Positions 1 to 64,000 of a stretch of 64,000 nucleotides of DNA are shown piece after piece. The stretch is taken from positions 124,001-188,000 of the IMG/VR virus record IMGVR_UViG_3300029922_000001. One strand, 5' to 3'. The notes beneath the pieces were generated by a model that worked only from the letters and a program-made list of their open reading frames with translations, ran no database searches and was not told the origin of the DNA. The position numbers and the translations under genes were made by a program. Within the stretch, counting starts at the first letter, position 1, and the number at the start of each line of letters is the position of its first letter.

Positions 1-3000
1 TTATCTCAAGCTGGAGCAACCGCATATATGGCAATTAATGCAGGTCCATTGCCTGGATTAAAGCAATTGGCGTATAGCATGAACGCTACACTAGATAACA
101 CGAATATTAATCCAATTTATGGATATGCAGTTAATTTAGACGCGGATAAGTTAGTTAATGATATTATCAGTTTTGATATTCAGCGCGGAACTGGTACTAC
201 AACTACTCCACCTACTACTTGGTCAGAACTTCCGCAACCTAATAATCCAGTGTCAGAAAGTGATACAAATTATCAGTTTAATGGACCAATGGTTAGTCGA
301 TATTTATATTTAGATACGTTACCTTTTAATGGCAAAACGCTCAATGATACATTTCAAACTAAAACGCCAATGTGGTATCGCATCAATCAAACATATAGCC
401 TTGGTTCTGCGTCAGGATCAAGATTAAGCCCTGCTTTTCAGCCTTCACGATATTCTGAGGGTAGTCCTATGCAAATGGCTCCTGGGAGCGAAGTAGGTAA
501 TTTGCCAACTACTGTTATTGCAAGAAGAATTAAAGATTATGTCTTGAGTGACCCTACTCAAGTTATGAACAGTTCACCGGTTGCTATTTTCATTGCTGAT
601 GATCCAAATCCTCCTGCTGGTAGTGCTACATTTACCTCTGGTGTATTTAATTTTAGTTTTGCCGCTCATACTGATGATGCCAATAATGTTGCTGAAACTT
701 ATTTAGTTGCAAGATTTTGGTTTCACCCAGTTGGCGTTACTTTTAATGCCCAAAATCCTCATCAATATAGAAGTGTTTCAGAGTTGATTTTTATTACAAA
801 TAGTGCTGGAGAACAGGTTATTAGCAGACAAAACCCTGCTGATGTTTCGCAATTAATGATTTCCCCAGCGTTGGGTACGGATGATGCCAATTACTCTATT
901 AACAAATACATTACTTCTGCTCAAGGAACGGGTGTTTCTAATAATGTGTGGACTTTCCCATCATCGTTTTCTCAACCTGGTAACACTTATAACCAAGGAA
1001 GATTAGTAATAGGTTTATATATTGTTACCGTTCCAAATCCTGGTGATACGACATTAAATTCAGTGAATTCAGCAACTTCTTCTGATTCATCTCCTAAAGT
1101 TTATATTACTGTTGATCCCACACGTATGAGTGTTACAACTACTATTGGTCAAACTATTACTGGTAACTTATTTCCAACTCAACCTAATTTATTTGGAACC
1201 GCAAATTATGAGTCCGTACCAGAACCTTTATATCTAAATGCTACTACATTAGCTGGCGCGACTTTAAACGCTACAAATAATTGGTACATTTACAATAATT
1301 CAGTTGCCACTCCTACTGTTAACAGCCCAGACACTGCTTTGAATAATTTAATGATAATGACATCTACAAATAACAATATTCAAGTTGCAATTCCGTACAA
1401 AAGTGTTCCTCTAACCTTTAGTTCTAATACAAGGGTGTATGCAGATTTTGTAACAAATAACCTTGTTCTCACTGATGGTAAAATAACTAACGGAACATGG
1501 ACTTTTAGTTTCACAGCAGATCAAGGTGCTGATACCGGATCTATTAGTTATAAATATCAATTTGAAGCATTTTTGTGTACAGCAGATGGCGTTTTAATCA
1601 ATTATATCTTGAAATCTCCTATTCAAGATTCAGCATCATATACGGTAGACTTAACATTACCTTATGCAATTGAATCTAATAATGTACAAATGGTAGTTAG
1701 AGTTTCAGGCTATCCATATTCCACAAATGGTACACCGATTGATTTATCAGTAATACAAACAGAATTAGGAAGTAAACCAGTTGGATTGAGAATTACAAAA
1801 TTCACAGTCTCAGCACACACATTAACCACAATGGATGTTAGTCAAACAGATAGTTTGTTATTGAGTATAGCCTCTTTTGAAGGTTTGCCAATGGTGCCAT
1901 CAGTGACATTTGGTGGTGAAAATTTTTGGGTTGATTTAGATCCAGACATGAATCAGCAAGTAGTTGTCACGTCCATTGGACCTATGTTACTATCTGCTAC
2001 CTTATTTAGTCCAACTTGGTTAGTTAATTTGCCTCAAGGTTGCGAAATAGAATACAATTCTTCAGTTTACACTGGAGATGTTGCAATTAGAACCGCTATT
2101 GGTAGTTCATCCACCAATGATACCACAGTAACAGCAGGTTATAACACTGATAGTCAACAAATTCATGTGGCACACTCCGTTGAACAATCTGCAATAACAG
2201 CAAGCACATTAGTTCAAACCGGTAAAGTTATTCAACTTATAAATATGAATAATCCTAATTTACAGGCTACCTCTACTGTAAATAACTCAGGGGCTGCTAT
2301 CTCTAAACTATCTAATCAATTTGTATCTGGATATAGATTGGCTACAGGTGGGGGTTACTCTCCATATCAATTACAAGGTGATAATCCATCTATTGTGCTA
2401 AATAATGGTAATAAGTATATTCAAATCGTTACTGAGGTTGATGAAGTTACTGGACCATCTAGTAGCATTGTTAGAAATAGAAATCTTGGGAATGTCAATT
2501 CTTGGGACAATAATAGCCCAATTGCTGCTGGTCAATTTGGAGATATCGCCAGGGTTGCCATTGATCTACAATATCCAACTGTAGTGGATTTGAATAATGG
2601 TTTTTTCTGTATAATCGGTTGGTTAGATAGTGGGTTTGCCGCTGCAAAATTTGTAAGTCCATACACTTCGAATCCACAAGGAATTGTTCCTCAAGGAATC
2701 CAGCTTATTATTGATGGTAATGGAACAACTCCACCTAACTGGGTTTTTACAAAAGGAGCAATGAATATACCCGTAGTTCAAACACCTTTAGGTTGTGCTT
2801 TAGGATCATCACAAAATATCATGGTGGTTTATCCTTTACTTGGAAATAATGGAATTTTATATTGCAAAGAGCTACAAGGTATGCAATCTGTAAAGCCTTC
2901 TAGGGAAATTGTATCTTTTCCTAAAATTATAAATAACAATTCTGACAGCTTAGCCATAAGATGCCCAAGTGTAGTATATGATGATTTAAGTGGGACTTAT

Positions 3001-3351
3001 ATATGTGCATTTTGGTGCAGTGGTAAAATATTTATTACTAGATTCTTTGATTTTATTGATACTTCCTTAAATCAATTGACACTTGTTGCTGGCAATAATG
3101 ATTTTACCAAGACTACTAATCCAGGTAATGCTTTCTTTTCAGTCGCCAATAAGAATTCTTATATTGTTAATAATGTAACATCTCCAGATGTTAGTGATGT
3201 TCTTTCTCAACGAGTTGGAATTACAATTACACCAAACTTACAAGATAAGAAAAATTCAATATTTGTATTTTATAAAAATAATTTAGATCAAGTATTTTGT
3301 AGAGAAGTTAGGCTTGGTATATCAGTTGGTGCCGCGATTCAAATTAATTAA
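1..3351 (+). CDS. Large putative virion structural protein, 5'-truncated by the window edge
   Basis: Frame is open from base 1 (first ATG at 28). N/T/S/P-rich, beta-rich composition; first gene of a run of giant co-oriented structural-type genes. No specific family recognised. Confidence 0.6.
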   Translation, partial: LSQAGATAYMAINAGPLPGLKQLAYSMNATLDNTNINPIYGYAVNLDADKLVNDIISFDIQRGTGTTTTPPTTWSELPQPNNPVSESDTNYQFNGPMVSRYLYLDTLPFNGKTLNDTFQTKTPMWYRINQTYSLGSASGSRLSPAFQPSRYSEGSPMQMAPGSEVGNLPTTVIARRIKDYVLSDPTQVMNSSPVAIFIADDPNPPAGSATFTSGVFNFSFAAHTDDANNVAETYLVARFWFHPVGVTFNAQNPHQYRSVSELIFITNSAGEQVISRQNPADVSQLMISPALGTDDANYSINKYITSAQGTGVSNNVWTFPSSFSQPGNTYNQGRLVIGLYIVTVPNPGDTTLNSVNSATSSDSSPKVYITVDPTRMSVTTTIGQTITGNLFPTQPNLFGTANYESVPEPLYLNATTLAGATLNATNNWYIYNNSVATPTVNSPDTALNNLMIMTSTNNNIQVAIPYKSVPLTFSSNTRVYADFVTNNLVLTDGKITNGTWTFSFTADQGADTGSISYKYQFEAFLCTADGVLINYILKSPIQDSASYTVDLTLPYAIESNNVQMVVRVSGYPYSTNGTPIDLSVIQTELGSKPVGLRITKFTVSAHTLTTMDVSQTDSLLLSIASFEGLPMVPSVTFGGENFWVDLDPDMNQQVVVTSIGPMLLSATLFSPTWLVNLPQGCEIEYNSSVYTGDVAIRTAIGSSSTNDTTVTAGYNTDSQQIHVAHSVEQSAITASTLVQTGKVIQLINMNNPNLQATSTVNNSGAAISKLSNQFVSGYRLATGGGYSPYQLQGDNPSIVLNNGNKYIQIVTEVDEVTGPSSSIVRNRNLGNVNSWDNNSPIAAGQFGDIARVAIDLQYPTVVDLNNGFFCIIGWLDSGFAAAKFVSPYTSNPQGIVPQGIQLIIDGNGTTPPNWVFTKGAMNIPVVQTPLGCALGSSQNIMVVYPLLGNNGILYCKELQGMQSVKPSREIVSFPKIINNNSDSLAIRCPSVVYDDLSGTYICAFWCSGKIFITRFFDFIDTSLNQLTLVAGNNDFTKTTNPGNAFFSVANKNSYIVNNVTSPDVSDVLSQRVGITITPNLQDKKNSIFVFYKNNLDQVFCREVRLGISVGAAIQIN

Positions 3352-3369
3352 AATCTGTATAAAACAATT

Positions 3370-6300
3370 ATGGATATTTTTGGTGCTTCATCAGATGATA
3401 CTGGCTTAGGTAATCAATACGTAGGCGAACCTCGAATTGCACGAGGATTATGTGTTATAGGTGGTTTAAATCAAAAAAGTACAGGCGGCATTCGAGGAAC
3501 TTTTGCTAAACTCACACCAGATGCAAAGGACGATTCAAGTGGTCAACAAATGAGTTTGAACTATTATATAGATAATCAAAATCGCCACAAAAACTCTAAA
3601 GAGACTACAACAATGGGACCAGAAGGTGGATATGGTTTATATGTTAATAATGCTTGTGGTGCGCCAATGTCCACTTTTGTATTTGGTGGAATATCTCCAG
3701 CAAGCATGGAGGCGAATCATCCTGTATTAAATCTTATTCAAGGACCACCATCTTCACAAAAATGTACATTTTCTGATGGCTCTATTCCCTATTATGATTC
3801 ACCTTATATAAATTTTAGTTATCAACCACAACAATATGGATCTACAGAGCAAGACATTGTGGACGATAGCGGTTTAGTAAACTTTAATGCATATTACATT
3901 AATAATAATCCACTTATTCCAACAATGCACAGTAATGGAATAACTTCTAATGGTGCTGCATTCGATTTATATTCGGCTTCTAAACCTTTAATGACTTATA
4001 ATATATGGCAGATAAATTATCCGTCAAGATTTCGAACATCAACCTTTGATATTAAAAATTATATTGAATATTCTCAAGATTTTGGTCCAATCATTAATAC
4101 GGCTACTGCATCCGCTACGGCATTAGCATATGATGGACCGATAATAAATCAATTTATATCAGAGAGGGGCGCTAAAGTTTCAGTATCTACACCTAAAGAT
4201 TTTGTTACCGTTGAAAGATTATATCCTATTAGTAATGATTTATTGTATTCTAATTTTCAAACAAACCCAGTGTTATCATATTACAGTTTAGTTAATTGTG
4301 ATGATGGTACACTAGATGCGCCATCTGCGATACCTGTTAGCATGACTGGCGCACAGAATTGCGGCTTTCAAATACACTTTGAGTGTTCTGGTATAGATTC
4401 TTCATATTCAGCATCAACAGGATCAGTTGCACCAAGTATCTCAATAAACTGGGGAGATCAAAATGTTCAATCAGCTACTTCTATTAATCAATTCCAACTT
4501 ATAATAAGTAGCCAAGGTACAGAATTAAGATATTTTAATCCTACCAAACAAATATATAACGTTGCGACTAATGAAGGCACACCAACTCCTGTGGACGCAA
4601 GATGGGTAAAGATTAAACTTCCAAATGGTAAATCTTTACTGCCTAATTCAGTAAGTTTTTCAGTATATGTTCATTATGCTGGACCTTATATGTTTGTTGG
4701 ATTTGGTGATTTAGGAAACTCTAGCGATGTTCAATGGTACTCACTAGGTCCTGTAGACAATGATGCTCAACAAAAAGGACAAAAGCTTAATTTAATGATC
4801 AGTGATCAGGCGACTATAGTTATTGGTATAGGGTACATGACTGCCCTTTTTCAATATGGTCCAATGACATTTAAGAATTATAATAAACAAAATATTACCA
4901 ACGCTACATCTATTGTCAATAAAGAATATTTAAATTATTTTGATTTTACGTTTACAGCCCCTGGAGACAAACAACAATATTTAGACACTAAGTTAATACA
5001 AAAAAACTTTTATAGTTTGGCATATACTGGGTTAACAAATACTACGAATGCAAAAGACACAAATATGAGTTATGCTCCAGACTGGAGAAATGCGACAAAT
5101 AATCAATTTTCTTTTGTTTGGAGAACGCCAATTACATTACTCCCAACTGGAGCAAGCCAGGTTGATCAAGTAGACCCATTGTATTATATTCAAGGAACAC
5201 TTCAATATAATACAACTTTTGAGGGACCTGTGTTTTACGAAATAACAAATAATATTACCCCATCTATACAGCCATTGCCGCCTTATATACCTTTAAATAT
5301 CAATGCTGGTAATAGGGTTATTGGTAGCACAACCAATGGAACAGATCAATATAATCCAAATTCATTAATAAATAATTTTTCATGGGGAGATATAAGCACT
5401 TATCTTACAAGGTGGAACATGTCTTATGCTTGTGAAGATAATGCAAATAGTTCATATTTATCAATGAGTGGGTCTGCTACATTTAAAGATATGGGATTAG
5501 ACATCCTTGGTAGAAAAATACTTACTGCTCTTGATGGTAACAGGATGACTATTTCTTTAGGTGCTGGTTATACTACTGATTATCCAGTTATATTTGGTCA
5601 AGGAGTAATAACTAAAGTTTCCACAGAAAGAGATGGAACTGGAACAATAACAACAATATCATTTGAAGATATTGGTACTTATTTACTAAGACACTGTAAA
5701 TTTAAAGATCCTTATATTTTTAGTGGTATGAAATATTGCCGTATTATACAAAGTATCTTAACTATACTTGGTTTTGATAAATATTATTCACAAAGACCAA
5801 ATTCCGTAAACAGTGCTTGGTCACAGGCTATGACATTAAGAGCTAATGCTTCTGGTTTACCTACTTCAATTAAGGGAGGTTCCATTCGTGTGGATTCTAA
5901 CACGGTGCCCTATAGTGTAATGAAAACTTTTTTACAGCTTATTATTGAAAAAGGTGCAACTCCTATATTTTGGTGGGACTGCGTTGATCAACTTTTCCGT
6001 ACTGAATGGAGGCAAGCTCCTGAATTTTTGGAAACTTTATATTTTGCCGGTTATAATAGTGGAAATAATAATGCATTATTACCCAACACTCAAAACACTC
6101 CAGACGATATTGTAAACAATTTAAATAGAGATTGGCAACACGGTGTGCTTGTTAAATCTTGGAAGTCAGACGTACAATATCAAAACTATATATATAAGCT
6201 TACCATTTGGGCTAAGGATTGTATTGGTAAATTAATGTCTTATAATTATTATGCTCCAAATGCTATTTCTCAAGACGTTTGGAATAAACTAAATAATTTA

Positions 6301-6669
6301 AAAAATATTCAAATGCAAGATATACCAACGGGTTATGTAGGTTATGAACATATAACTTTTGATGATGGTGGTAATCTTCCTGTTTTTGAAGATAAAAATG
6401 CTTTATATAAATATGGAGATGCGTTAAGGGATAGTTATACAGGAAAACCTTATGAGACTATTAATTTTGAAGTATACGTTACTCGCCCACTTTTACATTG
6501 GGGAAGATTCTCATTACAGACATTTATAGGGGATGGAAGTCCACAAACAGAACCTTATTTTTATAAAAAAGTAAATTATACTTATGAAAAAAATAAAAAT
6601 ATTATTATAGCCGATATAGAGGGTGAGTACATTCAACCGTTGAAAGCTATTGGTGGTGGTGAAATGTAA
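3370..6669 (+). CDS. Putative baseplate hub-like tail protein
   Basis: 1099 aa. The C-terminal half (ISLGAGY...IFGQGVITKVSTERDG...TISFEDIGTYLL...IIQSILTILG) has the pattern of GpD/gp27/gp44-type hub proteins; structural context. Judged by eye. Confidence 0.5.
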   Translation: MDIFGASSDDTGLGNQYVGEPRIARGLCVIGGLNQKSTGGIRGTFAKLTPDAKDDSSGQQMSLNYYIDNQNRHKNSKETTTMGPEGGYGLYVNNACGAPMSTFVFGGISPASMEANHPVLNLIQGPPSSQKCTFSDGSIPYYDSPYINFSYQPQQYGSTEQDIVDDSGLVNFNAYYINNNPLIPTMHSNGITSNGAAFDLYSASKPLMTYNIWQINYPSRFRTSTFDIKNYIEYSQDFGPIINTATASATALAYDGPIINQFISERGAKVSVSTPKDFVTVERLYPISNDLLYSNFQTNPVLSYYSLVNCDDGTLDAPSAIPVSMTGAQNCGFQIHFECSGIDSSYSASTGSVAPSISINWGDQNVQSATSINQFQLIISSQGTELRYFNPTKQIYNVATNEGTPTPVDARWVKIKLPNGKSLLPNSVSFSVYVHYAGPYMFVGFGDLGNSSDVQWYSLGPVDNDAQQKGQKLNLMISDQATIVIGIGYMTALFQYGPMTFKNYNKQNITNATSIVNKEYLNYFDFTFTAPGDKQQYLDTKLIQKNFYSLAYTGLTNTTNAKDTNMSYAPDWRNATNNQFSFVWRTPITLLPTGASQVDQVDPLYYIQGTLQYNTTFEGPVFYEITNNITPSIQPLPPYIPLNINAGNRVIGSTTNGTDQYNPNSLINNFSWGDISTYLTRWNMSYACEDNANSSYLSMSGSATFKDMGLDILGRKILTALDGNRMTISLGAGYTTDYPVIFGQGVITKVSTERDGTGTITTISFEDIGTYLLRHCKFKDPYIFSGMKYCRIIQSILTILGFDKYYSQRPNSVNSAWSQAMTLRANASGLPTSIKGGSIRVDSNTVPYSVMKTFLQLIIEKGATPIFWWDCVDQLFRTEWRQAPEFLETLYFAGYNSGNNNALLPNTQNTPDDIVNNLNRDWQHGVLVKSWKSDVQYQNYIYKLTIWAKDCIGKLMSYNYYAPNAISQDVWNKLNNLKNIQMQDIPTGYVGYEHITFDDGGNLPVFEDKNALYKYGDALRDSYTGKPYETINFEVYVTRPLLHWGRFSLQTFIGDGSPQTEPYFYKKVNYTYEKNKNIIIADIEGEYIQPLKAIGGGEM

Positions 6670-6935
6670 TGCGTTTTAATACTTTTGCAGATTTAGTGGA
6701 TTCAAAAATAAATGATTCACAATTAGTGGATTTGGTATCAATACAGTCTAGGGGTTCGATGTCTATTCAGTTTTCTGATGATAGCCTTGCTCCTAATGAA
6801 CTTCTGCCAGTAACAGGTGTAATGGCTTGTGATAATAATTCATATTGGGGAATTACACCAATAATTGACCAGGATTTTCCTGATTCATCAGGAATGAATG
6901 CCACACCAAGTGGCGGCACAACTGTTAACACATAA
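6669..6935 (+). CDS. Small hypothetical protein, translationally coupled to the hub-like gene
   Basis: TAATG stop/start overlap at 6667-6671; 88 aa. Confidence 0.6.
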   Translation: MRFNTFADLVDSKINDSQLVDLVSIQSRGSMSIQFSDDSLAPNELLPVTGVMACDNNSYWGITPIIDQDFPDSSGMNATPSGGTTVNT

Positions 6936-6999
6936 ATCAGAGAAATTTAGAACGGTCACTTGATGTAATTGTGTATAAATTAAAATACAGGAATAATTA

Positions 7000-9900
7000 A
7001 TGTCAGGATATACCAGCATATACAATTTGTTTTATTTACAAGCGGGGGATACTGTAGGTTCCTTAGCGTCTAATGATCAAAATCGTTTTACTGCAATTGA
7101 AACACAATTATTGAATTTGTACCAAATCATGAATAATGGTATTATTAATAATGCAGATGGTACTATTTCTTGGCAATTACAACCTGTTCCTGGTGATACC
7201 GCAGGACAATATGTAAATATTACTGCTGGTAATGGAAATATAAACTTTATGGCTTGTACTACAACAAGTACATATCAACTTACTTTAACTCAACCACCTG
7301 GAATTACATCTGGACAAATGATAGAGTATATCATCTATGCAACTACTGATGCTACCACTTCTTATACTGAAGATACTGTATTTTTGGCATCTTTACAAAC
7401 AGAAGCTGATACTAATTTGTTTGTATGTTTAGGAACAGTACAGGTTACATATAGTAATCCAGTACAATATGTGATAACCACTAATGGTAGAGTTGAAATT
7501 GATTTATTTTCAACCATTAGTGCGGCTGTAAAAAACCACATTCATATTGGCGGTCAAAATCCTTCACCTATTGATTTAGGTAAGCACGTTAGAGGATTTT
7601 TGAGTGCGGCTAATTTGTCAGATTTAGATATTAGCAAAGTGACTCAAGGCACCTTAAATCCTGATAGATTACCACAGATCAGTCATAATTCCTTAGCGGA
7701 CATTGGTTTAGTTCCTCACCCTCAATTAGAGTCTTTGATTGCATCTATTCTTAATCAAACTCAAGGTGCAATGAGTAGATTGTCTGATATTGGCTTATTA
7801 AACCTTATAGTCCTTATTCTTTCATTAAAAAGACAACTATTTTCTGGTGCTGATACTGACATAATGTATGATATTGATAATAGACTATACAATTCTATCT
7901 ATTATTTGCCCCATAAATGGTCTTATCAGTTAGAAGCCAATAACCTTCCTGGTACTCAAAATTATGCCACGATAGATAGGGTTAATCGTCAGATTGTAGG
8001 TACTGGATCTCAATTTTTTGGCAGTAATACATATGTTTGGAATTCCATTGCGCAATATGAAGTATCAGAAGCCTTATTGAATAACATTTCTACACCACCA
8101 ATTAATAATATAACCTTTGGAACAGAAGAATCAACTCAACAGTACTTTACAATTGATACACCTTTAAACTTTACCGCAATTAATGAACTTAATAGTACAA
8201 CATGGGTAGACGCTATTGACACTCAAGCTTTAGGAAATGGTACAAACATGAAGTTATTCTTTAGACGTTTGTATTATCGTATGTTTAATAGTACGGAAAC
8301 TACTGATTGGACTAATTTATCGACCTTAGTGCATGGATTCGCACTTCAATATTTAAATTCAGTAGGAACAAGCGAAGCATTTCCAGATGATGTTTATATG
8401 TTCTTCATTTTATCTAGTTCCAACTTAACATTATCAGGTGCAAATGCAAATGGAGCGGTTCAATTACAGGTTTCTACACCGTTTAAAATATATGACCATA
8501 CAGTTGACACTTTCCCTCTTCCATTAGAAGAATATCAGTTTGATGGTGGATTGCAAATGAATGGAAAGATTGTAGTTACAGATATTTCAACTATTTTAAC
8601 TGCTAGTCAAGTTGGTGGAGTCTTAGGATTTGGATATTTCTATCAGAATTTCTCTGGAATATCTGAACCAACTGAATCAACTGAAGTTAACGAAGTCCAA
8701 TTAGATACAGCGGTTAGTATTAGGTTATATCCTGTTAGTTCTAGTTATGTAGCTAGTAATTCAGATTTTAGTACATTCTCAGATACTGTTTTATCAGGTA
8801 TAGAAGCTGATCTTCCATCAATTGGTACCGATAATGGACATGGTTTGATTATTCCACCAGGCTCACCTTCTCCTATTTCATTCTTTGGTTTTAACACTGT
8901 ATATTGTGCCGAATCCGCAGTAATGATCTTCAGATTGGGTAACAATTTTCCTTCAACAGAATGGCAACAAGTATTTATTCAACTTACGACTAGTTCGTTA
9001 GGTGCTTCTACGCCTTTTGCTGTTAGTGGAGATCCTAGATTGTTAATTAAAACCCGCATTGCAAATAGTGCTGGTAATCTCAATAGTGAATCACAATTTG
9101 TTACAATCAATACAACACCTGGACAAACAGTATTTCCAATTCCAGCCCCAGATACTGGATCTGTAATAGATGTTGCGTTCTACCTGTTCCGTGATCCTGT
9201 AGATGCTTCATTAGCACCTAGAATTGATAGTGTTGCTTTGACTTATTCCGGTCCTGGCATGGCTAACTTTAATACGTGGGCAACGCAGCAAGATTGGGGT
9301 ACTACTAATGTTCCATTCCTTAACAAATTAAGTTATGTATTAACTCAAACACCCAATATTTATAGTGGTGTAGGTGTTGGATCTATTTCAAATACTCAAT
9401 ATGGATTACAATTAAGTGATACTGAAAACCTTGGTGCCTATTTGTTCTTTGATTCTGCATCTAATTCGTTTAAACAAGGAATAATCAACGCTGGAACTCA
9501 AACAGAAACACAAATTTTCACTCCTAGTGCATTGTATTTATCGCCTAGACAACAATGGCAAAGTTTAAATTCTGGATTTTTAGGTGCTATGGATGTTTTC
9601 TATCCTGTTGATGGAAGTATTGTGGTTGCCGATACAGTGAATGATAGAATTATTCAAATAGATTCAGATGGTAGTTTAATAAAATCATTACAGGGTAATA
9701 TTCGTTTATCACAAACCGCTAGAGATTTGGCAGTATTAAGTGCTATTTATAATCCAATATTGGGTTGCATTTATGTATTGTTCAGCCAAAATGTTATAAT
9801 TAAAAATAGCACGTTAATTTCAATTGTTATAAATAATGAATATTATCAATGTGGTACAGCCACATTGCCAGTGGTTCTATTTAGTCCAATACAGTCTGTT

Positions 9901-10896
9901 TCTAGTACAATACAGATTCAAATATTAGATAGTACATTTAATACATTTTTAAGTAGTGTTGGAACAGCAAATAGCAGCAATATTCAGGTAAATATCAATC
10001 AAGGATCGGTAGAATGGGTAGCACCTGTTGTTTTTGGTCCTGGTGGAACAGGTAGTTCTGGTGGAACATCTGGCGGTGGTACTGGTGGTACTGGTGGTAC
10101 TGGTGGTACTGGTGGTACTGGTGGTGGAGGAAGTGGTGGAGGAAGTGGTGGTGGTCCATCTGGACAATCTATTGGACCTGTTAGAATAATGTCCGTCCCA
10201 CCATTTTTTGTCAATTCTTATCCTGGTGGCACAGGCAATGATATACCTGGCTTAAATATTATTACCCCACCTGTGGCAGACCCTGTTTACTTCCCTACAA
10301 ATACAACAGGATCTCTTATTGAAAACAGTTTACTTGCGTATCAGACAAATAATGGAGTTTGTACTGTTAATGTTGATTCTGGTAATATCGTTATGGCTAA
10401 TATTATGGCACCCACTAGCATACAAGTGCTTCAAGATGGTAGTTGGTATATTGCTAACAGTGCGCCATATAGTGTACAGCTATTTAATCAATTTTTATCA
10501 CAGACATCACAAATATCTAGTTCTGTTGCGCCATTTATTTTAGGTCATGGTGGTTCTGTTTATCAGGTTGATGATACAGCTAATACGATATTAATGGCGT
10601 TACCAGCCCCGTCTGGTGGACAAGGACAATTAAATATCATTAAGGGAACTAATGGCTTTACTTTGTATTTCCCACAAGGTGATTGTGTTAAAGCGTTACC
10701 AGACGTTAATAACACTGGCTATTTTGTATTAATTAACGATTTAGGCGTTAATGCGGTATCACAATCACAACTTATTTATATATCCATTAATGGTGACTAT
10801 CTATGGACTTGGGGAGCAGGACAGGGAAGTAATACGTTGGTAAAACCAACAAATATGTCCATACTAACTAATGGAAATATTATAATATCGGAATAA
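7000..10896 (+). CDS. Putative tail/baseplate-associated protein with NHL-type repeat and Gly/Thr linker
   Basis: 1298 aa. NHL-like DGSIVVADTVNDRIIQIDSDG; GGT repeat linker; N-terminal motifs shared with 26418..35954. Confidence 0.6.
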   Translation: MSGYTSIYNLFYLQAGDTVGSLASNDQNRFTAIETQLLNLYQIMNNGIINNADGTISWQLQPVPGDTAGQYVNITAGNGNINFMACTTTSTYQLTLTQPPGITSGQMIEYIIYATTDATTSYTEDTVFLASLQTEADTNLFVCLGTVQVTYSNPVQYVITTNGRVEIDLFSTISAAVKNHIHIGGQNPSPIDLGKHVRGFLSAANLSDLDISKVTQGTLNPDRLPQISHNSLADIGLVPHPQLESLIASILNQTQGAMSRLSDIGLLNLIVLILSLKRQLFSGADTDIMYDIDNRLYNSIYYLPHKWSYQLEANNLPGTQNYATIDRVNRQIVGTGSQFFGSNTYVWNSIAQYEVSEALLNNISTPPINNITFGTEESTQQYFTIDTPLNFTAINELNSTTWVDAIDTQALGNGTNMKLFFRRLYYRMFNSTETTDWTNLSTLVHGFALQYLNSVGTSEAFPDDVYMFFILSSSNLTLSGANANGAVQLQVSTPFKIYDHTVDTFPLPLEEYQFDGGLQMNGKIVVTDISTILTASQVGGVLGFGYFYQNFSGISEPTESTEVNEVQLDTAVSIRLYPVSSSYVASNSDFSTFSDTVLSGIEADLPSIGTDNGHGLIIPPGSPSPISFFGFNTVYCAESAVMIFRLGNNFPSTEWQQVFIQLTTSSLGASTPFAVSGDPRLLIKTRIANSAGNLNSESQFVTINTTPGQTVFPIPAPDTGSVIDVAFYLFRDPVDASLAPRIDSVALTYSGPGMANFNTWATQQDWGTTNVPFLNKLSYVLTQTPNIYSGVGVGSISNTQYGLQLSDTENLGAYLFFDSASNSFKQGIINAGTQTETQIFTPSALYLSPRQQWQSLNSGFLGAMDVFYPVDGSIVVADTVNDRIIQIDSDGSLIKSLQGNIRLSQTARDLAVLSAIYNPILGCIYVLFSQNVIIKNSTLISIVINNEYYQCGTATLPVVLFSPIQSVSSTIQIQILDSTFNTFLSSVGTANSSNIQVNINQGSVEWVAPVVFGPGGTGSSGGTSGGGTGGTGGTGGTGGTGGGGSGGGSGGGPSGQSIGPVRIMSVPPFFVNSYPGGTGNDIPGLNIITPPVADPVYFPTNTTGSLIENSLLAYQTNNGVCTVNVDSGNIVMANIMAPTSIQVLQDGSWYIANSAPYSVQLFNQFLSQTSQISSSVAPFILGHGGSVYQVDDTANTILMALPAPSGGQGQLNIIKGTNGFTLYFPQGDCVKALPDVNNTGYFVLINDLGVNAVSQSQLIYISINGDYLWTWGAGQGSNTLVKPTNMSILTNGNIIISE
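10075..10125 (+). repeat. In-frame tandem repeat (GGTGGTACT)x5+, encoding (GGT)n
   Basis: Five perfect 9-nt units at 10075-10119 plus GGTGGT. Confidence 0.95.
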
Positions 10897-10898
10897 TC

Positions 10899-11840
10899 AT
10901 GGTAATAAAAATTTTAAAAGATGAACAAGAAATAGTATTCAATAATATCAAGGCTAATATAGTTGGTTGGTCTGATTTAATGATAGATACACCTGACTTT
11001 TATTTAGTTAAGTGTAATTTTGGTGTTTTATCTCTTTCTGATATTGATGGAACACACGTTATTGTTGCATCTGCTTCTGAATCAAATGACATTAATTCTT
11101 TTATTTTGAAATTTAATGATAATGATATTGAAGAATCTAGTAAAAAGTTGATTAAGTTAAAAAATGGATTGTACTTATCAGTTGAAGATGGTTATTTTGA
11201 ATTCAATAAGTTTAATTCAGAAGTTACTGTACATTTTATCAATACGGAATTAAAAATCCAAATTTATGAAGCAATGTCAATGCAATCTTTCACTGCATCG
11301 ACATATACAGAATTTAATGTGCCATCAATCAGTGCAATTCCTTCGATATCATTAGGTGCTTTTGATTATCGCCCTTTGAGCGATCCACAGTGTTGTTTAC
11401 TACAAAGACCTGTACGTTTTGGTATACCTGTAGTTTCCACAGTTCCTGTACCAACAGCATTAGCGACAGATGATAATTTCAATATACCTCAATCTATTGA
11501 AATTCAATTTAGAATTATACTAAATGATTACATTCCACCATCTTTAGACACTGAAATATTATTTCAGATTTTTCTACCAGGTGGAGAAGACATGTTGCAA
11601 CCACCTGTCAATATTCCTGTTACAAGAGTAACAGCCCCATCGCAGGTTAATTTAGGTTCAGATATTGTTTTAACAAACACAGATACGTCATTGATTACTC
11701 ATACAATTTATGTTTGTAATTATATATTCAATCAGGAAAACTCCAATCAATTTATAGATGGCTATATGTATTTTAATGTTTTTATACCTATGGTAATCAA
11801 TACTTCAATTTCTGGATATTGTCAAACAAATACCACATAA
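10899..11840 (+). CDS. Hypothetical protein
   Basis: 313-aa ORF starting 2 nt after the previous stop; no family recognised. Confidence 0.7.
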   Translation: MVIKILKDEQEIVFNNIKANIVGWSDLMIDTPDFYLVKCNFGVLSLSDIDGTHVIVASASESNDINSFILKFNDNDIEESSKKLIKLKNGLYLSVEDGYFEFNKFNSEVTVHFINTELKIQIYEAMSMQSFTASTYTEFNVPSISAIPSISLGAFDYRPLSDPQCCLLQRPVRFGIPVVSTVPVPTALATDDNFNIPQSIEIQFRIILNDYIPPSLDTEILFQIFLPGGEDMLQPPVNIPVTRVTAPSQVNLGSDIVLTNTDTSLITHTIYVCNYIFNQENSNQFIDGYMYFNVFIPMVINTSISGYCQTNTT

Positions 11841-11848
11841 TTAAGTGT

Positions 11849-13190
11849 TTGAAGTTAGTCTATAAATAGACTTTATGATATTAGCTCTATTTCAACTATA
11901 CTGACTCATTAACATGTGGCATTAGCCACATGACCCACTTCCAGGGTTCTACTACGTCCTACTTTGGTAGGTCGTAGATACTTTATTGAATTCACTTTTA
12001 TTTTTGAATACTGACCATATCTACTCTTTGAGCAAATATTAGCTGATCCATTAGCATCTCTATGAATTTTATATTTACAATTAGAACAACAATAATTTCT
12101 ATTTATAACATTGTTAACATGTCCACAATTGGAACAGGTTTTACTAGAATAACTCTCGTTAATAATTTTAGTAGTCATACCGAACATTTTACCTTTTTCT
12201 TTAACATATTTAGAGAATTGTCCATGTGTCCATTGACTTATTTTTTGATTAACTTTCTTTCCTAAATTAACATTATCAGAAATATTTCTAACATCTCCAA
12301 TAGCTATGTTAGCCACTTTGTTTTCTTGGCAGAAGTTGATTACTTGTCTACTAGCTTTATGAAGTATATCTCTTTGTTGTCTTTTAAGTTTAGAAGAAGC
12401 TTTATTTTTAAGATCAGTTAATTTTTTATATCTTTTACTACCTGATTTACATCTGCTCAAGAGTTCTTCTAATGATTTATGTCTTTTATTTCTTAATTGT
12501 TTTACTGACCTTAGTTGTCTTCCTGATATTCCTATAGTTTTCCCGTCTTCGACGGTACAATAGGCAATATGAATTTCTCCCATGTCTATTCCTATCGTTT
12601 TAATCTGTCTCAATACATCTGATGGAATAATACCAGTATCCACAACTATATGAAGATAAAAGACGTTAGAATCTAAAACTAATTCAGCTATGTTAATATT
12701 TTTATTAATGAATTTACAAGGTAAATCTAATATTAAAGGTTCTGTAATTTTACCATTAGATAAATGTATTTTATTATTTTTAATTTTAATACCTAATTTT
12801 TTCCAGGTAATTGAAAATAGTTTTTTAGATTTATAAGGATATTCTGTTTTAATTTTATTATTTTCTTTTAATTCTTTTTCCCTATTTGATCTTGCAGACT
12901 CGATATTACTTTCTATTTTTTCCGCTATTGCCTGAATTGATTGACTATGGATATCATATTTTCCTTTAAATTCAAATTGTAATTCTCCTTTAGATAACCA
13001 TTTATCTTTTCTAGATTCAACATGAGCAGAGATCATATCAGAATAACATTGCCCAGCAATTTTTAATAAATGAGAACATTGTTTGATTTGTTTATTGTTT
13101 AGTGATAACTTAATAATATCAACCTTGCATGTTGTTTCTGAAAATTTTCGACCCATAATGGCACTTACTGTAAGTGCCTTATTAATTCCT
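11849..13190 (-). mobile_element. Solo-TnpB (IS1341-like) element without TnpA
   Basis: Inserted antisense in the structural operon. Right-end-like hairpin AGTCTA-TTTA-TAGACT followed by TTCAA (- strand, ending ~11849); palindrome GGCACTTAC-T-GTAAGTGCC at 13160-13178. Ends are approximate. Confidence 0.6.
11909..13156 (-). CDS. tnpB: TnpB RNA-guided endonuclease (IS200/IS605 OrfB family)
   Basis: RuvC-I IGIDMGE, RDILHKASR, RuvC-II region IAIGDV, Zn finger CSNC..CSNC, RuvC-III HRDANGSANI; 415 aa, K-rich. Confidence 0.9.
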   Translation of the reverse strand: MGRKFSETTCKVDIIKLSLNNKQIKQCSHLLKIAGQCYSDMISAHVESRKDKWLSKGELQFEFKGKYDIHSQSIQAIAEKIESNIESARSNREKELKENNKIKTEYPYKSKKLFSITWKKLGIKIKNNKIHLSNGKITEPLILDLPCKFINKNINIAELVLDSNVFYLHIVVDTGIIPSDVLRQIKTIGIDMGEIHIAYCTVEDGKTIGISGRQLRSVKQLRNKRHKSLEELLSRCKSGSKRYKKLTDLKNKASSKLKRQQRDILHKASRQVINFCQENKVANIAIGDVRNISDNVNLGKKVNQKISQWTHGQFSKYVKEKGKMFGMTTKIINESYSSKTCSNCGHVNNVINRNYCCSNCKYKIHRDANGSANICSKSRYGQYSKIKVNSIKYLRPTKVGRSRTLEVGHVANATC

Positions 13191-13245
13191 GCAAGATTTT
13201 AAATAAAAATGAAAAAACACTAAAACTCTTGTATAAAAATCAATA

Positions 13246-16200
13246 ATGGGTTATGCAATCAAGGTTCTATTTGCTGATAATATCGGCAATCAATATTTAA
13301 AGCACGATTATTTAATTGATGGTGGTTCTAACTATGTCAAAGGTGATACCACTTTCTTTGGCGAAATTCCAGTAGTTGCCCCTGCTTATACGAAAAACAG
13401 CAATTTATTGCTATTTCAATTTTTAGTTGTTGATGTTGACACCCGCAGCTATGTTCCATTTATTGGTGTAGGTTCTTTATCTATTTCTAATGATCCCAAT
13501 TTTGCAACCGCCCAAACATTAGTTATTCAACCAGCTTCAAGCGGACCTTTTTCAGCTTGGTATCCTACAAATCCAAATGACCCAAATGCACATTATAACA
13601 GTAACAATCTATATGTTGTTAATGTAGGTGGTGGTGGAGGTTCTGGAGATGCACTATTTGATTCTATAGCATATACAGGAACTAGTTATAGTGGTGATTT
13701 TGCTGGATATAATGAAACAACTTTGCCACCAGGCTACTTTGGTGTAGATAATTGGCAATTGTCAGCAAATGGTGGTGTTTCAACAGTCTATTTTAAGGTA
13801 ACCCTCACTTTAGATCCTACTGTTTACGCATCTGGTATTACTACTTATAATACAGCCAACTGGGTTACAGTTAATTATCCTGATAGTGTAGGTGGATTTA
13901 GCCAAATTTTATGGCAGTCTGAAAGAACTCCAACTCCTGGTGTTCCAGAAATATATTCACTATCTAAGAATTTATTAATTCCACCCTATTTAGTCAATAA
14001 CAGTGATCCTAGAACTTATACTTTGTATACTGGTGCCACTACTGCTTGGAGATTTAGAGCTTCATTAGATAATCAAACTGGCGTATACCAAAATGGTATT
14101 TCAAAATACATTGGTGATATGTATTCGTTTAATGCAGTTTATGCTTTACAAAGTTCAGGAATAAATCAGCAACCCAACAATTGGTCCAGCAAATTGGGAA
14201 CAATAGATAGATATCGTGGCGTTTCTGATCCATACGATAATACTCTTGTTAATTATGATGAAAATGTTGCTATTTCCAGTCTTGGTACGGTCTTGGCAGG
14301 TAGAGTGTCTTATAGAACCGTAGCTCCTTTGTTAAGCGCCACTCAAGTAGCTTTTAATAACTCTGTACAGGTTACAGGGTTTTCTGGTGGAGAACCTTCT
14401 TATGGTAGTACTATTAGTAGTCCACCTACACCAACTACACAATCTACAGAATATAGATTTAATAGCTCCGTGCCATTCCCTGTAACATCTACAAATAAAG
14501 ATGCTGTAGTTCAGGCTGCATTTAAGTTTACAAATCTCCCAATTTCTTTACCCATTGAAACTTGGTGTATTTTGTCTTTGGCTGATCCACAAACAACTAG
14601 CATTTACTTTAAGACAACTTTGAGTCTTAATTCTGATGGTAGTTTAAATGTTACTATTGAAAGAGTTTCAATCACAACAGTTACAGATAGTATTAATTTT
14701 AGAATTAATGAAAATCTAACCAGTAAGTTAGCAACTGGATTCTTATTAGAAATGTATGTGCAACAATTAGGTAATGGTGAAGTGATTATTAAATCATACG
14801 CCACAGAAATGACGGTAGAAACACCTATTGGATCAGTTCAATATTGCAGAGAAAGTGTTTATTTAGGTGCTTTTGTTTGTACTGGTTGGGGAACTAATTT
14901 GTATACCGGAAATCTATACGCAGAGACTGGATTTTATCTTAATGGTTCTAGTGGTTCCTTACTAGACTGTGCTGTAGCAACTGGTAGTTTCGTTTTAGAT
15001 GCAGATTTAGGTGATTGTAGAAAGTATAATTACGTACCACACTCCTTCCCAAGCACTATTACAGACGGCAATTCTTGGGGTACCCAGTTAAATGGATGGA
15101 ATTGGTTTACATATGATGATTTAGGTAATCCATCAACAACAGCTAATCAATATGAAATTTTAGGTACTGGTATTGTGTTGAATTCGTGTGAATTGGTGGC
15201 TACAAATAGCACGTTCTCTAAAAAGTTTGAAGTTAATGTGCAAGCAACTTTTGTTGACGGCATCAATCCTCCAGCGCAAAATTTCTACATTGGTGTCAGT
15301 AATCAAACACCTAATGTTTATGCTGTAAATGGTGGTTTAAATGCCCAAGAAGAAATAAAGTTTATTGAACGATTGAATTTAGCACCTGGTGGATTGGGTC
15401 TTACTGGTATACCAGACACATTAGCTGTTGTGTTTGATCAGGTTCAACAAATTATCTATATTCAACAGATGTTACCAACAGGTTATGTTGATACACAAAC
15501 TATTGCACCATTTAATCCTAAAAATGACGGTGAAACATGGTCTGTTGAATTTGATTTCTTAGATAATCAAGAAGCTGCCCCACAACTTCAAATCATTTTA
15601 AGAAGAAAACAAATACCACTATATGGTGGTTCTTCAGAAGTTGTTGAACAAGAGGGATTTAAATTTATTGGAAATTATATGACCCCAGCACCTGGTGGAT
15701 TGGGTTATTATGTTGCGGTTGGATCAACAACAAATGTCACTTTAAATTGCGTAAAAGTTCAAGGTTTACCACAAGTTGAACCTTATGGTACAGATTCATC
15801 TGCTTTATCCTGTCAATTCATTCAAGGTTCATACACTGAACAAGAATTCAAATCTATTGTAGGACAAGGTTGTTATTCTTCACTTAATGATGAAGATGAT
15901 TATTTATTTGCTAATCCGGTGGATCAAGATAATCCTTCTAACTGGTTAAGAATGACTCTAACAGATATAGTAGCCACTGATCCAACAGTTACAACAGCTA
16001 ATATTGGTGAAAAATTCTTTATTGGATCTGCTGGACCCACCAATTCTGGTACGTTAAAGGTGGTTGGACCATTGGGTACGTTGGTTATATTTACTATACC
16101 AGTAAATACTAATTATTATGTTCAAGTTCCAACTGGTTCGCATCAAGGTGTTTATAAACTATTTAACCAGAGTGGTACTGTTAGTATCTGTTCGGTTGAA

Positions 16201-19200
16201 GATTATCAATTGTCTAATTTACCAACATATGCAGTAGATCATAACATTGCTAATTTCACCATACCCGGATCTGGTGACCCACACCCAACATATACGGATG
16301 GAAGTGATACTTTTAATATTGGAGACGTTGTATTAGTCACCAATCAATCTGATAGTACTCAAAATGGAGTTTATACTTTGTCTTTGAAGTCATCCCATAC
16401 ATTTTATGTTAACAAACTAAGCGCCGTCAATGCAAAAGAGGCAATTCAAGTTACAAATGTTACTCAATTTGCACAAGATACCAATAGTAATGTTTGGGTT
16501 AATATTGCTTCATTTGCGGGTTATACAAATGGTGATACTGTTGTTATTACATCAATGGTATCAGGTGGATGGGCTGCTGACACAAGTGGACATACAGGTG
16601 GAATAACATATGCAGATGATGCTTTAACTCCTGGTATTTATGTTTACAATTCAACAGGATACGTTATTGACGCAGTTACGTATTATCTTCAAAAATTAGA
16701 TACTATGTTTGTTGAGTCAGCAACCTCAGCAGATAATGCTAATATCTTTGAATCAAATAACGTTCTATATTTACAAAATGCAACAAATAGTAGTGATAAC
16801 CCTAATTTAGATGGTTCAGCATTGACAATTGGAAGTACTTGTTTATTGTATGGTGGTACCGTCAACACTACAAGGCGCGGCGTTTATGTACTAATTGAAA
16901 CTAATGATTTTGAGACTCTAAATGCCTTAGTTCTCCAACCAGTTACTGTTTTTGAAGAATTAATACGTAATGACAATTTATCTACTGATTTATTGGTGGC
17001 TGACACTAGTGATAACGAATACTTCCAATTAAGTCTTAAAGATTCAAAAACAGCTAGTGTAAATTTTTATGGATACTATTCTCCTTATGTGGCTAGTACA
17101 GGTACGATTTCGCAAAGGGCACCCAGAACATTCAATTCTCTAAGTACAGTAACCACATGGATTAGTATTGCTGATCTTGCAACAACTACAGATATTGATA
17201 TTACCGCAAATATATCAACTGTTGATAACATGCCAGTGTATGACAAAATGATTATCTTGGTCAAAGATCAAACTAATTCCGCTGAAAATGATCTTTATCA
17301 AGTTACAGGATCGGAAAATGCATATACACTTAATAGATTAAATTATTTTGGTAGCAACAACTATACTGGACGCACTATTACAGTTAATCATCGTATGTTT
17401 AAGGCTGACATTAATGCCGGTGGATATATCAATAATATGAGTATGTGGTATTATAAACCATTAACCAATACTTTCAAGAGAAACGGTATAGTAATTTGTC
17501 AAAGAGTAGCATTAATACAAAATGCAATCAGTAGTGTACTTAATGTTGATTTACGTCTACTTGAAGTTAAGGCAAGATTTAATAATCCAATTCAAAGAGC
17601 GGGTGTTATTAAGGCAAGATTCTATTCCGATAACAATAACAATATTAATGCACCATTATCAGCTTGGTCTACTGCTGGAACATTAGAAATAGGTAGATTT
17701 AATTCCAATTTTAATCAAACTCAATATACCAGATCCAATACCGCTAACTTTAGACTTGGTTCATTAGTTGCTAATAATAATTTAATACAATTTAATTTTG
17801 ATAATCTAATTTACAATACAATTTCGAACTCTAATGACTATATTTGGGTTGCAATAGACGTACCGGAAGGTGCTGATTTACTATCCGCTTATGCAAATAT
17901 TGAAGGCATTTTAGGTCCAGCTTATCCAGATCCTGTTAATAGCTCAAACTTTAATAGCACACCATCACATTCTTGGTGCAACACTCAAAGCTTGTGGCAC
18001 AATCTTTATAGACATTATTCTGTTATGTCTTCAAACAGTGTTAATGGCGCAGATATTCAAACAAGAATTTTAGCCGAATCACAAGCTAGATATCGCTCAT
18101 TTGCATCTAATATTTCTAATGATGCTTTGGTTGATTTGAATGCTCCAGCAATAGTAGGTGACGCACCATTACTTCAAGAATGTAATGGTGAAGTCGAAAT
18201 AGCTATTAATGTTTCCGCAACTCAATTATTGATTACTGCGCAAAAGGCTACAGGTTCCCCAATATTAGCCTTTAGAGTAATCAAACAGATAGATGATGGT
18301 ATTAATATCACTGGACCTTGGATGCCTTGGGTAGACTATTTAACCACGGAATCAAATGTTGCCCAATATAGTGTTTTCCACAATGGGACATGGAATAAAA
18401 CCAAATTAGGTATAGAAGACACTTCTATCTTAAATCAAAATTTTGGATTCGATAATGCCAGAAGTGTTAAGGTTCAAATAATAGACTATGTTGGTAATGT
18501 AACCACAAGCAATAAAATCATCATTCACACTGGACATTATGCGTTATTAGATACTAATCCACCTGTGATTACTGGTGTTCAATTTATTGATCAAAACAGC
18601 GTATCCGTTCCATATTACAGCGGTAATTATAATCCTCATATGGTTTTGAATGCCTATGATGTAGTTAGTGATATTAAAGACTTCAGAATAAGACCTTACA
18701 ATAACGAAAACCCACCTTGGTCTAATTGGCAACCTATTGTTCAACTAGTAGCTTTAACAGAGGACTATTTAGCTCAAGATGGTATTTCAAGAGTGGAAAT
18801 ACAACTTAGAGATTATGGAAATAATATAACCCAAAAGACAACTAATGTTGATATGATTACCGACGCTGCACAACAGTCAAATGTTGTCAGTGGTACTAAC
18901 TTCATTAAATTGTTATTTAATAAACTAACCAGATACACTTATTTAAATAATGATTACGTGTATATTGCTGGTATTCAAAGTCAAACATATACTATTGCTA
19001 GTTTATTGTCTGCATCAACTAATAGTTTGGAATATACTGCATATGATATTAATAGCCAACCTGTACTATTCAGAACTACTGACTATTTTAATACAGTAAC
19101 ATTCAATAGTGTAGCTTGGACTAGATCCAGTAGTAGTACACTAGATCCATCTAGTACTACATTCTATATTGATAATACAACTGGTAATATTTTACTATCT

Positions 19201-21777
19201 CAAGCGTTAACTTCAGGAACTATTTTAACCGGTGGATTGTTAAACAACACTTCTACCATTAACTTAATTAGAGATTCAGCAGTTATTTATCAGTGGAATA
19301 ATCAACAATTAGTTAAGGTGATTGATTTAGGTTCACAAGGTGAAAGATGTGTGCTTTCATTGTTAGCTATTAATGGTACGCTGTTTATTGGTGGAAGCAC
19401 TGGATGTGTTTGGACATACGATACACGTAGACTTTCCGCTCCTGTCTTTATAGAACCTAATGGTTTACCTATTACAGTGTTGTGGTTACATCAATTCCAG
19501 CACGAACCTCAATCATATGTTTATATTGGAACCGCATGTGATACGCCAAATTCTATCAACGCAAGACTATATAGAAGCCCTATACAATTAGCTGCTTTCA
19601 ATTACGGTTGGACACCAGTCACGTTTGTTAATGGTAATGCTAGTTTACCAGCTAATGTTGATTACACCTGTGCTGTGTCTGCTTATAACTATTTATTCTT
19701 GGGAACAAGTAATCAATGGATTTTAAGATACGCAAGGAATCAAATTGGTTCTGCTGGTTTTGTGGAACAAGAATACTTATTTGGTTCACAAATAACAAAC
19801 GCAAACATTGGTTACAATATTTTCGCAGGAGACGCTGAAACACCTGATGCTACATTACCAATCTATGATATGAAAACTGCTGGTAATATGGTGTTGGCAA
19901 CTATTGAAAATAAGCCAGAAATATGGGCATATAGTCAAGAGTTTAGGAAAAATGTTCTATATAACGAATTATGGAGCAAGGTTAACTTTAATCGTGACTT
20001 TATTTATGATCCAGCCCCTTGGCAATTTTATGGTACTGCTGTTCCTTTGAACCTACCAGCCAACACACAAACGCTTTATTATCACTCTAATACACGTAAT
20101 AATGCTAATATTAATTGGGCAAGTATTAGTGATTCTAATGCTGTTAATGGATATAGAGAGGCTATGATTGTTAATGGTGTAGCTAATCAATATGCAATAT
20201 TTATTTTGGGTACAGGAAGTGATTGGGAGCAAGTTATGCGCCCTGTTAATAACGTTTCTCCTTCTAAATACACATTAGATTTAGAGATTATGCAAGTTAC
20301 TGGTAATGGATATCAAGGAATTGAAATTAGTGATGGTAATTATAATTACAATATTCAATTCTCAAGCAGTAACTTAGTATTAACAAGTGGTAGTAATGTT
20401 AGAACTATCAACTTAGATACACCTAATTTATTAGGTGGTGTATCTAACACTAATACTACTGTAAGTATGCTTTCTCTAGAACCTAATCTTCAGTATCCAC
20501 AGAATGGAACTCAATATCTTTGGAACTTCGCTAAGGGTACAGACAGAGAAGATAGAGGACCTTATTGGATAGGTGGACCTTCCACCACAGGAAATAGCAC
20601 CGATGTTTGGTTGGTCACTAATGAGGCTACTTTAGGTACTATTATTGAAACAGAAACTACAGACACAATGATAGAAGATAGTAATTCTTTGTTATTGAAT
20701 TATGCTTCTGCGACATTAGGAGTTAATCCTATTTTGTATACTGATTTTAATATAGCAAACTCAGCACTGAATACCACACAAAATCCACTACTTAATACAG
20801 TATTAGATCAGAGTATATTACAGTATGGTATGCAAATTGACACCCAATCTAAGGTTCTAATTAGAGTTAAGGTTCCACAAAATGTTGCAGGTAATCTTAA
20901 TAATCAACCGCAACTTAGAATGACTTGGAGCCATGAAGACACCGTAGACGTTCAAGGAATGTCTTGGGTTGAACAAGACTTAGAATTAGATGGTCAATAC
21001 CATACTTACGTATTTGCTCCTGCCTGGAGTCGTGGTGTTAAATTCCTCGCTTTTGAATTTGTTAACTGTCCACAAGGAACATTTGTAGACGCACAAGCAA
21101 ATCCTCATACCGGTTTTGCGGCTGTTGATTATATAGCTGTAACAAGTAGAGTTAATTTCTTAGCTAATCCTAATTTTGCAAGTGTTGATGGTCAAACTTT
21201 GAGAAATTATCATGAATCCTTGACTTCATTAAGAATTGCTAGAGACGGCGCAAGACTAAGAGTATGGCTTGGACAGTCAGAAAGACCATTAATAGATGAA
21301 AATAATTTACTAGTTAATCCGACTGCAAATATTGAAATCAAGATTGGAAAGACATATGTAGATCCAAATGAATCTAATGTGTCTTTGGCATCTAATTACA
21401 GTTCTGCTTGGATGTATGGTACTCTAAAATTCATCCAAGGTTATAGCATCCCACCTATCACAAGAGATATTTATGATTTCAAATTAGCTTGGAGACTACC
21501 ATCGGTTGCCGCTGCAAAATCATTTGCTTATCAAGGTGGAACCATATGCGTAATGACAGACGGAATGGGCATTACAAATGATAGATTTATGAATCCTGAC
21601 GACAATATGGTGAAAAGCTTCTTGTATCAAGCAGATAAACAAGCTTGGATACCACAGCCAGTTCCACAAAGTCGATTATTAGAGAATGGACTAAGTATAG
21701 TTGCTGTTTATGACGCTATTGGATATCAAAATAGTGTTATTTTCGTGGGTGAACAAGGCAATATTTCTTATGCTTAA
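13246..21777 (+). CDS. Giant virion structural / tail fibre-like protein (2843 aa)
   Basis: Repeated fibre-type motif GDVVLVTNQSDSTQNGVY / ILVKDQTNSAENDLY; beta-propeller-like LFIGGSTG and LFLGTSN segments; structural context. Confidence 0.65.
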   Translation: MGYAIKVLFADNIGNQYLKHDYLIDGGSNYVKGDTTFFGEIPVVAPAYTKNSNLLLFQFLVVDVDTRSYVPFIGVGSLSISNDPNFATAQTLVIQPASSGPFSAWYPTNPNDPNAHYNSNNLYVVNVGGGGGSGDALFDSIAYTGTSYSGDFAGYNETTLPPGYFGVDNWQLSANGGVSTVYFKVTLTLDPTVYASGITTYNTANWVTVNYPDSVGGFSQILWQSERTPTPGVPEIYSLSKNLLIPPYLVNNSDPRTYTLYTGATTAWRFRASLDNQTGVYQNGISKYIGDMYSFNAVYALQSSGINQQPNNWSSKLGTIDRYRGVSDPYDNTLVNYDENVAISSLGTVLAGRVSYRTVAPLLSATQVAFNNSVQVTGFSGGEPSYGSTISSPPTPTTQSTEYRFNSSVPFPVTSTNKDAVVQAAFKFTNLPISLPIETWCILSLADPQTTSIYFKTTLSLNSDGSLNVTIERVSITTVTDSINFRINENLTSKLATGFLLEMYVQQLGNGEVIIKSYATEMTVETPIGSVQYCRESVYLGAFVCTGWGTNLYTGNLYAETGFYLNGSSGSLLDCAVATGSFVLDADLGDCRKYNYVPHSFPSTITDGNSWGTQLNGWNWFTYDDLGNPSTTANQYEILGTGIVLNSCELVATNSTFSKKFEVNVQATFVDGINPPAQNFYIGVSNQTPNVYAVNGGLNAQEEIKFIERLNLAPGGLGLTGIPDTLAVVFDQVQQIIYIQQMLPTGYVDTQTIAPFNPKNDGETWSVEFDFLDNQEAAPQLQIILRRKQIPLYGGSSEVVEQEGFKFIGNYMTPAPGGLGYYVAVGSTTNVTLNCVKVQGLPQVEPYGTDSSALSCQFIQGSYTEQEFKSIVGQGCYSSLNDEDDYLFANPVDQDNPSNWLRMTLTDIVATDPTVTTANIGEKFFIGSAGPTNSGTLKVVGPLGTLVIFTIPVNTNYYVQVPTGSHQGVYKLFNQSGTVSICSVEDYQLSNLPTYAVDHNIANFTIPGSGDPHPTYTDGSDTFNIGDVVLVTNQSDSTQNGVYTLSLKSSHTFYVNKLSAVNAKEAIQVTNVTQFAQDTNSNVWVNIASFAGYTNGDTVVITSMVSGGWAADTSGHTGGITYADDALTPGIYVYNSTGYVIDAVTYYLQKLDTMFVESATSADNANIFESNNVLYLQNATNSSDNPNLDGSALTIGSTCLLYGGTVNTTRRGVYVLIETNDFETLNALVLQPVTVFEELIRNDNLSTDLLVADTSDNEYFQLSLKDSKTASVNFYGYYSPYVASTGTISQRAPRTFNSLSTVTTWISIADLATTTDIDITANISTVDNMPVYDKMIILVKDQTNSAENDLYQVTGSENAYTLNRLNYFGSNNYTGRTITVNHRMFKADINAGGYINNMSMWYYKPLTNTFKRNGIVICQRVALIQNAISSVLNVDLRLLEVKARFNNPIQRAGVIKARFYSDNNNNINAPLSAWSTAGTLEIGRFNSNFNQTQYTRSNTANFRLGSLVANNNLIQFNFDNLIYNTISNSNDYIWVAIDVPEGADLLSAYANIEGILGPAYPDPVNSSNFNSTPSHSWCNTQSLWHNLYRHYSVMSSNSVNGADIQTRILAESQARYRSFASNISNDALVDLNAPAIVGDAPLLQECNGEVEIAINVSATQLLITAQKATGSPILAFRVIKQIDDGINITGPWMPWVDYLTTESNVAQYSVFHNGTWNKTKLGIEDTSILNQNFGFDNARSVKVQIIDYVGNVTTSNKIIIHTGHYALLDTNPPVITGVQFIDQNSVSVPYYSGNYNPHMVLNAYDVVSDIKDFRIRPYNNENPPWSNWQPIVQLVALTEDYLAQDGISRVEIQLRDYGNNITQKTTNVDMITDAAQQSNVVSGTNFIKLLFNKLTRYTYLNNDYVYIAGIQSQTYTIASLLSASTNSLEYTAYDINSQPVLFRTTDYFNTVTFNSVAWTRSSSSTLDPSSTTFYIDNTTGNILLSQALTSGTILTGGLLNNTSTINLIRDSAVIYQWNNQQLVKVIDLGSQGERCVLSLLAINGTLFIGGSTGCVWTYDTRRLSAPVFIEPNGLPITVLWLHQFQHEPQSYVYIGTACDTPNSINARLYRSPIQLAAFNYGWTPVTFVNGNASLPANVDYTCAVSAYNYLFLGTSNQWILRYARNQIGSAGFVEQEYLFGSQITNANIGYNIFAGDAETPDATLPIYDMKTAGNMVLATIENKPEIWAYSQEFRKNVLYNELWSKVNFNRDFIYDPAPWQFYGTAVPLNLPANTQTLYYHSNTRNNANINWASISDSNAVNGYREAMIVNGVANQYAIFILGTGSDWEQVMRPVNNVSPSKYTLDLEIMQVTGNGYQGIEISDGNYNYNIQFSSSNLVLTSGSNVRTINLDTPNLLGGVSNTNTTVSMLSLEPNLQYPQNGTQYLWNFAKGTDREDRGPYWIGGPSTTGNSTDVWLVTNEATLGTIIETETTDTMIEDSNSLLLNYASATLGVNPILYTDFNIANSALNTTQNPLLNTVLDQSILQYGMQIDTQSKVLIRVKVPQNVAGNLNNQPQLRMTWSHEDTVDVQGMSWVEQDLELDGQYHTYVFAPAWSRGVKFLAFEFVNCPQGTFVDAQANPHTGFAAVDYIAVTSRVNFLANPNFASVDGQTLRNYHESLTSLRIARDGARLRVWLGQSERPLIDENNLLVNPTANIEIKIGKTYVDPNESNVSLASNYSSAWMYGTLKFIQGYSIPPITRDIYDFKLAWRLPSVAAAKSFAYQGGTICVMTDGMGITNDRFMNPDDNMVKSFLYQADKQAWIPQPVPQSRLLENGLSIVAVYDAIGYQNSVIFVGEQGNISYA

Positions 21778-21822
21778 TGATAAGCTAGGTTTTCACTTCA
21801 ATCAATCTGTATAAAGAAATAT

Positions 21823-24800
21823 ATGAGCGTTTTTTACCCCCTTAAATGGATTAAAAGCATTAAAGCTGGCAGTTATTCAACCATAACTACAGGTAATGCA
21901 TATGAAATTATTTACGGGGTGCCAACTTATGGTTTTACCGTTGATAACACTCCACCACAAGGCGAATGTATTATCAACGCAAGCTTAGGAAAGGGCGGTA
22001 TTGAAATTCATGCATTTGACGTATTTAGTGATTCAACTATCACCAATACGACTGACATTCCACATATTGACTCTGTTACTGCTTATACTCCGTATATTGG
22101 TTCTCAATTTTCCGTCCTAAATAATATCAATATCAATACAGTTACTCTTTCTTTTGATGTGTTGTCAGCCGCAATTGATAATGGTGTAGATTGTAATTTA
22201 CAATTATTTATTTATGATGATTTGAATTTTCTTCCAAATAATAGACTCAGTGAATCTACCAATAATGAACCAGTTGCTTCTTTATCAACATCCAAGGTAA
22301 CTAATTTTACTTTTAACTTTCCAACATTAACTCTTAATGCAAATCAATTATATTGGTTTGTACTCTATCAAACTGAAGAGTCTACTGATGTTAATGGAAA
22401 TCCTGTTATCGTGCAAGTAGTCTCGGTTCTTAATGCCAATAGTTTACATGCTTATTCTAGTGTTGCGGCAACTTTGCAACCATCTAATTCAACCTGGTCT
22501 GCTAAGACAGGATCATCGTTCATTTATTCATTGAGTGCGGCTGTACCTGGTGCTGATGCCCTTCCTGGTGTTAATGAATTAGCAGATGATTTAGGTAATT
22601 ATCTGAGAGATGCAGCAACATTAGGTGGAGCAAGTAATGAATTTGAATATGAAGTTATTGGTGATAATCAAGCCTTAATTTTCCAAAAATATTTAATGCA
22701 ATCATCCCCAGCATTACCTGTGAAAACAATTATTGTGGGATGTACATCAACTCAGCCAAAAGGTTATGTCATTGAAGTGTTACCAACAGGAAACAGCACT
22801 TGGATTGCGGCATTTACTATGCAATCTAGTTCTATCTATAGAGATTATGTTGAATATACATTTGGTACATCTTTATTGTTAGACGCAGTAAGAATTAGAT
22901 ATCTAGGTGATTATTACGCCAAGGTAAATGCTGGTACTATTACTATTTTTGCTCAAGATTCAGTAAGTGGTTGTTCCGCATTACAAGCGTCTCATTTTTC
23001 AGACTATAGAGATGTTAATGATATGCCAGGTTCAGATATTAATGGTTGGGTAACATTCTTTGGTGGTACTTATTTTAATAATTGGAATATGGTTAATGAA
23101 CAGTGGTATTGGGAGACTATTCCAGGTATTGCTAATGGATTTTTTACCCCCGATCCTCTTTTATCTATTGTGAATGCCCCTACTACGTTAGTCGCTGTTG
23201 GTACATCAAGTTTATCATCTCCAGGTACTAGAATTTACCAAATAAATACAGTTAGTGGTGACTTAATTCAAGCTAATACTGTAGTGGGATTTGATAGTAG
23301 TAGTCCAATACCAACTGTCAATTGTTCTGTTGTACATAATGGATATTTATATTTTGGTATGTCAGATGGAAGTGTTTATAGTACACTTGATGGCACCGCT
23401 TTGAATCTAGTGTGTACATTACCACAAGTTAACAGCACTAATACACCAGTCACAGTATTGGGTTCCTATTTAAACTATTTATATATTGGAACTTCAAGAG
23501 TTGGTAACCAAAGTTACATTTATAAATACAATACGAATCCAAACATTTTATCTCCATTGTCTTTTCAAAATACATTCCAAAATGTTGATTTATCGAACAT
23601 GTCAGTAGTTGGTAATAACATATATATAGGTACAAGTGGCGATATTGGTCAGAAAAATGGTACTATTGAAGTATATTCTGGTGGTGCTTGGAGTCAAAGT
23701 TATATCACTAATAGAGATGGTGTAGATTTCCTTGTATATTCTAGTTCTGTTAATCAGTTAGTTGCAGGTTTATCTTCTGGTCAATTAGTTTCTTTGCCAT
23801 TTAGTTCCAGTTTAGTTCCTGCATCTTGGGGCGCTCAATCTGCTCAGCCTTATACTGGATATACATCTTGTGTTGTAAATAATACAGGTGATAGATTGTT
23901 TATAGTAGCAACTACAGGGTCAGAAAATCAACTAGCATCCTATAAAATAGCTACGGGTCAGATGACATCTTTGGCTATACCTTACTTCTATAAATATGGC
24001 TTACAAAAACTAAGATTTACTGGTTCTACTAATCCTCTGGATTCAAATTACTATAGGAATCTAGCCTATGTTGGAACACCAGATGATTTAAATGTGCAAC
24101 CAACTGCTGAGCAAAGTTTATTTACATATGTTTCTGGTGATATTAACAACATAACTAGTGTTCAGCAATACTTTATGTGGAAAGGATGGATTAGATCCAA
24201 TTATAGTGATACATTTACATTTGATTTAACCAATAACGGTGGAGCTATTCTAACAATTGGTGAACAAATGGTTATTGATAATAGGGTTGATTCAGTTATT
24301 GCAAGTACTAAATCTTACAGTATGCCAATGGTTGCTGGTCAGTGGATTCCATTCCAATTAGCACAATATGCTGCGAATCCAAGCACTGAAGATCAAACAC
24401 AAATCATCCTCTCATTACAATGGTCTAGTTCTTCATTAGCTTTACAAAATATTCTAGTTGATAATACTGCTCCATTTATTTTAACTAACACTGCTGCAAC
24501 GACTCCAGCCTTATCTAATACCACTTATGAACCTACCAGTGTTCAAAATGATGGTAATTTAATATATACTTCCTTTACAGATGGAAAAGTTTATAGTTTT
24601 GATTATGCACACTTAGACACAACACAAAGAATTGCATACGTAAGATTTAAAGACAATGCTAATAATATATCTGCTGCAACTCAGTGTATTGATGACATTA
24701 TTCAAGATCCAACACAAGGTGGTAATACGCTAACTACTGGAGGTACTTTATTTCATATTGAAGCATATAACAACACTCCGTTGAACGTATATGATACTGC

Positions 24801-26400
24801 TGATAATTCTCCCGCTTTAACTGGCACAAGACTTATTAGAAACACAGCTAATTATGATTCCTTACCATATTATGTAGCTAATCTAACTCAGTGGGATTGT
24901 ATTGGTGTTCAGGCTGTCACTCCAACTGGAGTAGCTATTTCTGGATCTGGATTAGAATATGGTACTGAAATAGAAATTTACATCCGTAACGCAGATAATC
25001 AAGCCGATCTCAATGCTGCCCCCTGGACATTATTAACCCCAACGTTTAACGCGCTTAATACGTCAGATGTAACCACTCCTTCTTCAGTAACTATTGCGTA
25101 TTACGATACTGATACTAGTGAAGATGTTACCGTAGAAACACTACCGGGATATGACTTAACGGTATATAATCAGTTGTGGATGCAATATCGTATTGTATTC
25201 ATTTCTGCAACCGATAATTTAACTCCAACGGCTTATAGAGTTAGATTAAGTTATAAAGAAACTTCATCGTCATATTTCTTCACAGAGATGTTTAATTTTG
25301 CTGACTATATAACTAGTGGAACTGTACCATCAGCAGTTAGAGGATTTGTTAGTGCGGATTACTTATCTAACAACGGTAGAGTCGAATTTGGATATACTAC
25401 AGATGATAGTTATTTAAACACATTTGACTTTACGCAGTATATACCAATCAACCTTAATACAACATTCAATATACCATCTGGTACAAATCAAATTAGAATT
25501 GGTGCAATGTTATCATCTACAACAAGTACACCAGCCGAAATAGATGACTTTGGATTTATGCTTGATTTTGGTAATACAGATATTAAGATGATGAATTTCT
25601 GGAAACCATTTGACGTGTTACCTACAGGATCATTTACCCTTTGGTTAGATGCTACTCGTATTAATAGTAATGTAGTTTATATAACCCAAAGCGCAACTAA
25701 CTATTGGGTTGATCAATCACAGCCAGCATCTACAATTTCAGCAACTGACGTTTATGGAAATATTTATCTAAACAGACCAGGATATGACAGTGTTTCTAAT
25801 GTGGTTGATAATGGTAATTTTGGAATTAAGTTATTAGACGAACCTAATGTAAGACCTAATGCTAATAGACAAAAAGTGAATTTACCAGCATTGTCAACAC
25901 TGAACGGAAGTGCATTTACATATTCATTCGTGTTTTCACCTGATAATCTAGATAATGATAAATTCTATACATTGTTATGTAATGATACTGGAAATGATAT
26001 AATAATTGCTCTTAAAGTTTCTGACACGAATTCTTCCAACATTCTCAGAGTCGTTTCTAATGGTGTGAATTACGATACCGTCCTTATAGGAACTGGATAC
26101 AACTATGCATTCTTACCAAACACTCTTTATCAACTTACTATTACCTTGAGTAGCAGTGGAGTGTTAACAATTTATCAAAATGGTAGTCAAATTGGCTCAG
26201 CAACTGGAGTTGAATTGTACACAGGTAATCCAATCTTACATATCGGAACTGTTAATGACACCTTATATACCGCTGGAACAAGTGTATATTATAATTTCTT
26301 TGGTAGAATTCAGGAAGTTTTGGTCTTTGATACGGTTCTTGGAACTAATGATTTAAATAGCATGACAAATTATGCTTTACAAAAATATAATCTAACTTAA
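21823..26400 (+). CDS. Virion protein with beta-propeller, PA14 and C-terminal LamG/ConA-like domains
   Basis: PA14 signature WKGWIRSNYSDTFTFDLTNNGGAILTIGEQMVIDN (~24180-24280); LamG-like end FFGRIQEVLVFDTVL; repeated LY(F/I)G(M/T)S blades. Confidence 0.7.
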   Translation: MSVFYPLKWIKSIKAGSYSTITTGNAYEIIYGVPTYGFTVDNTPPQGECIINASLGKGGIEIHAFDVFSDSTITNTTDIPHIDSVTAYTPYIGSQFSVLNNININTVTLSFDVLSAAIDNGVDCNLQLFIYDDLNFLPNNRLSESTNNEPVASLSTSKVTNFTFNFPTLTLNANQLYWFVLYQTEESTDVNGNPVIVQVVSVLNANSLHAYSSVAATLQPSNSTWSAKTGSSFIYSLSAAVPGADALPGVNELADDLGNYLRDAATLGGASNEFEYEVIGDNQALIFQKYLMQSSPALPVKTIIVGCTSTQPKGYVIEVLPTGNSTWIAAFTMQSSSIYRDYVEYTFGTSLLLDAVRIRYLGDYYAKVNAGTITIFAQDSVSGCSALQASHFSDYRDVNDMPGSDINGWVTFFGGTYFNNWNMVNEQWYWETIPGIANGFFTPDPLLSIVNAPTTLVAVGTSSLSSPGTRIYQINTVSGDLIQANTVVGFDSSSPIPTVNCSVVHNGYLYFGMSDGSVYSTLDGTALNLVCTLPQVNSTNTPVTVLGSYLNYLYIGTSRVGNQSYIYKYNTNPNILSPLSFQNTFQNVDLSNMSVVGNNIYIGTSGDIGQKNGTIEVYSGGAWSQSYITNRDGVDFLVYSSSVNQLVAGLSSGQLVSLPFSSSLVPASWGAQSAQPYTGYTSCVVNNTGDRLFIVATTGSENQLASYKIATGQMTSLAIPYFYKYGLQKLRFTGSTNPLDSNYYRNLAYVGTPDDLNVQPTAEQSLFTYVSGDINNITSVQQYFMWKGWIRSNYSDTFTFDLTNNGGAILTIGEQMVIDNRVDSVIASTKSYSMPMVAGQWIPFQLAQYAANPSTEDQTQIILSLQWSSSSLALQNILVDNTAPFILTNTAATTPALSNTTYEPTSVQNDGNLIYTSFTDGKVYSFDYAHLDTTQRIAYVRFKDNANNISAATQCIDDIIQDPTQGGNTLTTGGTLFHIEAYNNTPLNVYDTADNSPALTGTRLIRNTANYDSLPYYVANLTQWDCIGVQAVTPTGVAISGSGLEYGTEIEIYIRNADNQADLNAAPWTLLTPTFNALNTSDVTTPSSVTIAYYDTDTSEDVTVETLPGYDLTVYNQLWMQYRIVFISATDNLTPTAYRVRLSYKETSSSYFFTEMFNFADYITSGTVPSAVRGFVSADYLSNNGRVEFGYTTDDSYLNTFDFTQYIPINLNTTFNIPSGTNQIRIGAMLSSTTSTPAEIDDFGFMLDFGNTDIKMMNFWKPFDVLPTGSFTLWLDATRINSNVVYITQSATNYWVDQSQPASTISATDVYGNIYLNRPGYDSVSNVVDNGNFGIKLLDEPNVRPNANRQKVNLPALSTLNGSAFTYSFVFSPDNLDNDKFYTLLCNDTGNDIIIALKVSDTNSSNILRVVSNGVNYDTVLIGTGYNYAFLPNTLYQLTITLSSSGVLTIYQNGSQIGSATGVELYTGNPILHIGTVNDTLYTAGTSVYYNFFGRIQEVLVFDTVLGTNDLNSMTNYALQKYNLT

Positions 26401-26417
26401 TTGTATAATTATCATTA

Positions 26418-29400
26418 ATGAATTCCACGGAACACTACCAGTATACATACGTAGAAGCCAATGACATCCTATATCCGGGTTATGATCAAAGAAATATGCA
26501 AATAACTGAAAATCAGCTTGCACAGCTTGCTTATTTTATTGGTTCAGGTGTTTTAACAGGGTGGGTAGTGACACCAATTGTATCAACCGATCCTCAACAA
26601 GAAGTAATTTATCAGGGTGAAAGATTAAGTCTTTATAGCAGTTACTTAACAAAATCTAATATAAACTTGGCGCAACAATATCTAAATATGGGTAAGCCAG
26701 CGGATACTTATGCACCTTGTTTAGTTTGTGTTACTGCAAATATATCTAATTTTAGCAGTGTTAATATTTCTTATTTTGATGGCTTAGGAAGTTCTGATTT
26801 AGTGGCTAATTCTAGAGTTTTAGTTACCAATCAAACAATTATAGCTCATAATGGTATTTACACCACAACTGTCAATTTAGATGGAACATATACCTTAACC
26901 CCATCAACGGTATCTAATGAGGTTGTAGGGCAGACCATTCTAAATCCAAGCAAGATTCAAATATTAAAGGGTGTTAATTATGGTAATACCATTTTTACCT
27001 TCATGAAGCCAACAGGTTATACTTACACTTTTGGCGGTTCATTACCAAGTGGTTTATCTAATGTGCTTTATAGTATGAATTGGATTTTAGACTCACAAGC
27101 TACCAATGTGAGTTGGAATCAAGTTATCAGAGTAACACCAGGTACAGGAATTTTAGGTTCTTATAGAGCATATACCGAAGATACAGCTTATTTTGCTTAC
27201 ACTCAAGGTGGAACTTACTATGTGTGGCTTCAAGCTGGTCCATGTTTAATAACTCAAGGTATTGCTCAAGTTGTTGCACCATTAGACCAAGACTATAATT
27301 ATGATCAAACTAATTTAGCTACATTTTTAGCTACAGTAGATGTTTTGCCCAATACAGAAGCTGGTTATGGTTTTTATATTGATCCAATACGAATTACACC
27401 AGATAAAAGAGTAACTATTGCTGGATTTGCTACAGCACTTCAAAATGCACTTAAAATCTTATTACGTGGTCACGTTCATACTGGCGTAGGTCAAATGCCT
27501 ACTAAGATCAATTTAAGCACAGTTATTGTGTATTTTGCTTATCCAAGTACAACATATCCCGATGCCACTAGTTTCCAAATAGGTACAGGTAGTGGGTCTA
27601 GTTTTGTGCCAGCAACTAATTTACCTACCACATTAGGTAAACCAGTAGTAACGCTTAATGATGTAGTATTATTAGCCGATCAATATTATTTAAATTATAG
27701 TACTGGAATTATTTATTTGCAAAATAGTATTCCAGCTAATTCAGTTATAGAACTAGAATTTCCAGCAGCACCACAAATTAACTTGACTCCAACAAACACT
27801 ACTGCATATGGATTAGATGTTCCTATTTATTTAACTGATGGAACAACAGACTTAGGTGGCAGTGGTAATCAGGGAACATTTAGGTGGAATCCTGACAATT
27901 ACATGACTCCACAAGTGTACTTTAATGGTAACTTAATTGTTTTAAATGTAACACAACCTCAATATTTGGTTGATCCTACTAATGGATGTATCACGGTTTA
28001 TAGTAGCTCTGGATTAACACTACCAACAACAGAATCTCAATTGGTTGTTGTATTAGTGGAACGTGTATATCAAATTACCAATACATTATCTTCTAAGAGA
28101 ATTGGAAGCATAGATGCTAGTACATTTATTACTGGAACAATAGATCCAACTAGATTAGGGCAGATTAGTCACGTTGGAGAAACTAGATTAAATGAGATTG
28201 CATTATTACAACCAACTCAAAGAGTATTTGCTGAAGATGATCATGTAACATTCTTGCCAGAAATACCAAATTCTCCATTCCAATATGGAACTGAAGTTTA
28301 TTTCACCTATAAATCTATTAATTTACCATCTAATTCCACATTATTAGGTACTAAAAGAGGTTTAATGGCAACTGATGATATGATTAATATCATTAATCAA
28401 TCTAGTTGGAATGTTGATTATGGTCAACCGGTACAAGCAATTGATAATTTGATGCCAGAAACTCCGTTAGATCCTAATGCCGTACAACCAAATAATAATG
28501 TATTCAAAACATTGTATGTAAGAACTGAACAAGGGCAAATCTTTGAAACAACAAATGAAGGTGCTTCATGGAAAACATTAAGAATGCCTCAGTTTACAAA
28601 TTTTGAAGGTATTACCTCCCCATTATCTGCCACTGCGTTTTGGTGTTACACAGATATGGAGTTGACATCAGGTGATTTACAGACTACCACTTATAGTTAT
28701 TTTACTAGATTGTATGTAGGTACAGCACAAGGTTTATTTACAACAGTAATTTATCCCGCCGCGCCCACTGATTGGGCATGGACACCAAGCTCAAATCAAG
28801 GTGAGTCGATTAATGATGTAGTCGTTATTGCAACTTTAAATAGCACTATCACTTATAGTGGTTCTTCATTAGCTATTACTAATCAATCTTATGACGCTAC
28901 AGTATATACAGCAACAGATAATGGAATTTTTGTTAATGGAGCGCAATTTAATTATCCAGGCATGGATTTAAGTATTAATGGTGTTAAGTGGGTTAATTTT
29001 GGAACTGAAAATGTCAATAAAAACAGCTTACTATATTACAGTGATCAAAAACTATGTCTAACGCACTCCGCAGTATGTACAGATTACACTGTATCTGGTG
29101 ATAACGATACGGTAACTGCTTATTATTCATGGGTACATCCTCTAACACAAGTTCCAAATATTTTTGAGTACCCAAATGGTCAACCAGGTGTTAAAGCCGC
29201 TACCACTACTAACATTAGTATTACTCCAAGCAGTTCCAACTTTATATTACCAATACAGATAGATACTGTATCTATGACATGGGCGGTAAATGATTTAATT
29301 TTAGTTAAACAACAAAATAATTCTTATGAAAATGGAATTTATAAAGTTATAACTGTTAATAACGATATTATAGACGGTATAAATACAGGAACTTTAGTAT

Positions 29401-32400
29401 GTTCTCAACTTGCAGTCACTAACAATGTTCAGGTTCAAGTTATTCAAAATTCTCCAGCAACAGAAGTTACAAATAGTCAACAGTATGGTTCACAATGGTT
29501 CTTGCCAAATGGTCCAGATCCAACCAACCCTAATACAACTTCTTGGAATTTATATTTTTATCTATATGATCGTACTGATAATCCTAATTATGGTCAAGAA
29601 GATTTTCAATATACTAATGCCTCTTTGATTCAATTAACTCAACAGTACTTTTTAGGTTGTTTACCGGCACCTTTGATTATTACTGATCAAAATATTGGTA
29701 TAATGCCAATATTTACTCCAATAATATATTGGAATAATAGACAATATTTACCACAAAGTGCTTTTTACCTTGATATTTCCATAAATAATGTATCTACTAA
29801 TGTTTTTATTGCCCTTGGCACTCGTGGAGCGTGGTATACTGAGGATTTTGTAGGCTGGGGTAGTTGGATGCGCTTAAATCCACAATTTACAGTATTAGAT
29901 ACTGTGAGAGTTCCAACCTTATGGGTTGGTGAAAAGTATTATTTATCTCAAGCAATGCCTGTAAGTGTTTTTGAAGCAGTTCCAACAGCGTATCCTTCTA
30001 CAAGTAATATTCCATTGGTTTTATATTACAATGAAGATTTACAAATATTTGAATTTTCTAATCAACAGCCAATATATGATAATTACCTATATCTAGATAG
30101 CTATACTGAATACTTTGTAAAACCTTGGAATCCTTTAGCAACTGTTATTGTTAAAGTTAACAACGTTTTAGCCGCTCCTACTTACGTACCTCAAAATGGA
30201 CAAATTATATTTAGTAATTCATTAGGTCCAAATGATATTGTGACATTTACGGCTATTCTTGCTGGTGCATTTATTAGCAATGTTGGTACAATACCACACG
30301 AAGAACAACCTAGTGTTTTTGTAGTACAAAATGGTCCAACTTCACCAAATATTACATTAGCGGCACAATTCCCATCTGCAAATGCTAGTTTAGCAAATCA
30401 AATTCAGGTAACTACACCTTCTTTGATTCCTAGTGGTTATTCTTTGATAGAAGTTAGCCAATCAATAGGTAGTACAGTTAACGAAGTTCTCTATATTTAT
30501 AAAGATCCTATTACTTCCAATATAGAATTGGCAAAACCAAGAGTTCAACAAACGGTTATGCCAACCTACGCTGCTGGATCACCTGTTTATCTAGTTGTTC
30601 TGCAAAGCGTACCAGGATTACAAGATTATGTATCTCAATTCATGTCAGGTCAAATGTATAATCAAAATTCTTCTTTCTTAAATAACATAATTTCACTTAA
30701 TCTTAGTTGTTTAGAATTGACAAAATCAGATTCCACATTAATGTTCCCTAACTTATTACATAATTATGCGACAATGCCATTAGAAGGTACTCTTGACACT
30801 CGTGGTCCTCAAAATGCCGCATACTACACTAATGAGAACCAATTTGAAGATGTTTCTTCAGCTAACTCTTTAGCTATTGAATATAATCCACCAATATCAC
30901 AGTTACCAACCGCACCACAAGCTGTTTACAACTTAGATTTAAGTTCATCAACTTCCATTGTTGGTACTGATCAAGGAATTTGGCAATTTAGCTCTGGAGA
31001 TAATATGTGGACGCAAATAAGCCAATTAAATTCTTCCAGAAGAACATATTTCATCTACCCAGTTGATAACCCAAGTGGCGCACAATTGGTAGGTACTGAA
31101 CTTGGTTTATTTGAAGTTGAAGGTAATAATTGGGTAGCAAATCCTACATTTTATGAAGCTGTATTTGATTACTGGAGTGGTTCATGGAATACTTCATACA
31201 CAGGAACTTTTTATGCTAAAAATGACGGTTTAAGCTTTACTCAATTTGATCCATCAACTAACACCTTTGTATCTGATAATTTTGATCCACTTTACGGTGA
31301 AAAACTTTATACTCTTTATAAAGATCAATGGTTAAGGGCTGGCACAGATACTCCACCTACTTTTACTGCTGTAGACGCAATGTATATTGGTTCGGCATTA
31401 GGATTATGGGCGGTTACACCAGGTGGTAGAGTTGGAATTAATCACCCTACATATTTGGCAGGTAGAAATATGATTCCAGCATCTGAATTAACCAGGGTTG
31501 GTATCAATAATCCATTATGGGTTTATAAGATTGCTTTAATGCCAAATAATAGCACGGCAAATCCTCCTAGCGCACCAATGATGGTTTTAAGTAATCAAGG
31601 AATATTAATCATTCAAAATTGGAGATATTGTGATCCAGATCCAACAGATACTAGTGCTTTAAATTTCTATATTGAGAAGGTTGTACTTCCTGGTTATACT
31701 TGTAATTGTGTTACTAGTTTAGTAACATCTACTTCACCTTATGCTTCTGTGGTTTACGCTGGTACCAACGTTGGAGTGTTTAAATCTATAAATAATGGTT
31801 GGGACTTCCAAAGATGCGAATGGATTAATGATGAACCTACTCCTGTTTATGATTTACAAATAATGGATTCAGCAGGTTTAGTTGTTATCGCTGCTACAGA
31901 AACTGGATTATGGATGACTACTGATGGTGGTTATACTTGGATTAGACCTTCTTTGTCAAGTGGATTGTCACCTAATAATTTCTTCCCAGGAGAAATTACT
32001 AGTTCATATTCATTCTCTTATCCAAAATTAGGACAAACTTTTACAACTCCAAGCACACCAAGTACAATTGATATTACTAAATTTGGTGCTTATCTTACAA
32101 GAAGAACCTTAGTAAATCCAAATACGGGAGTTGTTGATGATGCTATGAATCAAGCCGCTGCTAACAATAAATTAATGTTGGCACTATACGCCACAGATGG
32201 TAGTGGTAATCCTACTGGTTCTGCATTAAGCTTAACAAGTTTTGAAAGTTATATAAACTGGGGTGTTGGTTATGAAGTTACACCTTCTGGAACGAATTTG
32301 TTTGATGGTTCTCAAGTTATGGATAACGAACCTAATGATATTAGCACATATTATCAAGTGGTTGGTGGCAGTACAAATAATTCAGCTATGACGTTGTTAT

Positions 32401-35400
32401 ATAAATTTGATAATGCAGTTGAAGTTGATGCAGTTGATTTTACAGTTATGAGTACTCAAGTGTTAAATGTCAATATTGAGCATTCAAGCGATGGTTCTAC
32501 ATGGACAACTGCTATTGCCACTAGTCCAACCGTATATGCCCCACAAAATGCAGGTGGTGTACCATTGTGGCGTACTGCTGAATTGTTAACTAATACATCA
32601 ACACCATATCAATATTGGAGAATATCCTTTACTGATATTCATTCTTCATATCCAACATTATTAAGAGTAGGTGACTGTAGATTATACGCTATTAATGGTG
32701 GAACTTATACATTACAAACTCTATATTCCGCAATTAATGCATATGAAGTTAATTACCCATCTTTCTGGTACATGGATGCCGTTCCAAGTTCTTCAGGATC
32801 TTTAACGCTAACAGCAAATACCCAATATATTTTAGTTGGATCTGAATTACTCAGTGAACAAATTATATCAGTTATGAATGGTTATAGCGTTAGTTCTGGT
32901 AACTATTTAGAATACGGTTCTGTATTTGAATGGGCGATTTCTTCTGATGATGAATTTGTAGGGGGAGACGCAGAATATTCAAGTGATGGTTCTACTTGGA
33001 CCGCATTACCACAAGACTTTTTGTTTGCGGTATTTTACGCTTCTCCACCAGTGCCAACTAATACTATTGTTGTTGTTGGACAATATGATGGAACCAGTGA
33101 ATTTGATCAAGGTGATATGTATGGTGCAATTATCAATGATGCTGGTGGACTTACTACTGACTTTAAGGTTGCTACTTCTATTGTTGTAGATGATTCTAAA
33201 TCTATTTCTTGGGCTGATGATCTTAAACAACGTGGACCTATGATTTACGATCTATATTCTAAGATTTATTCTCAGTGTAATGGAAGATCACAGTTGGACT
33301 ACTGGCAATTTGGTGTTAACGAACTTGAATTAACACCTGGGTTTGTTTATGATAATAGTATTGTTGACCTAGAAAATACAATTAATAATTTCATAACAAG
33401 AGGTACAAATAGTAACTTAGTAGACACTTGTTTTATTGCGTTTATGGGATTAAGTCCACAATCTATCATAGATTCTATTTTGCCTGTTCCTAATTTACCA
33501 AACCAAGTTTATAATCAAGCTCTTGTTGAACCAATCATTACTTACATGGAAAGTAAAGGATTATTGAGATTATCTTGGTTACAAACACAATATGCAACAG
33601 AATTAGGAGCGCATACGCTAGTTGCTTCCGATTTATATACTCCTAATGGGTCTGATCAATTACCTTACCTAGATATAACTACTGCTGTTATAACAGCGTG
33701 GGCTAATAGCTTTGTTCCTTTGGCAATTGTTCTAGCAGATGGTGATGATAGTAATAGTCTAAACGCTCCTACAGATGTTGCTTCTGTGGCACTTACTGGT
33801 TGGAATAATTATGGTTTTAGTATATATAGTGGTGGTTTAGGAACTGGAAGTAATCAACCAAATCTAAGAAGTATGTCTGAATTATCCAATGGTAATCATT
33901 CGATTTTGGTTACAGGAATGGATGAAAATGGATTATTAATACCAGGTTCAGATTGGGATAATTTCGGTAATTCATTCTTGCCACAAGGTACAAATAATAT
34001 TTTCCAATCCACTTGGGCTAGGGAGTACGATTTTGAAACACCTACATTTATAAGTAATATTATTGCTACTGTTAATGTAATACCAAATGGTCAGGCTTTT
34101 GGTCCAAATTCAGCAAAATGTAATATTGAGTTCATGTACACCTTAGATAGAACCAATTGGACTTCATGGATTAATATTGCTTCACAATTAAACGATAATA
34201 GCGGAACATATACTTATCAATTGAATATGCAAGTTTTAGCTATTAAATATAACATTGTCATGTCAGAAGCTTTAGCCGGGGGTCAACAACCTGTAATCTC
34301 TGAACTATATCATATAGTGGTTACTCCAGCAGTTAAATATTTAGTTACTCCTAAAACACAAGTAAATGGATTATTATTTGAATATTTGTTAGATGCAGAC
34401 ATTACAGTTCCACAATCTTGCCAAGTCAATTGGGGAATTGCTAGAGGTGATTCAATCAATTGGAACGATTTTGAAAGTATTTACACAAGGAGAAAAGGTG
34501 CTTTATCTAATAGACAAAACAGCATTACCTTCTCTCAGCCTGTTAATTTACGTGACTTACCACACACAATTAATGCAGCTAATGACTATGTTCAAGTATA
34601 CACCGATCAGGCAGAAACCATAACAGCTTCATGGTCACTATTAGATACAGTTCAAATTTGGATTCAAATTACAACGTCTCTAAATGGAAACTATGAAACA
34701 GACGGTAGTGCTATTCTTATGCAACAAAATGTAGGTGGTGTCCAAGTTTATCAGCTTGATGGAGTAAATGGAACTATAGCATTTAGTCCTCCACTACCTA
34801 CAGGTACTATATTTCATATAGATATTAATGCGCCATCCCAGGTTTCAAACAGTGTTGGTGAAAGCACCATAACCAAAGACAATAGAACGTATTTTTCTGT
34901 TAATGGTAGTTGGGTATATGATTCTACAGTTTATGTCATCTTACAAACATCTTTTGGTGGTACACCACAATTAATTCGTGGAGGTTATTGGTTGAACCCA
35001 TCTGAAGGTTCTGTTACTTTTAGTCAAGAAAGGCTAGTTACTGATATAATAAAACTGTTTATTGTTTCAGATGGTTATTTTAGAATAGGCGCACAAGTTT
35101 TAAATTACACATCTCAAGATGTGTCTATTAATGATTTTGGTATGTATTATAGTGTGGCTCAAAATGAATCTATTGGCGCATTATTATCCACTAATTCATC
35201 TATTTCTTTAATGAACAATCAAGTTGTATTAAGTCCTCAGCCAGCTAGTGTTGGACAAAATATTTTAGATATTAATTACGTTGTAGTTACTAATGATGGT
35301 AGCACAGAGCAAGGGTCTATTATTACATGGTGGGTTGGAAGACCTGGTTTTACTGGTTCAAGTACTACACCTTATTCTGAGTTTGATGCAGCTAACCAAT

Positions 35401-35954
35401 TATGGTTTAAGAGGATACATGTTAATAATATTGCGTCTTTCACTGGTACTACTTATAATTCTGGTACATTCCCAGTGTATGATGGCAGAATATTGTCATT
35501 GCCAGCAGATCAAACTTCTGGATTATTCCAAAATGGGGACATTGTATATGTCAAAGTAGTTCCAAGTAATGGTATAGTTTATGGTACATTAACAAAATCA
35601 AATATTATTAAATTCTTAGGATATTCAATTCCTGTGATTACAAACTTAGCTATTAATAATGTGGTTATTAAGACAGTTAATAACACAACGCAATATCAAA
35701 TTCTAAAAACACAAGATTTGGTACCAACTATCACGATGTCACCATCTTATAGTCCACCAAATGTCACATATTCTATTAATTGGTATTTAACTACAAATAA
35801 TACGCCAGTAAATACTAATGGTAATGCAATTCTACCATCTAGCCAAACAGTGCTTGGTTCAACATACTATTGTGTAGCGCAACCTTTTAACAATGGTGTG
35901 CCTGGTCCAATGGTATTTAGCGAACCAATTACAATTGTGACATTAACTTCATAA
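26418..35954 (+). CDS. Giant (3178 aa) virion protein with BNR/Asp-box propellers, discoidin-like and VWA domains
   Basis: Asp-box-like FETTNEGASW, FKSINNGWDF and MTTDGGYTW; F5/8-like IEHSSDGSTWT..YQYWRI; VWA MIDAS IVVDDSKS plus IVLADG. Confidence 0.7.
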   Translation: MNSTEHYQYTYVEANDILYPGYDQRNMQITENQLAQLAYFIGSGVLTGWVVTPIVSTDPQQEVIYQGERLSLYSSYLTKSNINLAQQYLNMGKPADTYAPCLVCVTANISNFSSVNISYFDGLGSSDLVANSRVLVTNQTIIAHNGIYTTTVNLDGTYTLTPSTVSNEVVGQTILNPSKIQILKGVNYGNTIFTFMKPTGYTYTFGGSLPSGLSNVLYSMNWILDSQATNVSWNQVIRVTPGTGILGSYRAYTEDTAYFAYTQGGTYYVWLQAGPCLITQGIAQVVAPLDQDYNYDQTNLATFLATVDVLPNTEAGYGFYIDPIRITPDKRVTIAGFATALQNALKILLRGHVHTGVGQMPTKINLSTVIVYFAYPSTTYPDATSFQIGTGSGSSFVPATNLPTTLGKPVVTLNDVVLLADQYYLNYSTGIIYLQNSIPANSVIELEFPAAPQINLTPTNTTAYGLDVPIYLTDGTTDLGGSGNQGTFRWNPDNYMTPQVYFNGNLIVLNVTQPQYLVDPTNGCITVYSSSGLTLPTTESQLVVVLVERVYQITNTLSSKRIGSIDASTFITGTIDPTRLGQISHVGETRLNEIALLQPTQRVFAEDDHVTFLPEIPNSPFQYGTEVYFTYKSINLPSNSTLLGTKRGLMATDDMINIINQSSWNVDYGQPVQAIDNLMPETPLDPNAVQPNNNVFKTLYVRTEQGQIFETTNEGASWKTLRMPQFTNFEGITSPLSATAFWCYTDMELTSGDLQTTTYSYFTRLYVGTAQGLFTTVIYPAAPTDWAWTPSSNQGESINDVVVIATLNSTITYSGSSLAITNQSYDATVYTATDNGIFVNGAQFNYPGMDLSINGVKWVNFGTENVNKNSLLYYSDQKLCLTHSAVCTDYTVSGDNDTVTAYYSWVHPLTQVPNIFEYPNGQPGVKAATTTNISITPSSSNFILPIQIDTVSMTWAVNDLILVKQQNNSYENGIYKVITVNNDIIDGINTGTLVCSQLAVTNNVQVQVIQNSPATEVTNSQQYGSQWFLPNGPDPTNPNTTSWNLYFYLYDRTDNPNYGQEDFQYTNASLIQLTQQYFLGCLPAPLIITDQNIGIMPIFTPIIYWNNRQYLPQSAFYLDISINNVSTNVFIALGTRGAWYTEDFVGWGSWMRLNPQFTVLDTVRVPTLWVGEKYYLSQAMPVSVFEAVPTAYPSTSNIPLVLYYNEDLQIFEFSNQQPIYDNYLYLDSYTEYFVKPWNPLATVIVKVNNVLAAPTYVPQNGQIIFSNSLGPNDIVTFTAILAGAFISNVGTIPHEEQPSVFVVQNGPTSPNITLAAQFPSANASLANQIQVTTPSLIPSGYSLIEVSQSIGSTVNEVLYIYKDPITSNIELAKPRVQQTVMPTYAAGSPVYLVVLQSVPGLQDYVSQFMSGQMYNQNSSFLNNIISLNLSCLELTKSDSTLMFPNLLHNYATMPLEGTLDTRGPQNAAYYTNENQFEDVSSANSLAIEYNPPISQLPTAPQAVYNLDLSSSTSIVGTDQGIWQFSSGDNMWTQISQLNSSRRTYFIYPVDNPSGAQLVGTELGLFEVEGNNWVANPTFYEAVFDYWSGSWNTSYTGTFYAKNDGLSFTQFDPSTNTFVSDNFDPLYGEKLYTLYKDQWLRAGTDTPPTFTAVDAMYIGSALGLWAVTPGGRVGINHPTYLAGRNMIPASELTRVGINNPLWVYKIALMPNNSTANPPSAPMMVLSNQGILIIQNWRYCDPDPTDTSALNFYIEKVVLPGYTCNCVTSLVTSTSPYASVVYAGTNVGVFKSINNGWDFQRCEWINDEPTPVYDLQIMDSAGLVVIAATETGLWMTTDGGYTWIRPSLSSGLSPNNFFPGEITSSYSFSYPKLGQTFTTPSTPSTIDITKFGAYLTRRTLVNPNTGVVDDAMNQAAANNKLMLALYATDGSGNPTGSALSLTSFESYINWGVGYEVTPSGTNLFDGSQVMDNEPNDISTYYQVVGGSTNNSAMTLLYKFDNAVEVDAVDFTVMSTQVLNVNIEHSSDGSTWTTAIATSPTVYAPQNAGGVPLWRTAELLTNTSTPYQYWRISFTDIHSSYPTLLRVGDCRLYAINGGTYTLQTLYSAINAYEVNYPSFWYMDAVPSSSGSLTLTANTQYILVGSELLSEQIISVMNGYSVSSGNYLEYGSVFEWAISSDDEFVGGDAEYSSDGSTWTALPQDFLFAVFYASPPVPTNTIVVVGQYDGTSEFDQGDMYGAIINDAGGLTTDFKVATSIVVDDSKSISWADDLKQRGPMIYDLYSKIYSQCNGRSQLDYWQFGVNELELTPGFVYDNSIVDLENTINNFITRGTNSNLVDTCFIAFMGLSPQSIIDSILPVPNLPNQVYNQALVEPIITYMESKGLLRLSWLQTQYATELGAHTLVASDLYTPNGSDQLPYLDITTAVITAWANSFVPLAIVLADGDDSNSLNAPTDVASVALTGWNNYGFSIYSGGLGTGSNQPNLRSMSELSNGNHSILVTGMDENGLLIPGSDWDNFGNSFLPQGTNNIFQSTWAREYDFETPTFISNIIATVNVIPNGQAFGPNSAKCNIEFMYTLDRTNWTSWINIASQLNDNSGTYTYQLNMQVLAIKYNIVMSEALAGGQQPVISELYHIVVTPAVKYLVTPKTQVNGLLFEYLLDADITVPQSCQVNWGIARGDSINWNDFESIYTRRKGALSNRQNSITFSQPVNLRDLPHTINAANDYVQVYTDQAETITASWSLLDTVQIWIQITTSLNGNYETDGSAILMQQNVGGVQVYQLDGVNGTIAFSPPLPTGTIFHIDINAPSQVSNSVGESTITKDNRTYFSVNGSWVYDSTVYVILQTSFGGTPQLIRGGYWLNPSEGSVTFSQERLVTDIIKLFIVSDGYFRIGAQVLNYTSQDVSINDFGMYYSVAQNESIGALLSTNSSISLMNNQVVLSPQPASVGQNILDINYVVVTNDGSTEQGSIITWWVGRPGFTGSSTTPYSEFDAANQLWFKRIHVNNIASFTGTTYNSGTFPVYDGRILSLPADQTSGLFQNGDIVYVKVVPSNGIVYGTLTKSNIIKFLGYSIPVITNLAINNVVIKTVNNTTQYQILKTQDLVPTITMSPSYSPPNVTYSINWYLTTNNTPVNTNGNAILPSSQTVLGSTYYCVAQPFNNGVPGPMVFSEPITIVTLTS

Positions 35955-35987
35955 TTATAGAGGAATTACGGTTTTTAATTTGAACGA

Positions 35988-37022
35988 ATGAATATGGAAG
36001 AGTTAATTCAATTTTTGCCACCTGAAGCTTTAATGGCTGAATATATTGTATCTGCTTTATCTGAGGTAGTTGATTGGGGACATACGTTTTTAAACGTAGA
36101 AATCGCCCAAAAGCATTCAGAGGGCGAAGACATTGTTGTTGCTGTACTTGATACAGGAATGCCTAATCACATTGACTTAAATGGTAATTTGTTACCAGGT
36201 TTAAGTACTATAGGAACAGACATCTATGATCATCAGGGACATGGAACCCACGTTTCTGGAACCATTGCTGCTTTGCAGAACGGTTTTGGTGTTATTGGTG
36301 TTGCTCCTAAGTGTAAAATCTTAGCTATTAAGGTTTTAGATGATAGTGGAAGTGGTAGCTACCAAAGTATTACCGATGGTATTAATTTAGCCGTAGAAAA
36401 CAAGGTAGATATCATCAGCATGAGCTTAGGGTGTCCCCAGCCCAGCCAACAGCTTCAAGATGCTATTCAAAGAGCTTTTAATGCTGGAGTTATCATCGTT
36501 GCTGCTGCTGGAAACAGTCATGGTGCTGTTGACTATCCTGCTGCTTATCCTGAAGTTATTGCAGTATCTGCTATTGACAAAAATGGTCAAATTGCGGATT
36601 TTTCTTGTCGTGGTGATGCTATTAAAGCGGCTGCTCCTGGTGTGGATTGTTATTCAACCTATACCAATAATCAATATGCCTTACTATCAGGAACATCACA
36701 AGCTACACCTTATATTTCTGGTGTATGTGCTTTGTTATTAGCTTGGGCTAGAAAAACTCCTACAGCAGAACAAATTCACAATTGTCAAGATATGCTTAAA
36801 GTTCTTTCTGAAGTATGTAATTCTAATAATGTTTTAGTTAAACAGGATTACGGTTTTGGAATCCCTGATTTTGCCAACTATATGCCTTGGAAGACAGTTA
36901 TATCAACAACTACAGTAATTACTACCACACCAACGTCTTCCTCTACTACCACAACTACAGTAACTACTACTGTACCACCATTAACATCAACAACACCTGT
37001 AATACCAACAACAAATGCTTAA
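35988..37022 (+). CDS. Subtilisin-family (S8) serine protease with Thr-rich tail
   Basis: Catalytic motifs VAVLDTG, HGTHVSG, AAAGN and GTSQATP. The start may be the ATG at 35994. Confidence 0.95.
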   Translation: MNMEELIQFLPPEALMAEYIVSALSEVVDWGHTFLNVEIAQKHSEGEDIVVAVLDTGMPNHIDLNGNLLPGLSTIGTDIYDHQGHGTHVSGTIAALQNGFGVIGVAPKCKILAIKVLDDSGSGSYQSITDGINLAVENKVDIISMSLGCPQPSQQLQDAIQRAFNAGVIIVAAAGNSHGAVDYPAAYPEVIAVSAIDKNGQIADFSCRGDAIKAAAPGVDCYSTYTNNQYALLSGTSQATPYISGVCALLLAWARKTPTAEQIHNCQDMLKVLSEVCNSNNVLVKQDYGFGIPDFANYMPWKTVISTTTVITTTPTSSSTTTTTVTTTVPPLTSTTPVIPTTNA

Positions 37023-37695
37023 TCAAAATCCATATCCTTTAAATCTAGGATATATAGAGGCAGAATTGAATCGTCTTGCTCAGAAAAAAGACGATTCAAT
37101 GAAAATTATAGTGCAAAAAGCAATTAAATCTTCTTGCACTATAATTGTTTTTGCTGATAATACAAAATGGACAGGATCAGGATATCATGTTGGTAATGGA
37201 TACGTTATAACTGATAGTCACGTTGCACCACCTGAATTAAATAACAAACCTCATGAATTAAACATAACTTTTGATGGTGTTAACTTAATAAAAGCTGTTG
37301 TTAAAAAATCAATACAAGATATTGATGGAGCGTTATTATTTTGTCAGAACATGCCAAAAAACATACCATTTGTACAAATGGCAAATAGTGATACTGTTGA
37401 AATTGGAGATCAAATTGCAGTTATTGGCTCTCCTGAAGGTTGGCATGATACGGTAACTTTTGGAAGGGTTAGTAATGTTGAACAGGATTTAGGGCAATTT
37501 GCCCCAAATAAAGCTTGGCATAATGTAATCTTCATAGATGCGGATATTTTAGAAGGTAGTTCTGGGGGAATGGTTATTAATGAAGATGGCTTAGTAATAG
37601 GTAGTGTTATTGGAGTGACAGGTAAACATGCAGAATTAGGAATTGGTCAGAGAGCAATTGAGCCTTCTAATAAATTGTTAAAACTGTTATCCTGA
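37015..37695 (+). CDS. Trypsin-like (S1, HtrA-type without PDZ) serine protease
   Basis: TGSG, VITDSHV (His), DGALL (Asp), GSSGG (Ser), VIGSPEG. Confidence 0.9.
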   Translation: MLNQNPYPLNLGYIEAELNRLAQKKDDSMKIIVQKAIKSSCTIIVFADNTKWTGSGYHVGNGYVITDSHVAPPELNNKPHELNITFDGVNLIKAVVKKSIQDIDGALLFCQNMPKNIPFVQMANSDTVEIGDQIAVIGSPEGWHDTVTFGRVSNVEQDLGQFAPNKAWHNVIFIDADILEGSSGGMVINEDGLVIGSVIGVTGKHAELGIGQRAIEPSNKLLKLLS

Positions 37696-37715
37696 TTTTC
37701 AGTATAATAACAGAT

Positions 37716-38657
37716 ATGTTGGATTATTATACAATACTGGGTGTGGATAAAAAAGCCTCACAACAAGAAATCAAAAAAGCATACCGAAGCTTAGCAAAAG
37801 AAAAACATCCTGATGTCAATCCAGCGACTGGAGAAGAATTTAAAAACATAACAGCGGCTTATAGTGTACTTTCCGATCCTACTACTAGACAAGAATATGA
37901 CAACCCGCAATTAGCTCAACAAAATGCTAGACCAAATACCGACATTTTAATAAGGGTGAGTTTAAGACCACAAGATACTTTTAAGGCAACCAAAATCACA
38001 CAAACAATTCAGCGTAGTGTTTGTTGTTCAACGTGTTTTGGTATTGGTGGAGAAGGTAACACTTTGTGTGATAAATGTATGGGTCATGGATTAGTTCAAA
38101 GTTTTGTCAATCAAAATGGACGTTTAGTAATTACTGCTCAACATTGTAGTCAATGCTTTGGAAGAGGTCAATGCTTTGTAAATCCATGTAAGACCTGTCA
38201 TGGTCAAGGTGGTAGCACCATTACAGAAAAATTAATAATTGATATTCCACTAGGCTCAATGGGTAAAAAAGTACGTGTTGCAAGTAAGGGTAATCAAGAA
38301 AATTTAAGTAAGCCACCTGGTGATCTTTATGTTCAATTACAATATGATATGTCAAATTGCCCTAATTTTAAGATAGATCAAAACATGAATTTACATCATA
38401 GTATTGATATTTCTGTAATTGATGCAATATTAGGTGCAGAAAAGAAGGTTTTTCTACTGGATGGTTCCGAAATAAATATTAATATACCAGAAGGCACAGA
38501 TTTAAATGATATTATAACTGTGAAAGGAAAAGGTATGTATAAAAATGTTATAGACAAGTCGAACTTATTAATTCACGTTAATCAGTTTAATGTCCCTAAG
38601 AATTTAACTGAAGGACAAAAGGCATGTTTGAATGCATTCAAAAGAGAGGAAAAATAA
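37716..38657 (+). CDS. dnaJ: DnaJ chaperone (J domain, Zn-finger, C-terminal domain)
   Basis: DYYTILGV, HPD, four CxxCxGxG motifs, PGDLYV, DAILG. Confidence 0.93.
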   Translation: MLDYYTILGVDKKASQQEIKKAYRSLAKEKHPDVNPATGEEFKNITAAYSVLSDPTTRQEYDNPQLAQQNARPNTDILIRVSLRPQDTFKATKITQTIQRSVCCSTCFGIGGEGNTLCDKCMGHGLVQSFVNQNGRLVITAQHCSQCFGRGQCFVNPCKTCHGQGGSTITEKLIIDIPLGSMGKKVRVASKGNQENLSKPPGDLYVQLQYDMSNCPNFKIDQNMNLHHSIDISVIDAILGAEKKVFLLDGSEININIPEGTDLNDIITVKGKGMYKNVIDKSNLLIHVNQFNVPKNLTEGQKACLNAFKREEK

Positions 38658-38658
38658 A

Positions 38659-38820
38659 ATGATGATTCGTAGAGGTACAACAACTGGCAAAATCGTTGAT
38701 AAAACAGAGGACGAAAAAGAACCTAAGAGATTAGGCGACATTCCCCGTTCTGTAGCTGATTTACTCAATGATGATGAAGATACCAAAAACCAATTTGGCA
38801 ATTCTCACAAAGAAAAATAA
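38659..38820 (+). CDS. Small hypothetical protein
   Basis: ATG at 38659 right after the dnaJ stop, with GAGGA upstream; charged 53-aa product. Confidence 0.55.
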   Translation: MMIRRGTTTGKIVDKTEDEKEPKRLGDIPRSVADLLNDDEDTKNQFGNSHKEK

Positions 38821-38830
38821 TTAGACTATT

Positions 38831-39256
38831 ATGGATACTAAAACTTTTTTAATAGAAACTAGTCCCACTTGGATTCCTTGGTTAGTAGGAATTGCAAGTG
38901 TGATTGGTGCTGTATTTGCTCAGAAATTGAACAAACAAAAAATAGCACAAGTGGAAGCTTGTGTTAAATTTGTTGAAGAAAAATTTGGTAAAAATTTAGG
39001 AACAAAAGCTGATGCACTTTTACTAGTTTGGGTTGCTGCATTAGATGAAATCAATACTAACGGCAAAATGACTCCAGGGCAGATGTATGATATGTTCATG
39101 GAAATTGTCAATAAAAAATTAGCCTTAAAATCCATTACACTCAGTTCTACAGAACAATCTGTAGTTCACGAAGCTGCATCTGAAACAGTAAAAATGCTCA
39201 GTGTAGATCCAAAGAGAACAGTAAAGGCTTTTCAGGTGTCTAGCATACAAAGATAA
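38831..39256 (+). CDS. Membrane protein with one N-terminal TM helix (holin-like possible)
   Basis: Hydrophobic WIPWLVGIASVIGAVFA followed by a basic helical region. Confidence 0.55.
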   Translation: MDTKTFLIETSPTWIPWLVGIASVIGAVFAQKLNKQKIAQVEACVKFVEEKFGKNLGTKADALLLVWVAALDEINTNGKMTPGQMYDMFMEIVNKKLALKSITLSSTEQSVVHEAASETVKMLSVDPKRTVKAFQVSSIQR

Positions 39257-39267
39257 GGAGAAAAATT

Positions 39268-39810
39268 ATGGCAAAAAATGTAAAAGAAGGCGTAGTTGCT
39301 GAAGTTGAAGGTGTGGTTGAAGAAGGTGTAAAAGCCGTTGAAACTGAAGTTAAAGACCTAAAAACAGAACTAGTTGCTGATGTTGAAAAACTTAAAGAAG
39401 AATTAGGTTCTGATGTTGCCCAAGTTGAGGGTGATGTTAAAACTGGAGACGTAACTAAGGTTAAAGGCGATGTTAAAACTGACGTTGCTCAAGTTGAAGC
39501 TAATGTCAAAACCGATGTTGCTCAAGTTGAAACACAGGTTGATGCTGATGTTAAAAGTGAAGAAGGCGTAGTGACTAAATCTGATTTAAATGAAGTTGAA
39601 TCTGCTAAATTAGCCGCAGAAAAAACCGCCGCAGAAGCTGAAGCAAATAAAAACGTTGCTGATGCTGCCGCAGCCAAAGCTGAAGCAAAGAGAATTGCCG
39701 CTGAAAAGGCTGCTGCTGACGCTGAAACCGCTGCACAATTAGCTGCTGCTGAAGAAGCTAAAAAGAAAACAGTACATTCTGAATGGAATGCCCGTATGGG
39801 ATTTTTTTAA
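39268..39810 (+). CDS. Low-complexity V/E/K/A-rich repeat and coiled-coil protein
   Basis: SD AGGAG; 11-aa repeats DVAQVE(G/A)(D/N)VKT; Ala-rich helical tail. Confidence 0.75.
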   Translation: MAKNVKEGVVAEVEGVVEEGVKAVETEVKDLKTELVADVEKLKEELGSDVAQVEGDVKTGDVTKVKGDVKTDVAQVEANVKTDVAQVETQVDADVKSEEGVVTKSDLNEVESAKLAAEKTAAEAEANKNVADAAAAKAEAKRIAAEKAAADAETAAQLAAAEEAKKKTVHSEWNARMGFF

Positions 39811-39815
39811 GAATT

Positions 39816-39853
39816 AATAAAATAGCGATGATTAATGTCATCGCTATTTTATT
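39816..39853. terminator. Rho-independent terminator (symmetric)
   Basis: AATAAAATAGCGATGA-TTAATG-TCATCGCTATTTTATT, a perfect 16-bp inverted repeat. Confidence 0.85.
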
Positions 39854-39892
39854 TTAACCTTGATATTTAGTTTGAACTATAATAAAAGGCGC

Positions 39893-41647
39893 ATGTTAAC
39901 TATTGAATACGATAACGCAACGGCTTATATTAAAGGTGATTTTACTCAAACCAAACCAGGTTATGAGTTGCATAATATATTACGAGAACGCTTAGGCTAT
40001 CATAATACCGCTGCTGAATGGAGTGATAAATTTAAAACAGGTATGTGGGATGGTGTTGTTAGCTTGTATTCTAAGAGAACACAAAGTTTTCCAACTGGTT
40101 TAGTTGTTAGGTGTGGTGAAATTTTTGATGAATTAGATATTGATTATATCATTAAGGATATAAGACCTAAACCTAAAAAGAACTTTAAAGTTGTTAATAA
40201 TCAAGAGAAGCATAATAGAGAAATTAGAGATTATCAAGAACATGCTGTTGTGAAAGCTCTTGAAATTAAGAGTGAGGAAGAATTAGAAGGTAGAGGAATT
40301 ATAGCTTCATCTGTTGGTTCTGGCAAAACTACAATTGCTTGTGAGATATTTGCCAGAACCCAATGTGCCCCTGTTATATTCGTTGTTCCCACTAAATCAT
40401 TACTTAAACAAGCTAAAAGAGAATTTGAGAAATTCTTAGAACTTAATAATTTACCTATTGAGGTTGGAATGGTTGGTGATGGTGTGTGCGATGTCAAGTT
40501 AGACGGTATTACTGTTATTACATGGCAATCTTGTCTATCTGCTTTTAATGAAAAATTCGTCCCATCTAAAAATAAGATTGTTGAAGAAGATTTTATTGGT
40601 GAACGTGTTAAAAAGACTAATAAACAGCTTCAAAATGAATATAATGAGGCTAAAACTAAGTTAGAACAAGCTGAATTTCTCTTAGGTAATCAATATAAAG
40701 AATTAGATACTAAAGCCAAAGAAAAGAAAATTAAAACAGAATGCAAGGTTTTGCAACAGAATTTTGTTAAGGCTAAAAATGCGCTCAAAAGACGTATTGA
40801 TAACTTAAATAATAAGAAGGTCATCAAAGAACTTATTGAAAACGCACAATTGCTTATGGTTGACGAAGCACATATTGCAGCCATTGTTATTGAACAGGTT
40901 TCAAAACATGCTAAGAACGCATATTATAAGCTAGGACTCTCAGCGACCCCATATCGAGAAGATAATCAAGAAATTAGAATTGAGGGTGCATTTGGACGTA
41001 TTCTAGTTTACATAAGTGCTTCAGATTTAATTGAAATGGGTTATCTAAGTGATACTTATGTTTATTTCATTAAATTGTCTGAAAGTGAAGAAGGTGAAGA
41101 TTATGCAGATGATTATTCGTTGAATATTGTTAATCACTGGGAAAAGAATTATCGCACTAAACAGTTTGCGGAAGGTTTTAAGGAAATGGGTAAACCTGTT
41201 TTGATCTTAGTGGAGCAAATAGAACATGGTAAACTATTAGAAAGCCTTATTAAAGATGCTGTATTTGTTGCGGGTAGTGATAAGGGCGATGATGTAGATG
41301 AAGAATCAGACGAACATGAAGATTATCGTTTCAGAATGTTAGATGCTTGTCAAAGAAATGAAATTGTTCTCATAGCAACTTCATGGGCGTATACCGGTGT
41401 TGATGCTCCTGATTTGGGCGTATTAATCTTGGCTGGCTCTAATTCTTCGGCATCAACAACTATGCAGCAAATTGGTAGAGTGCTTCGTAAAACAAAGATT
41501 AAAACAGAAGCAATTGTTATAGACTTCTTCCATCCACACGCAACTTTCAGAAAACACTCCAATGCTAGACTTAAAGTTTCAAAAAATGAGAGAGCTTTTA
41601 AAATATTAAATATTTCTACAGGAAACAAGGCTAAGAAAGTTCAATAA
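39893..41647 (+). CDS. SF2 DExH helicase (UvsW/ResIII-like)
   Basis: Q-motif IRDYQ, Walker A GSGKT, DEAH, SAT, QQIGRVLR. Start moved to the ATG at 39893 downstream of TATAAT. Confidence 0.9.
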   Translation: MLTIEYDNATAYIKGDFTQTKPGYELHNILRERLGYHNTAAEWSDKFKTGMWDGVVSLYSKRTQSFPTGLVVRCGEIFDELDIDYIIKDIRPKPKKNFKVVNNQEKHNREIRDYQEHAVVKALEIKSEEELEGRGIIASSVGSGKTTIACEIFARTQCAPVIFVVPTKSLLKQAKREFEKFLELNNLPIEVGMVGDGVCDVKLDGITVITWQSCLSAFNEKFVPSKNKIVEEDFIGERVKKTNKQLQNEYNEAKTKLEQAEFLLGNQYKELDTKAKEKKIKTECKVLQQNFVKAKNALKRRIDNLNNKKVIKELIENAQLLMVDEAHIAAIVIEQVSKHAKNAYYKLGLSATPYREDNQEIRIEGAFGRILVYISASDLIEMGYLSDTYVYFIKLSESEEGEDYADDYSLNIVNHWEKNYRTKQFAEGFKEMGKPVLILVEQIEHGKLLESLIKDAVFVAGSDKGDDVDEESDEHEDYRFRMLDACQRNEIVLIATSWAYTGVDAPDLGVLILAGSNSSASTTMQQIGRVLRKTKIKTEAIVIDFFHPHATFRKHSNARLKVSKNERAFKILNISTGNKAKKVQ

Positions 41648-41654
41648 TAAAGTG

Positions 41655-41981
41655 ATGTACAATCAAACATTACACGGAATCCATACTTATTGCGGTAATC
41701 GTCAATGTAAACATCCGTTTACAAAAGATAGTTTTTTGGGTTATCTACCCAAAAGCGAAACCACAGTGTATGTTGTTATGAAATGTGCTAAATGTAATGA
41801 TGTTTTCGCTATCAGTATGGCAACCTCATATGCAAAAACTTATTATATGCACCTACCCAGACGTAATAAGTCCGATAATGGACCAATTACACTACAAGAA
41901 ATTTATAACGTCAAAAAGAAATTGCATAGTTTAAACGGTTTCGATGATTTTAATGGTATTAGCGTCAAAGACGCAGTTTAA
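41655..41981 (+). CDS. Small Zn-ribbon protein
   Basis: CGNRQC ... CAKC. Confidence 0.65.
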   Translation: MYNQTLHGIHTYCGNRQCKHPFTKDSFLGYLPKSETTVYVVMKCAKCNDVFAISMATSYAKTYYMHLPRRNKSDNGPITLQEIYNVKKKLHSLNGFDDFNGISVKDAV

Positions 41982-43405
41982 AGATGTAATCTCAATTGGC
42001 TTACAGGAACCTCAATGGCAATTGGGGTTCTTTCCCCTACAACATAATAATCGAACTTTACCTTTTTGAAATTATTCCAAAAAGGTCCTTTTACTTTTAC
42101 TTGAAAACCGTTTTTTTGTTTTTTGTCAATGTAAAGACTGTAATTGCCATATTCAGTTAATCCACAAACACTATATTGATTACATAGTTTATGCCAATAG
42201 TCAGGTAACTCAACAAATACACAACCTGTACCTTCAGCAGTACCACGATGATATATTCCGTGTTCTGGACCTTCAAGACATCCATAAATAAGATAGTAAT
42301 CTTCTTTAGTGGGGTGAGGTATACAGAAAGACTTATATGGAGATAGGAAAGAACCGTTTACGTAAATATATTCCCCATTGATTTCTTCTAAAATTGAATC
42401 AACTAATGCGGTTCCATTACTTGAAAATTTTGCTAAGTAGTTAGGCGTACCATTTGAACCGCTTAATCCTTGAGAAAAGATGATTTCGCCAGTAACACCA
42501 GAAGCATTAAGAGTGGTAAAACCATAATTACTCATACACCAAATACTATTTGCATTTGCTGTACCTTGTTCTATGAAAATAATGGCATCTGGATATATTA
42601 AAGAACTTGAATTGTAATCATTATCTCTGGTAAGTTTCCAAGTACCAGACGTGCTACCATCTTGAGTAACAACATAAATACCATTTTGAGATAAGTCGCT
42701 GCTAGTATAATCTTTGATTAAAATTCTATCAGCTACTAGATTAAAATTCGGTGTACCAGTTGGATTGATATTACCATTAATATTTACACCGTCAATAGTT
42801 AAAGTAGTTGTACTGACTATTGTTATAGTTCCTGAATTTGTACTACTCCAAGACCAATTGCTATTAAATGTAGAAGATGTAGTTGCAGCACGACAAGGTT
42901 TTTTGATTACATTAGTGTCTGCTCCTTTCCTTCCAACATAACGATATCCAGTAATGGTAATTGCGCCACCAGAGTAATATGAACTTGGTGGATTAGTTGC
43001 AAAAGTTAAAATGCCTGTTTCGTAATCAAATAACCAATTGCAGCCATCATCACCAACGGGAATAATCGTTCCATCATACCCTTTAACCACAACTTGATAT
43101 GCAGAAAGAGATACGTTATCGTATTTATCAGGAATCCAATCTTTTAATCTATTTCCACCAGTTTCCGCGTACCAAGTGTTATTGCTAGGAACAGTAGTAT
43201 CTATAGTTAAAGCAAAATTAGTATATAATTCAATTGAGCCAAAAGTTCCATTGGGTTGAACAGGAATAGGATCTATCCACACTTCGCCTATGTGAATATT
43301 TTGTGTTAAATCAGAAACTTCATTAAAATAATACTTATTTGCACTATCTGTTAATCTCTTGTATACACTCTTATTAAAACTTCTACTTTCTTGTGTCCAA
43401 CTCAT
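41978..43405 (-). CDS. Tail fibre-like protein
   Basis: DRILIKD..SQNGIYVV fibre motif; C-terminal KSFCIPHP..YGCLEGPE.GIYHRG..VELPDYW domain typical of phage fibre C-termini. Confidence 0.75.
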   Translation of the reverse strand: MSWTQESRSFNKSVYKRLTDSANKYYFNEVSDLTQNIHIGEVWIDPIPVQPNGTFGSIELYTNFALTIDTTVPSNNTWYAETGGNRLKDWIPDKYDNVSLSAYQVVVKGYDGTIIPVGDDGCNWLFDYETGILTFATNPPSSYYSGGAITITGYRYVGRKGADTNVIKKPCRAATTSSTFNSNWSWSSTNSGTITIVSTTTLTIDGVNINGNINPTGTPNFNLVADRILIKDYTSSDLSQNGIYVVTQDGSTSGTWKLTRDNDYNSSSLIYPDAIIFIEQGTANANSIWCMSNYGFTTLNASGVTGEIIFSQGLSGSNGTPNYLAKFSSNGTALVDSILEEINGEYIYVNGSFLSPYKSFCIPHPTKEDYYLIYGCLEGPEHGIYHRGTAEGTGCVFVELPDYWHKLCNQYSVCGLTEYGNYSLYIDKKQKNGFQVKVKGPFWNNFKKVKFDYYVVGERTPIAIEVPVSQLRLHL

Positions 43406-43416
43406 TTATTTATCCA

Positions 43417-46203
43417 TTAAGATATGCTTCTATCACTTTGTATTGATGTAATACCAATATTTGCTGTATTAAAAAATAATATTACATAAAATACACCAGA
43501 ACTTCCAGTGCTATTAGTTCCAATCGACCAATGAACTACATTATTGTTTATACTGATTCTTGCACCATATGCTGTAGACAAAGTAGTACCATCTGTACCT
43601 GATTCATTAAAATTTTTCGCCAAATCATAATAAACACCGTTAACATATAACATAGCATTGTAATCACCGCTACTGTATGTGCTAATTGTTGTTTGTAATT
43701 CAGTAGCTAAATTAGTGGTGATATTAAATGGTGAAATTGTGAGATATCCAGTTGAGGCGCTAACCAAAGTAAAACTACGGCAATATGTTTTAGATCCACT
43801 AGCTCCACTATATGCAGAATAATCTGAAGAAACTGGATATCTTACAATGCCATTACGAACTTGTGCTTCTGTAGCACCTATACCAGCTATTAAACTAGTC
43901 AAACTTGAAGTCCATGCACTAGTATAAGGGGAAGTGGCAATAACCCTATAATATTCATCAGTAAAGTTTTCATATCCCCTTTCTGAATACAATGTACCCG
44001 TTAAAGCGATTGGATTGGCATATGTATTTGATTGAGTGCTAATACATGCTATTGCATCAGTTGGTGTACTGCCAAATGTACAAAAAGCTAATGCATTAGT
44101 ATTCGTCAAGTCTAGAGCAGTGGCTGTTGATGGTGTGGTGGCTCCTGTAGCCTTATATATGCTTGTGGTGATATAATTAAGCATAGAGCTTTGATTAGGG
44201 ACGCTAAGGCGAATTCTGACCTTTTGTGTGCCACCTGAACCAGTTCTTGTATATGGTGCATTATAATTAGGTGGTGTTACTGGTGGTAGACATATATTTT
44301 CACTAGCATCTAGATTAACACCTTGATTTGGAATACTTACATTGTCCAAGCCAGCAGGAGCAAACATTTTTGCTATAAATTGACTATTGTAGCATCTATT
44401 AAAAATAGCTGATGCTCCAGTACCACCAGATGCTTCAAAAGCAACATCAAATACGCTTTGGTATCCGTGATACTCTAATCCGCTAAGAAATTTTTGCATT
44501 GCCCCATTTCTAATTTTAACAATACTAGAAGCTATTGAAAATGTAGGTGTAGAACTTGCAGCAGTAACTGGATCACGCCAAAGTGGTAAGTAATTAGAAG
44601 TTCCAGCTTCTGGATGTATGAATTGATAAGCACTATAACCATCTAAGCTAGAACTATTAATACTAGCTACCGCAGATCCTTCTGCCCAAGCTAATCCATA
44701 TTTATTAACACTTGGCACGTTAAGAGTGTAAATGCCAGTTGATATAGGGCTATTCAAAGTAGAAGTCATGTCATAATCTAATTGAACTGTAGAAGTAAGT
44801 GTATTATCCTGTGTTTTAAGCTGAAGATCACCGTAGGTATATGGTCTAAAAGCTTTACCACAACGGAATGTATTAACTGGTGAATTCAAGTTAAAGCTTG
44901 TAACATCAGATGTATAGTAAGTGTTTATAATTGTTCCAGCGGGATATGATGTATTAGTCCAAGTACTTGATAAACCAGCCGATAATGTAGCGGTAAACAT
45001 GTAACTTGGGTTGATATTGTCAGTTAAGTTATTACCAGTTAATAAACCAGCTTGAGATCCAGATAATAACCATAAAGTTTGGTTGACATCATCAAAAGCG
45101 TTTGCTGCTAATGTACTAGATATCCATTCATTACCTACTCCATTAGCCCATTGATTACTTCCATCTGGATTTATTGGATATCCACCAAAATATCCATCAT
45201 CATAGTTGCTAGATCCAATATGTGGACTGCTTGGTGAGCCAATGGTTACTACATCACCGCTTGAATTAGTCCAAGCTGGAATACCACTAACAACAACAAG
45301 TGATTGACCGTTAGTGCCTATTGCTAATCGTTTATAAGTTGAAGTACCACTATCAAAATAGATAATATCGCCAGGTTGATCAAGTGAGGAACTTAAACTC
45401 GTTACAAGGTCTGCAATTAATAGCTTTTGACTACTACTAAATACAATTGGTTGGGTAAAAGTGTGGACACCAGTCCACGTTGGACTATAAGTTAAATCTA
45501 GTGATATAGTTCCAGTAGTGCTAATTGGTCCACCTGTAATACCATTACTAGTATTAATTAATGTTACAGACCCGCTACCTGTTCCAACCCATGATGTACC
45601 ATTGTAATATTGAAGCTGTTTAACTCCAGTATTACTGTTAAAATAAACACTACCTGGTGCTGTTGTAGCTGGTGGAGTAGTACTATTATATAGTGTTATA
45701 ACACTTGAACTAGACATAATAATAGATCCAGTCATAGTTCCACCAGATAATTGCAAATATCTAGCGTCTCCTGTGGTTTGAGTTAAAGAATCTAAATTGA
45801 TATTGTGCCATCCAGATCCATTAAAAATTCTAATAGAATCAGTAGATGTATTAAAGTATATTGCTCCAGTAATTTGATTTGATATAGAGGATTCATTAAG
45901 AGTGTTGGTAGACCATAATCCTAAACCAAATTCATTAGTGGTTAATCCTTGAAAAATCAAGTTGCCGCTCATGTAATCGCCAGATTTTAGAACGTAAAGA
46001 CCACCTGATATTGTCGCCAATGAAATTGTGATTTGATTAGTATCGGAATTTACTGCAACAACAATTCCGTCACCTTCTGCAACATTAACAGCACCAGTTA
46101 GTCCATTTAAAGATGCAACATACCCACCAGAAGACATTCCTCCAATATTGGCAACTATTCTTCTTTCTGGAACAATATATGCACCATCGTTAAAATTACT
46201 CAT
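43417..46203 (-). CDS. Tail fibre / virion structural protein
   Basis: YVLKSGDYMSGNL and YLQLSGGTMTGSI fibre repeats; GAIYFNTST..YNGTSW repeats; S/T/G-rich. Confidence 0.7.
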   Translation of the reverse strand: MSNFNDGAYIVPERRIVANIGGMSSGGYVASLNGLTGAVNVAEGDGIVVAVNSDTNQITISLATISGGLYVLKSGDYMSGNLIFQGLTTNEFGLGLWSTNTLNESSISNQITGAIYFNTSTDSIRIFNGSGWHNINLDSLTQTTGDARYLQLSGGTMTGSIIMSSSSVITLYNSTTPPATTAPGSVYFNSNTGVKQLQYYNGTSWVGTGSGSVTLINTSNGITGGPISTTGTISLDLTYSPTWTGVHTFTQPIVFSSSQKLLIADLVTSLSSSLDQPGDIIYFDSGTSTYKRLAIGTNGQSLVVVSGIPAWTNSSGDVVTIGSPSSPHIGSSNYDDGYFGGYPINPDGSNQWANGVGNEWISSTLAANAFDDVNQTLWLLSGSQAGLLTGNNLTDNINPSYMFTATLSAGLSSTWTNTSYPAGTIINTYYTSDVTSFNLNSPVNTFRCGKAFRPYTYGDLQLKTQDNTLTSTVQLDYDMTSTLNSPISTGIYTLNVPSVNKYGLAWAEGSAVASINSSSLDGYSAYQFIHPEAGTSNYLPLWRDPVTAASSTPTFSIASSIVKIRNGAMQKFLSGLEYHGYQSVFDVAFEASGGTGASAIFNRCYNSQFIAKMFAPAGLDNVSIPNQGVNLDASENICLPPVTPPNYNAPYTRTGSGGTQKVRIRLSVPNQSSMLNYITTSIYKATGATTPSTATALDLTNTNALAFCTFGSTPTDAIACISTQSNTYANPIALTGTLYSERGYENFTDEYYRVIATSPYTSAWTSSLTSLIAGIGATEAQVRNGIVRYPVSSDYSAYSGASGSKTYCRSFTLVSASTGYLTISPFNITTNLATELQTTISTYSSGDYNAMLYVNGVYYDLAKNFNESGTDGTTLSTAYGARISINNNVVHWSIGTNSTGSSGVFYVILFFNTANIGITSIQSDRSIS

Positions 46204-46344
46204 TATCTACTAATTCCAAATCATTAAGCTATAAACCTTAACCCAGTGTTTTGTACATTTTTTTTATAATAAGCAGGAAAAAAAATGCCAATACTGGAAC
46301 ATATTAACAGTGCTTGAGAAACAGCATAATAAACAGGAGTTACA

Positions 46345-46824
46345 ATGTCAAGATACCCAGAAAATTATTACGATACCGAATCAGGTTTACCTACTACAGT
46401 AAATAACGTTACAACCGATAAAATTTGGTTTAACGACTTGAAAGCACCAGTACAAGATATGTATGGTGATTTTCATATCGACCAAAATGTTGCAGAAAAC
46501 TTCTCCAACTGGCAAGCTTTATCAGCAGTTTTAACTACAACCGACTCTCTTATCAACAACTCAACTGGTATTTTAAGCCAAATGACTAATGGTGAATTCA
46601 CTGTTCCTAATCAAGAATGGTTCCTTTCAGTTAATCATATTACAGTTAATAGACTAGTGCGTAGACTTGGATTTATCAATAAATTATTATATAGATTCCA
46701 ACAACAAACTACAGCTTACATTGCCGACAGTATCAATGCTCCTGCAATTGGTCGTTACCCAGAAGGTTACAACGAACTTTGGGATACTCAACAGAAGTTT
46801 GGTACTCCAGAAAACGCAGAATAA
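46345..46824 (+). CDS. Hypothetical protein
   Basis: SD AGGAG; 159 aa; RYPE(N/G)Y motif near both termini. Confidence 0.75.
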   Translation: MSRYPENYYDTESGLPTTVNNVTTDKIWFNDLKAPVQDMYGDFHIDQNVAENFSNWQALSAVLTTTDSLINNSTGILSQMTNGEFTVPNQEWFLSVNHITVNRLVRRLGFINKLLYRFQQQTTAYIADSINAPAIGRYPEGYNELWDTQQKFGTPENAE

Positions 46825-46843
46825 TAACTATCGTTTCTCAAGC

Positions 46844-46880
46844 AACAAAAAAGAGGGATTCTATTCCCTCTTTTTTTGTT
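46844..46880. terminator. Bidirectional terminator between convergent genes
   Basis: AACAAAAAAGAGGGA...TCCCTCTTTTTTTGTT inverted repeat with A and T tails. Confidence 0.85.
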
Positions 46881-47287
46881 TATTTATTTTTCTTCTTAGT
46901 TTTCTTTTCTTCTTTTGGAGTTTCGTATCCCAAAGCTGCCATTTCCTTTTCAGTATTACGATTAATTGCTGCTTCAACTGAGAACTTCTCACCGTATCTA
47001 GCTTTTAGCTTGGCAATATTCGCATCTAAGATTTTATCAAAATCAAAATTAGAAGCATCGCATAAAATAGCGGTATACCACATTAAGTCTCCGACTTCCT
47101 CAAAAAGATTTTCGTAATCTAGTGGTTTTTTGTAATAAATATGCTTTTTCATTTGATCTAAGAGTTCCGCAGATTCGGTACATAGACCAATGACAGCATG
47201 AAGTTGACGAATAGATGTTTTGTCATCAATCAAATCAGGTACACTTTCTGTACGCTTACAATTTTCGATATAGGTTTTAAATTCCAT
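46880..47287 (-). CDS. MazG-like all-alpha NTP pyrophosphohydrolase
   Basis: GLCTESAELLD..KK, EEVGDLMWY, NIAKLKARY. Confidence 0.88.
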   Translation of the reverse strand: MEFKTYIENCKRTESVPDLIDDKTSIRQLHAVIGLCTESAELLDQMKKHIYYKKPLDYENLFEEVGDLMWYTAILCDASNFDFDKILDANIAKLKARYGEKFSVEAAINRNTEKEMAALGYETPKEEKKTKKKNK

Positions 47288-47320
47288 AGCTTATTGTAGG
47301 TTTTTTTGTATAAAAAGAGC

Positions 47321-47839
47321 ATGAGTGTGTATTTTGTTGATTCGGAATTTTACGAAGACGGAGAAATAATAGATTTATTATCCATTGCTATCGTGGCAAA
47401 TGATAATAAACAATATTACGCTGTGAATTCTGATTTTAACTTCACTAGAGCCAATAAAAATAAATGGCTCAAGGAAAACGTCTTGAAACATATTGATTTG
47501 GAGGATAAAACAAATCAAAGAAGTAAAAAACAAATTAAATCAGATATTTTAAAATTTATTGGTGATGATAAATCCCCGAAATTTGTGTCAGATTATTGCA
47601 GCTATGATTATATTGTGTTATGTCAAATATTTGGTAAAATGATTGATCTGCCTGATAATTTTCCTATGTATTGTAATGATCTACAAATGTTAAAGAAGAT
47701 AGTTGGTGCTAAGGATTCTGAATTGCCAACTTTGCCAAACGAACATCATGCACTTAATGATGCCTGTCAAGTACGCGAACAATGGTTATTCTTAGAAAAG
47801 CGTTTTCAGGAAAAATTCAAACAAAAACTGGTTTTTTAA
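47321..47839 (+). CDS. DEDDh 3'-5' exoribonuclease (Rv2179c/RNase AS-like)
   Basis: YFVDSEFYEDG, WLKENVL, YDYIVLCQIFGKMIDLP, HHALNDA. Start at ATG 47321, 6 nt after TATAAA. Confidence 0.85.
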   Translation: MSVYFVDSEFYEDGEIIDLLSIAIVANDNKQYYAVNSDFNFTRANKNKWLKENVLKHIDLEDKTNQRSKKQIKSDILKFIGDDKSPKFVSDYCSYDYIVLCQIFGKMIDLPDNFPMYCNDLQMLKKIVGAKDSELPTLPNEHHALNDACQVREQWLFLEKRFQEKFKQKLVF

Positions 47840-47847
47840 GAATACCC

Positions 47848-47877
47848 TTGACAAACTTCAGAGATTGTGGATATAAT
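47848..47877 (+). promoter_or_regulatory. Consensus sigma70 promoter of the RNA array
   Basis: TTGACA (47848-47853), 18-nt spacer, TATAAT (47872-47877). Confidence 0.8.
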
Positions 47878-47886
47878 ATCAGTGTT

Positions 47887-47925
47887 ATGAAAACTATGGA
47901 CTTGAAACTTAAACGTAAGCGTTAA
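47887..47925 (+). CDS. Putative leader peptide MKTMDLKLKRKR
   Basis: 12 codons starting 9 nt after the -10 box; 4 Lys codons (3 AAA, 1 AAG); followed by alternative hairpins. Confidence 0.5.
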   Translation: MKTMDLKLKRKR

Positions 47926-48039
47926 TTTCTTCTCTCCCAAATTTTGCGGAGTGGAAGAATTCCTCTGCAAAAAGTCCATAATATTTTCCATCTTATTTAC
48001 TTATGTAGAGGTCATCGTGTGTAGTGATCTTTAATTTTT
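47895..48039 (+). promoter_or_regulatory. Attenuator-like structured leader
   Basis: TATGGACTT(47895)/AAGTCCATA(47972). TTTTGCGGAG(47942)/CTCTGCAAAA(47963) competes with CTTCTCTCC/GGAGTGGAAG. Hairpin TAGAGGTCAT/GTGATCTTTA plus ATTTTT at 48006-48039. Confidence 0.45.
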
Positions 48040-48046
48040 AGTATAT

Positions 48047-48117
48047 GGGGATGTAGCTCGACGGTCGAGTTAGAGCCTTTTAAGCTCAAGGCGTGGGTTC
48101 GATTCCCTCCGTCCTCA
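48047..48117 (+). tRNA. tRNA-Lys(TTT), atypical D arm
   Basis: Acceptor GGGGATG/CGTCCTC; anticodon arm GAGC-CTTTTAA-GCTC; T loop TTCGATT; no encoded CCA. Confidence 0.85.
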
Positions 48118-48127
48118 CCGAGAATAT

Positions 48128-48198
48128 GGGAAGTTAGTTCAATGGTAGAGCGGGAGAATCTAAATCTCCTAATGAGGGTTCGATTCCCTCACTTCCCA
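48128..48198 (+). tRNA. Amber suppressor-type tRNA (anticodon CTA)
   Basis: Acceptor GGGAAGT/ACTTCCC; D arm GTTC/GAGC; anticodon arm GGAGA-ATCTAAA-TCTCC; T arm GAGGG-TTCGATT-CCCTC. Confidence 0.88.
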
Positions 48199-48211
48199 CC
48201 GAGATAAATAT

Positions 48212-48284
48212 GGGAATAAAGCATAAAGGGTGATGCAGTTGGCTCTTAACCTTCAGAACCTGGGCTCGACCCCCGGTGTTCCCA
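48212..48284 (+). tRNA. Degenerate tRNA-Lys(CTT)
   Basis: Acceptor GGGAATA/TGTTCCC; loop CTCTTAA; anticodon stem with two T-T mismatches, A8 and T loop CTCGACC. Confidence 0.65.
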
Positions 48285-48294
48285 CGAGAAATAT

Positions 48295-48367
48295 GGGGAT
48301 ATAACTCAATTGGTAGAGTGGCAGACTCTTAATCTGTAAGTTTGGGGTTCAAGTCCCCATGTCCCTA
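48295..48367 (+). tRNA. tRNA-Lys(CTT)
   Basis: GGGGATA/TGTCCCT; ACTC/GAGT; GCAGA-CTCTTAA-TCTGT; TGGGG-TTCAAGT-CCCCA. Confidence 0.92.
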
Positions 48368-48376
48368 CGAGAGCAA

Positions 48377-48701
48377 TTTGAATTTTGGGAAGTTGGCTTA
48401 GAAACAGCTATCTTATAATGAGTGTCAAGTGGAATGCATCAGGACGAATATAGGTATGAGAAATCTGAATAATCTATCGTGCGCGGTAGATTAATACTGA
48501 AATTCGGTTGGTACTGATGTCGTGTCTCAGCTATCCCAGCATGAGGACGTAGAACCACAGGGGAAGGACAAGTGCAGTATTAATAATATGTTTGGTAGGC
48601 GAAGCTACCGAACTAAGTAGAGGAAGGTAAGGGATAGGATATTCTACAATGTTATTAATGACCCTTAGAGACTTTGGCGTAGTAGCACACCAAAATTCAA
48701 A
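48377..48701 (+). ncRNA. ~325-nt structured RNA containing a split mimic of 23S rRNA H43/H44 (GTPase-associated centre)
   Basis: Perfect 12-bp terminal helix TTTGAATTTTGG/CCAAAATTCAAA. 48387-48423 joined to 48677-48691 aligns without gaps to 23S nt 1054-1105 (reference recalled from memory). Several internal helices; same CGAGA trailer as the tRNAs. Confidence 0.8.
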
Positions 48702-48712
48702 ACGAGATGTAA

Positions 48713-48808
48713 GGGGGTATAGCTTAGTGGTTAAAGCTGGAGACTTTTGGAGTATTTCATGGAATATTGCAAAATCTCTAGACTAGGGTTCGATTCCCTG
48801 TGCCCCTA
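48713..48808 (+). tRNA. tRNA-Lys(TTT)-like with a 24-nt insert in the anticodon loop
   Basis: GGGGGTA/TGCCCCT; GCTT/AAGC; GGAGA-CTTTT-[48749-48772]-AA-TCTCT; TAGGG-TTCGATT-CCCTG. Confidence 0.75.
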
Positions 48809-48846
48809 CCGAGATTAAGACAAGTTTTATATGTATAAACACAAGT

Positions 48847-49176
48847 ATGTGCTGTAATAATTTTGAATATAATATACATCTAGGTCACCCTGTAGACTTA
48901 GAAATTGCCAAATACAAAACAATTAAACTTCTTCCTCGTCACCGAAAAATAAGTCCCTTAATTACGTGGATTATTAGAGATGATGATGGAACAGTACTGG
49001 GCACTACAGAAACTCATGGTTTAGAAATGAATGATCCAGAAATTAAGGGGATTTTACAAGAAGCTAAAGAAGCTTATCAATATAGAAATAGACTTTATGT
49101 TAAGTATGATACATGTAAAGATGAGTACGATAAGCTTGCCGTATTAACTACAATAAGATATGATTATCATACTTGA
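48847..49176 (+). CDS. Hypothetical protein
   Basis: 109 aa; TGTATAAA-7nt-ATG start. Confidence 0.65.
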   Translation: MCCNNFEYNIHLGHPVDLEIAKYKTIKLLPRHRKISPLITWIIRDDDGTVLGTTETHGLEMNDPEIKGILQEAKEAYQYRNRLYVKYDTCKDEYDKLAVLTTIRYDYHT

Positions 49177-50020
49177 CGATGCTGCAAACCAAGATATTAA
49201 TGATACAGTATCAATGATCGCTAGTAGAATGGGAATGAATAACGTATATCATATTCCAGATCGTGACGATTTAACATACGATGAACTTCTATGGCATATT
49301 CCCACAAAAGATGATCCTGAAAAGGCAATTTGGATCGGTTACATTCCTTTACAAGACAAATACGATGATCTTTATCAAGAATTGAAGAATAAAAACATTT
49401 ATTTAGTTAATGATCCTAAACAACATCAAAAAGCTATGGAATTTGACTTGTTTTATCCTATTATCAGAGAATACACACCACAAAGCGTAACTATAACTAA
49501 TATTGTGTCTTGTAAAACTGTTGCTAAAATTTTAGGATTTCCCATATTTGTAAAAGGTGCAATAAAATCAGAAAAAGAAAAAGGTATTAAAGCTTGTAAA
49601 GCAGACAATTTAGAAGAACTCAAAACTTTAGTAGATCCAATTTTGAAACAAACTTATAGGTCTAGAAATAAAGCTGTTTGCCGTAAATATGTCCCATTAA
49701 AATATGTTAAAAAAACTCCTGGTGATTTTCCTATAGGTAGAGAATATCGTTATTTGATGTATTGTAATAAAATTATAACAAGTGGCTATTATTGGGGCGT
49801 AGAAGATGAGTTATCTAAATTAAGTCATTCTGAAAAACAAGAAGTTGATAATTTAGCTATTATGATTTCTAAAAAATTACAAATACCTTTAATTGCTATA
49901 GATATTGGACAGCTTGATTCTGGAGAATGGATTGTAATTGAAGTTGGCGATCCCCAATGTTGTGGAGTATCACATTCGATGGCTTTTGAATTTTGGAATA
50001 AAATAGTTGTATATGAATAA
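49160..50020 (+). CDS. ATP-grasp domain protein (R2K/DUF4343-like)
   Basis: FPIFVKGAIKS, REYRY, IAIDIGQLDSGEWIVIEVGDPQCCG. Confidence 0.8.
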   Translation: MIIILDDAANQDINDTVSMIASRMGMNNVYHIPDRDDLTYDELLWHIPTKDDPEKAIWIGYIPLQDKYDDLYQELKNKNIYLVNDPKQHQKAMEFDLFYPIIREYTPQSVTITNIVSCKTVAKILGFPIFVKGAIKSEKEKGIKACKADNLEELKTLVDPILKQTYRSRNKAVCRKYVPLKYVKKTPGDFPIGREYRYLMYCNKIITSGYYWGVEDELSKLSHSEKQEVDNLAIMISKKLQIPLIAIDIGQLDSGEWIVIEVGDPQCCGVSHSMAFEFWNKIVVYE

Positions 50021-50021
50021 C

Positions 50022-50369
50022 ATGTCTAAAAAGAAAACCAATACAGAAAAATATAAAGAATTTCATAAAAAGCTTTCTAAAGTTAATAAAATTGAATTAT
50101 GGTCTTTAGATTACACTATTGGTGTTTTCTTATATCATAGGATCAAAGCATATCGTCAATTAGCCATTGTAAGATGGGGCGGTATTACTGAAGATAAGCA
50201 TTACTACGAAAGATACAGTAAGCTTCTTAAAGATTTGGAAAAAATGGAAGAAGGATTTGGAATTATAGCTAATGAAGAAACTTATTTTAATGATAGACCT
50301 GAAGATGTTAAAAAAGTTGATAAAGCATTAAAGTTATTAAAGAAGAATTTTAGGCAATTATGGTATTAA
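50022..50369 (+). CDS. Phage hypothetical protein
   Basis: ELWSLDYTI...KALKLLKKNFRQLWY; start may be 50013 or 50022. Confidence 0.7.
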   Translation: MSKKKTNTEKYKEFHKKLSKVNKIELWSLDYTIGVFLYHRIKAYRQLAIVRWGGITEDKHYYERYSKLLKDLEKMEEGFGIIANEETYFNDRPEDVKKVDKALKLLKKNFRQLWY

Positions 50370-50531
50370 TCACATGCAGTGGATTTTTAACTTTGTAAAA
50401 TAAAATAGTTACTGTATAAATAAAACTGAGTACTATCCAAGCAAAATATTATCAAAAACAATGTCGTAGATCCTACGCGGAATCGGTTGTTTTTAAATAA
50501 TATTAGTCAACGCAGAAAACTCAGGAAATAT

Positions 50532-51458
50532 ATGAGTAAAAACTTAAATATAATTAAAACAAGCATTCCTTATATACCAATTGGAAGGAAATTACTATTT
50601 GTTGATCATACAACAAAAGGGGACACGAAATATTATTCTCGGGATATATCTTGTAAAGCCTGGAGAAAAAAATGTAGGGAGGGAGTCCCTACTATGATAG
50701 TCGAACATGAATCTTTATTTATACAAACTATAACAATAGGAACTGTTGCAACAGCGACTAGGCAAGAAGTTTATAGTTGTGAATATGATTTAGAAGAAAG
50801 AATAGATGCGCAAGCTCGCCAAGGTATCAATATAGAAGAAGATACGCTAATATTTGAAGTACTAGAAACTGGTGCTAGAAAAACATTAACAAGAGAAACA
50901 TTAACTTGTTCTGATTTAATGACTGCTATTGGTCTTTTATGGAATCATTTAGTTCCGCCAAATAAAATAGTAATGTCACCTAAAAAGTTTTATGAACTAT
51001 TAGATGATCCACGTCTTAGATTCTTTACGGAAATATCCGAAGAAGAAAAGAAAACTAATCCAGTATGGGGAACTTTTAAAGAATTCCCTATATATGTATC
51101 TGCTCTTTTGGGTAATAAAGTTTTTGTGTTAAGCAATCCTGAATTAGTTGGTGTTATACCAATTGACAAAGATGTTGATGTAATAACCGAATTTGAAATT
51201 AGAAAAATTCGTGATGAAAATCTTTATTATGAAATTCTTGGGGCAGGAGTAATTAATGATTACTCTATTGTTGTGATTAATGTTATTGGTGCAGACAAAG
51301 ATATAGAAACTGTTAATACTTTTGGCGCAACTCTTACTCCTTTAGGTGCTGCTAAGACATTATCAGGAGACACAAAGAAAAAACAAATAATCTCTGATCA
51401 AACATGTACTAAGGACACGCAAGAAGGAGAATCACTAGATAAAATAAAGGGAAATTAA
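50532..51458 (+). CDS. HK97-fold major-capsid-like paralog
   Basis: YDLEERIDAQARQGINIEEDTLIF (spine-helix-like), KIVMSPKKFYEL, GTFKEFPIYVS, NPELVGVIPIDKDVDV and YEILGAGVIN resemble large-phage MCP/encapsulin-fold motifs. Judged by eye. Confidence 0.6.
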   Translation: MSKNLNIIKTSIPYIPIGRKLLFVDHTTKGDTKYYSRDISCKAWRKKCREGVPTMIVEHESLFIQTITIGTVATATRQEVYSCEYDLEERIDAQARQGINIEEDTLIFEVLETGARKTLTRETLTCSDLMTAIGLLWNHLVPPNKIVMSPKKFYELLDDPRLRFFTEISEEEKKTNPVWGTFKEFPIYVSALLGNKVFVLSNPELVGVIPIDKDVDVITEFEIRKIRDENLYYEILGAGVINDYSIVVINVIGADKDIETVNTFGATLTPLGAAKTLSGDTKKKQIISDQTCTKDTQEGESLDKIKGN

Positions 51459-51501
51459 TCTATCTCGACACTATTCCCATTATTTTATTGGGAACCGAGT
51501 A

Positions 51502-51882
51502 TTAAATGTCATCCAACGTCATTTGCCTTGTTTTAGGCGTTATTTTGGCTTTTCTGACGCTCTTATGTACTTTTACGGGTAATTCATCACCTTCGTACTT
51601 TAAGTCCTCTATAGCGATATAATATTTATCGGGAAGATACTCAGCATACCCAACATACTTCTTTTGCCAGTAGATTTTTAAATAATCAGGCGTGGTTCTG
51701 TATTCAATATAATAAACCTTATCAATCCAATCCGAAGTGAGTCTATATTTTTGTTCATCAGGGATATAAATTAAATCCCAGTTCAAATGTTTTTTATCAA
51801 ACTCATAATATGCTCCACGTCCACCATGAACTATGCAATTTGCAGCGGTAGCTATAGCAACTCCTGAATGAGATTGAAACAT
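51502..51882 (-). CDS. Hypothetical protein
   Basis: 126 aa; IVHGGRGAYYEF; TATAAT-5nt-ATG start. Confidence 0.7.
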   Translation of the reverse strand: MFQSHSGVAIATAANCIVHGGRGAYYEFDKKHLNWDLIYIPDEQKYRLTSDWIDKVYYIEYRTTPDYLKIYWQKKYVGYAEYLPDKYYIAIEDLKYEGDELPVKVHKSVRKAKITPKTRQMTLDDI

Positions 51883-51908
51883 AACTTATTATATGCTATA
51901 ATAATCCC

Positions 51909-52703
51909 ATGAAACAAGATAAAGATGCTTTAGGCAACAGAATGAAGGATCATGAACACCGAACACGGATTTTACTTCCGCGTAGAACAAATACAATGAT
52001 TAGGCTTGATGGAAAAGCTTTTCATACCTTTACAAAAGGATTCAAACGTCCTTTTGATACGGATTTAATGAATATCATGAATCAAACAGCATTAGAAACA
52101 TGTTCTACAATTCAAGGTGCCAAGTTTGCTTATGTTCAATCTGATGAAATTACTATTTTGGTTACAGATTACGAAACTGATGCATGGTTTGATGGTAATA
52201 TCCAGAAGATGACATCAATTTCAGCTTCTTATGCAACATCTGCGTTCAATGCTCATTATGGTAAATACATTTACGATCAAAATCCTAGCGAGTTTGACCC
52301 CTTAAAGGTTAAAAAAGCTAATTTTGATAGCCGTGTATGGACTTTAGCTGATCCTAATGAAGTTATTAATGTTTTAATTTGGAGACAACAAGATTGTGTA
52401 AAAAATAGTATTTCTATGGCAGCACAATCAATGTTCTCTCAGAAAGAATTGCAAAATAAGCATTCTGACGACATGCAAGAGATGATGTGGCAAAAAGGCG
52501 TCAATTGGAATGATTATACTGTTGGCGAAAAGCGTGGTCGTTTTATCGAAAAGATTTCCACACAAAAGGATATCGAATACATAGATAAGCGAACTGGTGA
52601 AAAACATATCAAAGAAGGTGTTATTCGATCTAAATGGAAAGTCGTAGAACCACCAACTTTTTCAACAGACAAAGACTTTATTCGTCGTTTCATGCCCATT
52701 TAA
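51909..52703 (+). CDS. Thg1-like tRNA(His) guanylyltransferase / 3'-5' polymerase
   Basis: IRLDGKAFHTFT, AYVQSDEIT, WFDGNIQKM, FDSRV, WRQQDCVKNSI. Confidence 0.93.
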   Translation: MKQDKDALGNRMKDHEHRTRILLPRRTNTMIRLDGKAFHTFTKGFKRPFDTDLMNIMNQTALETCSTIQGAKFAYVQSDEITILVTDYETDAWFDGNIQKMTSISASYATSAFNAHYGKYIYDQNPSEFDPLKVKKANFDSRVWTLADPNEVINVLIWRQQDCVKNSISMAAQSMFSQKELQNKHSDDMQEMMWQKGVNWNDYTVGEKRGRFIEKISTQKDIEYIDKRTGEKHIKEGVIRSKWKVVEPPTFSTDKDFIRRFMPI

Positions 52704-53065
52704 TGGTAAAATGGCTTATTGAATGCAGTATTGTAGTTAGTAAGATCCTTTAAGTGCTTGATGGCTATTTTATCTAGATCATAGTAATTTATTTTACCAG
52801 TATGTTCGATTAAAATAGCCTTCATAAGCTTAGTCACTGGACAATATATGTTAGAAAATATAATATAGTGACATAAATCGGAATATTTTTTAGCCAACGC
52901 GATAGCTTCATTAGCATTATAGAATGCTTTACTATTACACCAACAATAACAAGATTCGGTAGGTGGTTGTGTGTCACAGTAATATACTAAATCTTGAGTA
53001 GAAGAAATTGTAAAATTATCTTCTTGGAATAAATGTTTTGCTATATGATCGTCACCGATAATCAT
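52700..53065 (-). CDS. Hypothetical protein
   Basis: Start moved to the ATG at 53065 (TGTATAAT-6nt-ATG). Confidence 0.6.
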   Translation of the reverse strand: MIIGDDHIAKHLFQEDNFTISSTQDLVYYCDTQPPTESCYCWCNSKAFYNANEAIALAKKYSDLCHYIIFSNIYCPVTKLMKAILIEHTGKINYYDLDKIAIKHLKDLTNYNTAFNKPFYH

Positions 53066-53099
53066 ATAGCAATTATACAAAATATTTTTAAATTAATGC

Positions 53100-54268
53100 A
53101 GGAATCTTAATATATACATAAGAATTTATATTTATGCTTATAAATAGATCTATTCAATATAGATTATATCCTAACAATAAACAAATTAAATTATTATCTA
53201 ATAATTTGGAAGGTTGTAGACTACTTTATAATCAAATGTTGAATCAAAGAAAAGAAGGATGGGAACAAGATAAGCAATCCTTTTCTTGTTATGATCAGCA
53301 AAAATATTTTAAAGATTATCTAGATAAACTAGAATATAATATTCATGCTCAAGTTAAACAAAATGTTGCCGTTAGAGTTGACTTAGCTTTTAAGGCTTTC
53401 TTTCGTAGAATTAAAAATAAAGAAAATCCAGGTTATCCTAGATTTAAATCTTTTGGTAGATATGATTCATTCACTTATCCTCAAACTGATTACGGATATA
53501 AAATTAAAGATAAACAAATATATTTATGTAAGATAGGTAATGTTAAAGTTGTTATTCATAAACAAATCACTGGATTTATCAAAACATGTACTATCAAGAA
53601 AGAAAGTGATAGATGGTTTGTTATTTTTACTTATGAAGCAGAATCAACATCTTATGAATCTTCTACTAATTTAGAGATTGGTATTGATGTAGGTTTAAAA
53701 TCTTTTGCAGTGTTCTCAGATAATACAACTATTGATAATCCTAGATTCTTTAAACAAGAAGAAAAGAATATTGGAAGATTACAAAGACGAAAAGAAAAAG
53801 CTAATGGTAATCAAAAACAAAAATTAAAGAAAGCTATTCAAAAACGTCATGCTAAAGTTAAAAATAAGAGAAAAGATTTTTGTCATAAGCTTTCGAGATC
53901 AATCGTCAATAAATATAAAATTATTTGCATTGAAGATTTAAACATTAATCAAATGAAAGAAAACATGAGATATTTATCAAAAAGTATTCATGATGCTTCT
54001 TGGAAACTATTCTTGAACTATCTAATCTATAAAGCGGAAGAAGCTGGTAGATTATTAATTCAAGTCAATCCTGCGTATACTACCCAGGATTGTAGTAAAT
54101 GTGGTTATAGAGTTAAAAAGAAGCTTTCAGATCGTATTCATAATTGTCCTAATTGTGGACTCTCTATGGATCGTGATCTAAATGCTTCCCTAAACATTTT
54201 GAGAATAGGATTATATTCTCTTGGTATTAAATCCATAGAAGATTCTTTTAATTAAGAATAGTAATCAC
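53100..54268 (+). mobile_element. Solo-TnpB (IS1341-like) element
   Basis: No TnpA. The 3' end AGAAG-ATTCTT-TTAATT-AAGAAT-AGTAATCAC resembles an IS605 right-end hairpin ending in TCAC (54265-54268). Left end not defined. Confidence 0.6.
53134..54255 (+). CDS. tnpB: TnpB RNA-guided endonuclease (IS200/IS605 OrfB), intact D-E-D triad
   Basis: HTH YRLYPN, GYPRFKS, IGIDVGL, ICIEDL, CSKC..CPNC, DRDLNASLNI. Confidence 0.95.
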   Translation: MLINRSIQYRLYPNNKQIKLLSNNLEGCRLLYNQMLNQRKEGWEQDKQSFSCYDQQKYFKDYLDKLEYNIHAQVKQNVAVRVDLAFKAFFRRIKNKENPGYPRFKSFGRYDSFTYPQTDYGYKIKDKQIYLCKIGNVKVVIHKQITGFIKTCTIKKESDRWFVIFTYEAESTSYESSTNLEIGIDVGLKSFAVFSDNTTIDNPRFFKQEEKNIGRLQRRKEKANGNQKQKLKKAIQKRHAKVKNKRKDFCHKLSRSIVNKYKIICIEDLNINQMKENMRYLSKSIHDASWKLFLNYLIYKAEEAGRLLIQVNPAYTTQDCSKCGYRVKKKLSDRIHNCPNCGLSMDRDLNASLNILRIGLYSLGIKSIEDSFN

Positions 54269-54271
54269 ATT

Positions 54272-54937
54272 TTAATGACCAAAGAAGCTCATTTTGAGAA
54301 CACCAAACTGAGACAGACCTTCGAGTACTAAGATTAAGAAGAGAATTCCACCACCCCAAACTGCAATATTCTTAAATACTTTTTGAAAATGAGGTAATTT
54401 TTCATTAATAGCATTAATATTACTAATCATAGGTTTCAATGTAGCAATTTCTTGAAAAATCTTCTTTTGATTTTCGTCTATTTCTTCAAATAAAGTTGCA
54501 TGATATTTGTCGCTTGAATCATTGTAATCTTCCAATAGTCTTTCGTTGGTTTGGCTAAGGTGCAATACCTTTTCCATTTTTTCTTCAACTTTAGCCATAA
54601 TAGATACATTAGAATCAAGTTTACTTGCGCTAACATGCAATAAACCTTCTGTTTTATCTTGTTTTTGCAAAATTTGCTTAACAGTATCAAACATGTCTGT
54701 AAGAATTTTATTAGAAACTTCCCTATAAACAGATAGCTCAGTATTTATATCATTTAACTCATTTGTAAGATGGAAAAATTGTTCTTTTTCATCACCGTGG
54801 TTTTCTTTAATAAGAACCTGTAATCTGTTTAGGATTTCAAGCACCTTGGTTAATGCTTCAGCGAATTTTTCGTGAGCCTCAATTTGTGCGGCTATCTTCT
54901 CATATGTAATTAAATTAAGATTTTCTTCATTATTCAT
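54272..54937 (-). CDS. Coiled-coil protein with C-terminal TM helix
   Basis: Long heptad-rich region, then IAVWGGGILFLILVLEGL; overlaps the stop of the upstream gene. Confidence 0.7.
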   Translation of the reverse strand: MNNEENLNLITYEKIAAQIEAHEKFAEALTKVLEILNRLQVLIKENHGDEKEQFFHLTNELNDINTELSVYREVSNKILTDMFDTVKQILQKQDKTEGLLHVSASKLDSNVSIMAKVEEKMEKVLHLSQTNERLLEDYNDSSDKYHATLFEEIDENQKKIFQEIATLKPMISNINAINEKLPHFQKVFKNIAVWGGGILFLILVLEGLSQFGVLKMSFFGH

Positions 54938-55283
54938 TAACCTTTCCCCCAATCTTTTGCAGCATCTGTTCTAGTTTTTGTGTACTAGTTTTAAGTCTAT
55001 CTATGGACTCGTCATAAGGAATGAGTTCAATCATTAAACACTTAGTACCGTGATTGAGGTATTGTCTGTTTACTTTATATTTTTGATTATTTATGGTAAT
55101 GGGTCTATCTGAATATATAGTGTCTAAATTCTTAAATTTTTGAATATGTTCACTCCATTTGTCATTGAATAAACATTCGCGTGATTGTACATCAATAACA
55201 GCGGCTGGATGTTGCTTTACGTCAAGTAAGCCTCTAATGATTTCCACTGTTTGTTTAGTAAATTCGATTTCTTTTGTTAGCAT
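54930..55283 (-). CDS. Small protein, possible PAS-like fold
   Basis: LLDVKQHPAAVIDVQSRECLFNDKW resembles a PAS N-terminus; SD AGAGG before the ATG at 55283. Confidence 0.5.
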   Translation of the reverse strand: MLTKEIEFTKQTVEIIRGLLDVKQHPAAVIDVQSRECLFNDKWSEHIQKFKNLDTIYSDRPITINNQKYKVNRQYLNHGTKCLMIELIPYDESIDRLKTSTQKLEQMLQKIGGKVNE

Positions 55284-55337
55284 GGTTCCTCTGATGGTCA
55301 ATAGTTTTATTCAACTATTAGAGGAACCATACCTCTT

Positions 55338-56279
55338 TTACTCTTCGTCGGTAACATATTTTTTATGAGCAGGGTTCTCTTTTTTAAAGATTCTAGCGTA
55401 ATATTCTTCATAAGTATTAAAAACTTCTCTTGTAGTTACAACAAAGTAAATCTTTTCAATTTGAGATTCTTGGTTTTCTTCAAAATATCTTAATACAGCA
55501 GAAATTTGAGCTAAAGCACCTTGATAAACATTAAGAGTTCCGCAATCCATAGGGGTAATAACTAAACTCTTGCATTGTATACTGTCAGCTAACAATAATG
55601 AACGGTTAGTTGCAGTAGAAATGTATTTTTCTTCTGTTAATCCTCCACCACCTGATACAATAGCGTGGGCAACACTCTTGAAAGGTAATTCTGGAATATT
55701 AGATGCATCAGTGTTGTAAACATGACCCATTTTAATAGGAACACCATTTTCATTAATTCTATTAAGTTGATTTTGTAGTTTAAAACCACTTAAAGTTTGC
55801 AATACTGGATCAAGAATTTCTAATAGGTTGTTATTTGGATATACAAGCATATCAGCTTTAACCTTATAGGGAGAAGGGACTAAATGAACAGAAATTTTCA
55901 CATTGTCAATACTAGGCTTGTAGGCTTGTGGTTTTTCATCATCATTTTTACGATAAGGTTGATAATCTTCAACGACTTCATTACCAATCACAACGTCTTC
56001 TTCGGAATTCCAATCGTACATGCTGTGTAAGAAAACACAGTTCTCATATTTACCGCGACAATTTTCATCCCACTTTTCATTATTGATATAATGTTGTTTA
56101 TTTGGGACAATATCATTAAAAACACCAATTAGAGGATTGACAAACTTTTTATTGTCTTCATCAAATTCTTCTTCCACCATGTTTTTAAAAACACAATCAT
56201 ATTGTGAATTGTCAAATATTACATAAAATGGACATTCTGCACATGCCTGTTGTATAGAAAGTATTTTTATTTTTTTCAT
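55338..56279 (-). CDS. Protein with C-terminal divergent macrodomain
   Basis: KADMLVYPNNNL, GHVYNTDA, KSVAHAIV, KSLVITPMDCG and IEKIYFVV follow macrodomain motif order; the canonical NAAN and GGG are altered. Confidence 0.75.
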   Translation of the reverse strand: MKKIKILSIQQACAECPFYVIFDNSQYDCVFKNMVEEEFDEDNKKFVNPLIGVFNDIVPNKQHYINNEKWDENCRGKYENCVFLHSMYDWNSEEDVVIGNEVVEDYQPYRKNDDEKPQAYKPSIDNVKISVHLVPSPYKVKADMLVYPNNNLLEILDPVLQTLSGFKLQNQLNRINENGVPIKMGHVYNTDASNIPELPFKSVAHAIVSGGGGLTEEKYISTATNRSLLLADSIQCKSLVITPMDCGTLNVYQGALAQISAVLRYFEENQESQIEKIYFVVTTREVFNTYEEYYARIFKKENPAHKKYVTDEE

Positions 56280-56327
56280 ATTAAAATTATACAGTAAAAA
56301 CGGTTGATCTTAAACCGTTCAAGGTGT

Positions 56328-57023
56328 TTAATAATTGTAATTATTTGTCAACCATGTATTTGGTGAATTAATTTCATCGTTTATGTTTTCTTGATATGCC
56401 TCATTAGATGTATTTTGTGTGGATTTTGTGAATTTATCATATTGAGCTTGATAACTGCTAACAAGATACTGAACTATATCATTTCTAGAGTCAGTTTCTG
56501 CTTTTATAATAGCCTGTTGTTTAGTAATTGGCTTAGTGGTGTCAGTAAGTAAATCTTGATAATATGTAATTCTAAGTGAGTTCTCAGGCATATTGTTATA
56601 TTTTTGTTTTGCGGCATTTAGAGTGTATTGTAACTGATAGGCTTTTTCTTGCTTAGCTCTTTCTAGCATTGGGCTACCTTGTTCCATCGCTTGATTTCTT
56701 AAAGCAACTTCCTGTGGAGTCATACCTTCCATATATTTTTGTTGTTTAATGGGACCATAATCAGGTGTACTATTATCATGATAACCACCACCTGGAATAT
56801 GATCAGTTTTATCAACCATTAATTGAGAACCATAGCTAGTATCATATGCATTTTGGAATGGATTAACAGGGGCTTTTAGTCCATTTTCGCCTTGCCATAA
56901 ATTATCAAAAATAGCTAATCTTTCCATTACTCTAGTTATTCCATCAGCTTCAACGTCTAGATTTTTACGATCTAATTTATATGCAAATCTTTCTAAAAAT
57001 TCTAATGATTCTTTTTTATCCAT
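56328..57023 (-). CDS. Hypothetical protein
   Basis: 231 aa; coupled to the upstream gene; SD-like GGTGG. Confidence 0.7.
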   Translation of the reverse strand: MDKKESLEFLERFAYKLDRKNLDVEADGITRVMERLAIFDNLWQGENGLKAPVNPFQNAYDTSYGSQLMVDKTDHIPGGGYHDNSTPDYGPIKQQKYMEGMTPQEVALRNQAMEQGSPMLERAKQEKAYQLQYTLNAAKQKYNNMPENSLRITYYQDLLTDTTKPITKQQAIIKAETDSRNDIVQYLVSSYQAQYDKFTKSTQNTSNEAYQENINDEINSPNTWLTNNYNY

Positions 57024-59079
57024 TCATACCACCCTGTTCCATCTTGGACGCAAAACCTTGTTGACTTCTCATTTCGTCAATTAAATTAGGAGACATATCT
57101 GTAATAGAAGATTTTTCTCTTATTTGATTGTAAATAGGTTGAATTTGAGATAATACTTTTTGGTTTAATTGAGCCATAGCCTGTTGAAGTGCCTGTGGAT
57201 TTTTACCATATTGTTGTAAAATCTGTTGAATTTCTTGTGTTGTTTGTTGTTCCAATGAATTTAATGGATCAAGTTGACTAACACGCACATTTTCCTTCTT
57301 TTTAGATGCACCAGTAAATGGAGCAGTTGAAACAGGAGGAACAGGTGGTGTTGGTGGGGCTGGAATTGTATTTACAGGCTGAAACATACCAGGTGAGTGT
57401 AAATTAGGCTGTACGCCCATTCCAGCGGCATGAGCGCCAGCAGCAATACCTAAACTACCTAAAATAAACATTCCAACCTTACCCATCGTTTTAAGTTTAT
57501 CAGTAGCCAATTTAGCGTAATGGTGTGAAAGACTATTAACATCAGAAAGATGATTAATGTGCTTTTTAGCTCTAAATCCTAATCTTTCAATCATGAAAGC
57601 AATTGTTTGATATTTAGAATTCTCAATAACGCCTTGGAAATTTTTAGTGTAAGAACCACGAGGGAAAGTTTTTCTAGTTTCCACTGTTCTGTCAGCAATA
57701 TACGCTTGCTTGAGAGCATTTAAATAATCTCTAAATTTACCTTCAATAGCCAACATAATACTTTGAGCCATACCAGCATGTCTTTTACCTTCGTTTGCTA
57801 AAGCAAATTTAGTGTAAAGGTGGTGTCCAGCAAATTCATTCAAAGCATTCTCAACCAATATGTCTCTACCAACACGAGTGGCTTCGTCTAAACCTACTCC
57901 AAAAAGACTATAAAAATCTTCACTAGCATTAGCATCAGCAATGATATTATTTTTACTAGCTTCTCTAATAAAAGCGTTATTTTCACTCATGATTTTCTTT
58001 AACGCTTCGTCCCCTTGTTGTTTGATGTAAGTGGCGGGATAAGGATGTTCTGTTAAAGTAGCAGGTAAACCTTCGGATGGGTTTTCATAAATGCTTCTTG
58101 CAACACTTCTTGCTACTGAAGGTCCGTGTTGTGGATGGGTGTCTATAAAGTGCTGAAAGGCTCTATAGTAATCATGAATATAAGGTGTTCCGGTTTCAGT
58201 CATATTGCCCACAAAAGGTCTAGATAAAGGTTTCACTACTTCTTGTACTGATAATGGTTGTGTTTTTTTATCAGAAGGTGCAACTTTTTCTATATATTTA
58301 ATTGCGGTAGTTTTATTGAATAAACCTGTAGAAACAAGTTCGTTTATAAATTTATTTTTGATAAAAAGTTTTTCTTCTGGATTTTTGTTAGCTAATTCTG
58401 GTAACATTTGATTCAAAGCCTCTTCTAACGCAATCATTTTTGATTTAGCTTTTTCCATCTTTGCTTCTACTTGTTCATCTTGGTATTTAGGAACAAAGGT
58501 AGGAGTAATGTTGTTTAACATACGAATAGCATCATTAACAGTCATCATTTGATTTTTTGTAGGATCAAAACGACTAGCCATTTGATTAGCTTCGTTAGCA
58601 GGGATTCCAACTTGTGTAAATGTGCTTGCTAATGAAGCGGTATCTGCAAATTTGCCCTTACTACCAATAAAACTATTTAATGTTTTAGTTAAAACACTGC
58701 GGACATTAGGATCAGACAATAAATTAGTATGACCATTTAGCATTTTAGACAAAAACCAATAAGGTGCTTTATTACCATCTTGATCGGTCAGAACTTCATT
58801 GAGAATTTCAGAAGATTCAACGTCTTGAGACTTTCCAAATGTGGAAAACAAAGAATAAACTAAGCTTCTGAATTTAGGAGATTTGTGGAATAACTCTCTC
58901 CACATTTTATAATCAAGTGGTCCTTTTGCAAAACGATATATTGTATCGTTATGTTTATAGCCAACAATAACCCTACCACTGTCTGTAACAATGGTAGGTC
59001 TTGCCAATTTAATAAATTCTTCTAATTGATTTTCTGGTAAATCGCATAAATTTTGTGTATTAGCTACAACATACTTCAT
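57016..59079 (-). CDS. Hypothetical protein with hydrophobic, Pro-rich and Gln-rich C-terminal segments
   Basis: 687 aa helical; VGMFILGSLGIAAGAHAAG, PAPPTPPVPP, Q-rich tail. Confidence 0.7.
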   Translation of the reverse strand: MKYVVANTQNLCDLPENQLEEFIKLARPTIVTDSGRVIVGYKHNDTIYRFAKGPLDYKMWRELFHKSPKFRSLVYSLFSTFGKSQDVESSEILNEVLTDQDGNKAPYWFLSKMLNGHTNLLSDPNVRSVLTKTLNSFIGSKGKFADTASLASTFTQVGIPANEANQMASRFDPTKNQMMTVNDAIRMLNNITPTFVPKYQDEQVEAKMEKAKSKMIALEEALNQMLPELANKNPEEKLFIKNKFINELVSTGLFNKTTAIKYIEKVAPSDKKTQPLSVQEVVKPLSRPFVGNMTETGTPYIHDYYRAFQHFIDTHPQHGPSVARSVARSIYENPSEGLPATLTEHPYPATYIKQQGDEALKKIMSENNAFIREASKNNIIADANASEDFYSLFGVGLDEATRVGRDILVENALNEFAGHHLYTKFALANEGKRHAGMAQSIMLAIEGKFRDYLNALKQAYIADRTVETRKTFPRGSYTKNFQGVIENSKYQTIAFMIERLGFRAKKHINHLSDVNSLSHHYAKLATDKLKTMGKVGMFILGSLGIAAGAHAAGMGVQPNLHSPGMFQPVNTIPAPPTPPVPPVSTAPFTGASKKKENVRVSQLDPLNSLEQQTTQEIQQILQQYGKNPQALQQAMAQLNQKVLSQIQPIYNQIREKSSITDMSPNLIDEMRSQQGFASKMEQGGMNG

Positions 59080-59102
59080 GCTTTTATTTTCAAATAATCT
59101 GG

Positions 59103-59435
59103 TTAAATATCCTTTGCGTTTGTGAAGGCAATTGCTTCCTTTCTTCTTCTATTAACATCCTTGCGGTGTAATAGATAACCATACACGAGGAAAAACAACA
59201 CAGGCAAAGCATAAAGTGCATTAGGACTATGAGTGATTAAAGCATTGTCACTAGCAAAAAGAACCCAAATCGTACTCCAACAGCCGCACAAGGTGATCAT
59301 GAAAAACATGAACTTGCCAAAACCGTTGATAATCGTATCTAAAAGACCGAATGTAATGACCTTGCCGCTCTTGTAGGCGTTGTCGAAGTCCTGTACGATT
59401 TCCAATCTTTGATTGTTCTGATTATAGTTGCTCAT
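59103..59435 (-). CDS. Two-TM membrane protein
   Basis: Two hydrophobic stretches; TGGTACAAT-6nt-ATG start. Confidence 0.7.
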   Translation of the reverse strand: MSNYNQNNQRLEIVQDFDNAYKSGKVITFGLLDTIINGFGKFMFFMITLCGCWSTIWVLFASDNALITHSPNALYALPVLFFLVYGYLLHRKDVNRRRKEAIAFTNAKDI

Positions 59436-59466
59436 GTTTTAATTGTACCAGCATTAAAGCTATTTG

Positions 59467-61689
59467 TCAAGTCTTGAATGGTAAATTTTTAAAAACTGGA
59501 ACTTCATTATACATTTCGTACATGAGAGCATTCAAATTAGTAGAACGTTGTTGTTGTCTATCATTGGTTACAGCCGCATCAATAGCAGATTGTGTGCCCA
59601 TGACAATGCAAAGTTTTTTAGCTCTAGTGACACCAGTATAAAACAAATTTCTCTGTAACATATTAGCATGAGAAGGATGTAAAATCATAATTACAGCGTT
59701 ATATTCACTACCTTGAACTTTGTGTACAGTACAACAGAATGAGTGAACAATATCTATGACATCACTTTTATCATAGGAAATTGGGTGTGGAATATCAGGG
59801 TATTGGACCTTGATATCTACATTATCATTACCTACTTTAACAATATCTGCAATTACACCAGTGTCGCCATTAAAAATTTCTTTATTATAGTCATTTCTGA
59901 TTTGCATAACACGATCCCCAACCCTAAGAACCCTAAAATCATTCTTGTATTCATTTTTGGATATGCTGGGTGGATTTAATGCTTGCTGTAAGACTGGATT
60001 TAAGTCTTCTACGCCTAATCCTCTCTTGTTCATGGGGCTAAGAATTTGAATTTCCGACGTTGGAATACCAAGCTTAGGAATTTGTTCAGTAATCATAGTT
60101 ATTAAATATTTTTTAAGTAATTCCATGTCGGAAACAGATACGAACATACAACTTTGCCCCTTGCTTTCTTTAGGTGAAGGCAAAGTTGGGACTCTTCCAT
60201 GAATAATATCGTGTGCAACGCTAATAATAGACGAACCAGCTTCTTGACGGTAAATTCGTTCTAATTTAGTCTTAGAAATAAAACCACCATCAATAAGATC
60301 CTTAAAAACATTACCAGGACCAACAGGAGGTAACTGATCTGAGTCACCAATAAAAATAATACGAGTATTAGTTTGTAGTGCCTCAAATAATTTAGCAGCT
60401 AAGACAACATCAATCATAGAGGATTCATCAATGATTAAACATTGAGTTGGCAATGGATTAAATTTATTAAACTCTGCCTTACCACTCTTGTCATATTTCA
60501 AAAGTCTATGAATTGTACTAGCGGGATAGCCTGAAGCACTACGTAGCTTTTTGGCAGCTTTACCAGTTGGTGAACATAGACTAAAACTCACACCATAATG
60601 TTCAAAAGCACGGCATAGTGTTCTTGTGATTGTTGATTTACCCGTACCTGGTCCTCCACGTAGAATTTTAACACGCTCAACCATTGCTTCAAAAAGTGCT
60701 TGAAACTGTTCATCATCCAATGTAATTCCCTCAGTAACTAATTGGTATTTTTCAACTGCTGCTTTAAATTCCTCAACAGAATTGACCAATGGAACATTAG
60801 GATAGTGATCATTTTCAAAAATACGTTCAGCAATAGTTTTTTCAGCGTAGTACAATTCAGCTAAGAAAATCTTATATTTGTCAAAGACGAAATCGCCTTT
60901 ATCAATACCTTTAGTAAGAGCAGAGCTAAACTCAGACACCGTAATATCGTAATCTAGAAGTTTTATAACGCTATCTGCAAGAGCATCTTGCATCATATAA
61001 CAGTGTCCTTGCTTACTGTGAGCCTCTAGCGTGTGTTCTGTAGCGGCAACGATTCTTTCTAGGGAATTATATTTTACACCCCGCGATAAGGCAAATTTAT
61101 CAACCCTATCAAAACCCAACATTCTAACCTTGATAAGATCGTAAGGGAAATTTTCAATTGTAGAAATAGGATCAGGGAATCGTTCAATAATACGCTTAGC
61201 GATAGTTGCAGACCATCCTAATGCCATAATTTTACCAAGTATTTGATTTTCATTACGCTTGTCTTCCCAATTTTCAGCAACAGAATCGGCACGATGCTTT
61301 TGGATGTCAGGAACCTCATAGACTCGTTTAGGGTCATGGTCCAAAACTTCCAACGTTTTATCGCCAAAATGGGCAACAATAGCATTTGCTGTAACAATTC
61401 CAACATCTGCAAACAGGTGAACTAGATAGTTGGTAATACCTTCTAGTGTGGAAAAACCATTTTCTTGATACGATAATGATTTGTATTGCTTTCCATATTT
61501 AGGGTGTTGAACTTCTTCAACCTGAAAAGTGATTTGTGCGCCATTGGTTAGGTTCGATAATTCGCCAACAACTTTAACAGTGCCTTTTTTGGTTTGTAAA
61601 GTTACGATAGCGTATCCGCTATCAAATCGAATTACATTGATAACTTCACCTTTAACGGTCTTAGATGGAGATTGTGTTTCTACACTCAT
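59467..61689 (-). CDS. recD2: RecD2-like SF1B helicase
   Basis: HPKYGKQY, HhH region, GGPGTGKS, IIDESSM, GDSDQLPPVGPG, IFNGDTG, TVHKVQGSEY, YTGVTRAK. Likely start 61689. Confidence 0.93.
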   Translation of the reverse strand: MSVETQSPSKTVKGEVINVIRFDSGYAIVTLQTKKGTVKVVGELSNLTNGAQITFQVEEVQHPKYGKQYKSLSYQENGFSTLEGITNYLVHLFADVGIVTANAIVAHFGDKTLEVLDHDPKRVYEVPDIQKHRADSVAENWEDKRNENQILGKIMALGWSATIAKRIIERFPDPISTIENFPYDLIKVRMLGFDRVDKFALSRGVKYNSLERIVAATEHTLEAHSKQGHCYMMQDALADSVIKLLDYDITVSEFSSALTKGIDKGDFVFDKYKIFLAELYYAEKTIAERIFENDHYPNVPLVNSVEEFKAAVEKYQLVTEGITLDDEQFQALFEAMVERVKILRGGPGTGKSTITRTLCRAFEHYGVSFSLCSPTGKAAKKLRSASGYPASTIHRLLKYDKSGKAEFNKFNPLPTQCLIIDESSMIDVVLAAKLFEALQTNTRIIFIGDSDQLPPVGPGNVFKDLIDGGFISKTKLERIYRQEAGSSIISVAHDIIHGRVPTLPSPKESKGQSCMFVSVSDMELLKKYLITMITEQIPKLGIPTSEIQILSPMNKRGLGVEDLNPVLQQALNPPSISKNEYKNDFRVLRVGDRVMQIRNDYNKEIFNGDTGVIADIVKVGNDNVDIKVQYPDIPHPISYDKSDVIDIVHSFCCTVHKVQGSEYNAVIMILHPSHANMLQRNLFYTGVTRAKKLCIVMGTQSAIDAAVTNDRQQQRSTNLNALMYEMYNEVPVFKNLPFKT

Positions 61690-61860
61690 TAGGTTCATTA
61701 TAAACGATTTGAAGCCTCTAAGTCAACCTAAAAGACATTCTCTTTTTTGGCGTACATAATAAGGCATATAATAAATTAAGCTAGATTTAATATCTAAGAG
61801 GAATTTAAAAAACATTTTTGAATGAAATATTGTATTCTAAAAAACAAAAAGGAGAATAAA

Positions 61861-62145
61861 ATGCAAAAAGAATTCAATAATAATAATGTAGACGAAAGTG
61901 CCGGTCAAGGTCATTGGAAATTCATACTTTATAAGCCCGAAGATGGTAATGCGCTTCCAAATTTCATTGGCTATTTAAGAACAAACACTAATTTCCACAC
62001 AGTAGGTGTTAAACTCGAAAATGGTAGTCTTAAAACGATTGCCAGTATACCTAGTGGAAATGTTGCCGCTGTTTATGACGTAAATATTGTCGAAAGGATA
62101 GACGAAAAATTAAAGGAAAAAGCCACAGCATCCAGTAAAAAATAA
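61861..62145 (+). CDS. Hypothetical protein
   Basis: SD AAGGAG before the ATG at 61861. Confidence 0.7.
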   Translation: MQKEFNNNNVDESAGQGHWKFILYKPEDGNALPNFIGYLRTNTNFHTVGVKLENGSLKTIASIPSGNVAAVYDVNIVERIDEKLKEKATASSKK

Positions 62146-62147
62146 TT

Positions 62148-62429
62148 ATGTGGTATTCGCCTGATGAAACTAATAAGATAAAGAAAGTAGAGGAACAAAA
62201 AGGACCCAATGGGACTTTACTTTCTTTATTAACTAAAAAAATTGTTAAAAGAATTTTGTTTAGTAAGGGTGAGTATCGTATCTATGACGAAGACGTAGAA
62301 GTTTTCACACGTAAAATCTTGAATCAAATTCAGAAAAGCTATGGTGACATTGAGAAAATTCGATATAAAATTCCTAATACCGAATTGTTACCCATTATAG
62401 AAAAGATAGCCAAACAAATTGTAAAGTAA
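62148..62429 (+). CDS. Hypothetical protein
   Basis: 93 aa, 2 nt after the previous stop. Confidence 0.65.
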   Translation: MWYSPDETNKIKKVEEQKGPNGTLLSLLTKKIVKRILFSKGEYRIYDEDVEVFTRKILNQIQKSYGDIEKIRYKIPNTELLPIIEKIAKQIVK

Positions 62430-62445
62430 ATTGTATAATTTAAGT

Positions 62446-63456
62446 ATGCAAAATAGAAAATTTGATCCAGATAGAATTATTGATTATAATGTAGACTATT
62501 ACACTATATTAGGCTTGAAGAGAGATGACTTTCCTAAAGACACAAGCCCAAATTCTAAGAGAAAAATTGCCGATTTGCTTGATCGTGCCTACAGAGAAAG
62601 TGCAATCATTTGTCATCCTGATAATGGTGGCACAGAAGAAGACTTTAAGAGACTTATTAGGGCACACACCGTTCTTAGTGACCATTTAATGCGTAAAATG
62701 TATGATAGTGGCGGTACATATAGACCAAGAACGATAGAAGATGGTACCAGTGATTGGGAAATTGACTGGGATAAGTTAGGAAACTATAGAAAAGGTACTA
62801 CAGCAGATACTATTGGATATGGTTTATTTGCCATCGTATGTGACATCATTGACGAATTGAATTTAATTCCAGCATTTTACCCATCTGAGCCTTATCACTC
62901 TTATAATTGGGATTTTGTTATTCTTAAAAAAGAAATTAAAGCAATTATCAATGGTAATCTCGTTAAATCTCCTGAAATTCCCAAATTAGCTATTGCTGTC
63001 GTACCAGATGAAGAAGAAGTTTTACGACTTACAGATAGTAGTAAAATTGCAACATCATTGCCATTTAAAATTTATATATATATCCCTCGTAAAAGTATTC
63101 AGCCATTGAGAGCAAATGACGAAGAAATTAAAGGAAATAGTCGCTCATACACTATGAAAGGTCATATGAAAGCTATTACATATTCTGATATAGATTTAGT
63201 AGAAACAACGCAACTTTCAGTTGCTGAAGATTATCTTCGTAATAATTTGATTCATGATTTGGAAAAGTATCGTAATGGAACGCTTGAAAAAGAACAACAA
63301 AAGAAAGATACTGAAGCTAAACGTACCACTTGGATGGACACTGAGCAAATCAAACAAATGGATCAGAACTTATTGAAGGCAATTTTACAGACAAAGGTTT
63401 ACACATTTAAACCTGATCCTACTAAATCTGAGTTTTTACAAAAAATTCCAGATTAA
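62446..63456 (+). CDS. J-domain protein with unknown C-terminal domain
   Basis: DYYTILGL, AYRESAIICHPDNGG, FKRLIRAHTVLSD..RKMYD; start at ATG 62446 (TGTATAAT-6nt). Confidence 0.85.
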   Translation: MQNRKFDPDRIIDYNVDYYTILGLKRDDFPKDTSPNSKRKIADLLDRAYRESAIICHPDNGGTEEDFKRLIRAHTVLSDHLMRKMYDSGGTYRPRTIEDGTSDWEIDWDKLGNYRKGTTADTIGYGLFAIVCDIIDELNLIPAFYPSEPYHSYNWDFVILKKEIKAIINGNLVKSPEIPKLAIAVVPDEEEVLRLTDSSKIATSLPFKIYIYIPRKSIQPLRANDEEIKGNSRSYTMKGHMKAITYSDIDLVETTQLSVAEDYLRNNLIHDLEKYRNGTLEKEQQKKDTEAKRTTWMDTEQIKQMDQNLLKAILQTKVYTFKPDPTKSEFLQKIPD

Positions 63457-63538
63457 TCATCATGTGGTTGTTAAAAGGGATAAAAAACATATTCTTATTA
63501 ATGACTGGTAATCGTCCCGTCCACCAGGAGGAATTATA

Positions 63539-64000
63539 TTGGCACAACGACATATATATATTTTAGACACTTGTGTATTGCTACACGATCCTAAATCTTT
63601 ATTCAAATTCCAGAACAATGATGTTTATTTACCTTTAGCCGTCATTGATGATCTTGACGACCAAAAGGCTCGTAAAGAAGCTGTTGCTGCGTCCGCAAGA
63701 GAGGTTTTTAGACAACTAAAACCTTTGAATTTGGATCAAATAGGAGATGAAGGCATACCCCTTAATAAAGAAGGTGGTAAATTGTTTATCTATAATCATG
63801 ATAAACAAAGCGAAACCCCTAACATTACACGCATGAATTCAGATAATGCATTAATTGTCTGCTGTCTTGTGTTGCAAGCTAAATTCCCAGATCAAAAGGT
63901 AACTATTGTTACAAAAGATACAGGATTGAGAGTCAGAGCAGCAGCTTATGGTTGTCTTACTGAAAACTATCGTTCCGATCTAATTGAAGATGGAATATAT
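63539..64000 (+). CDS. PIN-domain protein of the PIN-PhoH (PhoH2/YlaK) type, 3'-truncated; not in the ORF track
   Basis: SD AGGAGG, TTG start; MAQRHIYILDTCVLLHDP...VIDDLD...SDNALI...IVTKDTGLRVRA; open to the window end. The PhoH domain is inferred, not seen. Confidence 0.85.
   Translation, partial: MAQRHIYILDTCVLLHDPKSLFKFQNNDVYLPLAVIDDLDDQKARKEAVAASAREVFRQLKPLNLDQIGDEGIPLNKEGGKLFIYNHDKQSETPNITRMNSDNALIVCCLVLQAKFPDQKVTIVTKDTGLRVRAAAYGCLTENYRSDLIEDGIY

What the first reader, a model, noticed from the sequence alone, without database searches (positions are those of the whole stretch)
48047..48808. Array made almost entirely of sequence-diverse tRNA-Lys variants
Seen: Lys(TTT), CTA (one base from CTT), degenerate Lys(CTT), canonical Lys(CTT) and Lys(TTT)+insert. 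The stems differ, and some lack normally invariant bases (G at 14 in the first; A8, C54 and a mismatched anticodon stem in the third). Established: tRNA-Lys is the target of PrrC and of PARIS AriB, and T5 escapes PARIS with a variant tRNA-Lys. Inference: a panel of cleavage-resistant replacements and/or decoy substrates, rather than codon-usage supplementation.
Basis: partly seen in the sequence, partly recalled or inferred. Interest (0 to 1): 0.75.

Follow-up and report, generated by a model that had tools for sequence, protein, structure and literature searches.

The report
Lysine-only tRNA operon of a megaphage
A 441-kb peat bacteriophage carries a strongly promoted operon made only of lysine-type tRNAs (plus a lysine-like stop-codon suppressor and an expressed RNA that copies part of 23S rRNA) and also its own lysyl-tRNA synthetase. 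The virus therefore appears to bring a complete lysine-decoding kit, but whether that kit is there to beat tRNA-cutting host defences is still untested.

Summary
Rfam finds five tRNAs at 48047-48810: UUU, CUA, CUU (A8, C54, two U.U in the anticodon stem), CUU, and UUU with a 24-nt insert.

- A 343-nt structured RNA lies between tRNA 4 and tRNA 5. Part of it copies 23S rRNA helix 43/44, and it is the only part of the locus seen in three metatranscriptomes.
- A perfect sigma-70 promoter and a conserved structured leader precede the array.
- The phage encodes its own class II LysRS, about 93 kb away.

The same Lys-only operon sits in the same gene neighbourhood in three related phages, with 2-5 members each. 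In those relatives:
- Stems covary.
- G14 of tRNA 1 is kept in its orthologues.
- The CUA tRNA is an old lineage, not a fresh CUU mutant.
- The 24-nt insert recurs at the same site, with compensatory changes.

Between two near-identical genomes, some tRNA slots hold only 70-79% similar tRNAs, yet both keep 2 UUU + 2 CUU + 1 CUA.

Best reading: this is a self-contained lysine-decoding module. The anti-nuclease "panel" idea is plausible and fits several features, but it is untested because the host is unknown. Codon supplementation explains UUU only. No TAG recoding was found.

The parts
47848..47877 (+). Consensus sigma-70 promoter, TTGACA-18 nt-TATAAT (12 of 12 matches), driving the operon
   Evidence: It is conserved in L039, L042 and L044. 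It is one of only 8 such perfect sites in the 441-kb genome.
47879..48046 (+). Structured 5' leader RNA. The core (~47895-47983) is a three-helix fold closed by UAUGGACUU/AAGUCCAUA. The blocks AAACGUAAGCGUUAA and CCUCUGCA are invariant.
   Evidence: Conserved in 4 phages whose neighbouring exoRNase is only 55-59% identical. No Rfam match. No paralogue elsewhere in the genome.
48047..48119 (+). t1: tRNA-Lys(UUU) with G14, C21, C31-G39 and a U50.U64 mismatch
   Evidence: Its orthologues, L039 4948-5022 and L042 3097-3168, keep G14 and the odd D arm, and the 31-39 pair covaries.
48128..48200 (+). t2: canonical class I tRNA with a CUA anticodon (amber suppressor), G1-C72, A73 and A31-U39; Lys-like body
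   Evidence: Its nearest relatives are Lys(UUU) of L010/L039 and the CUA tRNAs of L039 and L042 (77% identity; the 5' half matches the L042 copy at 22 of 24 positions).
48212..48286 (+). t3: atypical tRNA with a CUU anticodon, A8, G21, C54 and U.U mismatches at 28-42 and 29-41
   Evidence: 45 bits; ARAGORN misses it. The homologue in L010/L039 shares A8 and both mismatches but has a canonical T loop. Absent from L042 and L044.
48295..48369 (+). t4: canonical tRNA-Lys(CUU)
   Evidence: 100% identical in L010/L039. The L042 orthologue (3177-3249) has the same anticodon arm and compensatory acceptor and T stems.
48370..48712 (+). 343-nt structured RNA closed by a 12-bp terminal helix (48377-48388 with 48693-48704) and followed by the same CGAGA trailer as the tRNAs
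   Evidence: Fold. With the L010 copy: 103 pairs, 3 compensatory, 7 one-sided, 0 broken. Contigs of three metatranscriptomes cover only 48408-48662. No Rfam family reaches threshold.
48386..48441 (+). Module resembling 23S rRNA helix 42 top/H43/H44 (L11-binding GTPase-associated centre)
   Evidence: cmscan LSU_rRNA_bacteria positions 1094-1147, 14 bits, E 0.028. The L010 copy matches E. coli 23S ~1049-1084 at 91.7% over 36 nt. The H43-like hairpin is kept by compensatory changes. H44 is poorly kept.
48713..48810 (+). t5: tRNA-Lys(UUU) carrying a 24-nt insert
   Evidence: The orthologue L044 4733-4828 is also 96 nt.
48749..48772 (+). 24-nt insert after nt 36 of t5. It forms a 7-bp hairpin, and its 3' end pairs with U33-U36, burying the anticodon in a continuous helix.
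   Evidence: z = -4.6 for the arm. The L044 orthologue, Lys(CUU), has a 24-nt insert at the same place with compensatory changes in the hairpin.
47306..47839 (+). Rv2179c/RNase AS-like 3'-5' exoribonuclease directly upstream (conserved neighbour of the operon)
   Evidence: The same neighbour is present in L039, L042 and L044.
46880..47287 (-). MazG-like nucleotide pyrophosphohydrolase (conserved neighbour)
51909..52703 (+). Thg1-family 3'-5' nucleotidyltransferase (tRNA-His guanylyltransferase-like), a conserved neighbour 3 kb downstream
   Evidence: phrog_4717, 276 bits. Also present in L039 and L044.

Best explanation
The locus is a single, strongly transcribed operon. Its order is: consensus sigma-70 promoter, conserved structured leader, four tRNAs, a 343-nt RNA, and a fifth tRNA. 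Together with the phage's own class II lysyl-tRNA synthetase it forms a self-contained lysine-decoding module.

Composition of the module:
- Both lysine isoacceptors, UUU and CUU, each in two sequence-distinct copies.
- A lysine-like amber suppressor (CUA).

Inferred working:
1. Host RNA polymerase transcribes the operon early in infection.
2. The tRNAs and the embedded RNA are released at a common trailer signal, CGAG[A/U], which follows every tRNA of this genome.
3. The host adds CCA.
4. The phage LysRS (and/or the host's) charges the tRNAs. Phage translation of AAA/AAG (6.8% of its codons) then no longer depends on the host's tRNA-Lys pool.

The sequence diversity comes from exchange of whole tRNA cassettes between related phages, not from decay.

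Why lysine was singled out is not shown. The two live reasons are that host tRNA-Lys is scarce for an AT-rich phage, and that tRNA-Lys is a favourite target of host nucleases. They are not exclusive.

Shown: the genes, their conservation and covariation, the LysRS, the promoter, and expression of the embedded RNA.
Inferred: expression and charging of each tRNA, the amino acid inserted at UAG, the processing route, and the selective reason.
For: - Five tRNAs score above the Rfam threshold.
- They are the only Lys tRNAs in the genome.
- The promoter matches consensus at 12 of 12 positions.
- A Lys-only operon with the same promoter, leader and neighbours (MazG or dUTPase, exoRNase, Thg1) occurs in L039/L010, L042 and L044.
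- Across 13 array tRNAs, 13 of 20 cloverleaf pairs show double compensatory changes.
- An intact LysRS is present: NF001756 at 474 bits, covering 6-487 of 488 model positions.
- LysRS relatives at 75% and 60% identity occur in the same sequencing runs as L039 and L044, whereas cellular LysRS is only ~45% identical.
- A TyrRS plus two tRNA-Tyr show the same pairing logic.
- No GlnRS/GluRS-type enzyme was found.
- The CUA tRNAs share GGG at positions 1-3, A73 and A31-U39 with the Lys tRNAs. In E. coli the 31-39 pair decides between LysRS and GlnRS for amber suppressors (PMC1483225).
- The CGAG trailer follows 29 of 29 tRNAs and the 343-nt RNA.
- The embedded RNA is present in three metatranscriptomes in which the flanking genes are absent.
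- Part of the leader/t1-t4 stretch is held by two further RNA runs.
- Huge phages are known to pair their own aaRS with their own tRNA variants (PMC7162821).
Against: - No read data show mature tRNAs, CCA addition, charging, or removal of the t5 insert.
- t3 (A8, C54, a 3-bp effective anticodon stem) may not decode at all.
- t1 has C31-G39, which lowers lysine acceptance 100-fold with E. coli LysRS (PMC1483225).
- LysRS lies 93 kb from the operon, so the link rests on co-occurrence.
- The amber suppressor has no visible use. The genome uses the standard code, and same-frame ORF pairs joined by TAG are separate genes.
- The role of the 343-nt RNA and of the leader in a 'decoding' module is unexplained.
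Confidence: 0.6

Rival explanations
1. Counter-defence panel. The copies are versions of tRNA-Lys that host tRNA-Lys-directed nucleases (PrrC-, AriB-, RloC-like) cannot cut. Some, such as t3 or the anticodon-masked t5, act as decoys or protected reserves. Several different anticodon stems are kept as a hedge.
For: - Same-anticodon paralogues have different anticodon stems: UUU has AGAGC/GCUCA versus GGAGA/UCUCU, and CUU has GUUGG/CCUUC versus GCAGA/UCUGU.
- AriB cuts between nt 40 and 41, and changes at 39 and 41 give resistance (PMC12409363). t1 has G39/U41, t3 has C39/U41, and the others have U41 instead of A41.
- tRNA slots differ by 21-30% between genomes that are 99-100% identical in neighbouring blocks, while the anticodon set stays 2 UUU + 2 CUU + 1 CUA.
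- The tRNA repertoire does not follow codon frequency.
- The isotypes for which the phage carries both enzyme and tRNAs, Lys and Tyr, are targets of known anticodon nucleases and retron effectors (PMC11555353, PMC10264068).
- Three to four RNA-ligase genes suggest RNA repair.
- The t5 insert hides the anticodon loop in a helix and is conserved.
Against: - No nuclease, host, or host tRNA is known, so no determinant can be compared.
- E. coli rules may not transfer to this host.
- Within the tA and t4 orthologue families the anticodon arm is the most conserved part.
- The arrays of L042 and L044 have fewer members (4 and 2), and L042 has no atypical or insert-bearing copy.
- t3 is found only in the two closest genomes.
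Confidence: 0.3
2. Plain codon-usage supplementation. An AT-rich phage (34% GC) in a GC-richer host tops up the tRNAs that read A-ending codons, AAA among them.
For: - AAA is the third most used codon, at 47.9 per thousand.
- The phage's other tRNAs are enriched for U34 readers of A-ending codons: Leu UAA x2, Arg UCU, Ile UAU, Thr UGU, Ser UGA and Pro UGG.
Against: - It does not explain two CUU tRNAs (AAG is the minor Lys codon at 20.6 per thousand), a CUA suppressor, an insert-bearing duplicate of UUU, a dedicated leader, or a phage LysRS.
- There is no tRNA for Glu UUC or Gln UUG, although GAA and CAA are heavily used.
- Cys, the rarest amino acid, has two tRNAs.
Confidence: 0.2
3. Duplication debris. 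One or two working Lys tRNAs plus decaying tandem copies (t1, t3, t5), tolerated in a huge genome.
For: - t3 scores lowest. The window's copy has three T-arm changes against zero in the adjacent t4.
- t1 has a T-stem mismatch.
- The repeated junction CGAGA...AUAUGGG could drive unequal crossing-over.
Against: - G14 and the odd D arm of t1 are kept in three phages, with covariation at 31-39.
- The t5 insert keeps its length, position and hairpin through compensatory changes in a phage whose exoRNase is only 55% identical.
- No array member has lost the cloverleaf.
Confidence: 0.1
4. The tRNAs mainly serve as processing punctuation that releases the embedded 343-nt RNA and the leader, which are the real products.
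For: - The 343-nt RNA is the only part seen in metatranscriptomes.
- It ends with a 12-bp helix, one base, and then the tRNA trailer CGAGA.
Against: - L042 and L044 have the Lys operon without this RNA.
- Standard RNA-seq under-samples tRNAs, so their absence from the contigs says little.
Confidence: 0.05

Closest known systems
Phage T5 tRNA-Lys(UUU) variant that neutralises PARIS (AriA/AriB); T5 tRNA-Thr and tRNA-Asn variants
   Same: A phage-encoded tRNA-Lys whose anticodon stem differs from the usual one. It sits in a tRNA cluster and can replace a host tRNA that immunity destroys (PMC11464382, PMC12409363).
   Different: In T5 there is one copy per isotype within a mixed array, and resistance was mapped to U39A/A41C and shown by experiment. 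Here there are four Lys copies plus a suppressor in a Lys-only operon, together with a phage LysRS. No nuclease is known and nothing has been tested.
Huge-phage translation repertoires (tRNAs plus aminoacyl-tRNA synthetases; Al-Shayeb et al. 2020, PMC7162821)
   Same: A genome over 200 kb with tens of tRNAs distinct from the host's, its own aaRS proposed to charge its own tRNA variants, and RNA ligases proposed to repair cleaved tRNAs.
   Different: Here the pairing is specific. Of the families searched, only LysRS and TyrRS were found. They are matched by a Lys-only operon and two tRNA-Tyr, and the operon has its own conserved leader.
Lak megaphage tRNAs with 'enigmatic introns' and CUA suppressor tRNAs (Devoto et al. 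2019, PMC6784885)
   Same: A megaphage with short, conserved inserts in tRNA anticodon loops and an amber suppressor tRNA.
   Different: Lak phages recode TAG, whereas this phage uses the standard code. Here the insert lies after nt 36, not at 37/38, and always pairs with its own anticodon. Six tRNAs in this genome have such an insert.
T4 response to PrrC (Pnkp + Rnl1 repair of cleaved tRNA-Lys)
   Same: Lysine decoding is the contested resource, and the phage carries RNA-ligase-family genes.
   Different: The T4 response repairs the host tRNA and does not replace it. PrrC was not sought in this genome.
Large phage-associated ncRNAs next to tRNA genes (GOLLD, ROOL; PMC12286853)
   Same: A large structured RNA of unknown function embedded among phage tRNA genes.
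   Different: There is no Rfam match to GOLLD, ROOL or any other family. This RNA is much shorter (343 nt) and contains a 23S rRNA H43/H44-like module.

Membership tests
tRNA (Rfam RF00005) | Cloverleaf sequence/structure score above the gathering threshold (29 bits) | tested here: met
   All five score 45.0-68.9 bits. The family-wide consensus cloverleaf has 13 of 20 covarying pairs.
tRNA-Lys | Anticodon UUU or CUU in a 7-nt loop with U33 and A37 | tested here: met
   t1, t3 and t4 meet this directly. t5 meets it only after removal of 24 nt. The L044 orthologue gives CUCUUAA by the same removal, which supports Lys over ARAGORN's Gln call.
tRNA-Lys | Discriminator A73 and U35 (the main bacterial LysRS identity elements) | tested here: met
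   All 13 insert-free array tRNAs have A73 and U35.
tRNA-Lys | Aminoacylation with lysine | not testable with these tools
   Needs LysRS assays. t1 carries C31-G39, an antideterminant for E. coli LysRS (PMC1483225).
Amber suppressor tRNA | CUA anticodon in an otherwise canonical tRNA | tested here: met
   t2 scores 66.7 bits with loop AUCUAAA. CUA lineage members occur in L039 and L042, the latter with an 8-nt loop.
Stop-codon-recoded phage (TAG as sense) | In-frame TAG in genes; ORF lengths increase when TAG is read as sense | tested here: not met
   No gain in long ORFs. The 10 TAG-joined ORF pairs are separate genes. TAG ends 19 of 286 long ORFs.
Nuclease-resistant phage tRNA (T5 tRNA-Lys type) | Differs from the host tRNA at the nuclease's determinants (nt 39 and 41 for AriB) | tested here: inconclusive
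   Positions 39-41 read GCU (t1), CCU (t3) and UCU (t2, t4, t5), against UCA in E. coli tRNA-Lys (PMC12409363). The host and its tRNA are unknown.
Nuclease-resistant phage tRNA (T5 tRNA-Lys type) | Escapes cleavage and rescues infection | not testable with these tools
   Needs experiment.
Protein-spliced tRNA intron (archaeal/eukaryal type) | Intron at 37/38 within a bulge-helix-bulge motif | tested here: not met
   The insert lies after nt 36. The fold is a continuous helix with 1-nt bulges.
Protein-spliced tRNA intron (archaeal/eukaryal type) | Splicing endonuclease (EndA) and ligase (RtcB) available | tested here: not met
   No PF01974 or PF01139 match in the phage. Rnl2-type RNA ligases are present. 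Host enzymes are unknown.
23S rRNA GTPase-associated centre (H43/H44, L11 site) | Sequence and fold of both hairpins and their junction | tested here: inconclusive
   H43 and the junction match at 33 of 36 nt in the L010 copy. The LSU local hit (14 bits) is far below gathering (50 bits). H44 is interrupted by 5 extra nt and its stem is not kept.
Known large phage ncRNAs (GOLLD, ROOL, tmRNA, RNase P, group I intron) | Match to the Rfam covariance model | tested here: not met
   No match at E <= 10 on 48360-48720 apart from the LSU fragment.

The most novel reading that the evidence does not exclude
The operon is a counter-immunity cassette built around lysine decoding, with these parts:
- An orthogonal phage LysRS charges non-canonical tRNA-Lys species (G14, A8, C31-G39 types) that host nucleases and perhaps host LysRS ignore.
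- One copy is stored as an anticodon-masked 'pro-tRNA', which a phage nuclease/ligase activates by removing a 24-nt insert at a non-canonical site.
- The amber suppressor inserts lysine.
- The co-transcribed abundant RNA uses a 23S H43/H44 mimic to soak up a factor that acts on the ribosomal GTPase centre. That factor could be L11, RelA-type stress signalling, or a toxin such as the H44-directed ADP-ribosyltransferase described in PMC8661411.
Probability: 0.12. Interest if true: 0.9.

Novelty: new variant of a known kind. Interest (0 to 1): 0.68.

Why it matters
Phage tRNAs have recently been recognised as weapons against tRNA-cutting immunity, but almost all the evidence comes from coliphages with one variant per isotype. 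This locus is a natural case in which a virus devotes a whole promoter-leader-operon, plus a synthetase, to a single amino acid, and does so across a clade.

That makes three open questions directly testable with a handful of transcripts and one enzyme:
- Do huge-phage synthetases form private pairs with their own odd tRNAs?
- Are the 'enigmatic' megaphage tRNA inserts removed, and by what?
- What is an amber suppressor for in a phage that uses the standard code?

The embedded, highly expressed RNA with a copy of the L11/thiostrepton region of 23S rRNA is, as far as the library searches here show, undescribed. It could point to a new way of manipulating the ribosome's GTPase centre.

Tried and rejected
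- **Close relatives through single flanking proteins or exact DNA words:** nothing useful. The ATP-grasp and exoRNase patterns in viral contigs gave no hits. The t2 3' half gave none. A T-arm + trailer pattern found only unrelated huge-phage arrays. The RNA core in metagenome contigs found only the same phage. The t4 anticodon arm gave a chance hit, L014. Relatives came instead from protein homologues plus their contigs.
- **The genome search 'relatives':** not available for a virus record.
- **TAG recoding:** rejected.
- **Isotype assignment of the CUA tRNAs by nearest neighbour among 91 tRNAs of other phages:** uninformative, with all identities <= 73%.
- **Phage-encoded splicing endonuclease, RtcB, CCA-adding enzyme, and class Ia, Ic and IIb synthetases:** none found.
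- **Extended homology of the 343-nt RNA to 23S beyond ~60 nt:** not above shuffled controls.
- **Paralogues of the leader or of the 343-nt RNA elsewhere in the genome:** none.
- **Conservation of t3/t4/RNA in L010 as proof of purifying selection:** rejected. The two genomes are a mosaic, with 99-100% identical blocks next to the array.
- **tRNA coverage or splice joints over t5 in the metatranscriptomes:** none. This is uninformative for tRNAs.
- **Host:** not identified. The best cellular hits are ~45% identical (Nostocales for the ATP-grasp; Armatimonadota and cyanobacteria for LysRS).
Full report
**What is there.**
The window is bases 124001-188000 of a 441,498-bp IMG/VR virus record from peat (33.9% GC). 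The record is a bacteriophage: it has a tmRNA, sigma-70-type promoters, bacterial-type LysRS and TyrRS, and a major-head-protein homologue. It uses the standard genetic code.

Rfam finds five tRNAs at 48047-48810, scoring 45-69 bits against a threshold of 29. ARAGORN finds four of them and misreads the fifth as Gln.
- Anticodons are UUU (t1), CUA (t2), CUU (t3), CUU (t4) and UUU (t5).
- t5 has 24 extra bases after nt 36 (48749-48772). Removing them gives the loop CUUUUAA.
- No other Lys tRNA exists in the genome.

(a) A 12-of-12 consensus promoter at 47848-47877 is followed by a ~165-nt leader with a conserved three-helix fold.

(b) The 343 bases between t4 and t5 are a structured RNA.
- It has a 12-bp terminal helix.
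- Against the one available homologue it shows 103 predicted pairs, of which 3 are compensatory, 7 changed on one side, and 0 broken.
- In three metatranscriptomes from different studies (two peat, one rhizosphere), the only contigs on a 1.8-kb stretch cover 48408-48662 with 0-1 mismatches. The flanking genes are not seen. The RNA is therefore abundant relative to phage mRNAs.
- Its 5' part (48386-48441) matches bacterial 23S rRNA at the top of H42, H43 and the junction to H44, which is the L11/thiostrepton region.
- The relative's copy is 33 of 36 identical to E. coli 23S ~1049-1084.
- H44 is poorly kept, and the remaining ~270 nt resemble nothing in Rfam or 23S.

(c) Every tRNA of the genome (29 of 29), and also the 343-nt RNA, is followed by CGAG[A/T] lying 0, 1 (C) or 3 (CCA) bases after the discriminator. 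This is usually followed by A/T-rich sequence and AUAUG before the next gene. It is a genome-wide trailer signal, presumably for processing.

(d) The phage encodes an intact class II LysRS (genome 264815-266290) and a TyrRS. It has no class Ia, Ic or IIb synthetase, no CCA-adding enzyme, no EndA and no RtcB. It has three to four Rnl2-family RNA ligases, one fused to an HNH domain.

**Relatives.**
Homologues of the flanking ATP-grasp and exoRNase led to three related phages with the same neighbourhood: MazG or dUTPase, exoRNase, operon, then Thg1.

| Phage | exoRNase identity | Operon content |
|---|---|---|
| L039/L010 | 98% | promoter, leader, a ~41-codon ORF, UUU, UUU, t3-like CUU, CUU, the 343-nt RNA, CUA |
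| L042 | 59% | promoter, leader, the small ORF, UUU, UUU, CUU, and a CUA-containing tRNA with an 8-nt loop |
| L044 | 55% | promoter, leader, CUU with a 24-nt insert, UUU |

- All arrays are lysine-type only.
- LysRS relatives (75% and 60% identity) occur in the same sequencing runs as L039 and L044. Cellular LysRS is only ~45% identical.
- Across 13 insert-free array tRNAs, the consensus cloverleaf has 13 of 20 pairs with double compensatory changes. GGG at positions 1-3, A73 and U35 are shared by UUU, CUU and CUA members alike.

**Orthologue families.**
- The t1 lineage keeps G14 and its odd D arm in three phages, while the 31-39 pair covaries.
- The tA and t4 lineages keep the anticodon arm unchanged while the acceptor and T stems covary.
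- The CUA lineage (t2, L039 5533-5606, L042 3300-3371) is old. The 5' half of t2 matches the L042 copy at 22 of 24 positions.
- t5 and the insert-bearing tRNA of L044 are both 96 nt. Each has a 24-nt insert at the same place, with a 7-bp hairpin kept by compensatory changes and a 3' end that pairs with the tRNA's own anticodon region (UUU in one, CUU in the other). This settles t5 as Lys, not Gln, and shows that the insert is selected.
- t3 is found only in the window and L039.

**Mosaic turnover.**
The window and L010/L039 are 99% identical over the first 270 nt of the ATP-grasp gene and 100% identical in t4. In contrast, the slots of t1, t2 and t5 hold tRNAs only 70-79% identical and in a different order. 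Both arrays still total 2 UUU + 2 CUU + 1 CUA. This looks like exchange of cassettes at the repeated junctions under selection for the anticodon set. It also means that the near-identity of t3 in the two genomes is no proof of purifying selection. The window's t3 in fact has three extra T-arm changes, including T54C.

**Interpretation.**
Best supported is a self-contained lysine-decoding module: the operon plus LysRS. This follows the idea already proposed for huge phages that their synthetases charge their own tRNA variants (PMC7162821).

The amber suppressor most likely inserts lysine. The reasons are:
- It has A73.
- It has A31-U39, the pair that favours LysRS over GlnRS for CUA tRNAs in E. 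coli (PMC1483225).
- It belongs to the Lys family.
- The phage has no GlnRS.

Its purpose is unknown, because no TAG read-through was found. TAG ends only 19 of 286 long ORFs.

Codon supplementation fits the UUU copies. AAA is the third most used codon, and the phage's other tRNAs favour A-ending codons. It does not fit CUU x2, CUA, the masked duplicate, the dedicated leader or the LysRS. The repertoire also ignores the top codons AAT, GAA and GAT.

- The different anticodon stems of same-anticodon paralogues.
- Positions 39-41 that differ from the AriB site of E. coli tRNA-Lys (PMC12409363).
- The cassette turnover, and the Lys/Tyr focus.

However, the host, its tRNAs and its nucleases are unknown, and the anticodon arms of two orthologue families are conserved and not diversifying. 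I therefore rate it plausible (about 0.3) and not shown.

**The insert.**
Five further tRNAs of this genome carry 14-31-nt inserts whose 3' ends pair with their own anticodon region. Several of them duplicate an insert-free tRNA with the same anticodon, for example Cys GCA and Thr UGU. Such 'enigmatic introns' were reported in Lak megaphages (PMC6784885). Here the site (36/37) and the fold (a continuous helix, no bulge-helix-bulge) do not match protein-spliced introns, and no splicing endonuclease is encoded. Whether the inserts are removed is the key open question.

**Verdict.**
The locus is a new variant of known kinds (phage tRNA arrays, huge-phage synthetases, megaphage tRNA inserts). One component, the rRNA-mimicking expressed RNA, has no described counterpart that I could find.

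Noticed in passing
window 48370-48712 (GAC-like part 48386-48441): A 343-nt structured RNA sits inside the tRNA array. It is abundant in three metatranscriptomes and carries a copy of the 23S rRNA H43/H44 (L11/thiostrepton) region. It matches no Rfam family.
   Followed up: yes
window 47879-48046; L039 4559-4722; L042 2727-2885; L044 4577-4732: A conserved structured leader RNA lies between the promoter and the first tRNA. It is unique to the Lys operon and has invariant blocks AAACGUAAGCGUUAA and CCUCUGCA. Its function is unknown.
   Followed up: partly
whole genome; in the window at 48120, 48201, 48287, 48370, 48705, 48811: CGAG[A/T] follows the 3' end of all 29 tRNAs and of the 343-nt RNA, at 0, 1 or 3 nt after the discriminator. 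It is probably a processing signal. L042 shares it; L044 has CCA-A... instead.
   Followed up: partly
genome 245888-245993, 251433-251524 (L023 134-225), 253296-253394 (L023 1997-2095), 275381-275484 (L024 382-485), 389592-389681: Five more tRNAs carry 14-31-nt anticodon-loop inserts, each with a 3' end complementary to its own anticodon region. Several duplicate an insert-free tRNA with the same anticodon.
   Followed up: partly
genome 353602-353673 (L021 603-674): A second, unrelated CUA suppressor tRNA has G73 and an A8/U14 swap. It lies just downstream of a ZIP-transporter gene that ends in TAG.
   Followed up: partly
window 48219-48237; genome 353609-353627 and Thr(UGU) 253209-253282: The unusual D arm A8-A9-GCAU...AUGC-A recurs in t3, in the second CUA tRNA and in tRNA-Thr(UGU). 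A8 is therefore a recurring trait of this phage's tRNAs and not a sign of decay.
   Followed up: no
genome 264815-266290 (L015 516-1991); 310703-311899 (L020 704-1900): The phage encodes a LysRS and a TyrRS. These were the only aminoacyl-tRNA synthetases found among the families searched, and each is matched by two or more phage tRNAs.
   Followed up: yes
L016 287-1315; L017 127-1287; L018 571-1593; L019: There are three to four Rnl2-family RNA ligase genes. One is fused to an N-terminal HNH nuclease domain and one is of the DRB0094 type.
   Followed up: partly
L039 ~4724-4850; L042 ~2884-3007: A conserved ~41-codon ORF (starting MKLIKIPL) lies between the leader and the first tRNA in two relatives. 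It is absent from the window.
   Followed up: no
L042 3300-3371: A member of the CUA lineage has an 8-nt anticodon loop (ACUCUAAA). It could be a quadruplet or frameshift suppressor.
   Followed up: no
window 53134-54255: A TnpB/IS605 OrfB (Cas12f-like) gene lies 4 kb downstream of the array.
   Followed up: no
genome 7122, 16544, 171848, 320730, 354986, 361154, 388204, 389264: The genome has only eight perfect TTGACA-N16-19-[TC]ATAAT promoters. At least four of them sit just upstream of tRNA or tRNA-like loci.
   Followed up: no
genome 293574-293927: The phage encodes a tmRNA with a short atypical tag (GKSYAYVG).
   Followed up: no

Follow-up and report, generated by a model that had tools for sequence, protein, structure and literature searches.

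A huge phage from peat metagenomes, which reads its genes by the standard genetic code, encodes within a tandem array of tRNA-Lys genes a tRNA with the anticodon CUA. Our leading reading, held with moderate confidence, is that this tRNA works as an amber suppressor, arose from a tRNA-Lys and inserts lysine. The phage is represented by a 441,498-bp IMG/VR record (JGI 3300029922 Ga0311363_10000008; GC 33.9%), and the window, that is, the whole stretch of 64,000 nucleotides that was analysed, corresponds to bases 124,001-188,000 of this record. Positions are those of the window unless they are given as genome positions.

The record carries a terminase large subunit gene (genome 61,526-63,688) and a portal gene (genome 76,851-79,475), both assigned with PHROGs; the Pfam hallmark models Terminase_6N, sheath and T4 portal gave no match in the genome. 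Topoisomerase II, ribonucleotide reductase, clamp and clamp loader are also encoded, together with a T4 Rnl1-like RNA ligase (phrog_562) and a translation kit of at least 26 tRNAs, tmRNA, IF3, PTH2 peptidyl-tRNA hydrolase and a Thg1-like enzyme. A 521,591-bp ENA contig starts 30 bases earlier than the record, is 100% identical to it over 21.4 kb and runs about 80 kb further at the 3' end; the record is probably incomplete.

The CUA tRNA and its operon

The operon and its neighbours comprise the following features.

47306..47839, + strand: gene for an Rv2179c-like 3'-5' exoribonuclease, immediately before the tRNA operon (Pfam PF16473, 36 bits, cut-off 27)
47848..47877, + strand: sigma-70 promoter of the tRNA operon (TTGACA, 18 nt, TATAAT; 12/12 consensus matches)
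48047..48117, + strand: tRNA-Lys (UUU), A73 (ARAGORN; Rfam 54.5 bits; orthologues L005_2 and L008_2)
48128..48198, + strand: predicted amber suppressor tRNA, CUA (loop AUCUAAA, A73, G1-C72, 4-nt variable loop)
48212..48284, + strand: decayed Lys(CUU)-like tRNA (Rfam 45 bits; two mismatched anticodon-stem pairs)
48295..48367, + strand: tRNA-Lys (CUU), A73 (Rfam 68.9 bits; identical in L005)
48369..48712, + strand: 345-nt operon-internal RNA or spacer (contigs in metatranscriptomes)
48713..48808, + strand: Lys(UUU)-type tRNA, its anticodon followed by a 24-nt insert (loop CUUUU[24 nt]AA)
51909..52703, + strand: Thg1-like tRNA 5'-end guanylyltransferase/repair enzyme (Pfam PF04446, 106.8 bits)

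The CUA tRNA was detected by several routes. ARAGORN called four tRNAs in the window, among them a CTA-anticodon tRNA of 73 nt at 48128-48200. The Rfam model RF00005 found five, of which the CUA tRNA at 48128-48198 has the second-highest score (66.7 bits against a gathering score of 29; E 2.6e-12), aligning over its full length (1-71) with 0 non-canonical pairs. Minimum free energy alone gives a clean cloverleaf for the same bases (z = -3.4), so that the well-paired CTA cloverleaf and discriminator A described in the first-pass annotation agree with all three methods. The anticodon loop reads A32-U33-C34-U35-A36-A37-A38 and has the make-up of an amber suppressor, i.e., seven nucleotides with CUA at 34-36, U33 and a purine at 37. 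Just 'CC' of the CCA end is encoded, and the record contains no CCA-adding enzyme. The purine at 32, already remarked upon as unusual, is found as A32 in no other tRNA of the genome, and it could weaken decoding by the CUA tRNA.

The tRNA-Pyl label which ARAGORN prints for any CTA tRNA was rejected, as the cloverleaf is canonical with a normal D-loop and variable loop, and the likeness to tRNA-Pyl is the anticodon CUA and nothing more. PylRS is not present in the record; the sole PylS signal is the phage LysRS on PylS_Cterm (29.7 bits, cut-off 178), a generic class II match. A second CTA tRNA (genome 353,602-353,673; G73, 54.6 bits) is unrelated to the one in the operon. This second tRNA, the decayed tRNA at 48212-48284, the insert-bearing Lys-UUU tRNA at 48713-48808 and the phage LysRS are additions to what was first described.

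The operon runs in the order Lys-UUU, CUA, decayed CUU, Lys-CUU, 345-nt spacer and insert-bearing tRNA, the CUA tRNA thus sitting between Lys-UUU and the decayed CUU and Lys-CUU copies. All operon tRNAs have A73 and are linked by similar C(C)GAGA..ATATGGG spacers. The copy at 48212-48284 was missed by ARAGORN, does not fold as a cloverleaf (z = -0.3) and is present as the same copy in L005; it is probably a pseudogene. The locus at 48713-48808 was called by ARAGORN as Gln-TTG with an intron, a call that was rejected because the loop CUUUU[24 nt]AA is that of Lys-UUU with an insert, and this 24-nt insert forms a hairpin pairing with the anticodon. Likewise, a Lys-CUU in L010 (L010:8733-8828) bears a 24-nt insert of unrelated sequence and the same fold. 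The 345-nt element occurs in L005 and is absent from L008; its 5' part (48386-48441) resembles helices 43/44 of the 23S rRNA GTPase-associated centre at a level below threshold (RF02541, 14 bits, E 0.028).

The operon region is present in RNA libraries. The stretch 48377-48662 is covered at 99-100% identity by contigs from four metatranscriptome runs, the ends of these contigs partly reflecting assembly. The mature CUA tRNA was not seen among the contigs of the four runs, and the operon tRNAs lie outside the covered stretch; tRNAs are usually missing from such RNA libraries.

Relatives were reached through homologues of the flanking exoribonuclease, which gave the syntenic contigs L005, L008 and L010, whose flank proteins are 98% (DNA 93-98%), 59% and 55% identical to those of this genome, respectively. 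Two distant exoribonuclease homologues (P0125 and P0128) were discarded as belonging to unrelated small phages. The exoribonuclease gene holds the same place before the tRNA array in all three contigs, and its product is a candidate enzyme for trimming of tRNA 3' ends. The TTGACA...TATAAT promoter and a leader of about 200 nt are similarly conserved in the three, and the Thg1-like gene, syntenic with the operon, is kept beside the array in L005 and L010.

The arrays themselves differ. That of L005 comprises two Lys-UUU, a decayed copy, Lys-CUU and, in last place, the CUA tRNA. That of L008 comprises two Lys-UUU, Lys-CUU and a CUA-loop tRNA, which shares its acceptor stem and D-arm with the window copy and has an anticodon loop of 8 nt. 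The L010 array holds Lys-CUU with the 24-nt insert and Lys-UUU, and no CUA tRNA was found in it. CUA tRNAs with A73 are hence known from this genome, from L005:6533-6604 (L005_5) and from L008:3300-3370 (L008_4). In the alignment of these three, 53/53 stem cells over 18 scored pairs hold a standard pair, and five pairs show compensatory two-sided changes, as against 0 in slid registers. Across the three relatives 20-34% of the tRNA body has changed and the CUA anticodon has been kept. That CUA and the fold were retained as the rest of the tRNA diverged and its gene changed place in the operon argues for function.

The nearest neighbours of the CUA tRNA point to its origin. The three CUA tRNAs are mutually nearest (80% and 73%), save that the window copy finds its best matches among Lys-array tRNAs (75%). 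The nine top neighbours are all Lys-array tRNAs, from this array and those of the relatives, at 65-75% identity, and none of the genome's non-Lys tRNAs is among them. Beyond the syntenic contigs, an exact-pattern search of IMG/VR for the window CUA tRNA gave no match, and a looser structure-aware pattern gave 36 loci in IMG/VR, which, besides the same genome, represent other Sup families with U73 or G73. A 379-kb phage with two Sup tRNAs adjoining Lys tRNAs (L054) was dismissed as a relative, being unrelated and having G73 in its Sup tRNAs. No CUA-loop tRNA of this kind is present in LR756504, a further huge phage that encodes a LysRS.

The main rival reading makes the CUA tRNA a by-product or decoy of a counter-defence module, in which the operon, the LysRS and the RNA-repair enzymes would serve to outpace host nucleases of the PrrC, RloC or PARIS type, whose target is tRNA-Lys. 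As a further anticodon-loop variant, the CUA tRNA would then be kept for escaping or soaking up the nuclease or the synthetase and not for reading UAG. We consider this unlikely. In its favour, array make-up differs between strains that are 93-98% identical in DNA; one copy has decayed, and in others the anticodon is masked by an insert; the genome encodes the Rnl1-like ligase, and the Thg1-like enzyme and 3'-5' exoribonuclease lie beside the array. The phage LysRS is a divergence hotspot; in one strain its identity is only 75%, against 97-100% for the genes around it. The focus on lysine is not explained by codon demand, since the codons GAA and AAT are as frequent as AAA and the phage has no tRNA for either. 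Moreover, phage tRNA-Lys variants defeat PARIS (PMC11464382) and anticodon-loop changes evade nucleases (PMC10264068). Against this, the CUA anticodon has been kept in the three relatives through compensated change of the body, a sign that the reading of UAG or the recognition of CUA is under selection, and a cut Lys decoder is not replaceable by a CUA tRNA. The suppressor reading and the counter-defence reading are not mutually exclusive.

Amino-acid identity and the phage LysRS

Lysine is the most likely charge of the CUA tRNA, as judged from its sequence. That the suppressor is Lys-derived, as had been proposed, is borne out by its exclusively Lys nearest relatives, its place in a tandem Lys array, A73 and the phage LysRS. 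A BLAST search against GenBank phages and E. coli genomes returned Asn, Val, His and Gly tRNAs through generic D-/T-arm similarity and is uninformative as to isotype. The anticodons one change away from CUA belong to Lys, Gln, Glu, Trp, Tyr, Leu and Ser tRNAs, among which a short variable loop with A73 is a combination of Lys alone (PMC9976931).

The Lys identity set consists of U34, U35, U36 and A73, and the Gln set of U1-A72, G2-C71, G3-C70, G10, Y34, U35, G36, A37, U38 and G73 (PMC1483225). The CUA tRNA has A73, U35 and descent from tRNA-Lys, and it departs from the Lys set at position 36 alone, where it has A36 in place of U36, as any amber suppressor must. From the Gln set it departs at 73, 1-72, 38 and 36, with A73, G1-C72 and A38 in place of G73, U1-A72 and U38. 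U35 is key for both GlnRS and LysRS, and these enzymes compete for amber suppressors (PMC1483225). Amber suppressors bearing U35 insert lysine, and the change of A73 to G73 in an amber tRNA-Lys lessens suppression and shifts it toward glutamine (PMC9976931). A single departure from the Lys set, four positions at odds with the Gln set, and the presence of U35 and A73 together make lysine the most likely residue.

Charging by a host enzyme with glutamine, or with another residue, would leave the Lys context as the birthplace of the tRNA, and we regard it as quite unlikely. C34, U35, A37, G2-C71, G3-C70 and G10 do fit the Gln set, the two synthetases compete (PMC1483225), and TAG-to-Gln is the sole TAG recoding seen in phages so far (Borges et al., 10.1101/2021.08.26.457843). 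However, A73, G1-C72 and A38 speak against glutamine, and it is A73 that preserves the lysine specificity of an amber tRNA-Lys (PMC9976931). The phage record has no GlnRS gene either, nor one for GluRS. Many bacteria are themselves without GlnRS.

A phage enzyme that may charge the CUA tRNA with lysine is a class II LysRS of 491 aa (genome 264,815-266,290). It matches NF001756 with 474 bits (cut-off 468), and its best PDB match is 3a74, a LysRS (E 8e-95). The protein has the OB-fold and the catalytic domain, with the catalytic motifs FRNEG, HNPEF, LEWY, RFE, GYEIANGYSELN and GVGIGLDR in place. Its closest bacterial homologues are about 45% identical, and of 211 columns with a conservation of 93% or more among 57 bacterial sequences it departs at 65. 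The residues contacting U33, the wobble base, U35 and U36 are taken from the human LysRS-tRNA structure (PMC11643047). By motif match, the OB-fold keeps R71, F78, Q89 and E127 as the U35/U36 contacts. The clade-specific N75, M76, V91 and A125 map, by motif and numbering, to the contacts of U33 and of the modified wobble base 34, and with such a change the base-34 pocket would be suited to tRNAs that have C34, for instance CUU and CUA.

A dedicated UAG-Lys system, in which the phage LysRS with its remodelled wobble pocket charges the CUA tRNA and infected cells decode UAG in part as lysine, can be put forward tentatively, as a possibility that we would not call probable. The unchanged U36 contact in LysRS argues against a special adaptation to A36. 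Likewise, charging with lysine may be poor, as A36 replaces the U36 determinant and the U36-contact residue E127 is unchanged. The LysRS gene lies 93 kb from the CUA tRNA and hence the two do not form an operon.

TAG usage and the genetic code

TAG is a genuine, rare stop in this phage, which uses the standard code and does not need the CUA tRNA for its own genes. Genes were called by an ORF picker trained on the codon usage of the genome's long ORFs. It placed 38 genes entirely within the window, with TAA as the stop of 35, TGA of three and TAG of none, in agreement with the earlier count of 37, 3 and 0 among 40 genes. Multi-kb genes are unbroken in code 11, as had been stated; those of 2843 and 3178 aa are intact. 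With 3.1 TAG stops expected in the window (P(0) = 0.04), this absence taken alone is weak evidence of anything beyond chance.

Over the 441-kb record the 564 genes end in TAA (430), TGA (87) and TAG (47, 8.3%). The absence of TAG reported by the first-pass annotation thus holds for the window and its region and fails genome-wide. The same annotation had asked for the genome-wide count and had named normal TAG usage elsewhere, together with no suppression activity, as what would overturn its reading. The first half of this pair is what was found, TAG usage being close to the E. coli level of 7.4% (PMC8954436). The suggestion that the phage is shielded by a lack of TAG thus finds no support; the genes ending in TAG include those of the clamp loader (genome 55,157-56,257) and the sliding clamp (genome 56,944-58,113). 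About 11 of the TAG stops belong to a repeated intergenic motif. TAG stops occur in replication genes and in small accessory ones; the long core genes, the packaging genes and the giant genes have none.

The window lies inside a TAG-free run of 93 consecutive genes (genome 90,462-226,985; permutation P = 0.006). Allowing for gene length, 7.0 TAG stops were expected in the run and 0 seen (P = 0.0007); TGA was halved (16.2 expected, 8 seen), and the TAG trinucleotide overall showed no depletion. Such a run would be compatible with TAG stops having been selected against where genes are expressed together with a suppressor. A conserved purge of TAG from the block is not claimed, as the relatives have TAG stops in 2/35 of its orthologues. 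In L005, for example, the exoribonuclease gene that adjoins the operon on its upstream side has a TAG stop, and its counterpart in this genome has TAA. The stops show no enrichment for an adapted context, with +4 T following 39% of TAG stops versus 49% of TAA stops. UAG is also nearly absent from highly expressed genes where there is no suppressor (2/253 in E. coli; PMC8954436). Given the relatives' TAG stops, the +4 context and this scarcity of UAG, the TAG-free block is taken to be real but largely ordinary.

There is likewise no sign of recoding, in line with the first-pass statement that TAG is not recoded here. In a sliding analysis with four stop sets, ORF coverage rose from 0.752 under the standard code to 0.798 with TAG as sense and to 0.793 with TGA as sense, i.e., without a gain specific to TAG, and TAG recoding was rejected. 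No TAG-broken conserved genes and no RF2, the features of a TAG-recoded (code 15) phage, were found in the 441-kb record, which is about 85% of the probable genome. Indeed, no release factor of any kind (RF-1 domain PF00472, including RF2) was found in the record, the control genomes being positive.

Regulated read-through, which had been offered as one use of the suppressor, is not borne out. An in-frame extension of 60 codons or more is found behind 17% of the TAG stops, compared with 10% for TAA, a difference that same-frame neighbouring genes explain. All eight long TAG extensions are separate genes, with an ATG about 8 codons past the TAG and the conserved GAGGTATACT signal in front. These start signals of their own, the lack of any excess past TAG relative to TAA and the flipping of TAG stops to other stops between close strains tell against read-through.

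The CUA tRNA might still decode sense TAG or serve programmed read-through in the unseen ~70 kb or in a few special genes, for which the two unrelated CTA tRNAs in the genome and the further ~80 kb of the 521,591-bp contig could be cited. We hold this very unlikely. Sense TAG was absent from the 441 kb, from the 10 kb past the record's end and from about 60 kb of relatives (the probable full genome being about 521 kb), and in those first 10 kb TAG is the stop of 3/17 genes. Orthologues in the ~60 kb of relatives have no in-frame stops. The terminase and portal genes, usual sites of recoding, are intact and end in TAA, and the RF2 gene is absent. Hardly credible, lastly, is a neutral, drifting duplicate, silent or harmless, as the decayed copy, the fast turnover of the array and the abnormal anticodon loop of the L008 copy are outweighed by a perfect cloverleaf whose score is exceeded by one other tRNA of the window, the accumulated compensatory changes and the retention of CUA in three relatives.

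A probable lysine suppressor among known phage systems

The suppressor reading may be put together as follows. A tRNA-Lys would have been duplicated and its anticodon changed within a fast-evolving phage tRNA-Lys operon, giving rise to the CUA tRNA. As the operon has a consensus sigma-70 promoter and is represented in metatranscriptomes, host RNA polymerase can presumably transcribe it from the start of infection. The CUA tRNA would be lysylated by the phage class II LysRS, the host LysRS or both, since it keeps U35 and A73, the strongest Lys determinants open to amber suppressors, on a Lys body. Once charged, it would insert lysine at UAG in competition with RF1. As to the selected benefit, partial read-through of host or competitor UAG stops is our best guess for the likeliest effect.

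The onset of stop-codon recoding in phages has so far been inferred from comparisons, and this phage offers a testable intermediate, with a conserved putative suppressor, a matching phage synthetase and TAG still a stop. If lysine is inserted, the amino-acid set of phage suppressors is wider than reported, and a natural LysRS/tRNA(CUA) pair may find use in code-expansion work. The dedicated system, if true, would make this phage the first virus in which UAG is decoded as lysine, and would represent a code change caught with its machinery in place and conserved in relatives before any sense TAG. The operon, with its shuffled tRNA-Lys cassettes, insert-hidden anticodons and repair enzymes, is in addition a good site for the arms race between phages and nucleases over tRNA-Lys. 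Should the CUA tRNA prove inactive, what is left would be an ordinary phage tRNA cluster with a drifted copy.

The E. coli amber tRNA-Lys (McClain et al. 1990, as described in PMC9976931) has the same Lys body, CUA and A73 as the phage tRNA. By that account it inserts lysine and A73 keeps it from glutamine. It is, however, a laboratory construct, whereas the phage tRNA is natural, has A32 and is known here from sequence.

T4 Rnl1 and Pnk repair tRNA-Lys cut by PrrC, and this phage likewise has an Rnl1-like ligase and tRNA-end repair enzymes. T5, whose tRNA-Lys acts against PARIS (PMC11464382), and the anticodon-loop variants (PMC10264068) similarly present several phage tRNA-Lys genes with varied loops. 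All these counter-defence tRNAs keep the Lys anticodon, however, and the CUA copy cannot restore Lys decoding.

The suppressor recodings reported for phages are TAG-to-Gln and TGA-to-Trp only, and the order proposed for them leads from stop-codon depletion to a suppressor and then to sense stop codons (Borges et al., 10.1101/2021.08.26.457843). In this scheme the present phage would most likely stand at the stage directly ahead of recoding, with a suppressor already gained and sense TAG still lacking, though for lysine instead of glutamine. The recoded phages of that study (Lak, crAss-like, Agate and Jade) likewise have a phage-encoded stop-reading tRNA, low GC, TAA as the dominant stop and TAG as the rarest, and are likewise very large with many translation genes. 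Unlike them, this phage is without sense TAG, recoding of structural and packaging genes or RF2, and its tRNA is of Lys type with A73 and not of Gln type.

The operon of Jade for code change (TrpRS, RF1 and a TGA suppressor; Fig. S6 of the preprint) likewise contains a synthetase of the suppressor's presumed amino-acid family; here, in contrast, LysRS lies far from the tRNA, and neither a release factor nor recoded target genes were found. Closest in state is the standard-code example from Agate in the same preprint, which also combines the standard code with an acquired suppressor and fits the proposed order. That example, however, is a TGA suppressor in a gut phage, whereas two putative amber suppressors are found here in a phage from peat. 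The conservation of one of these across diverged relatives implies that such a state is not merely transient.

Lys-type tRNAs and the spacer RNA of the operon

The tRNA-Lys array that includes the first CUA (amber) tRNA also holds an insert-bearing tRNA, a decayed copy and a long spacer, and one of its relatives supplies a second insert-bearing tRNA.

Window 48713-48808: Lys-type tRNA (UUU) with a 24-nt insert
L010:8733-8828 (contig of a syntenic relative): Lys-type tRNA (CUU) with a 24-nt insert
Window 48212-48284: decayed copy of Lys-CUU whose anticodon stem has two U-U mispairs
Window 48369-48712: 345-nt spacer RNA inside the tRNA operon

Both inserts lie immediately 3' of the anticodon. 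Their sequences are unrelated, yet they are predicted to fold into one and the same hairpin, in which the anticodon is paired and masked (z -3.5 and -3.8). The shape is not that of a bulge-helix-bulge, and the inserts are much too short to be a group I intron. The decayed copy is nearly identical in the closest strain (L005); ARAGORN gives no tRNA call for it, and its predicted fold is not that of a tRNA.

The spacer is present in L005 and missing from the relative L008, and its sequence occurs in four independent metatranscriptomes at 99-100% identity. The GTPase-associated centre of 23S rRNA is the uL11/thiostrepton site, and the 5' part of the spacer (48386-48441) resembles this centre at a level below the Rfam threshold (14 bits, E 0.028). 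One possibility is that the spacer is a stable RNA of the phage, mimicking the binding site of a ribosomal protein.

LysRS, RNA ligase and flanking genes

The phage carries its own LysRS and an RNA ligase; further genes listed here are a pair that flanks the tRNA/Thg1 region and two of TnpB/IS605 OrfB type.

Genome 264,815-266,290 (L001:1018-2493): class II LysRS, catalytic motifs intact
Genome 108,702-109,961 (L020:702-1961), minus strand: T4 Rnl1-like RNA ligase (phrog_562, E 2e-17)
Window 55338-56279, minus strand: Macro-domain protein
Window 49160-50020, plus strand: R2K-type ATP-grasp protein
Window 53134-54255, plus strand: TnpB/IS605 OrfB-type gene
Window 11909-13156, minus strand: TnpB/IS605 OrfB-type gene

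The LysRS departs at many residues that are invariant in bacteria and is a divergence hotspot among near-identical strains, with 75% identity against 97-100% for its neighbours; nearby are a PARP-like gene, a second Rv2179c-like exoribonuclease and IF3. T4 Rnl1 reseals tRNA-Lys after cleavage by the PrrC anticodon nuclease. The Macro-domain and R2K-type ATP-grasp genes flank the tRNA/Thg1 region with synteny kept in the relatives, and their products may be part of an RNA-end processing set. One of the TnpB/IS605 OrfB-type genes lies 4 kb from the tRNA operon, a position where L005, L008 and L010 lack it.

A TAG-containing repeat and the extent of the genome

Genome 320-441 kb, plus strand (for example 406,792-406,827): TAG-containing intergenic repeat

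The repeat, (A)ATCCCCAA TAG N7-12 GAGGTATACT N6-7 ATG, precedes small genes in about 100-160 copies, and may be a phage-specific promoter that yields near-leaderless mRNAs. Of the record's 47 TAG stops, about 11 belong to this repeat. CheckV rates the IMG/VR record as 100% complete; the matching ENA contig (L014, L016; ERZ27248709 k141_1408874) suggests that it covers only about 85% of a genome whose length is 521 kb or more.

Other CUA tRNAs

Genome 353,602-353,672 (L013:303-373): second CTA tRNA, 54.6 bits, G73, loop CUCUAAA

This tRNA is unrelated to the first, has at most 56% identity to any other tRNA, and stands directly downstream of a TAG-ended gene. Its discriminator, G73, is Gln-, Trp- or Glu-like. 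The anticodon loop of the CUA tRNA at L008:3300-3370 folds as 8 nt (ACUCUAAA); the copy may have been damaged, or the tRNA may decode differently. A 379-kb phage of 41.5% GC (L054), itself unrelated to this one, has a similar tRNA neighbourhood, where Lys-UUU and Lys-CUU come less than 700 nt after two G73 CTA tRNAs (5248-6034); its suppressors, however, are not Lys-derived.

Follow-up and report, generated by a model that had tools for sequence, protein, structure and literature searches.

A family of phage RNAs resembling the GTPase-associated centre of 23S rRNA

An RNA element in a phage tRNA array and its match to 23S rRNA

The DNA analysed here, a stretch of 64 kb (hereafter, the window), comes from a huge phage represented by a viral contig of 441,498 bp. 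It contains an RNA element on the + strand (48377–48701) whose ends are closed by a perfect 12-bp helix and which is housed in an array of five tRNAs, with a tRNA on each side (Table 1). The position and sequence of this helix agree with the original prediction, made from the DNA sequence, of a terminal helix closing an RNA inside a tRNA array. No open reading frame (ORF) of 50 or more amino acids overlaps the element. The candidate promoter of the array is the sole perfect match to TTGACA-18-TATAAT in the scanned region (47000–49500) and lies approximately 170 nt upstream of the first tRNA. No terminator-like site was found within the tRNA array of the window. Genes flanking the element in the window encode MazG, a 3′-5′ exoribonuclease, a Thg1-like tRNA repair enzyme and an R2K ATP-grasp protein, and the gene for a Macro-domain protein lies 6.5 kb away.

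Table 1. Features of the RNA element and of the surrounding tRNA array (window coordinates; four-digit numbers are positions in E. coli 23S rRNA).
Feature	Position	Strand	Remarks
Candidate promoter, TTGACA / 18-nt spacer / TATAAT	47848–47877	+	12/12 consensus; match by sequence only
tRNA-Lys(UUU)	48047–48119	+	ARAGORN, Rfam tRNA matches
Suppressor-type tRNA(CUA)	48128–48200	+	ARAGORN, Rfam tRNA matches
tRNA-like (tRNA-Lys-like) gene	48212–48284	+	ARAGORN, Rfam tRNA matches
tRNA-Lys(CUU)	48295–48368	+	Ends 8 nt ahead of the terminal helix of the element
Terminal helix, 5′ strand	48377–48388	+	TTTGAATTTTGG; position of the top of H42; last two G are 1054–1055
Helix 43 equivalent (1057–1081)	48390–48414	+	1065–1073 loop UUAGAAACA; A1067 is 48400
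Turn AUAAU (1082–1086)	48415–48419	+	1082–1086 pair is A-U in the window copy
GAGU (1087–1090), 5′ strand of lower helix 44	48420–48423	+	Same as the Rfam LSU bacterial consensus, GAgu
Variable inserted domain, 253 nt	48424–48676	+	Closing helix GUC 48424–48426 / GAC 48670–48672
Single-stranded linker UUUG, conserved	48673–48676	+	3′ end of the insert
Helix 44 hairpin (1091–1100), GC-GUAGUA-GC	48677–48686	+	A1095 is 48681
A1101-C1102-A1103, then 3′ strand of the terminal helix	48687–48701	+	A1101 replaces the U of bacterial rRNA
Terminal helix, 3′ strand	48690–48701	+	CCAAAATTCAAA; pairs perfectly with 48377–48388
tRNA-Gln(UUG), 27-nt insertion in the anticodon loop	48713–48810	+	Begins 11 nt past the element

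We compared the element with the sequence of the rrlH gene of E. coli K-12. Once the segments at 48387–48423 and 48677–48691 are joined, they align without gaps to positions 1054–1105 of E. coli 23S rRNA and are identical to it at 40 of 52 positions, the level of identity that had been predicted. The 5′ part alone is identical at 28 of 37 positions, whereas the best other 37-mer in the 64-kb window reaches 22/37 on the + strand and 23/37 on the − strand. Nine of the 12 differences from E. coli fall in five base pairs, and pairing is retained in all five. These are the pairs for which compensation had been proposed: 1054–1105 (AU in E. coli, GC in the window copy), 1058–1080 (UA to AU), 1082–1086 (UA to AU), 1090–1101 (AU to UA) and 1062–1076 (GC to GU). 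The remaining three differences (1071, 1089 and 1096) are at unpaired positions. Furthermore, at 1089 and 1090 the window copy has the G and U that the Rfam LSU model gives as the consensus of bacteria. A1067 and A1095 are both kept, as predicted.

The bacterial large-subunit model of Rfam (LSU_rRNA_bacteria, RF02541) aligns 48386–48441 to model positions 1094–1147 with 14 bits (E = 0.038) against a gathering score of 50. The element also differs from a full 23S rRNA in that it has tRNAs in place of the flanking rRNA domains. A scan of the window element with Rfam 15, at the gathering scores and at E ≤ 10, returned nothing beyond tRNAs and this weak partial LSU match. The scan covered the LSU, GOLLD, ROOL and group I intron models named in the original prediction, and a full-length match to a known family was absent.

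The two 23S-like halves are separated by the inserted domain. As a single sequence, the insert of the window copy folds no better than its shuffles (z = −1.4), and an alignment of the eight closest relatives contains no conserved internal helices in its 253 nt. Based on these two results, we dropped the idea of a conserved structure for this insert.

Members, shared anatomy and covariation of the family

Searches of GenBank phages with blastn identified both halves of the element, arranged as in the window but separated by a shorter stretch, in Rak2-like jumbo phages (Serratia phage BF, Erwinia phage pEa_SNUABM_12 and relatives, and Xanthomonas phage XbC2) and in Aeromonas phage 4_4572. Three other Rak2-like phages (Cronobacter GAP32, Pectobacterium CBB and Yersinia fHe-Yen9-04) gave the 3′ half only in the first blastn search, and both halves were found in GAP32 and CBB in later searches. 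Searches with the 5′ half added more cultured carriers, namely Ralstonia phage RSP15, Paenibacillus phage Pd_22F, Xanthomonas phage XacN1, Vibrio phage 2.275.O, Acinetobacter phage ME3 and the Pseudomonas phages pf16, Milchi, Astolliot and UNO-G1W1. The carrier pf16 is a phage of Pseudomonas putida, a convenient laboratory host. None of the cultured-phage records with blastn matches annotates the element.

A pattern search of IMG/VR with the 5′ half retrieved 56 loci, including the contig of the window itself (L049), and a pattern built on the 3′ half only retrieved at least 120 further viral loci and at least 120 loci in bacterial genome assemblies. We also built a covariance model from 40 other short phage members, excluding the window copy from the training set. 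This model recovered the window copy at 48375–48703 with 81.4 bits (E = 7e-24) as the sole significant match in the 64 kb; the next match was a 9-bit hairpin (E = 0.27). It gave 99 matches in 100 viral loci (90 of them distinct) and approximately 31 full-length members among 100 genome-assembly loci, where the rest of the pattern matches are due to chance. The relatives keep both halves, as the original prediction had required of homologues if the mimic idea was to stand.

After removal of duplicates, at least 158 distinct elements make up the family; they come from cultured phages and viral contigs as well as from bacterial contigs that resemble prophages. The carrier assemblies are labelled Bacillota, Bacteroidota, Chloroflexota, Nitrospirota, Pseudomonadota and others, and are mostly phage-type contigs with tRNA arrays. 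Isolates such as Flintibacter muris carry some of the members in regions that look like prophages. The family is a large one with pronounced structure and appears to be undescribed. The original prediction had not recognised it as a known family either; it corresponds to no Rfam 15 family except for the weak partial LSU match, and our literature search (open-access papers and bioRxiv) found no published description.

All members are built on one plan. At the 5′ end, a terminal helix of approximately 9–12 bp, free in sequence, leads to G or A at 1056, opposite A1103, and to helix 43 with its loop UUAGAAGCA. The UAA turn closed by the 1082–1086 pair follows, then GAGU (1087–1090) and the insert with a closing helix of 3–4 bp. 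The 3′ end consists of the single-stranded UUUG, the helix 44 hairpin (GC-GUAAUA-GC), ACA and the return strand of the terminal helix. Between 1090 and 1091, every member contains an additional helix, and the insert measures approximately 25–369 nt. The shortest inserts, in L068, L092 and L151, are a bare hairpin of approximately 25 nt and leave a whole element of 105 nt. Insert sequences lack family-wide conservation, and in about one quarter of the members the insert contains a conserved module, ACCCC-loop-GGUAAGG, whose distance from the junction is constant. A profile of this module had no significant match in E. coli 23S rRNA, likenesses to the sarcin-ricin loop noted by eye did not reproduce, and we rejected a second rRNA mimic (sarcin-ricin loop or other) within the insert. 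Thus, the 253-nt insert of the original prediction has the correct length for the window copy but is not a fixed part of the RNA, either in length or in sequence.

Each search pattern imposes some of the sequence that it retrieves, so we judged how conserved one half is from the set that had been found with the other. In the set found with the 5′ half, positions 1091–1095 and 1098–1100 are invariant and only 1096 and 1097 vary in the hairpin. GAGU, which the pattern fixes in this first set, is kept in nearly all members of the set found with the 3′ half, where its bases were free. Also conserved as in rRNA are the G1059–C1079 pair, U1060, A1077, the 1065–1073 loop, A1088 and positions 1093–1095/1098. 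Position 1067 is G in approximately 13 of 121 sequences. The terminal helix lacks the rRNA H42 sequence in most members, and one member (L102) retains rRNA-like H42 flanks.

Relative to the Rfam bacterial consensus, the family departs systematically from rRNA at just one conserved position, 1101, where U is replaced by A. U1090 and A1101 are paired in 44/44 sequences from a search that left A1101 free, and the UUUG linker is present in 39/44. The 1090–1101 pair, which had been listed among the compensatory differences, is indeed kept, but it is an invariant U-A pair specific to the family at a site where bacteria have U1101. With this pair and the UUUG linker, helix 44 is predicted to become a three-way junction, and the extra helix is its additional branch.

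RNAalifold, folding the family unguided, returned three of its helices (the terminal one, helix 43 and the one closing the insert), with compensatory changes in 17 of 23 pairs. For the main covariation test, we used the 99 covariance-model matches (90 distinct sequences) and 500 column shuffles. Standard pairs occupy 93.2% of the cells in the 90 distinct sequences versus 68.4% in the column shuffles, and the covariation score is 0.564 versus 0.144, a value reached by none of the 500. When the partners were slid by 1–3 columns, the covariation score was at most 0.18. Nine pairs of the terminal helix have 11–52 double changes each, and four pairs of the insert-closing helix have 28–44 each. In helix 43, both sides change within the family at 1057–1081, 1058–1080, 1059–1079, 1062–1076 and 1064–1074, whereas 1063–1075 varies on one side only (GC to GU). 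For example, 1058–1080 is found as G-C, U-A and A-U. The changes at 1062–1076 and 1064–1074 are compensatory in the set found with the 3′ half, where the 5′ half was free to vary. The 1082–1086 pair is formed in 43/44 sequences, as U-A, A-U or C-G. The pairs of helix 44 are invariant, so the counts do not separate the rRNA pairing from the alternative offered by RNAalifold (UUUG with C1102/A1103). The structure resembling the GTPase-associated centre (GAC) is under selection. Two elements of the original prediction, a structured phage non-coding RNA and selection on GAC structure outside any rRNA operon, are in line with the covariation of the helices among viral relatives in 90 distinct sequences and with the retention of the loop nucleotides that are invariant in rRNA.

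Genomic context and proposed function

In the loci around the 158 distinct elements, ARAGORN predicted 848 genes for tRNAs or tmRNAs, all of them on the strand of the element and none on the opposite strand. A tRNA lies within 30 nt of the terminal helix in 56 of the 158, and tRNAs are found on both sides in 27. The neighbours include tmRNA genes in four loci (L009, L055, L179 and L190). This layout in tRNA arrays suggests that the element is a stable RNA freed by tRNA processing. A conserved protein neighbour did not emerge from the all-against-all clustering of 6011 nearby ORFs, in which the best cluster, an HNH endonuclease, was present in 10 of 124 loci. Similarly, a Pfam census that took the closest ORF downstream of the element at each of 136 loci was headed by the CCA-adding enzyme (five loci), and uL11 was absent. 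Based on the clustering and the census, we dropped the idea of a dedicated gene for a protein partner. Because there is neither a conserved neighbour protein nor a uL11 gene, the partner is probably a universal host component, which also fits the wide host spread. As uL11 influences RF1, a link to TAG recoding was another candidate; it was dropped as a general explanation because suppressor tRNA(CUA) lies near the element in only five loci and the Rak2-like jumbo phages, which are cultured carriers, are not known to be recoded.

The 1051–1108 fragment of 23S rRNA on its own (the 58-nt domain) folds compactly in a Mg2+/K+-dependent manner and binds uL11 and thiostrepton/thiopeptides. The folding and ligand binding of the isolated GAC fragment are reportedly the subject of work by Draper, Wimberly and Conn. 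In the ribosome, the GAC contacts EF-G, the EF-Tu ternary complex and release factors and has a part in RelA activation. Ribosomes without uL11 are relaxed and have altered termination. Judged from its sequence, the element keeps the determinants of uL11 and thiostrepton binding known from the rRNA fragment. The RNA most likely binds uL11 because nearly every nucleotide conserved in rRNA is kept and the isolated domain binds this protein. The retention of rRNA-conserved bases, including surface loop bases, is hard to explain otherwise and suggests that the same kind of ligand is recognised. Binding of uL10 is unlikely because most terminal helices lack the rRNA H42 sequence.

We propose that the element mimics the GAC as a free-standing RNA, binds uL11 of the host and serves as a ribosome-free decoy for a molecule recognising the GAC site, a reading to which we give an even chance. 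The original prediction had likewise suggested a decoy that may titrate uL11, RelA or a GAC-targeting toxin, a possible role with which all the observations are compatible. As the layout of the locus suggests, the RNA would be transcribed with the phage tRNA array, probably from the candidate promoter, and released by tRNA-processing enzymes, with the terminal helix protecting its ends. Sequence and covariation predict that it folds as the helix 43/44 domain of 23S rRNA with an extra helix off helix 44. From what is established about the GAC, the folded RNA would most likely bind host uL11 and present a ribosome-free platform for translational GTPases, RelA-type factors and GAC-directed toxins. 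Such a decoy or sponge may divert a host molecule from the L11 stalk base. The best candidates for diversion would be uL11 itself or a defence toxin directed at the GAC, and the outcome would be that translation is kept running for the phage or is re-tuned.

Several features count against this proposal. Cells contain tens of thousands of ribosomes; because they are so numerous, titration works only if the target is scarce or the RNA reaches a very high level. The surface that faces uL11 or the factors could be altered by three family-specific features, the obligatory helix at 1090/1091, the change of U1101 to A and the UUUG linker. The replacement of A1067 by G in approximately one tenth of the members counts against the GAC-decoy reading. 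A bolder version, in which phages of hosts from many phyla use a uL11-bound GAC replica to neutralise novel ribosome-directed immunity or stress factors, or to strip uL11 from translation, is possible but somewhat doubtful.

The GAC-decoy explanation has a narrower version, in which the RNA, alone or bound to uL11, would stand in as the substrate of a toxin that modifies or cuts the GAC, or would inhibit it competitively; the toxin would belong to an abortive-infection system of the host or to a competitor. Phage tRNAs that offset anticodon nucleases are a parallel; tRNA-Lys is a frequent target of these nucleases, and the element resides in tRNA arrays, in the window beside two tRNA-Lys. We know of no defence system or toxin that the element counters, and an anti-phage system targeting the GAC is neither known to us nor found in our literature searches. 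A toxin acting at this site is, however, documented and is a precedent for the broader decoy reading as well: Tre23 ADP-ribosylates helix 44 at 1095–1098 and blocks EF-G (PMC8661411). Loop nucleotides 1093–1095 and 1098 are invariant in the family, as might be expected of a toxin decoy, but 1096 and 1097, which are in the Tre23 target window, vary freely. Gene content offers some encouragement as well. The window encodes a Macro domain, which is an ADP-ribose-removing fold, and MazG. Furthermore, the Flintibacter prophage (L266) has RNA-repair and anti-restriction genes (a polynucleotide kinase-phosphatase/RNA ligase fusion and four DNA methyltransferases) approximately 1.2 kb downstream of its element, past one DUF6273 ORF. 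Together with the exoribonuclease, Thg1-like and R2K genes of the window and the lysine tRNAs and tRNA-Lys-like gene of its array, these flanking conflict and RNA-repair genes are an anecdotal hint at a conflict role for the decoy in general, weak but consistent. The neighbourhood census detected no enrichment of ADP-ribose or repair genes. The RNA would also have to outcompete approximately 10^4 ribosomes. On balance, we consider a toxin decoy unlikely.

Still less probable is a scaffold, in which the GAC fold, perhaps with uL11, would be a nuclease-resistant holder and the variable insert would do the work as an aptamer, antisense or protein-binding module. Every member does have an insert at the same site, the ACCCC-loop-GGUAAGG module recurs at its fixed distance from the junction in about one quarter of them, and inserts reach 369 nt. 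Yet the inserts have no common sequence and are reduced to the bare 25-nt hairpin in three members, and that of the window folds no better than shuffles. Moreover, the near rRNA-level conservation of the GAC core, including its surface loop bases, is superfluous for a mere holder. The element could alternatively act in cis as an mRNA leader that mimics rRNA, binds a ribosomal protein and controls the downstream gene. Such mimicry by leaders is established (PMC7247131) and the arrangement in Rak2-like phages, where the element lies between ORFs on the same strand (17 nt from the upstream and 40 nt from the downstream one), would suit it. The absence of a conserved downstream gene or a nearby ribosomal-protein gene in 136 loci speaks against a leader, as do the many elements that adjoin a tRNA or, like the window copy, are flanked by tRNAs on both sides. 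We rejected the leader reading, which does not suit the tRNA-flanked elements, and regard it as very improbable. Hardly credible is a functionless remnant of host 23S rDNA, possibly with a degenerate group I intron or mobile insert. Like a group I intron, the insert is preceded by a U and has G as its last base; homing endonuclease genes (HNH, GIY-YIG) are common near the elements; and the rRNA-like H42 flanks of L102 point to an rRNA origin. However, compensatory changes occur in every variable helix across the 90 sequences, the borders of the element are always identical, and members are spread across very different phages and host phyla. The Rfam group I intron model (RF00028) has no match even at E ≤ 10, and the inserts lack a common core and, at approximately 25 nt, can be too short for introns of this kind, which measure about 200 nt or more. 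We therefore rejected the intron reading, and covariation refutes a pseudogene or dead rRNA fragment as the general explanation.

Relation to known RNAs and significance for phage biology

The closest known counterpart of the element is the bacterial GAC (RF02541), with which it shares helix 43 with the conserved 1065–1073 loop and covarying pairs from 1057–1081 to 1064–1074, the 1082–1086 pair and the helix 44 hairpin (1091–1100) with A1095. The loops UUAGAAGCA and GUAAUA are common to both, the nucleotides of the tertiary contacts (U1060, A1077 and A1088) are kept, and pairs that covary in rRNA also covary in the element family. In contrast to the bacterial GAC, the element is encoded in phage tRNA arrays and has, in the place of H42, a simple closing helix whose sequence is free. 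The bacterial GAC also has an uninterrupted 1087–1092 strand in helix 44 and U1101, whereas the element has a helix of 25–369 nt with UUUG, and A1101 in 44/44 sequences. Other RNAs of phage tRNA arrays (tRNAs, tmRNA, GOLLD and ROOL) share the genomic setting and strand of the element and probably its tRNA-type processing, and the element joins them among the translation-directed RNAs of large phages. Its fold is an rRNA domain instead, and Rfam gave no match of the element to tRNA, tmRNA, GOLLD, ROOL or HEARO.

We know of no uL11-binding leader of a kind comparable to the element. The leaders of ribosomal-protein operons (L1, L10, L20, S15 and S4) mimic the protein-binding sites of rRNA (PMC7247131), and none that binds uL11 appears in that source. 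Like the element, they are non-ribosomal RNAs that copy an rRNA protein site and compete for a ribosomal protein, an activity that is proposed in the case of the element. They differ from it in acting in cis in cellular mRNAs and in usually copying a few key nucleotides, whereas the element is phage-encoded, lies among tRNAs and reproduces an entire 52-nt domain nearly base for base. The proposed logic, a phage RNA that imitates a host RNA to capture a host protein, is also that of the phage pseudo-ToxI RNA, which neutralises ToxN (PMC3475682); pseudo-ToxI imitates an antitoxin RNA and the element an rRNA domain.

Phages are already known to carry ribosomal proteins, including S21 and domains of L7/L12, and L7/L12 joins the same stalk (10.1101/174177). 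Our search of open-access papers and bioRxiv found no report of a phage-encoded replica of an rRNA domain. If the proposed reading is correct, the element would be the first free-standing, virus-encoded copy of a functional rRNA centre known to us, and would add an RNA to the translation parts borne by phages (tRNAs, tmRNA, S21 and L7/L12 domains). It would also imply that phages have to divert some host activity aimed at the stalk base of L11, which may be a toxin, a stringent-response factor or uL11. For structural biology, the family provides natural, independently evolving variants of the GAC with tolerated insertion sites. If the RNA acts as a uL11-bound decoy, it would represent a new RNA-based form of viral takeover or shielding of translation, and the large size of the family, which includes cultured phages, makes the idea directly testable.

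tRNA genes and leader of the array

Intron-like inserts are unusual in phage tRNAs, and the tRNA-Gln(UUG) gene of the array carries a 27-nt insertion in its anticodon loop. We also identified a gene that Rfam calls as a tRNA at 45 bits, without an ARAGORN call. Its sequence resembles tRNA-Lys(CUU), with an anticodon stem that contains mismatches, and the gene may encode a degenerate tRNA or a decoy. Upstream of the first tRNA gene, a candidate sigma-70-type promoter that matches the consensus perfectly precedes an ORF-free leader.

The array also encodes a suppressor-type tRNA with the anticodon CUA. Stop codons in the 39 large ORFs of the window are TAA (36) and TGA (3), never TAG, and the window's ORFs remain intact under code 11. 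Together, the stop counts and the tRNA(CUA) are consistent with avoidance or reassignment of TAG in this 441-kb phage. The genes flanking the array form a cluster whose functions are in RNA metabolism or of the conflict type. Three giant ORFs follow in succession elsewhere in the window (13246-35951).

Positions of the features in the window and in other loci (L-numbers) carrying members of the element family
Locus	Feature	Position	Strand
Window	Giant ORF, 2843 aa	13246-21774	+
Window	Giant ORF, 1525 aa	21823-26397	+
Window	Giant ORF, 3178 aa	26418-35951	+
Window	MazG-like pyrophosphohydrolase	46883-47287	-
Window	Rv2179c-like 3'-5' exoribonuclease	47321-47836	+
Window	Candidate promoter	47848-47877	+
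Window	ORF-free stretch, promoter to first tRNA (~170 nt)	47878-48046	+
Window	Suppressor-type tRNA(CUA)	48128-48200	+
Window	tRNA-Lys(CUU)-like gene	48212-48284	+
Window	tRNA-Gln(UUG), 98 nt in total	48713-48810	+
Window	R2K-clade ATP-grasp enzyme	49160-50017	+
Window	Thg1-like tRNA 5'-end repair enzyme	51909-52700	+
Window	TnpB/IS605 OrfB	53134-54252	+
Window	Macro-domain protein	55341-56279	-
L066	Element with helix 43 hairpin	800-995	-
L088	Second element copy	4827-4948	-
L102	Element with rRNA-like helix 42 flanks	1020-1215	-
L156	Element with helix 43 hairpin	400-630	
L212	Two full element copies	3990-4350, 5198-5392	+
L266	Element	1110-1305	+
L266	DUF6273 ORF, 260 aa	1641-2423	
L266	Ligase fusion and methyltransferases	2522-7398	

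Inserts and copy number across the family

The inserts of 36-39 of the 158 family members (e.g., L003, L013, L076, L114, and L174) share a conserved module with the pattern AGU..GNC-ACC-CC(R)-tetraloop-(Y)GG-UAAG-GNC, in which the tetraloop is often GNRA and the GNC/GNC pairs covary. The module lies a constant 43 nt from the element's end, is absent from the window copy and had no detectable similarity to E. coli 23S rRNA. In a subgroup (L156, L066, L128, L134, L150, L157, L129, and L102), a second variable hairpin interrupts helix 43 on its 3' strand, directly after A1077. The GAC fold therefore tolerates insertions at two sites.

Copy number varies as well. L212 has two full copies in one tRNA array, and the second copy in L088 is strongly diverged: its helix 43 loop is shortened, and it lacks the canonical 3' half. 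In the prophage neighbourhood of the Flintibacter muris DSM 110149 genome (L266), a 730-aa polynucleotide kinase/phosphatase/T4-type RNA ligase fusion begins ~1.2 kb downstream of the element, with the DUF6273 ORF in between and four DNA methyltransferase genes after it.

L102 and the origin of the family

The L102 member is flanked by rRNA-like helix 42 sequences. One flank (GACAGCCAGG) is identical to E. coli 23S rRNA positions 1046-1055 and the other (CACUGGCCGAGCC) resembles positions 1102-1114. These flanking sequences suggest that the element family is descended from captured 23S rDNA.

What the first reader, a model, noticed from the sequence alone, without database searches (positions are those of the whole stretch)
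48424..48676. The insert in the rRNA-like RNA is itself ornate, with a possible kissing loop and intron-like boundaries
Seen: ATTAATACTG(48490)/CAGTATTAAT(48575) long helix; competing hairpin AATCTATCG/CGGTAGATT; hairpin GTTTGGTAG/CTACCGAAC; CATCAG/CTGATG complementarity. Loop sequence CTATCCC (in the CTCA/TGAG hairpin) is complementary to GGGATAG (in the GTAGAG/TTCTAC hairpin), suggesting a loop-loop pseudoknot. The insert follows a U and ends in G, and precise removal restores H44. Inference: either a scaffold domain projecting from H44, or a self-splicing element that switches the mimic on. I could not identify a canonical group I P3/P7 core.
Basis: partly seen in the sequence, partly recalled or inferred. 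Interest (0 to 1): 0.7.

Follow-up and report, generated by a model that had tools for sequence, protein, structure and literature searches.

The report
Scaffold domain inside phage rRNA mimic
The 253-base "insert" is a permanent folded scaffold with a loop-loop kiss, not an intron; it projects from a phage-encoded copy of the ribosome's GTPase-associated centre and belongs to a large phage RNA family I could find in neither Rfam nor the literature.

Summary
Window 48377-48701 is one ~325-nt RNA gene in a phage tRNA array. Its ends copy E. coli 23S rRNA 1051-1108, the L11/thiostrepton GTPase-associated centre (GAC). The finding's 253 nt (48424-48676) sit exactly between positions 1090 and 1091 of helix 44.

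Covariation among relatives from unrelated phages supports a closed three-way-junction domain and the proposed loop-loop kiss (48531-48537 with 48631-48637; 12 different complementary versions).

Self-splicing is not supported:
- The insert's two ends pair with each other.
- There is no internal guide sequence and no group I/II match in Rfam.
- 14 of 98 family inserts end in A, not G, and some are only 27-49 nt.
- Contigs in five peat metatranscriptome runs run unspliced across the 5' junction.

Longer relatives carry a sarcin-ricin loop copy inside the same domain. The family therefore looks like a mimic of the ribosome's translation-factor binding site, with the insert as its scaffold. What it binds is unknown. 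I found no published description.

The parts
47848..47877 (+). Sigma-70-type promoter (TTGACA, 18 nt, TATAAT; 12 of 12 matches) upstream of the tRNA/RNA array
   Evidence: a consensus match only, so its function is inferred
48377..48701 (+). The whole ~325-nt RNA gene: a mimic of the 23S GTPase-associated centre carrying the insert
   Evidence: RNA contigs lie only over this gene and two start exactly at 48377. It is followed by the same ACGAGA spacer that follows each tRNA
48377..48388 (+). P1 5' strand (closing helix, H42-like); pairs with 48690-48701
   Evidence: RNAalifold, many compensatory changes
48389..48423 (+). 5' half of the GAC mimic, equivalent to E. coli 23S 1056-1090. Includes the H43 hairpin 48394-48410; A48400 corresponds to A1067
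48424..48676 (+). The insert (the finding): a closed structured domain placed between 23S positions 1090 and 1091
48424..48426 (+). P-epsilon 5' strand (GUC); pairs with GAC 48670-48672. It closes the insert and forms a three-way junction on H44
   Evidence: 17 of 17 sequences paired, with compensatory changes in two of the three pairs; 7 distinct versions among window-type relatives; present family-wide
48429..48432 (+). P-alpha 5' strand (GUGG); pairs with CCAC 48555-48558
   Evidence: strong covariation
48436..48520 (+). Sub-insert seen only in this window's RNA.
   Evidence: no counterpart in 15 of the 16 other RNAs in the alignment; L013 has an unrelated insertion there; fold only; no covariation available
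48521..48549 (+). P-beta hairpin (CGU/ACG plus UCUCA/UGAGG) with loop L-beta 48530-48541
   Evidence: the stem differs in sequence but is kept in relatives
48531..48537 (+). Kissing-loop strand CUAUCCC; pairs with GGGAUAG 48631-48637
   Evidence: 12 distinct complementary versions; permutation 0 of 20000
48559..48562 (+). P-delta 5' strand (AGGG); proposed partner CCCU 48662-48665
   Evidence: predicted by RNAalifold, but invariant in this subtype, so unproven
48563..48578 (+). Conserved purine-rich joining strand GAAGGACAAGUGCAGU
   Evidence: conserved in the alignment; role unknown
48579..48589 (+). P-gamma 5' strand; pairs with 48649-48659 (11 bp)
   Evidence: 13 distinct complementary versions among 18 relatives
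48590..48613 (+). It occupies the position where longer relatives carry the sarcin-ricin-loop hairpin
   Evidence: the positional equivalence is inferred
48617..48647 (+). P-eta hairpin (GUAGAG/UUCUAC); its loop carries the kissing strand 48631-48637
48660..48676 (+). Conserved 3' strand GACCCUUAGAGACUUUG, containing P-delta 3', the junction UAGA, P-epsilon 3' and the UUUG linker. RNA contigs from 3 runs end at 48662
48677..48689 (+). 3' half of the GAC mimic, equivalent to 23S 1091-1103. H44 tip pairs are G48677-C48686 and C48678-G48685; A48681 corresponds to A1095
   Evidence: the C-G pair covaries with U-A in the family
48690..48701 (+). P1 3' strand

Best explanation
The insert is a permanent, independently folded scaffold domain of a phage-encoded stable RNA whose outer part copies the 23S rRNA GTPase-associated centre (H42-H44).

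Shown:
- The RNA is present in RNA libraries with the insert still attached.
- The insert's two ends pair (P-epsilon), so it leaves helix 44 as the third arm of a junction between positions 1090 and 1091.
- Inside it, P-epsilon, P-alpha and P-delta meet at a three-way junction. One arm (P-alpha/P-beta) ends in a loop that base-pairs with the loop of the last hairpin of the other arm (P-delta/P-gamma/P-eta).

Inferred:
- The kiss locks the two arms into a compact, nuclease-resistant body. That body holds the 60-nt GAC module and presents a second hairpin beside it. Here that hairpin has a GCGAAG loop; in longer relatives the same place holds a sarcin-ricin-loop copy.
- The whole RNA therefore imitates the ribosome's translation-factor binding site. 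It most likely acts as a decoy or sponge for something that normally recognises that site: L11 or the L10-L12 stalk, a translational GTPase, or a host toxin or defence enzyme aimed at the GAC or the sarcin-ricin loop.
- It is made from the tRNA array and probably processed like a tRNA.
For: - GAC identity: sequence and nhmmer E=3e-12 at 23S 1051-1088.
- Family: 16 further distinct window-type RNAs among the 24 viral-contig hits to the 3' motif, >120 hits to the 5' motif, and cultured Serratia, Erwinia, Cronobacter, Yersinia, Xanthomonas, Ralstonia, Acinetobacter, Pseudomonas and Aeromonas phages, all unannotated.
- Structure: RNAalifold independently finds P1, H43, P-epsilon, P-alpha, P-delta and the H44 tip, and 14 of 27 pairs have compensatory changes.
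- Anchored comparisons give 7 P-epsilon versions, about 10 P-alpha versions, 13 P-gamma versions and 12 kissing-loop versions, all complementary.
- Kissing loops: cognate pairs average 5.83 bp against 4.73 for non-cognate pairs; permutation 0 of 20000.
- A closing helix of at least 3 bp is present in 94 of 98 unique inserts (mean 3.85 bp against 0.85 for non-cognate ends).
- Expression: contigs identical or nearly so (two strain differences in X22) in five metatranscriptome runs cover only 48377-48662, nothing on the flanking genes, and all cross 48423|48424.
- Sarcin-ricin loop in relatives: the exact 12-mer of 23S 2653-2665 sits in a hairpin whose stem covaries.
- A minimal GAC mimic without any insert also exists in a viral contig (L263). 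The GAC module can therefore stand alone and the insert is an add-on.
Against: - No binding partner or phenotype is known.
- The window's RNA has no sarcin-ricin-loop copy, so the 'second hairpin' role rests on positional analogy.
- P-delta does not vary within the subtype, so it is unproven.
- The 85-nt sub-insert cannot be tested.
- Whether U48423 or G48676 closes H44 is unresolved.
- RNA contigs never cover 48663-48701, so an intact 3' junction in RNA is not shown.
- The sequences were collected with motif patterns. Conservation of those motifs (for example GACCCTTAGAG) is therefore partly circular.
Confidence: 0.72

Rival explanations
1. Self-splicing (group I-like) intron: the insert is removed, the two halves of H44 are ligated, and only then is the GAC mimic active.
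For: - U precedes the insert and G ends it.
- Exact removal restores the 23S sequence.
- L1090 and L1094 are real group I intron sites in fungal LSU rDNA (PMC1299323).
- 253 nt is intron-sized.
Against: - The 5' end of the insert pairs with its own 3' end instead of forming P1.
- No guide sequence, not even G+CUC, in the window or in 13 of 18 relatives.
- No group I/II hit in Rfam at E<=10 in the window or E<=1 in 8 relatives.
- The last nucleotide is A in 14 of 98 inserts, and inserts of 27-49 nt occupy the same site.
- Unspliced RNA in five runs and no joints.
Confidence: 0.03
2. The insert is a functional module in its own right, for example a protein-binding platform or a site-specific cleavage or processing element. 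A discrete RNA end falls at C48662|C48663, and the GAC part serves as handle or partner.
For: - All three RNA contigs that reach that far (X16, X18, X22) end exactly at 48662, while DNA contigs run through.
- Conserved single strands flank that point: AGGGGAAGGACAAG and CCCUUAGAG. The latter also appears in relatives retrieved by an independent 5' pattern.
Against: - Logan contigs at depth 2-15 are weak evidence for RNA ends.
- No known ribozyme matches.
- The 39-nt 3' piece would be lost from libraries anyway.
- Other insert types with unrelated sequences occupy the same site.
Confidence: 0.12
3. Conformational switch: the reader's helix 48490-48499/48575-48584 competes with P-gamma and toggles the domain between two folds.
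For: - A perfect 10-bp complement is reached in only 2% of shuffles.
- It sequesters the conserved CAGU and the P-gamma 5' strand.
Against: - Six of the ten pairs come from the self-complementary ATTAAT, which occurs three times.
- The partner lies in a sub-insert found only in this RNA.
- Both the minimum-free-energy fold and the homology-constrained fold choose P-gamma.
Confidence: 0.05
4. A neutral expansion segment: a permissive site in H44 that tolerates arbitrary insertions with no function.
For: Insert length ranges from 27 to more than 360 nt, with several unrelated-looking types, and one member has no insert at all.
Against: - Within the window's type, the architecture and the tertiary kiss are kept by compensatory change across phages of very different hosts.
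- Nearly all members carry an insert.
Confidence: 0.06

Closest known systems
23S rRNA GTPase-associated centre (H42-H44, E. coli 1051-1108; binding site of L11 and thiostrepton)
   Same: Near-identical sequence over about 50 nt, including A1067, A1095, the H43 loop and the H44 tip pairs. It has a closing helix in the place of H42.
   Different: It is a free-standing ~325-nt RNA in a phage tRNA array, not part of an rRNA gene. It carries a 253-nt domain between 1090 and 1091, and position 1101 is A instead of U.
Group I introns in LSU rRNA at site L1090 (fungal rDNA; PMC1299323)
   Same: The same nucleotide position in the rRNA numbering, U before and G at the end, and peripheral loop-loop contacts of the P13/P14 kind (the last from my own knowledge).
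   Different: No P1/guide sequence, no P3-P7 core, a terminal G that is not universal, retention in the RNA, and members far too small to be ribozymes.
GOLLD and ROOL large ornate RNAs (phage-associated, often next to tRNAs)
   Same: Phage-borne, several hundred nt, ornate, located in tRNA neighbourhoods, function unknown.
   Different: No match to their Rfam models. Those RNAs are not known to contain an rRNA copy (my own knowledge).
rRNA expansion segments and intervening sequences
   Same: A variable-length domain grafted onto a conserved rRNA helix at a fixed point, closed by its own helix.
   Different: The host molecule here is a mimic, not a ribosome component. The domain carries conserved tertiary structure and, in relatives, a second rRNA copy (the sarcin-ricin loop).
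RNA molecular mimics: ribosomal-protein mRNA leaders that copy rRNA binding sites, bacterial Y RNA/YrlA tRNA-like modules, phage pseudo-ToxI
   Same: The likely logic is the same: a copy of a cellular RNA site used to capture its ligand, built modularly as mimic plus scaffold.
   Different: Those are not stable phage RNAs copying the factor-binding site of the large subunit. No ligand has been shown here.

Membership tests
Group I intron | P1 helix: the 5' exon end pairs with an internal guide sequence, with U.G at the splice site | tested here: not met
   No G+CUC(A/U) anywhere in the window's insert or in 13 of 18 relatives; where it does occur it is the P-alpha strand. The insert's 5' end pairs with its own 3' end.
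Group I intron | Conserved catalytic core (P3-P9 with the P3/P7 pseudoknot and G-binding site) | tested here: not met
   No Rfam intron hit at E<=10 in the window or E<=1 in 8 relatives. The covariation-supported fold is a simple three-way junction.
Group I intron | Universally conserved terminal G (omega-G) | tested here: not met
   G in the window, but A in 14 of 98 unique family inserts at the same site.
Group I intron | Excision and exon ligation | tested here: inconclusive
   Unspliced contigs across the 5' junction in five RNA runs and no joints. A ~72-nt ligated product would escape these libraries, and the 3' junction is not covered.
23S rRNA GTPase-associated centre (as a mimic, not as rRNA) | Sequence and pairing of H43, H44 and the joining strands (E. 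coli 1051-1108) | tested here: met
   E=3e-12; H43 and H44 pairs kept; the H44 C-G pair covaries with U-A.
23S rRNA GTPase-associated centre (as a mimic, not as rRNA) | Binding of L11, L10-L12, thiostrepton or translation factors | not testable with these tools
   Needs biochemistry.
Ribosomal RNA gene or fragment | Belongs to a full-length LSU rRNA | tested here: not met
   Only about 50 nt are rRNA-like. It is flanked by tRNAs in a 441-kb virus record, with a single copy.
GOLLD / ROOL / other Rfam large RNAs | Match to the family covariance model | tested here: not met
Known self-cleaving ribozymes | Match to Rfam ribozyme models | tested here: not met
   The only hit is a chance-level drz-agam-2-2 match on the minus strand over the tRNAs.

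The most novel reading that the evidence does not exclude
The insert is the architectural core of a new class of phage RNA that rebuilds, in one small molecule, the ribosome's translation-factor binding site. The GAC sits on one side. The hairpin position on the other side holds a sarcin-ricin loop in longer relatives. The kissing-loop scaffold fixes their geometry. The RNA would then capture or mis-activate a translational GTPase, the L10-L12/L11 stalk proteins, or a host toxin or defence enzyme that attacks the GAC or the sarcin-ricin loop. A discrete RNA end at 48662 would additionally mean a site-specific cleavage inside the scaffold.
Probability: 0.3. Interest if true: 0.92.

Novelty: categorically new. 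Interest (0 to 1): 0.8.

Why it matters
Phages are known to bring their own tRNAs. A stable phage RNA that copies the large-subunit GTPase-associated centre, and in relatives also the sarcin-ricin loop, would be a new kind of host-takeover or counter-defence molecule.

The insert is the part that makes it more than a 60-nt rRNA fragment. It is a conserved tertiary scaffold with a covarying kissing loop. It is well suited to structure determination, and it gives a direct handle (loop mutants) for testing function.

The family is abundant in viral metagenomes and present in cultured jumbo phages where genetics is possible, for example Serratia phage BF, Cronobacter phage GAP32, Ralstonia phage RSP15 and Acinetobacter phage ME3. 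It is unannotated in those records.

The result also removes a tempting but wrong annotation as an intron.

Tried and rejected
- Rfam at gathering and at permissive thresholds, on the window and on 8 relatives: only tRNAs.
- blastn against E. coli genomes: no hit, because the match is too short. Resolved by fetching rrlH and running nhmmer.
- Looking for rRNA similarity inside the window's insert: only a 1-bit match of the GCGAAG hairpin to H68, treated as chance.
- A sarcin-ricin-loop copy elsewhere in the 441-kb genome: none above control level.
- Relatives of this particular phage, to test the 85-nt sub-insert: the search for related loci with the neighbouring 286-aa ORF found none.
- The pattern TTTAAAGAGTNNCGAG mostly hit coding DNA.
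- A naive longest-complement search between the two arms with G-U allowed was no better than shuffles. It was replaced by a Watson-Crick, loop-restricted, cognate-versus-non-cognate test.
- Co-occurrence with phage bL12: only 2 of 11 RNA-bearing genomes, so no general link. No phage L10 or L11.
- Eight literature searches for a phage GAC, sarcin-ricin-loop or rRNA mimic found nothing relevant.
- I did not build a covariance model, because a model of about 260 positions would probably have exceeded the tool's calibration-time limit (not tried). I did not use the count of structure pairs, to avoid typing a 500-character structure string.
- Complex prediction was not used, because jobs with RNA get no verdict.

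Full report
**What is at the coordinates**

Window 48047-48810 is a phage tRNA array, with five tRNA hits from Rfam and four from ARAGORN. It lies in a 441-kb virus record from peat and is preceded by a 12/12 sigma-70 consensus promoter at 47848-47877.

Between tRNA-Lys(CUU) and a tRNA-Gln lies a ~325-nt gene, 48377-48701. It is closed by a 12-bp helix (48377-48388/48690-48701) and is followed by the same (C)CGAGA spacer that follows each tRNA.

Its outer parts, 48389-48423 and 48677-48689, line up base for base with E. coli 23S rRNA 1056-1090 and 1091-1103. That region is the GTPase-associated centre (GAC; helices 43/44, the L11 and thiostrepton site), and A1067 and A1095 are both present. 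A profile of the phage family hits 23S 1051-1088 with E=3e-12.

**The observation**

All motifs are at the stated places. The insert follows U48423 and ends in G48676, and its removal restores the rRNA sequence.

**It belongs to a large family**

- blastn finds the two ends, with a different middle, in unannotated intergenic DNA of Serratia phage BF and of Erwinia, Cronobacter, Yersinia, Xanthomonas, Ralstonia, Acinetobacter, Pseudomonas and Aeromonas phages.
- After de-duplication I had 98 distinct inserts.
- Every one is at the same point of H44. Lengths run from 27 to 364 nt, and several sequence types exist.
- One viral contig has a 75-nt GAC mimic with no insert at all (L263).
- Rfam 15 matches none of them, and eight literature searches found no description.

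**Structure of the window's insert type**

On 17 sequences, RNAalifold independently predicted the following:
- the closing helix P1 and the H43 stem;
- a 3-bp helix joining the first three nucleotides of the insert to the three before its terminal UUUG (P-epsilon, 48424-26/48670-72). All 17 sequences are paired, with G-C and U-A alternatives;
- P-alpha (48429-32/48555-58), with compensatory changes at three of its four pairs;
- P-delta (AGGG 48559-62/CCCU 48662-65), which is invariant;
- the H44 tip, where C-G alternates with U-A.

Anchored comparisons add three points:
- 7 complementary versions of P-epsilon and about 10 of P-alpha.
- 13 versions of an 11-bp helix P-gamma (48579-89/48649-59).
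- Two hairpins inside P-gamma that recur with different stems (48590-48613 with a conserved GCGAAG loop; 48617-48647).

Family-wide, 94 of 98 inserts begin and end with a closing helix of at least 3 bp (mean 3.85 bp, against 0.85 for mismatched ends). This helix is followed by UUUG in 83 inserts, UUUA in 14 and UCUG in 1.

The insert is therefore a closed domain that forms a three-way junction on H44. Internally it is another three-way junction (P-epsilon, P-alpha, P-delta). A fold constrained to these helices costs only 4 kcal/mol more than the unconstrained minimum (-81.9 against -86.1).

**The kissing loop is real**

The loop of the P-beta hairpin (CUAUCCC, 48531-37) is complementary to the loop of the P-eta hairpin (GGGAUAG, 48631-37). 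In relatives the two loops change together. Versions seen include:
- ACUCCCA/UGGGAGU
- GUCCA/UGGAC
- UUCCA/UGGAA
- CCCAA/UUGGG
- GUACCAC/GUGGUAC
- AUAUCAC/GUGAUAU
- CACCAC/GUGGUG
- GUGCCAAC/GUUGGCAC

There are 12 versions in all. Cognate loop pairs average 5.83 Watson-Crick pairs against 4.73 for non-cognate pairs, and none of 20000 permutations reached the observed total. This interaction ties the two arms of the domain together.

**What is not supported**

But its 3' arm overlaps the covarying P-gamma. Its 5' arm lies in an 85-nt sub-insert (48436-48520) with no counterpart in 15 of the 16 other aligned RNAs; L013 has an unrelated insertion at that place. Six of its ten pairs come from the self-complementary ATTAAT. 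I treat it as a non-native or at best alternative pairing. The CATCAG/CTGATG helix and the AATCTATCG hairpin close and fill that sub-insert. They are plausible but untestable, because no close relatives of this phage were found.

**Intron or not**

In favour of an intron:
- U before the insert and G at its end.
- Exact restoration of the rRNA sequence on removal.
- Group I introns do occur at L1090 and L1094 in fungal rDNA (PMC1299323).

Against an intron:
- The insert's 5' end pairs with its own 3' end rather than with a guide sequence. No G+CUC guide exists in the window or in 13 of 18 relatives.
- No intron or ribozyme model matches.
- The terminal nucleotide is A in 14 of 98 inserts, and inserts of 27-49 nt cannot be ribozymes.
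- RNA data, described below.

Five peat metatranscriptome runs contain contigs that lie only on this gene and match it exactly; the one exception is X22, which carries two strain differences. They cover 48377-48599, 48377-48526, 48408-48530, 48512-48662, 48419-48662 and 48397-48662. Nothing lies on the flanking protein genes. All but the 48512-48662 piece run unspliced through 48423|48424, and no joints were seen.

Two caveats apply. The contigs stop at 48662, so the 3' junction is not seen in RNA. A 72-nt ligated product would also escape such libraries.

**Context that explains the insert**

Ten longer relatives share the window type's junction motifs (UGCGAG......CCNCAGGG......CCCUUAGAGCAUUUGG). 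Inside the same P-gamma domain they carry a hairpin with the exact sarcin-ricin-loop 12-mer AGUACGAGAGGA. This aligns to 23S 2653-2665, and the hairpin stem covaries: UUCCA/UGGAA, UUGCA/UGCAA, GUGCA/UGCAC.

That hairpin stands where the window RNA has its GCGAAG hairpin, and both are followed by a UUAA-like linker. This positional equivalence is my inference. The GAC and the sarcin-ricin loop together form the ribosome's binding site for translational GTPases (established knowledge; see also PMC2330231).

The simplest reading is that the family imitates that site and that the insert is the scaffold setting its geometry. The window's own RNA has no sarcin-ricin-loop copy, and none exists elsewhere in the genome.

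**Mechanism, with status**

Shown:
- The RNA is present in RNA libraries with the insert retained.
- The helices and the kiss are supported by covariation.

Suggested:
- A 5' end at 48377.
- tRNA-like processing, from the shared spacer and the array context.

Inferred:
- A compact, stable body that presents the GAC module, plus a second hairpin, as a decoy for a GAC-recognising partner.

Unknown:
- The partner. Candidates are L11 or L10-L12, EF-G/EF-Tu/RelA-type factors, and toxins that modify or cut the GAC or the sarcin-ricin loop. Such toxins exist, for example Tre23 (PMC8661411) and SRLase1 (bioRxiv 2026.09.18.752725), both listed.

**Unexplained**

All three RNA contigs that reach that far (three runs) end exactly at 48662, whereas DNA contigs of the same phage run through. 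This could be a discrete RNA end (processing or cleavage between C48662 and C48663) or a library or assembly effect.

**Novelty and verdict**

The insert matches no known RNA family. The RNA that carries it appears to be an undescribed class. Interest 0.8.

Noticed in passing
window 48128-48200: A tRNA with anticodon CUA (amber suppressor type; ARAGORN calls it Pyl) sits in the array, next to tRNA-Lys(UUU) at 48047-48119, tRNA-Lys(CUU) at 48295-48368 and a further tRNA at 48212-48284. Only Rfam finds the last one; it appears to read CUU as well. ORFs nearby are long under code 11, so recoding is not evident here.
   Followed up: no
window 48713-48810: tRNA-Gln(UUG) is 98 nt long. A ~27-nt insertion in the anticodon loop can extend the anticodon stem into a long hairpin, so it is far too short for a group I intron. 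A similarly over-long tRNA (117 nt) lies at L150:329-445, beside another family member.
   Followed up: no
window 48662/48663: RNA contigs from three independent metatranscriptome runs end exactly at 48662, while DNA contigs continue. Possible causes are a discrete RNA 3' end or cleavage inside the conserved GAC|CCUUAGAG strand, or a library artefact.
   Followed up: partly
L030, L035, L040, L046, L049, L053, L054, L073, L103, L129 (also L173): Longer family members carry an exact sarcin-ricin-loop 12-mer (23S 2653-2665) in a covarying hairpin inside the insert. These RNAs therefore copy both halves of the ribosomal factor-binding site.
   Followed up: partly
L263:1740-1835: A ~75-nt GAC mimic with no insert (uninterrupted ...AAAGAGUGCGUAAUAGCUCAC..., closed by its own helix) in a 34.7-kb viral contig. 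Position 1101 is U here, as in rRNA, whereas every insert-bearing member I looked at has A there. My extraction pattern required that A, so this contrast is not an independent test.
   Followed up: partly
G000:C1:304136-304336 (outside the window): The same phage genome encodes a ribosomal protein bL12 homologue (PF00542, E=6e-26, 131-aa ORF). bL12 was found in only 2 of 11 RNA-bearing phage genomes. No L10 or L11 was found.
   Followed up: partly
window 48119-48130, 48200-48211, 48284-48294, 48368-48376, 48702-48712, 48810-48818: Each unit of the array, including the GAC-mimic RNA, is followed by a (C)CGAGA-type spacer. This suggests a common processing signal.
   Followed up: no
L019:1-960: In one viral contig only the 3' part of a family RNA is present, a likely remnant. 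Upstream, a tRNA appears to be split by a ~600-nt insertion that encodes an HNH-endonuclease-like ORF.
   Followed up: no
L026:3140-3435 (- strand): One family member has an extra ~36-nt insertion on the 3' side of helix 43, between GCAGCCA and the UAUAAUGAGU strand. A second site of the GAC module therefore tolerates additions.
   Followed up: no
window 48510 and 48524: The RNA contig of run X22 differs at G48510T (in the sub-insert; unpaired in the predicted fold) and G48524A (the bulged G between the two parts of P-beta). Both are strain variants at unpaired positions.
   Followed up: no
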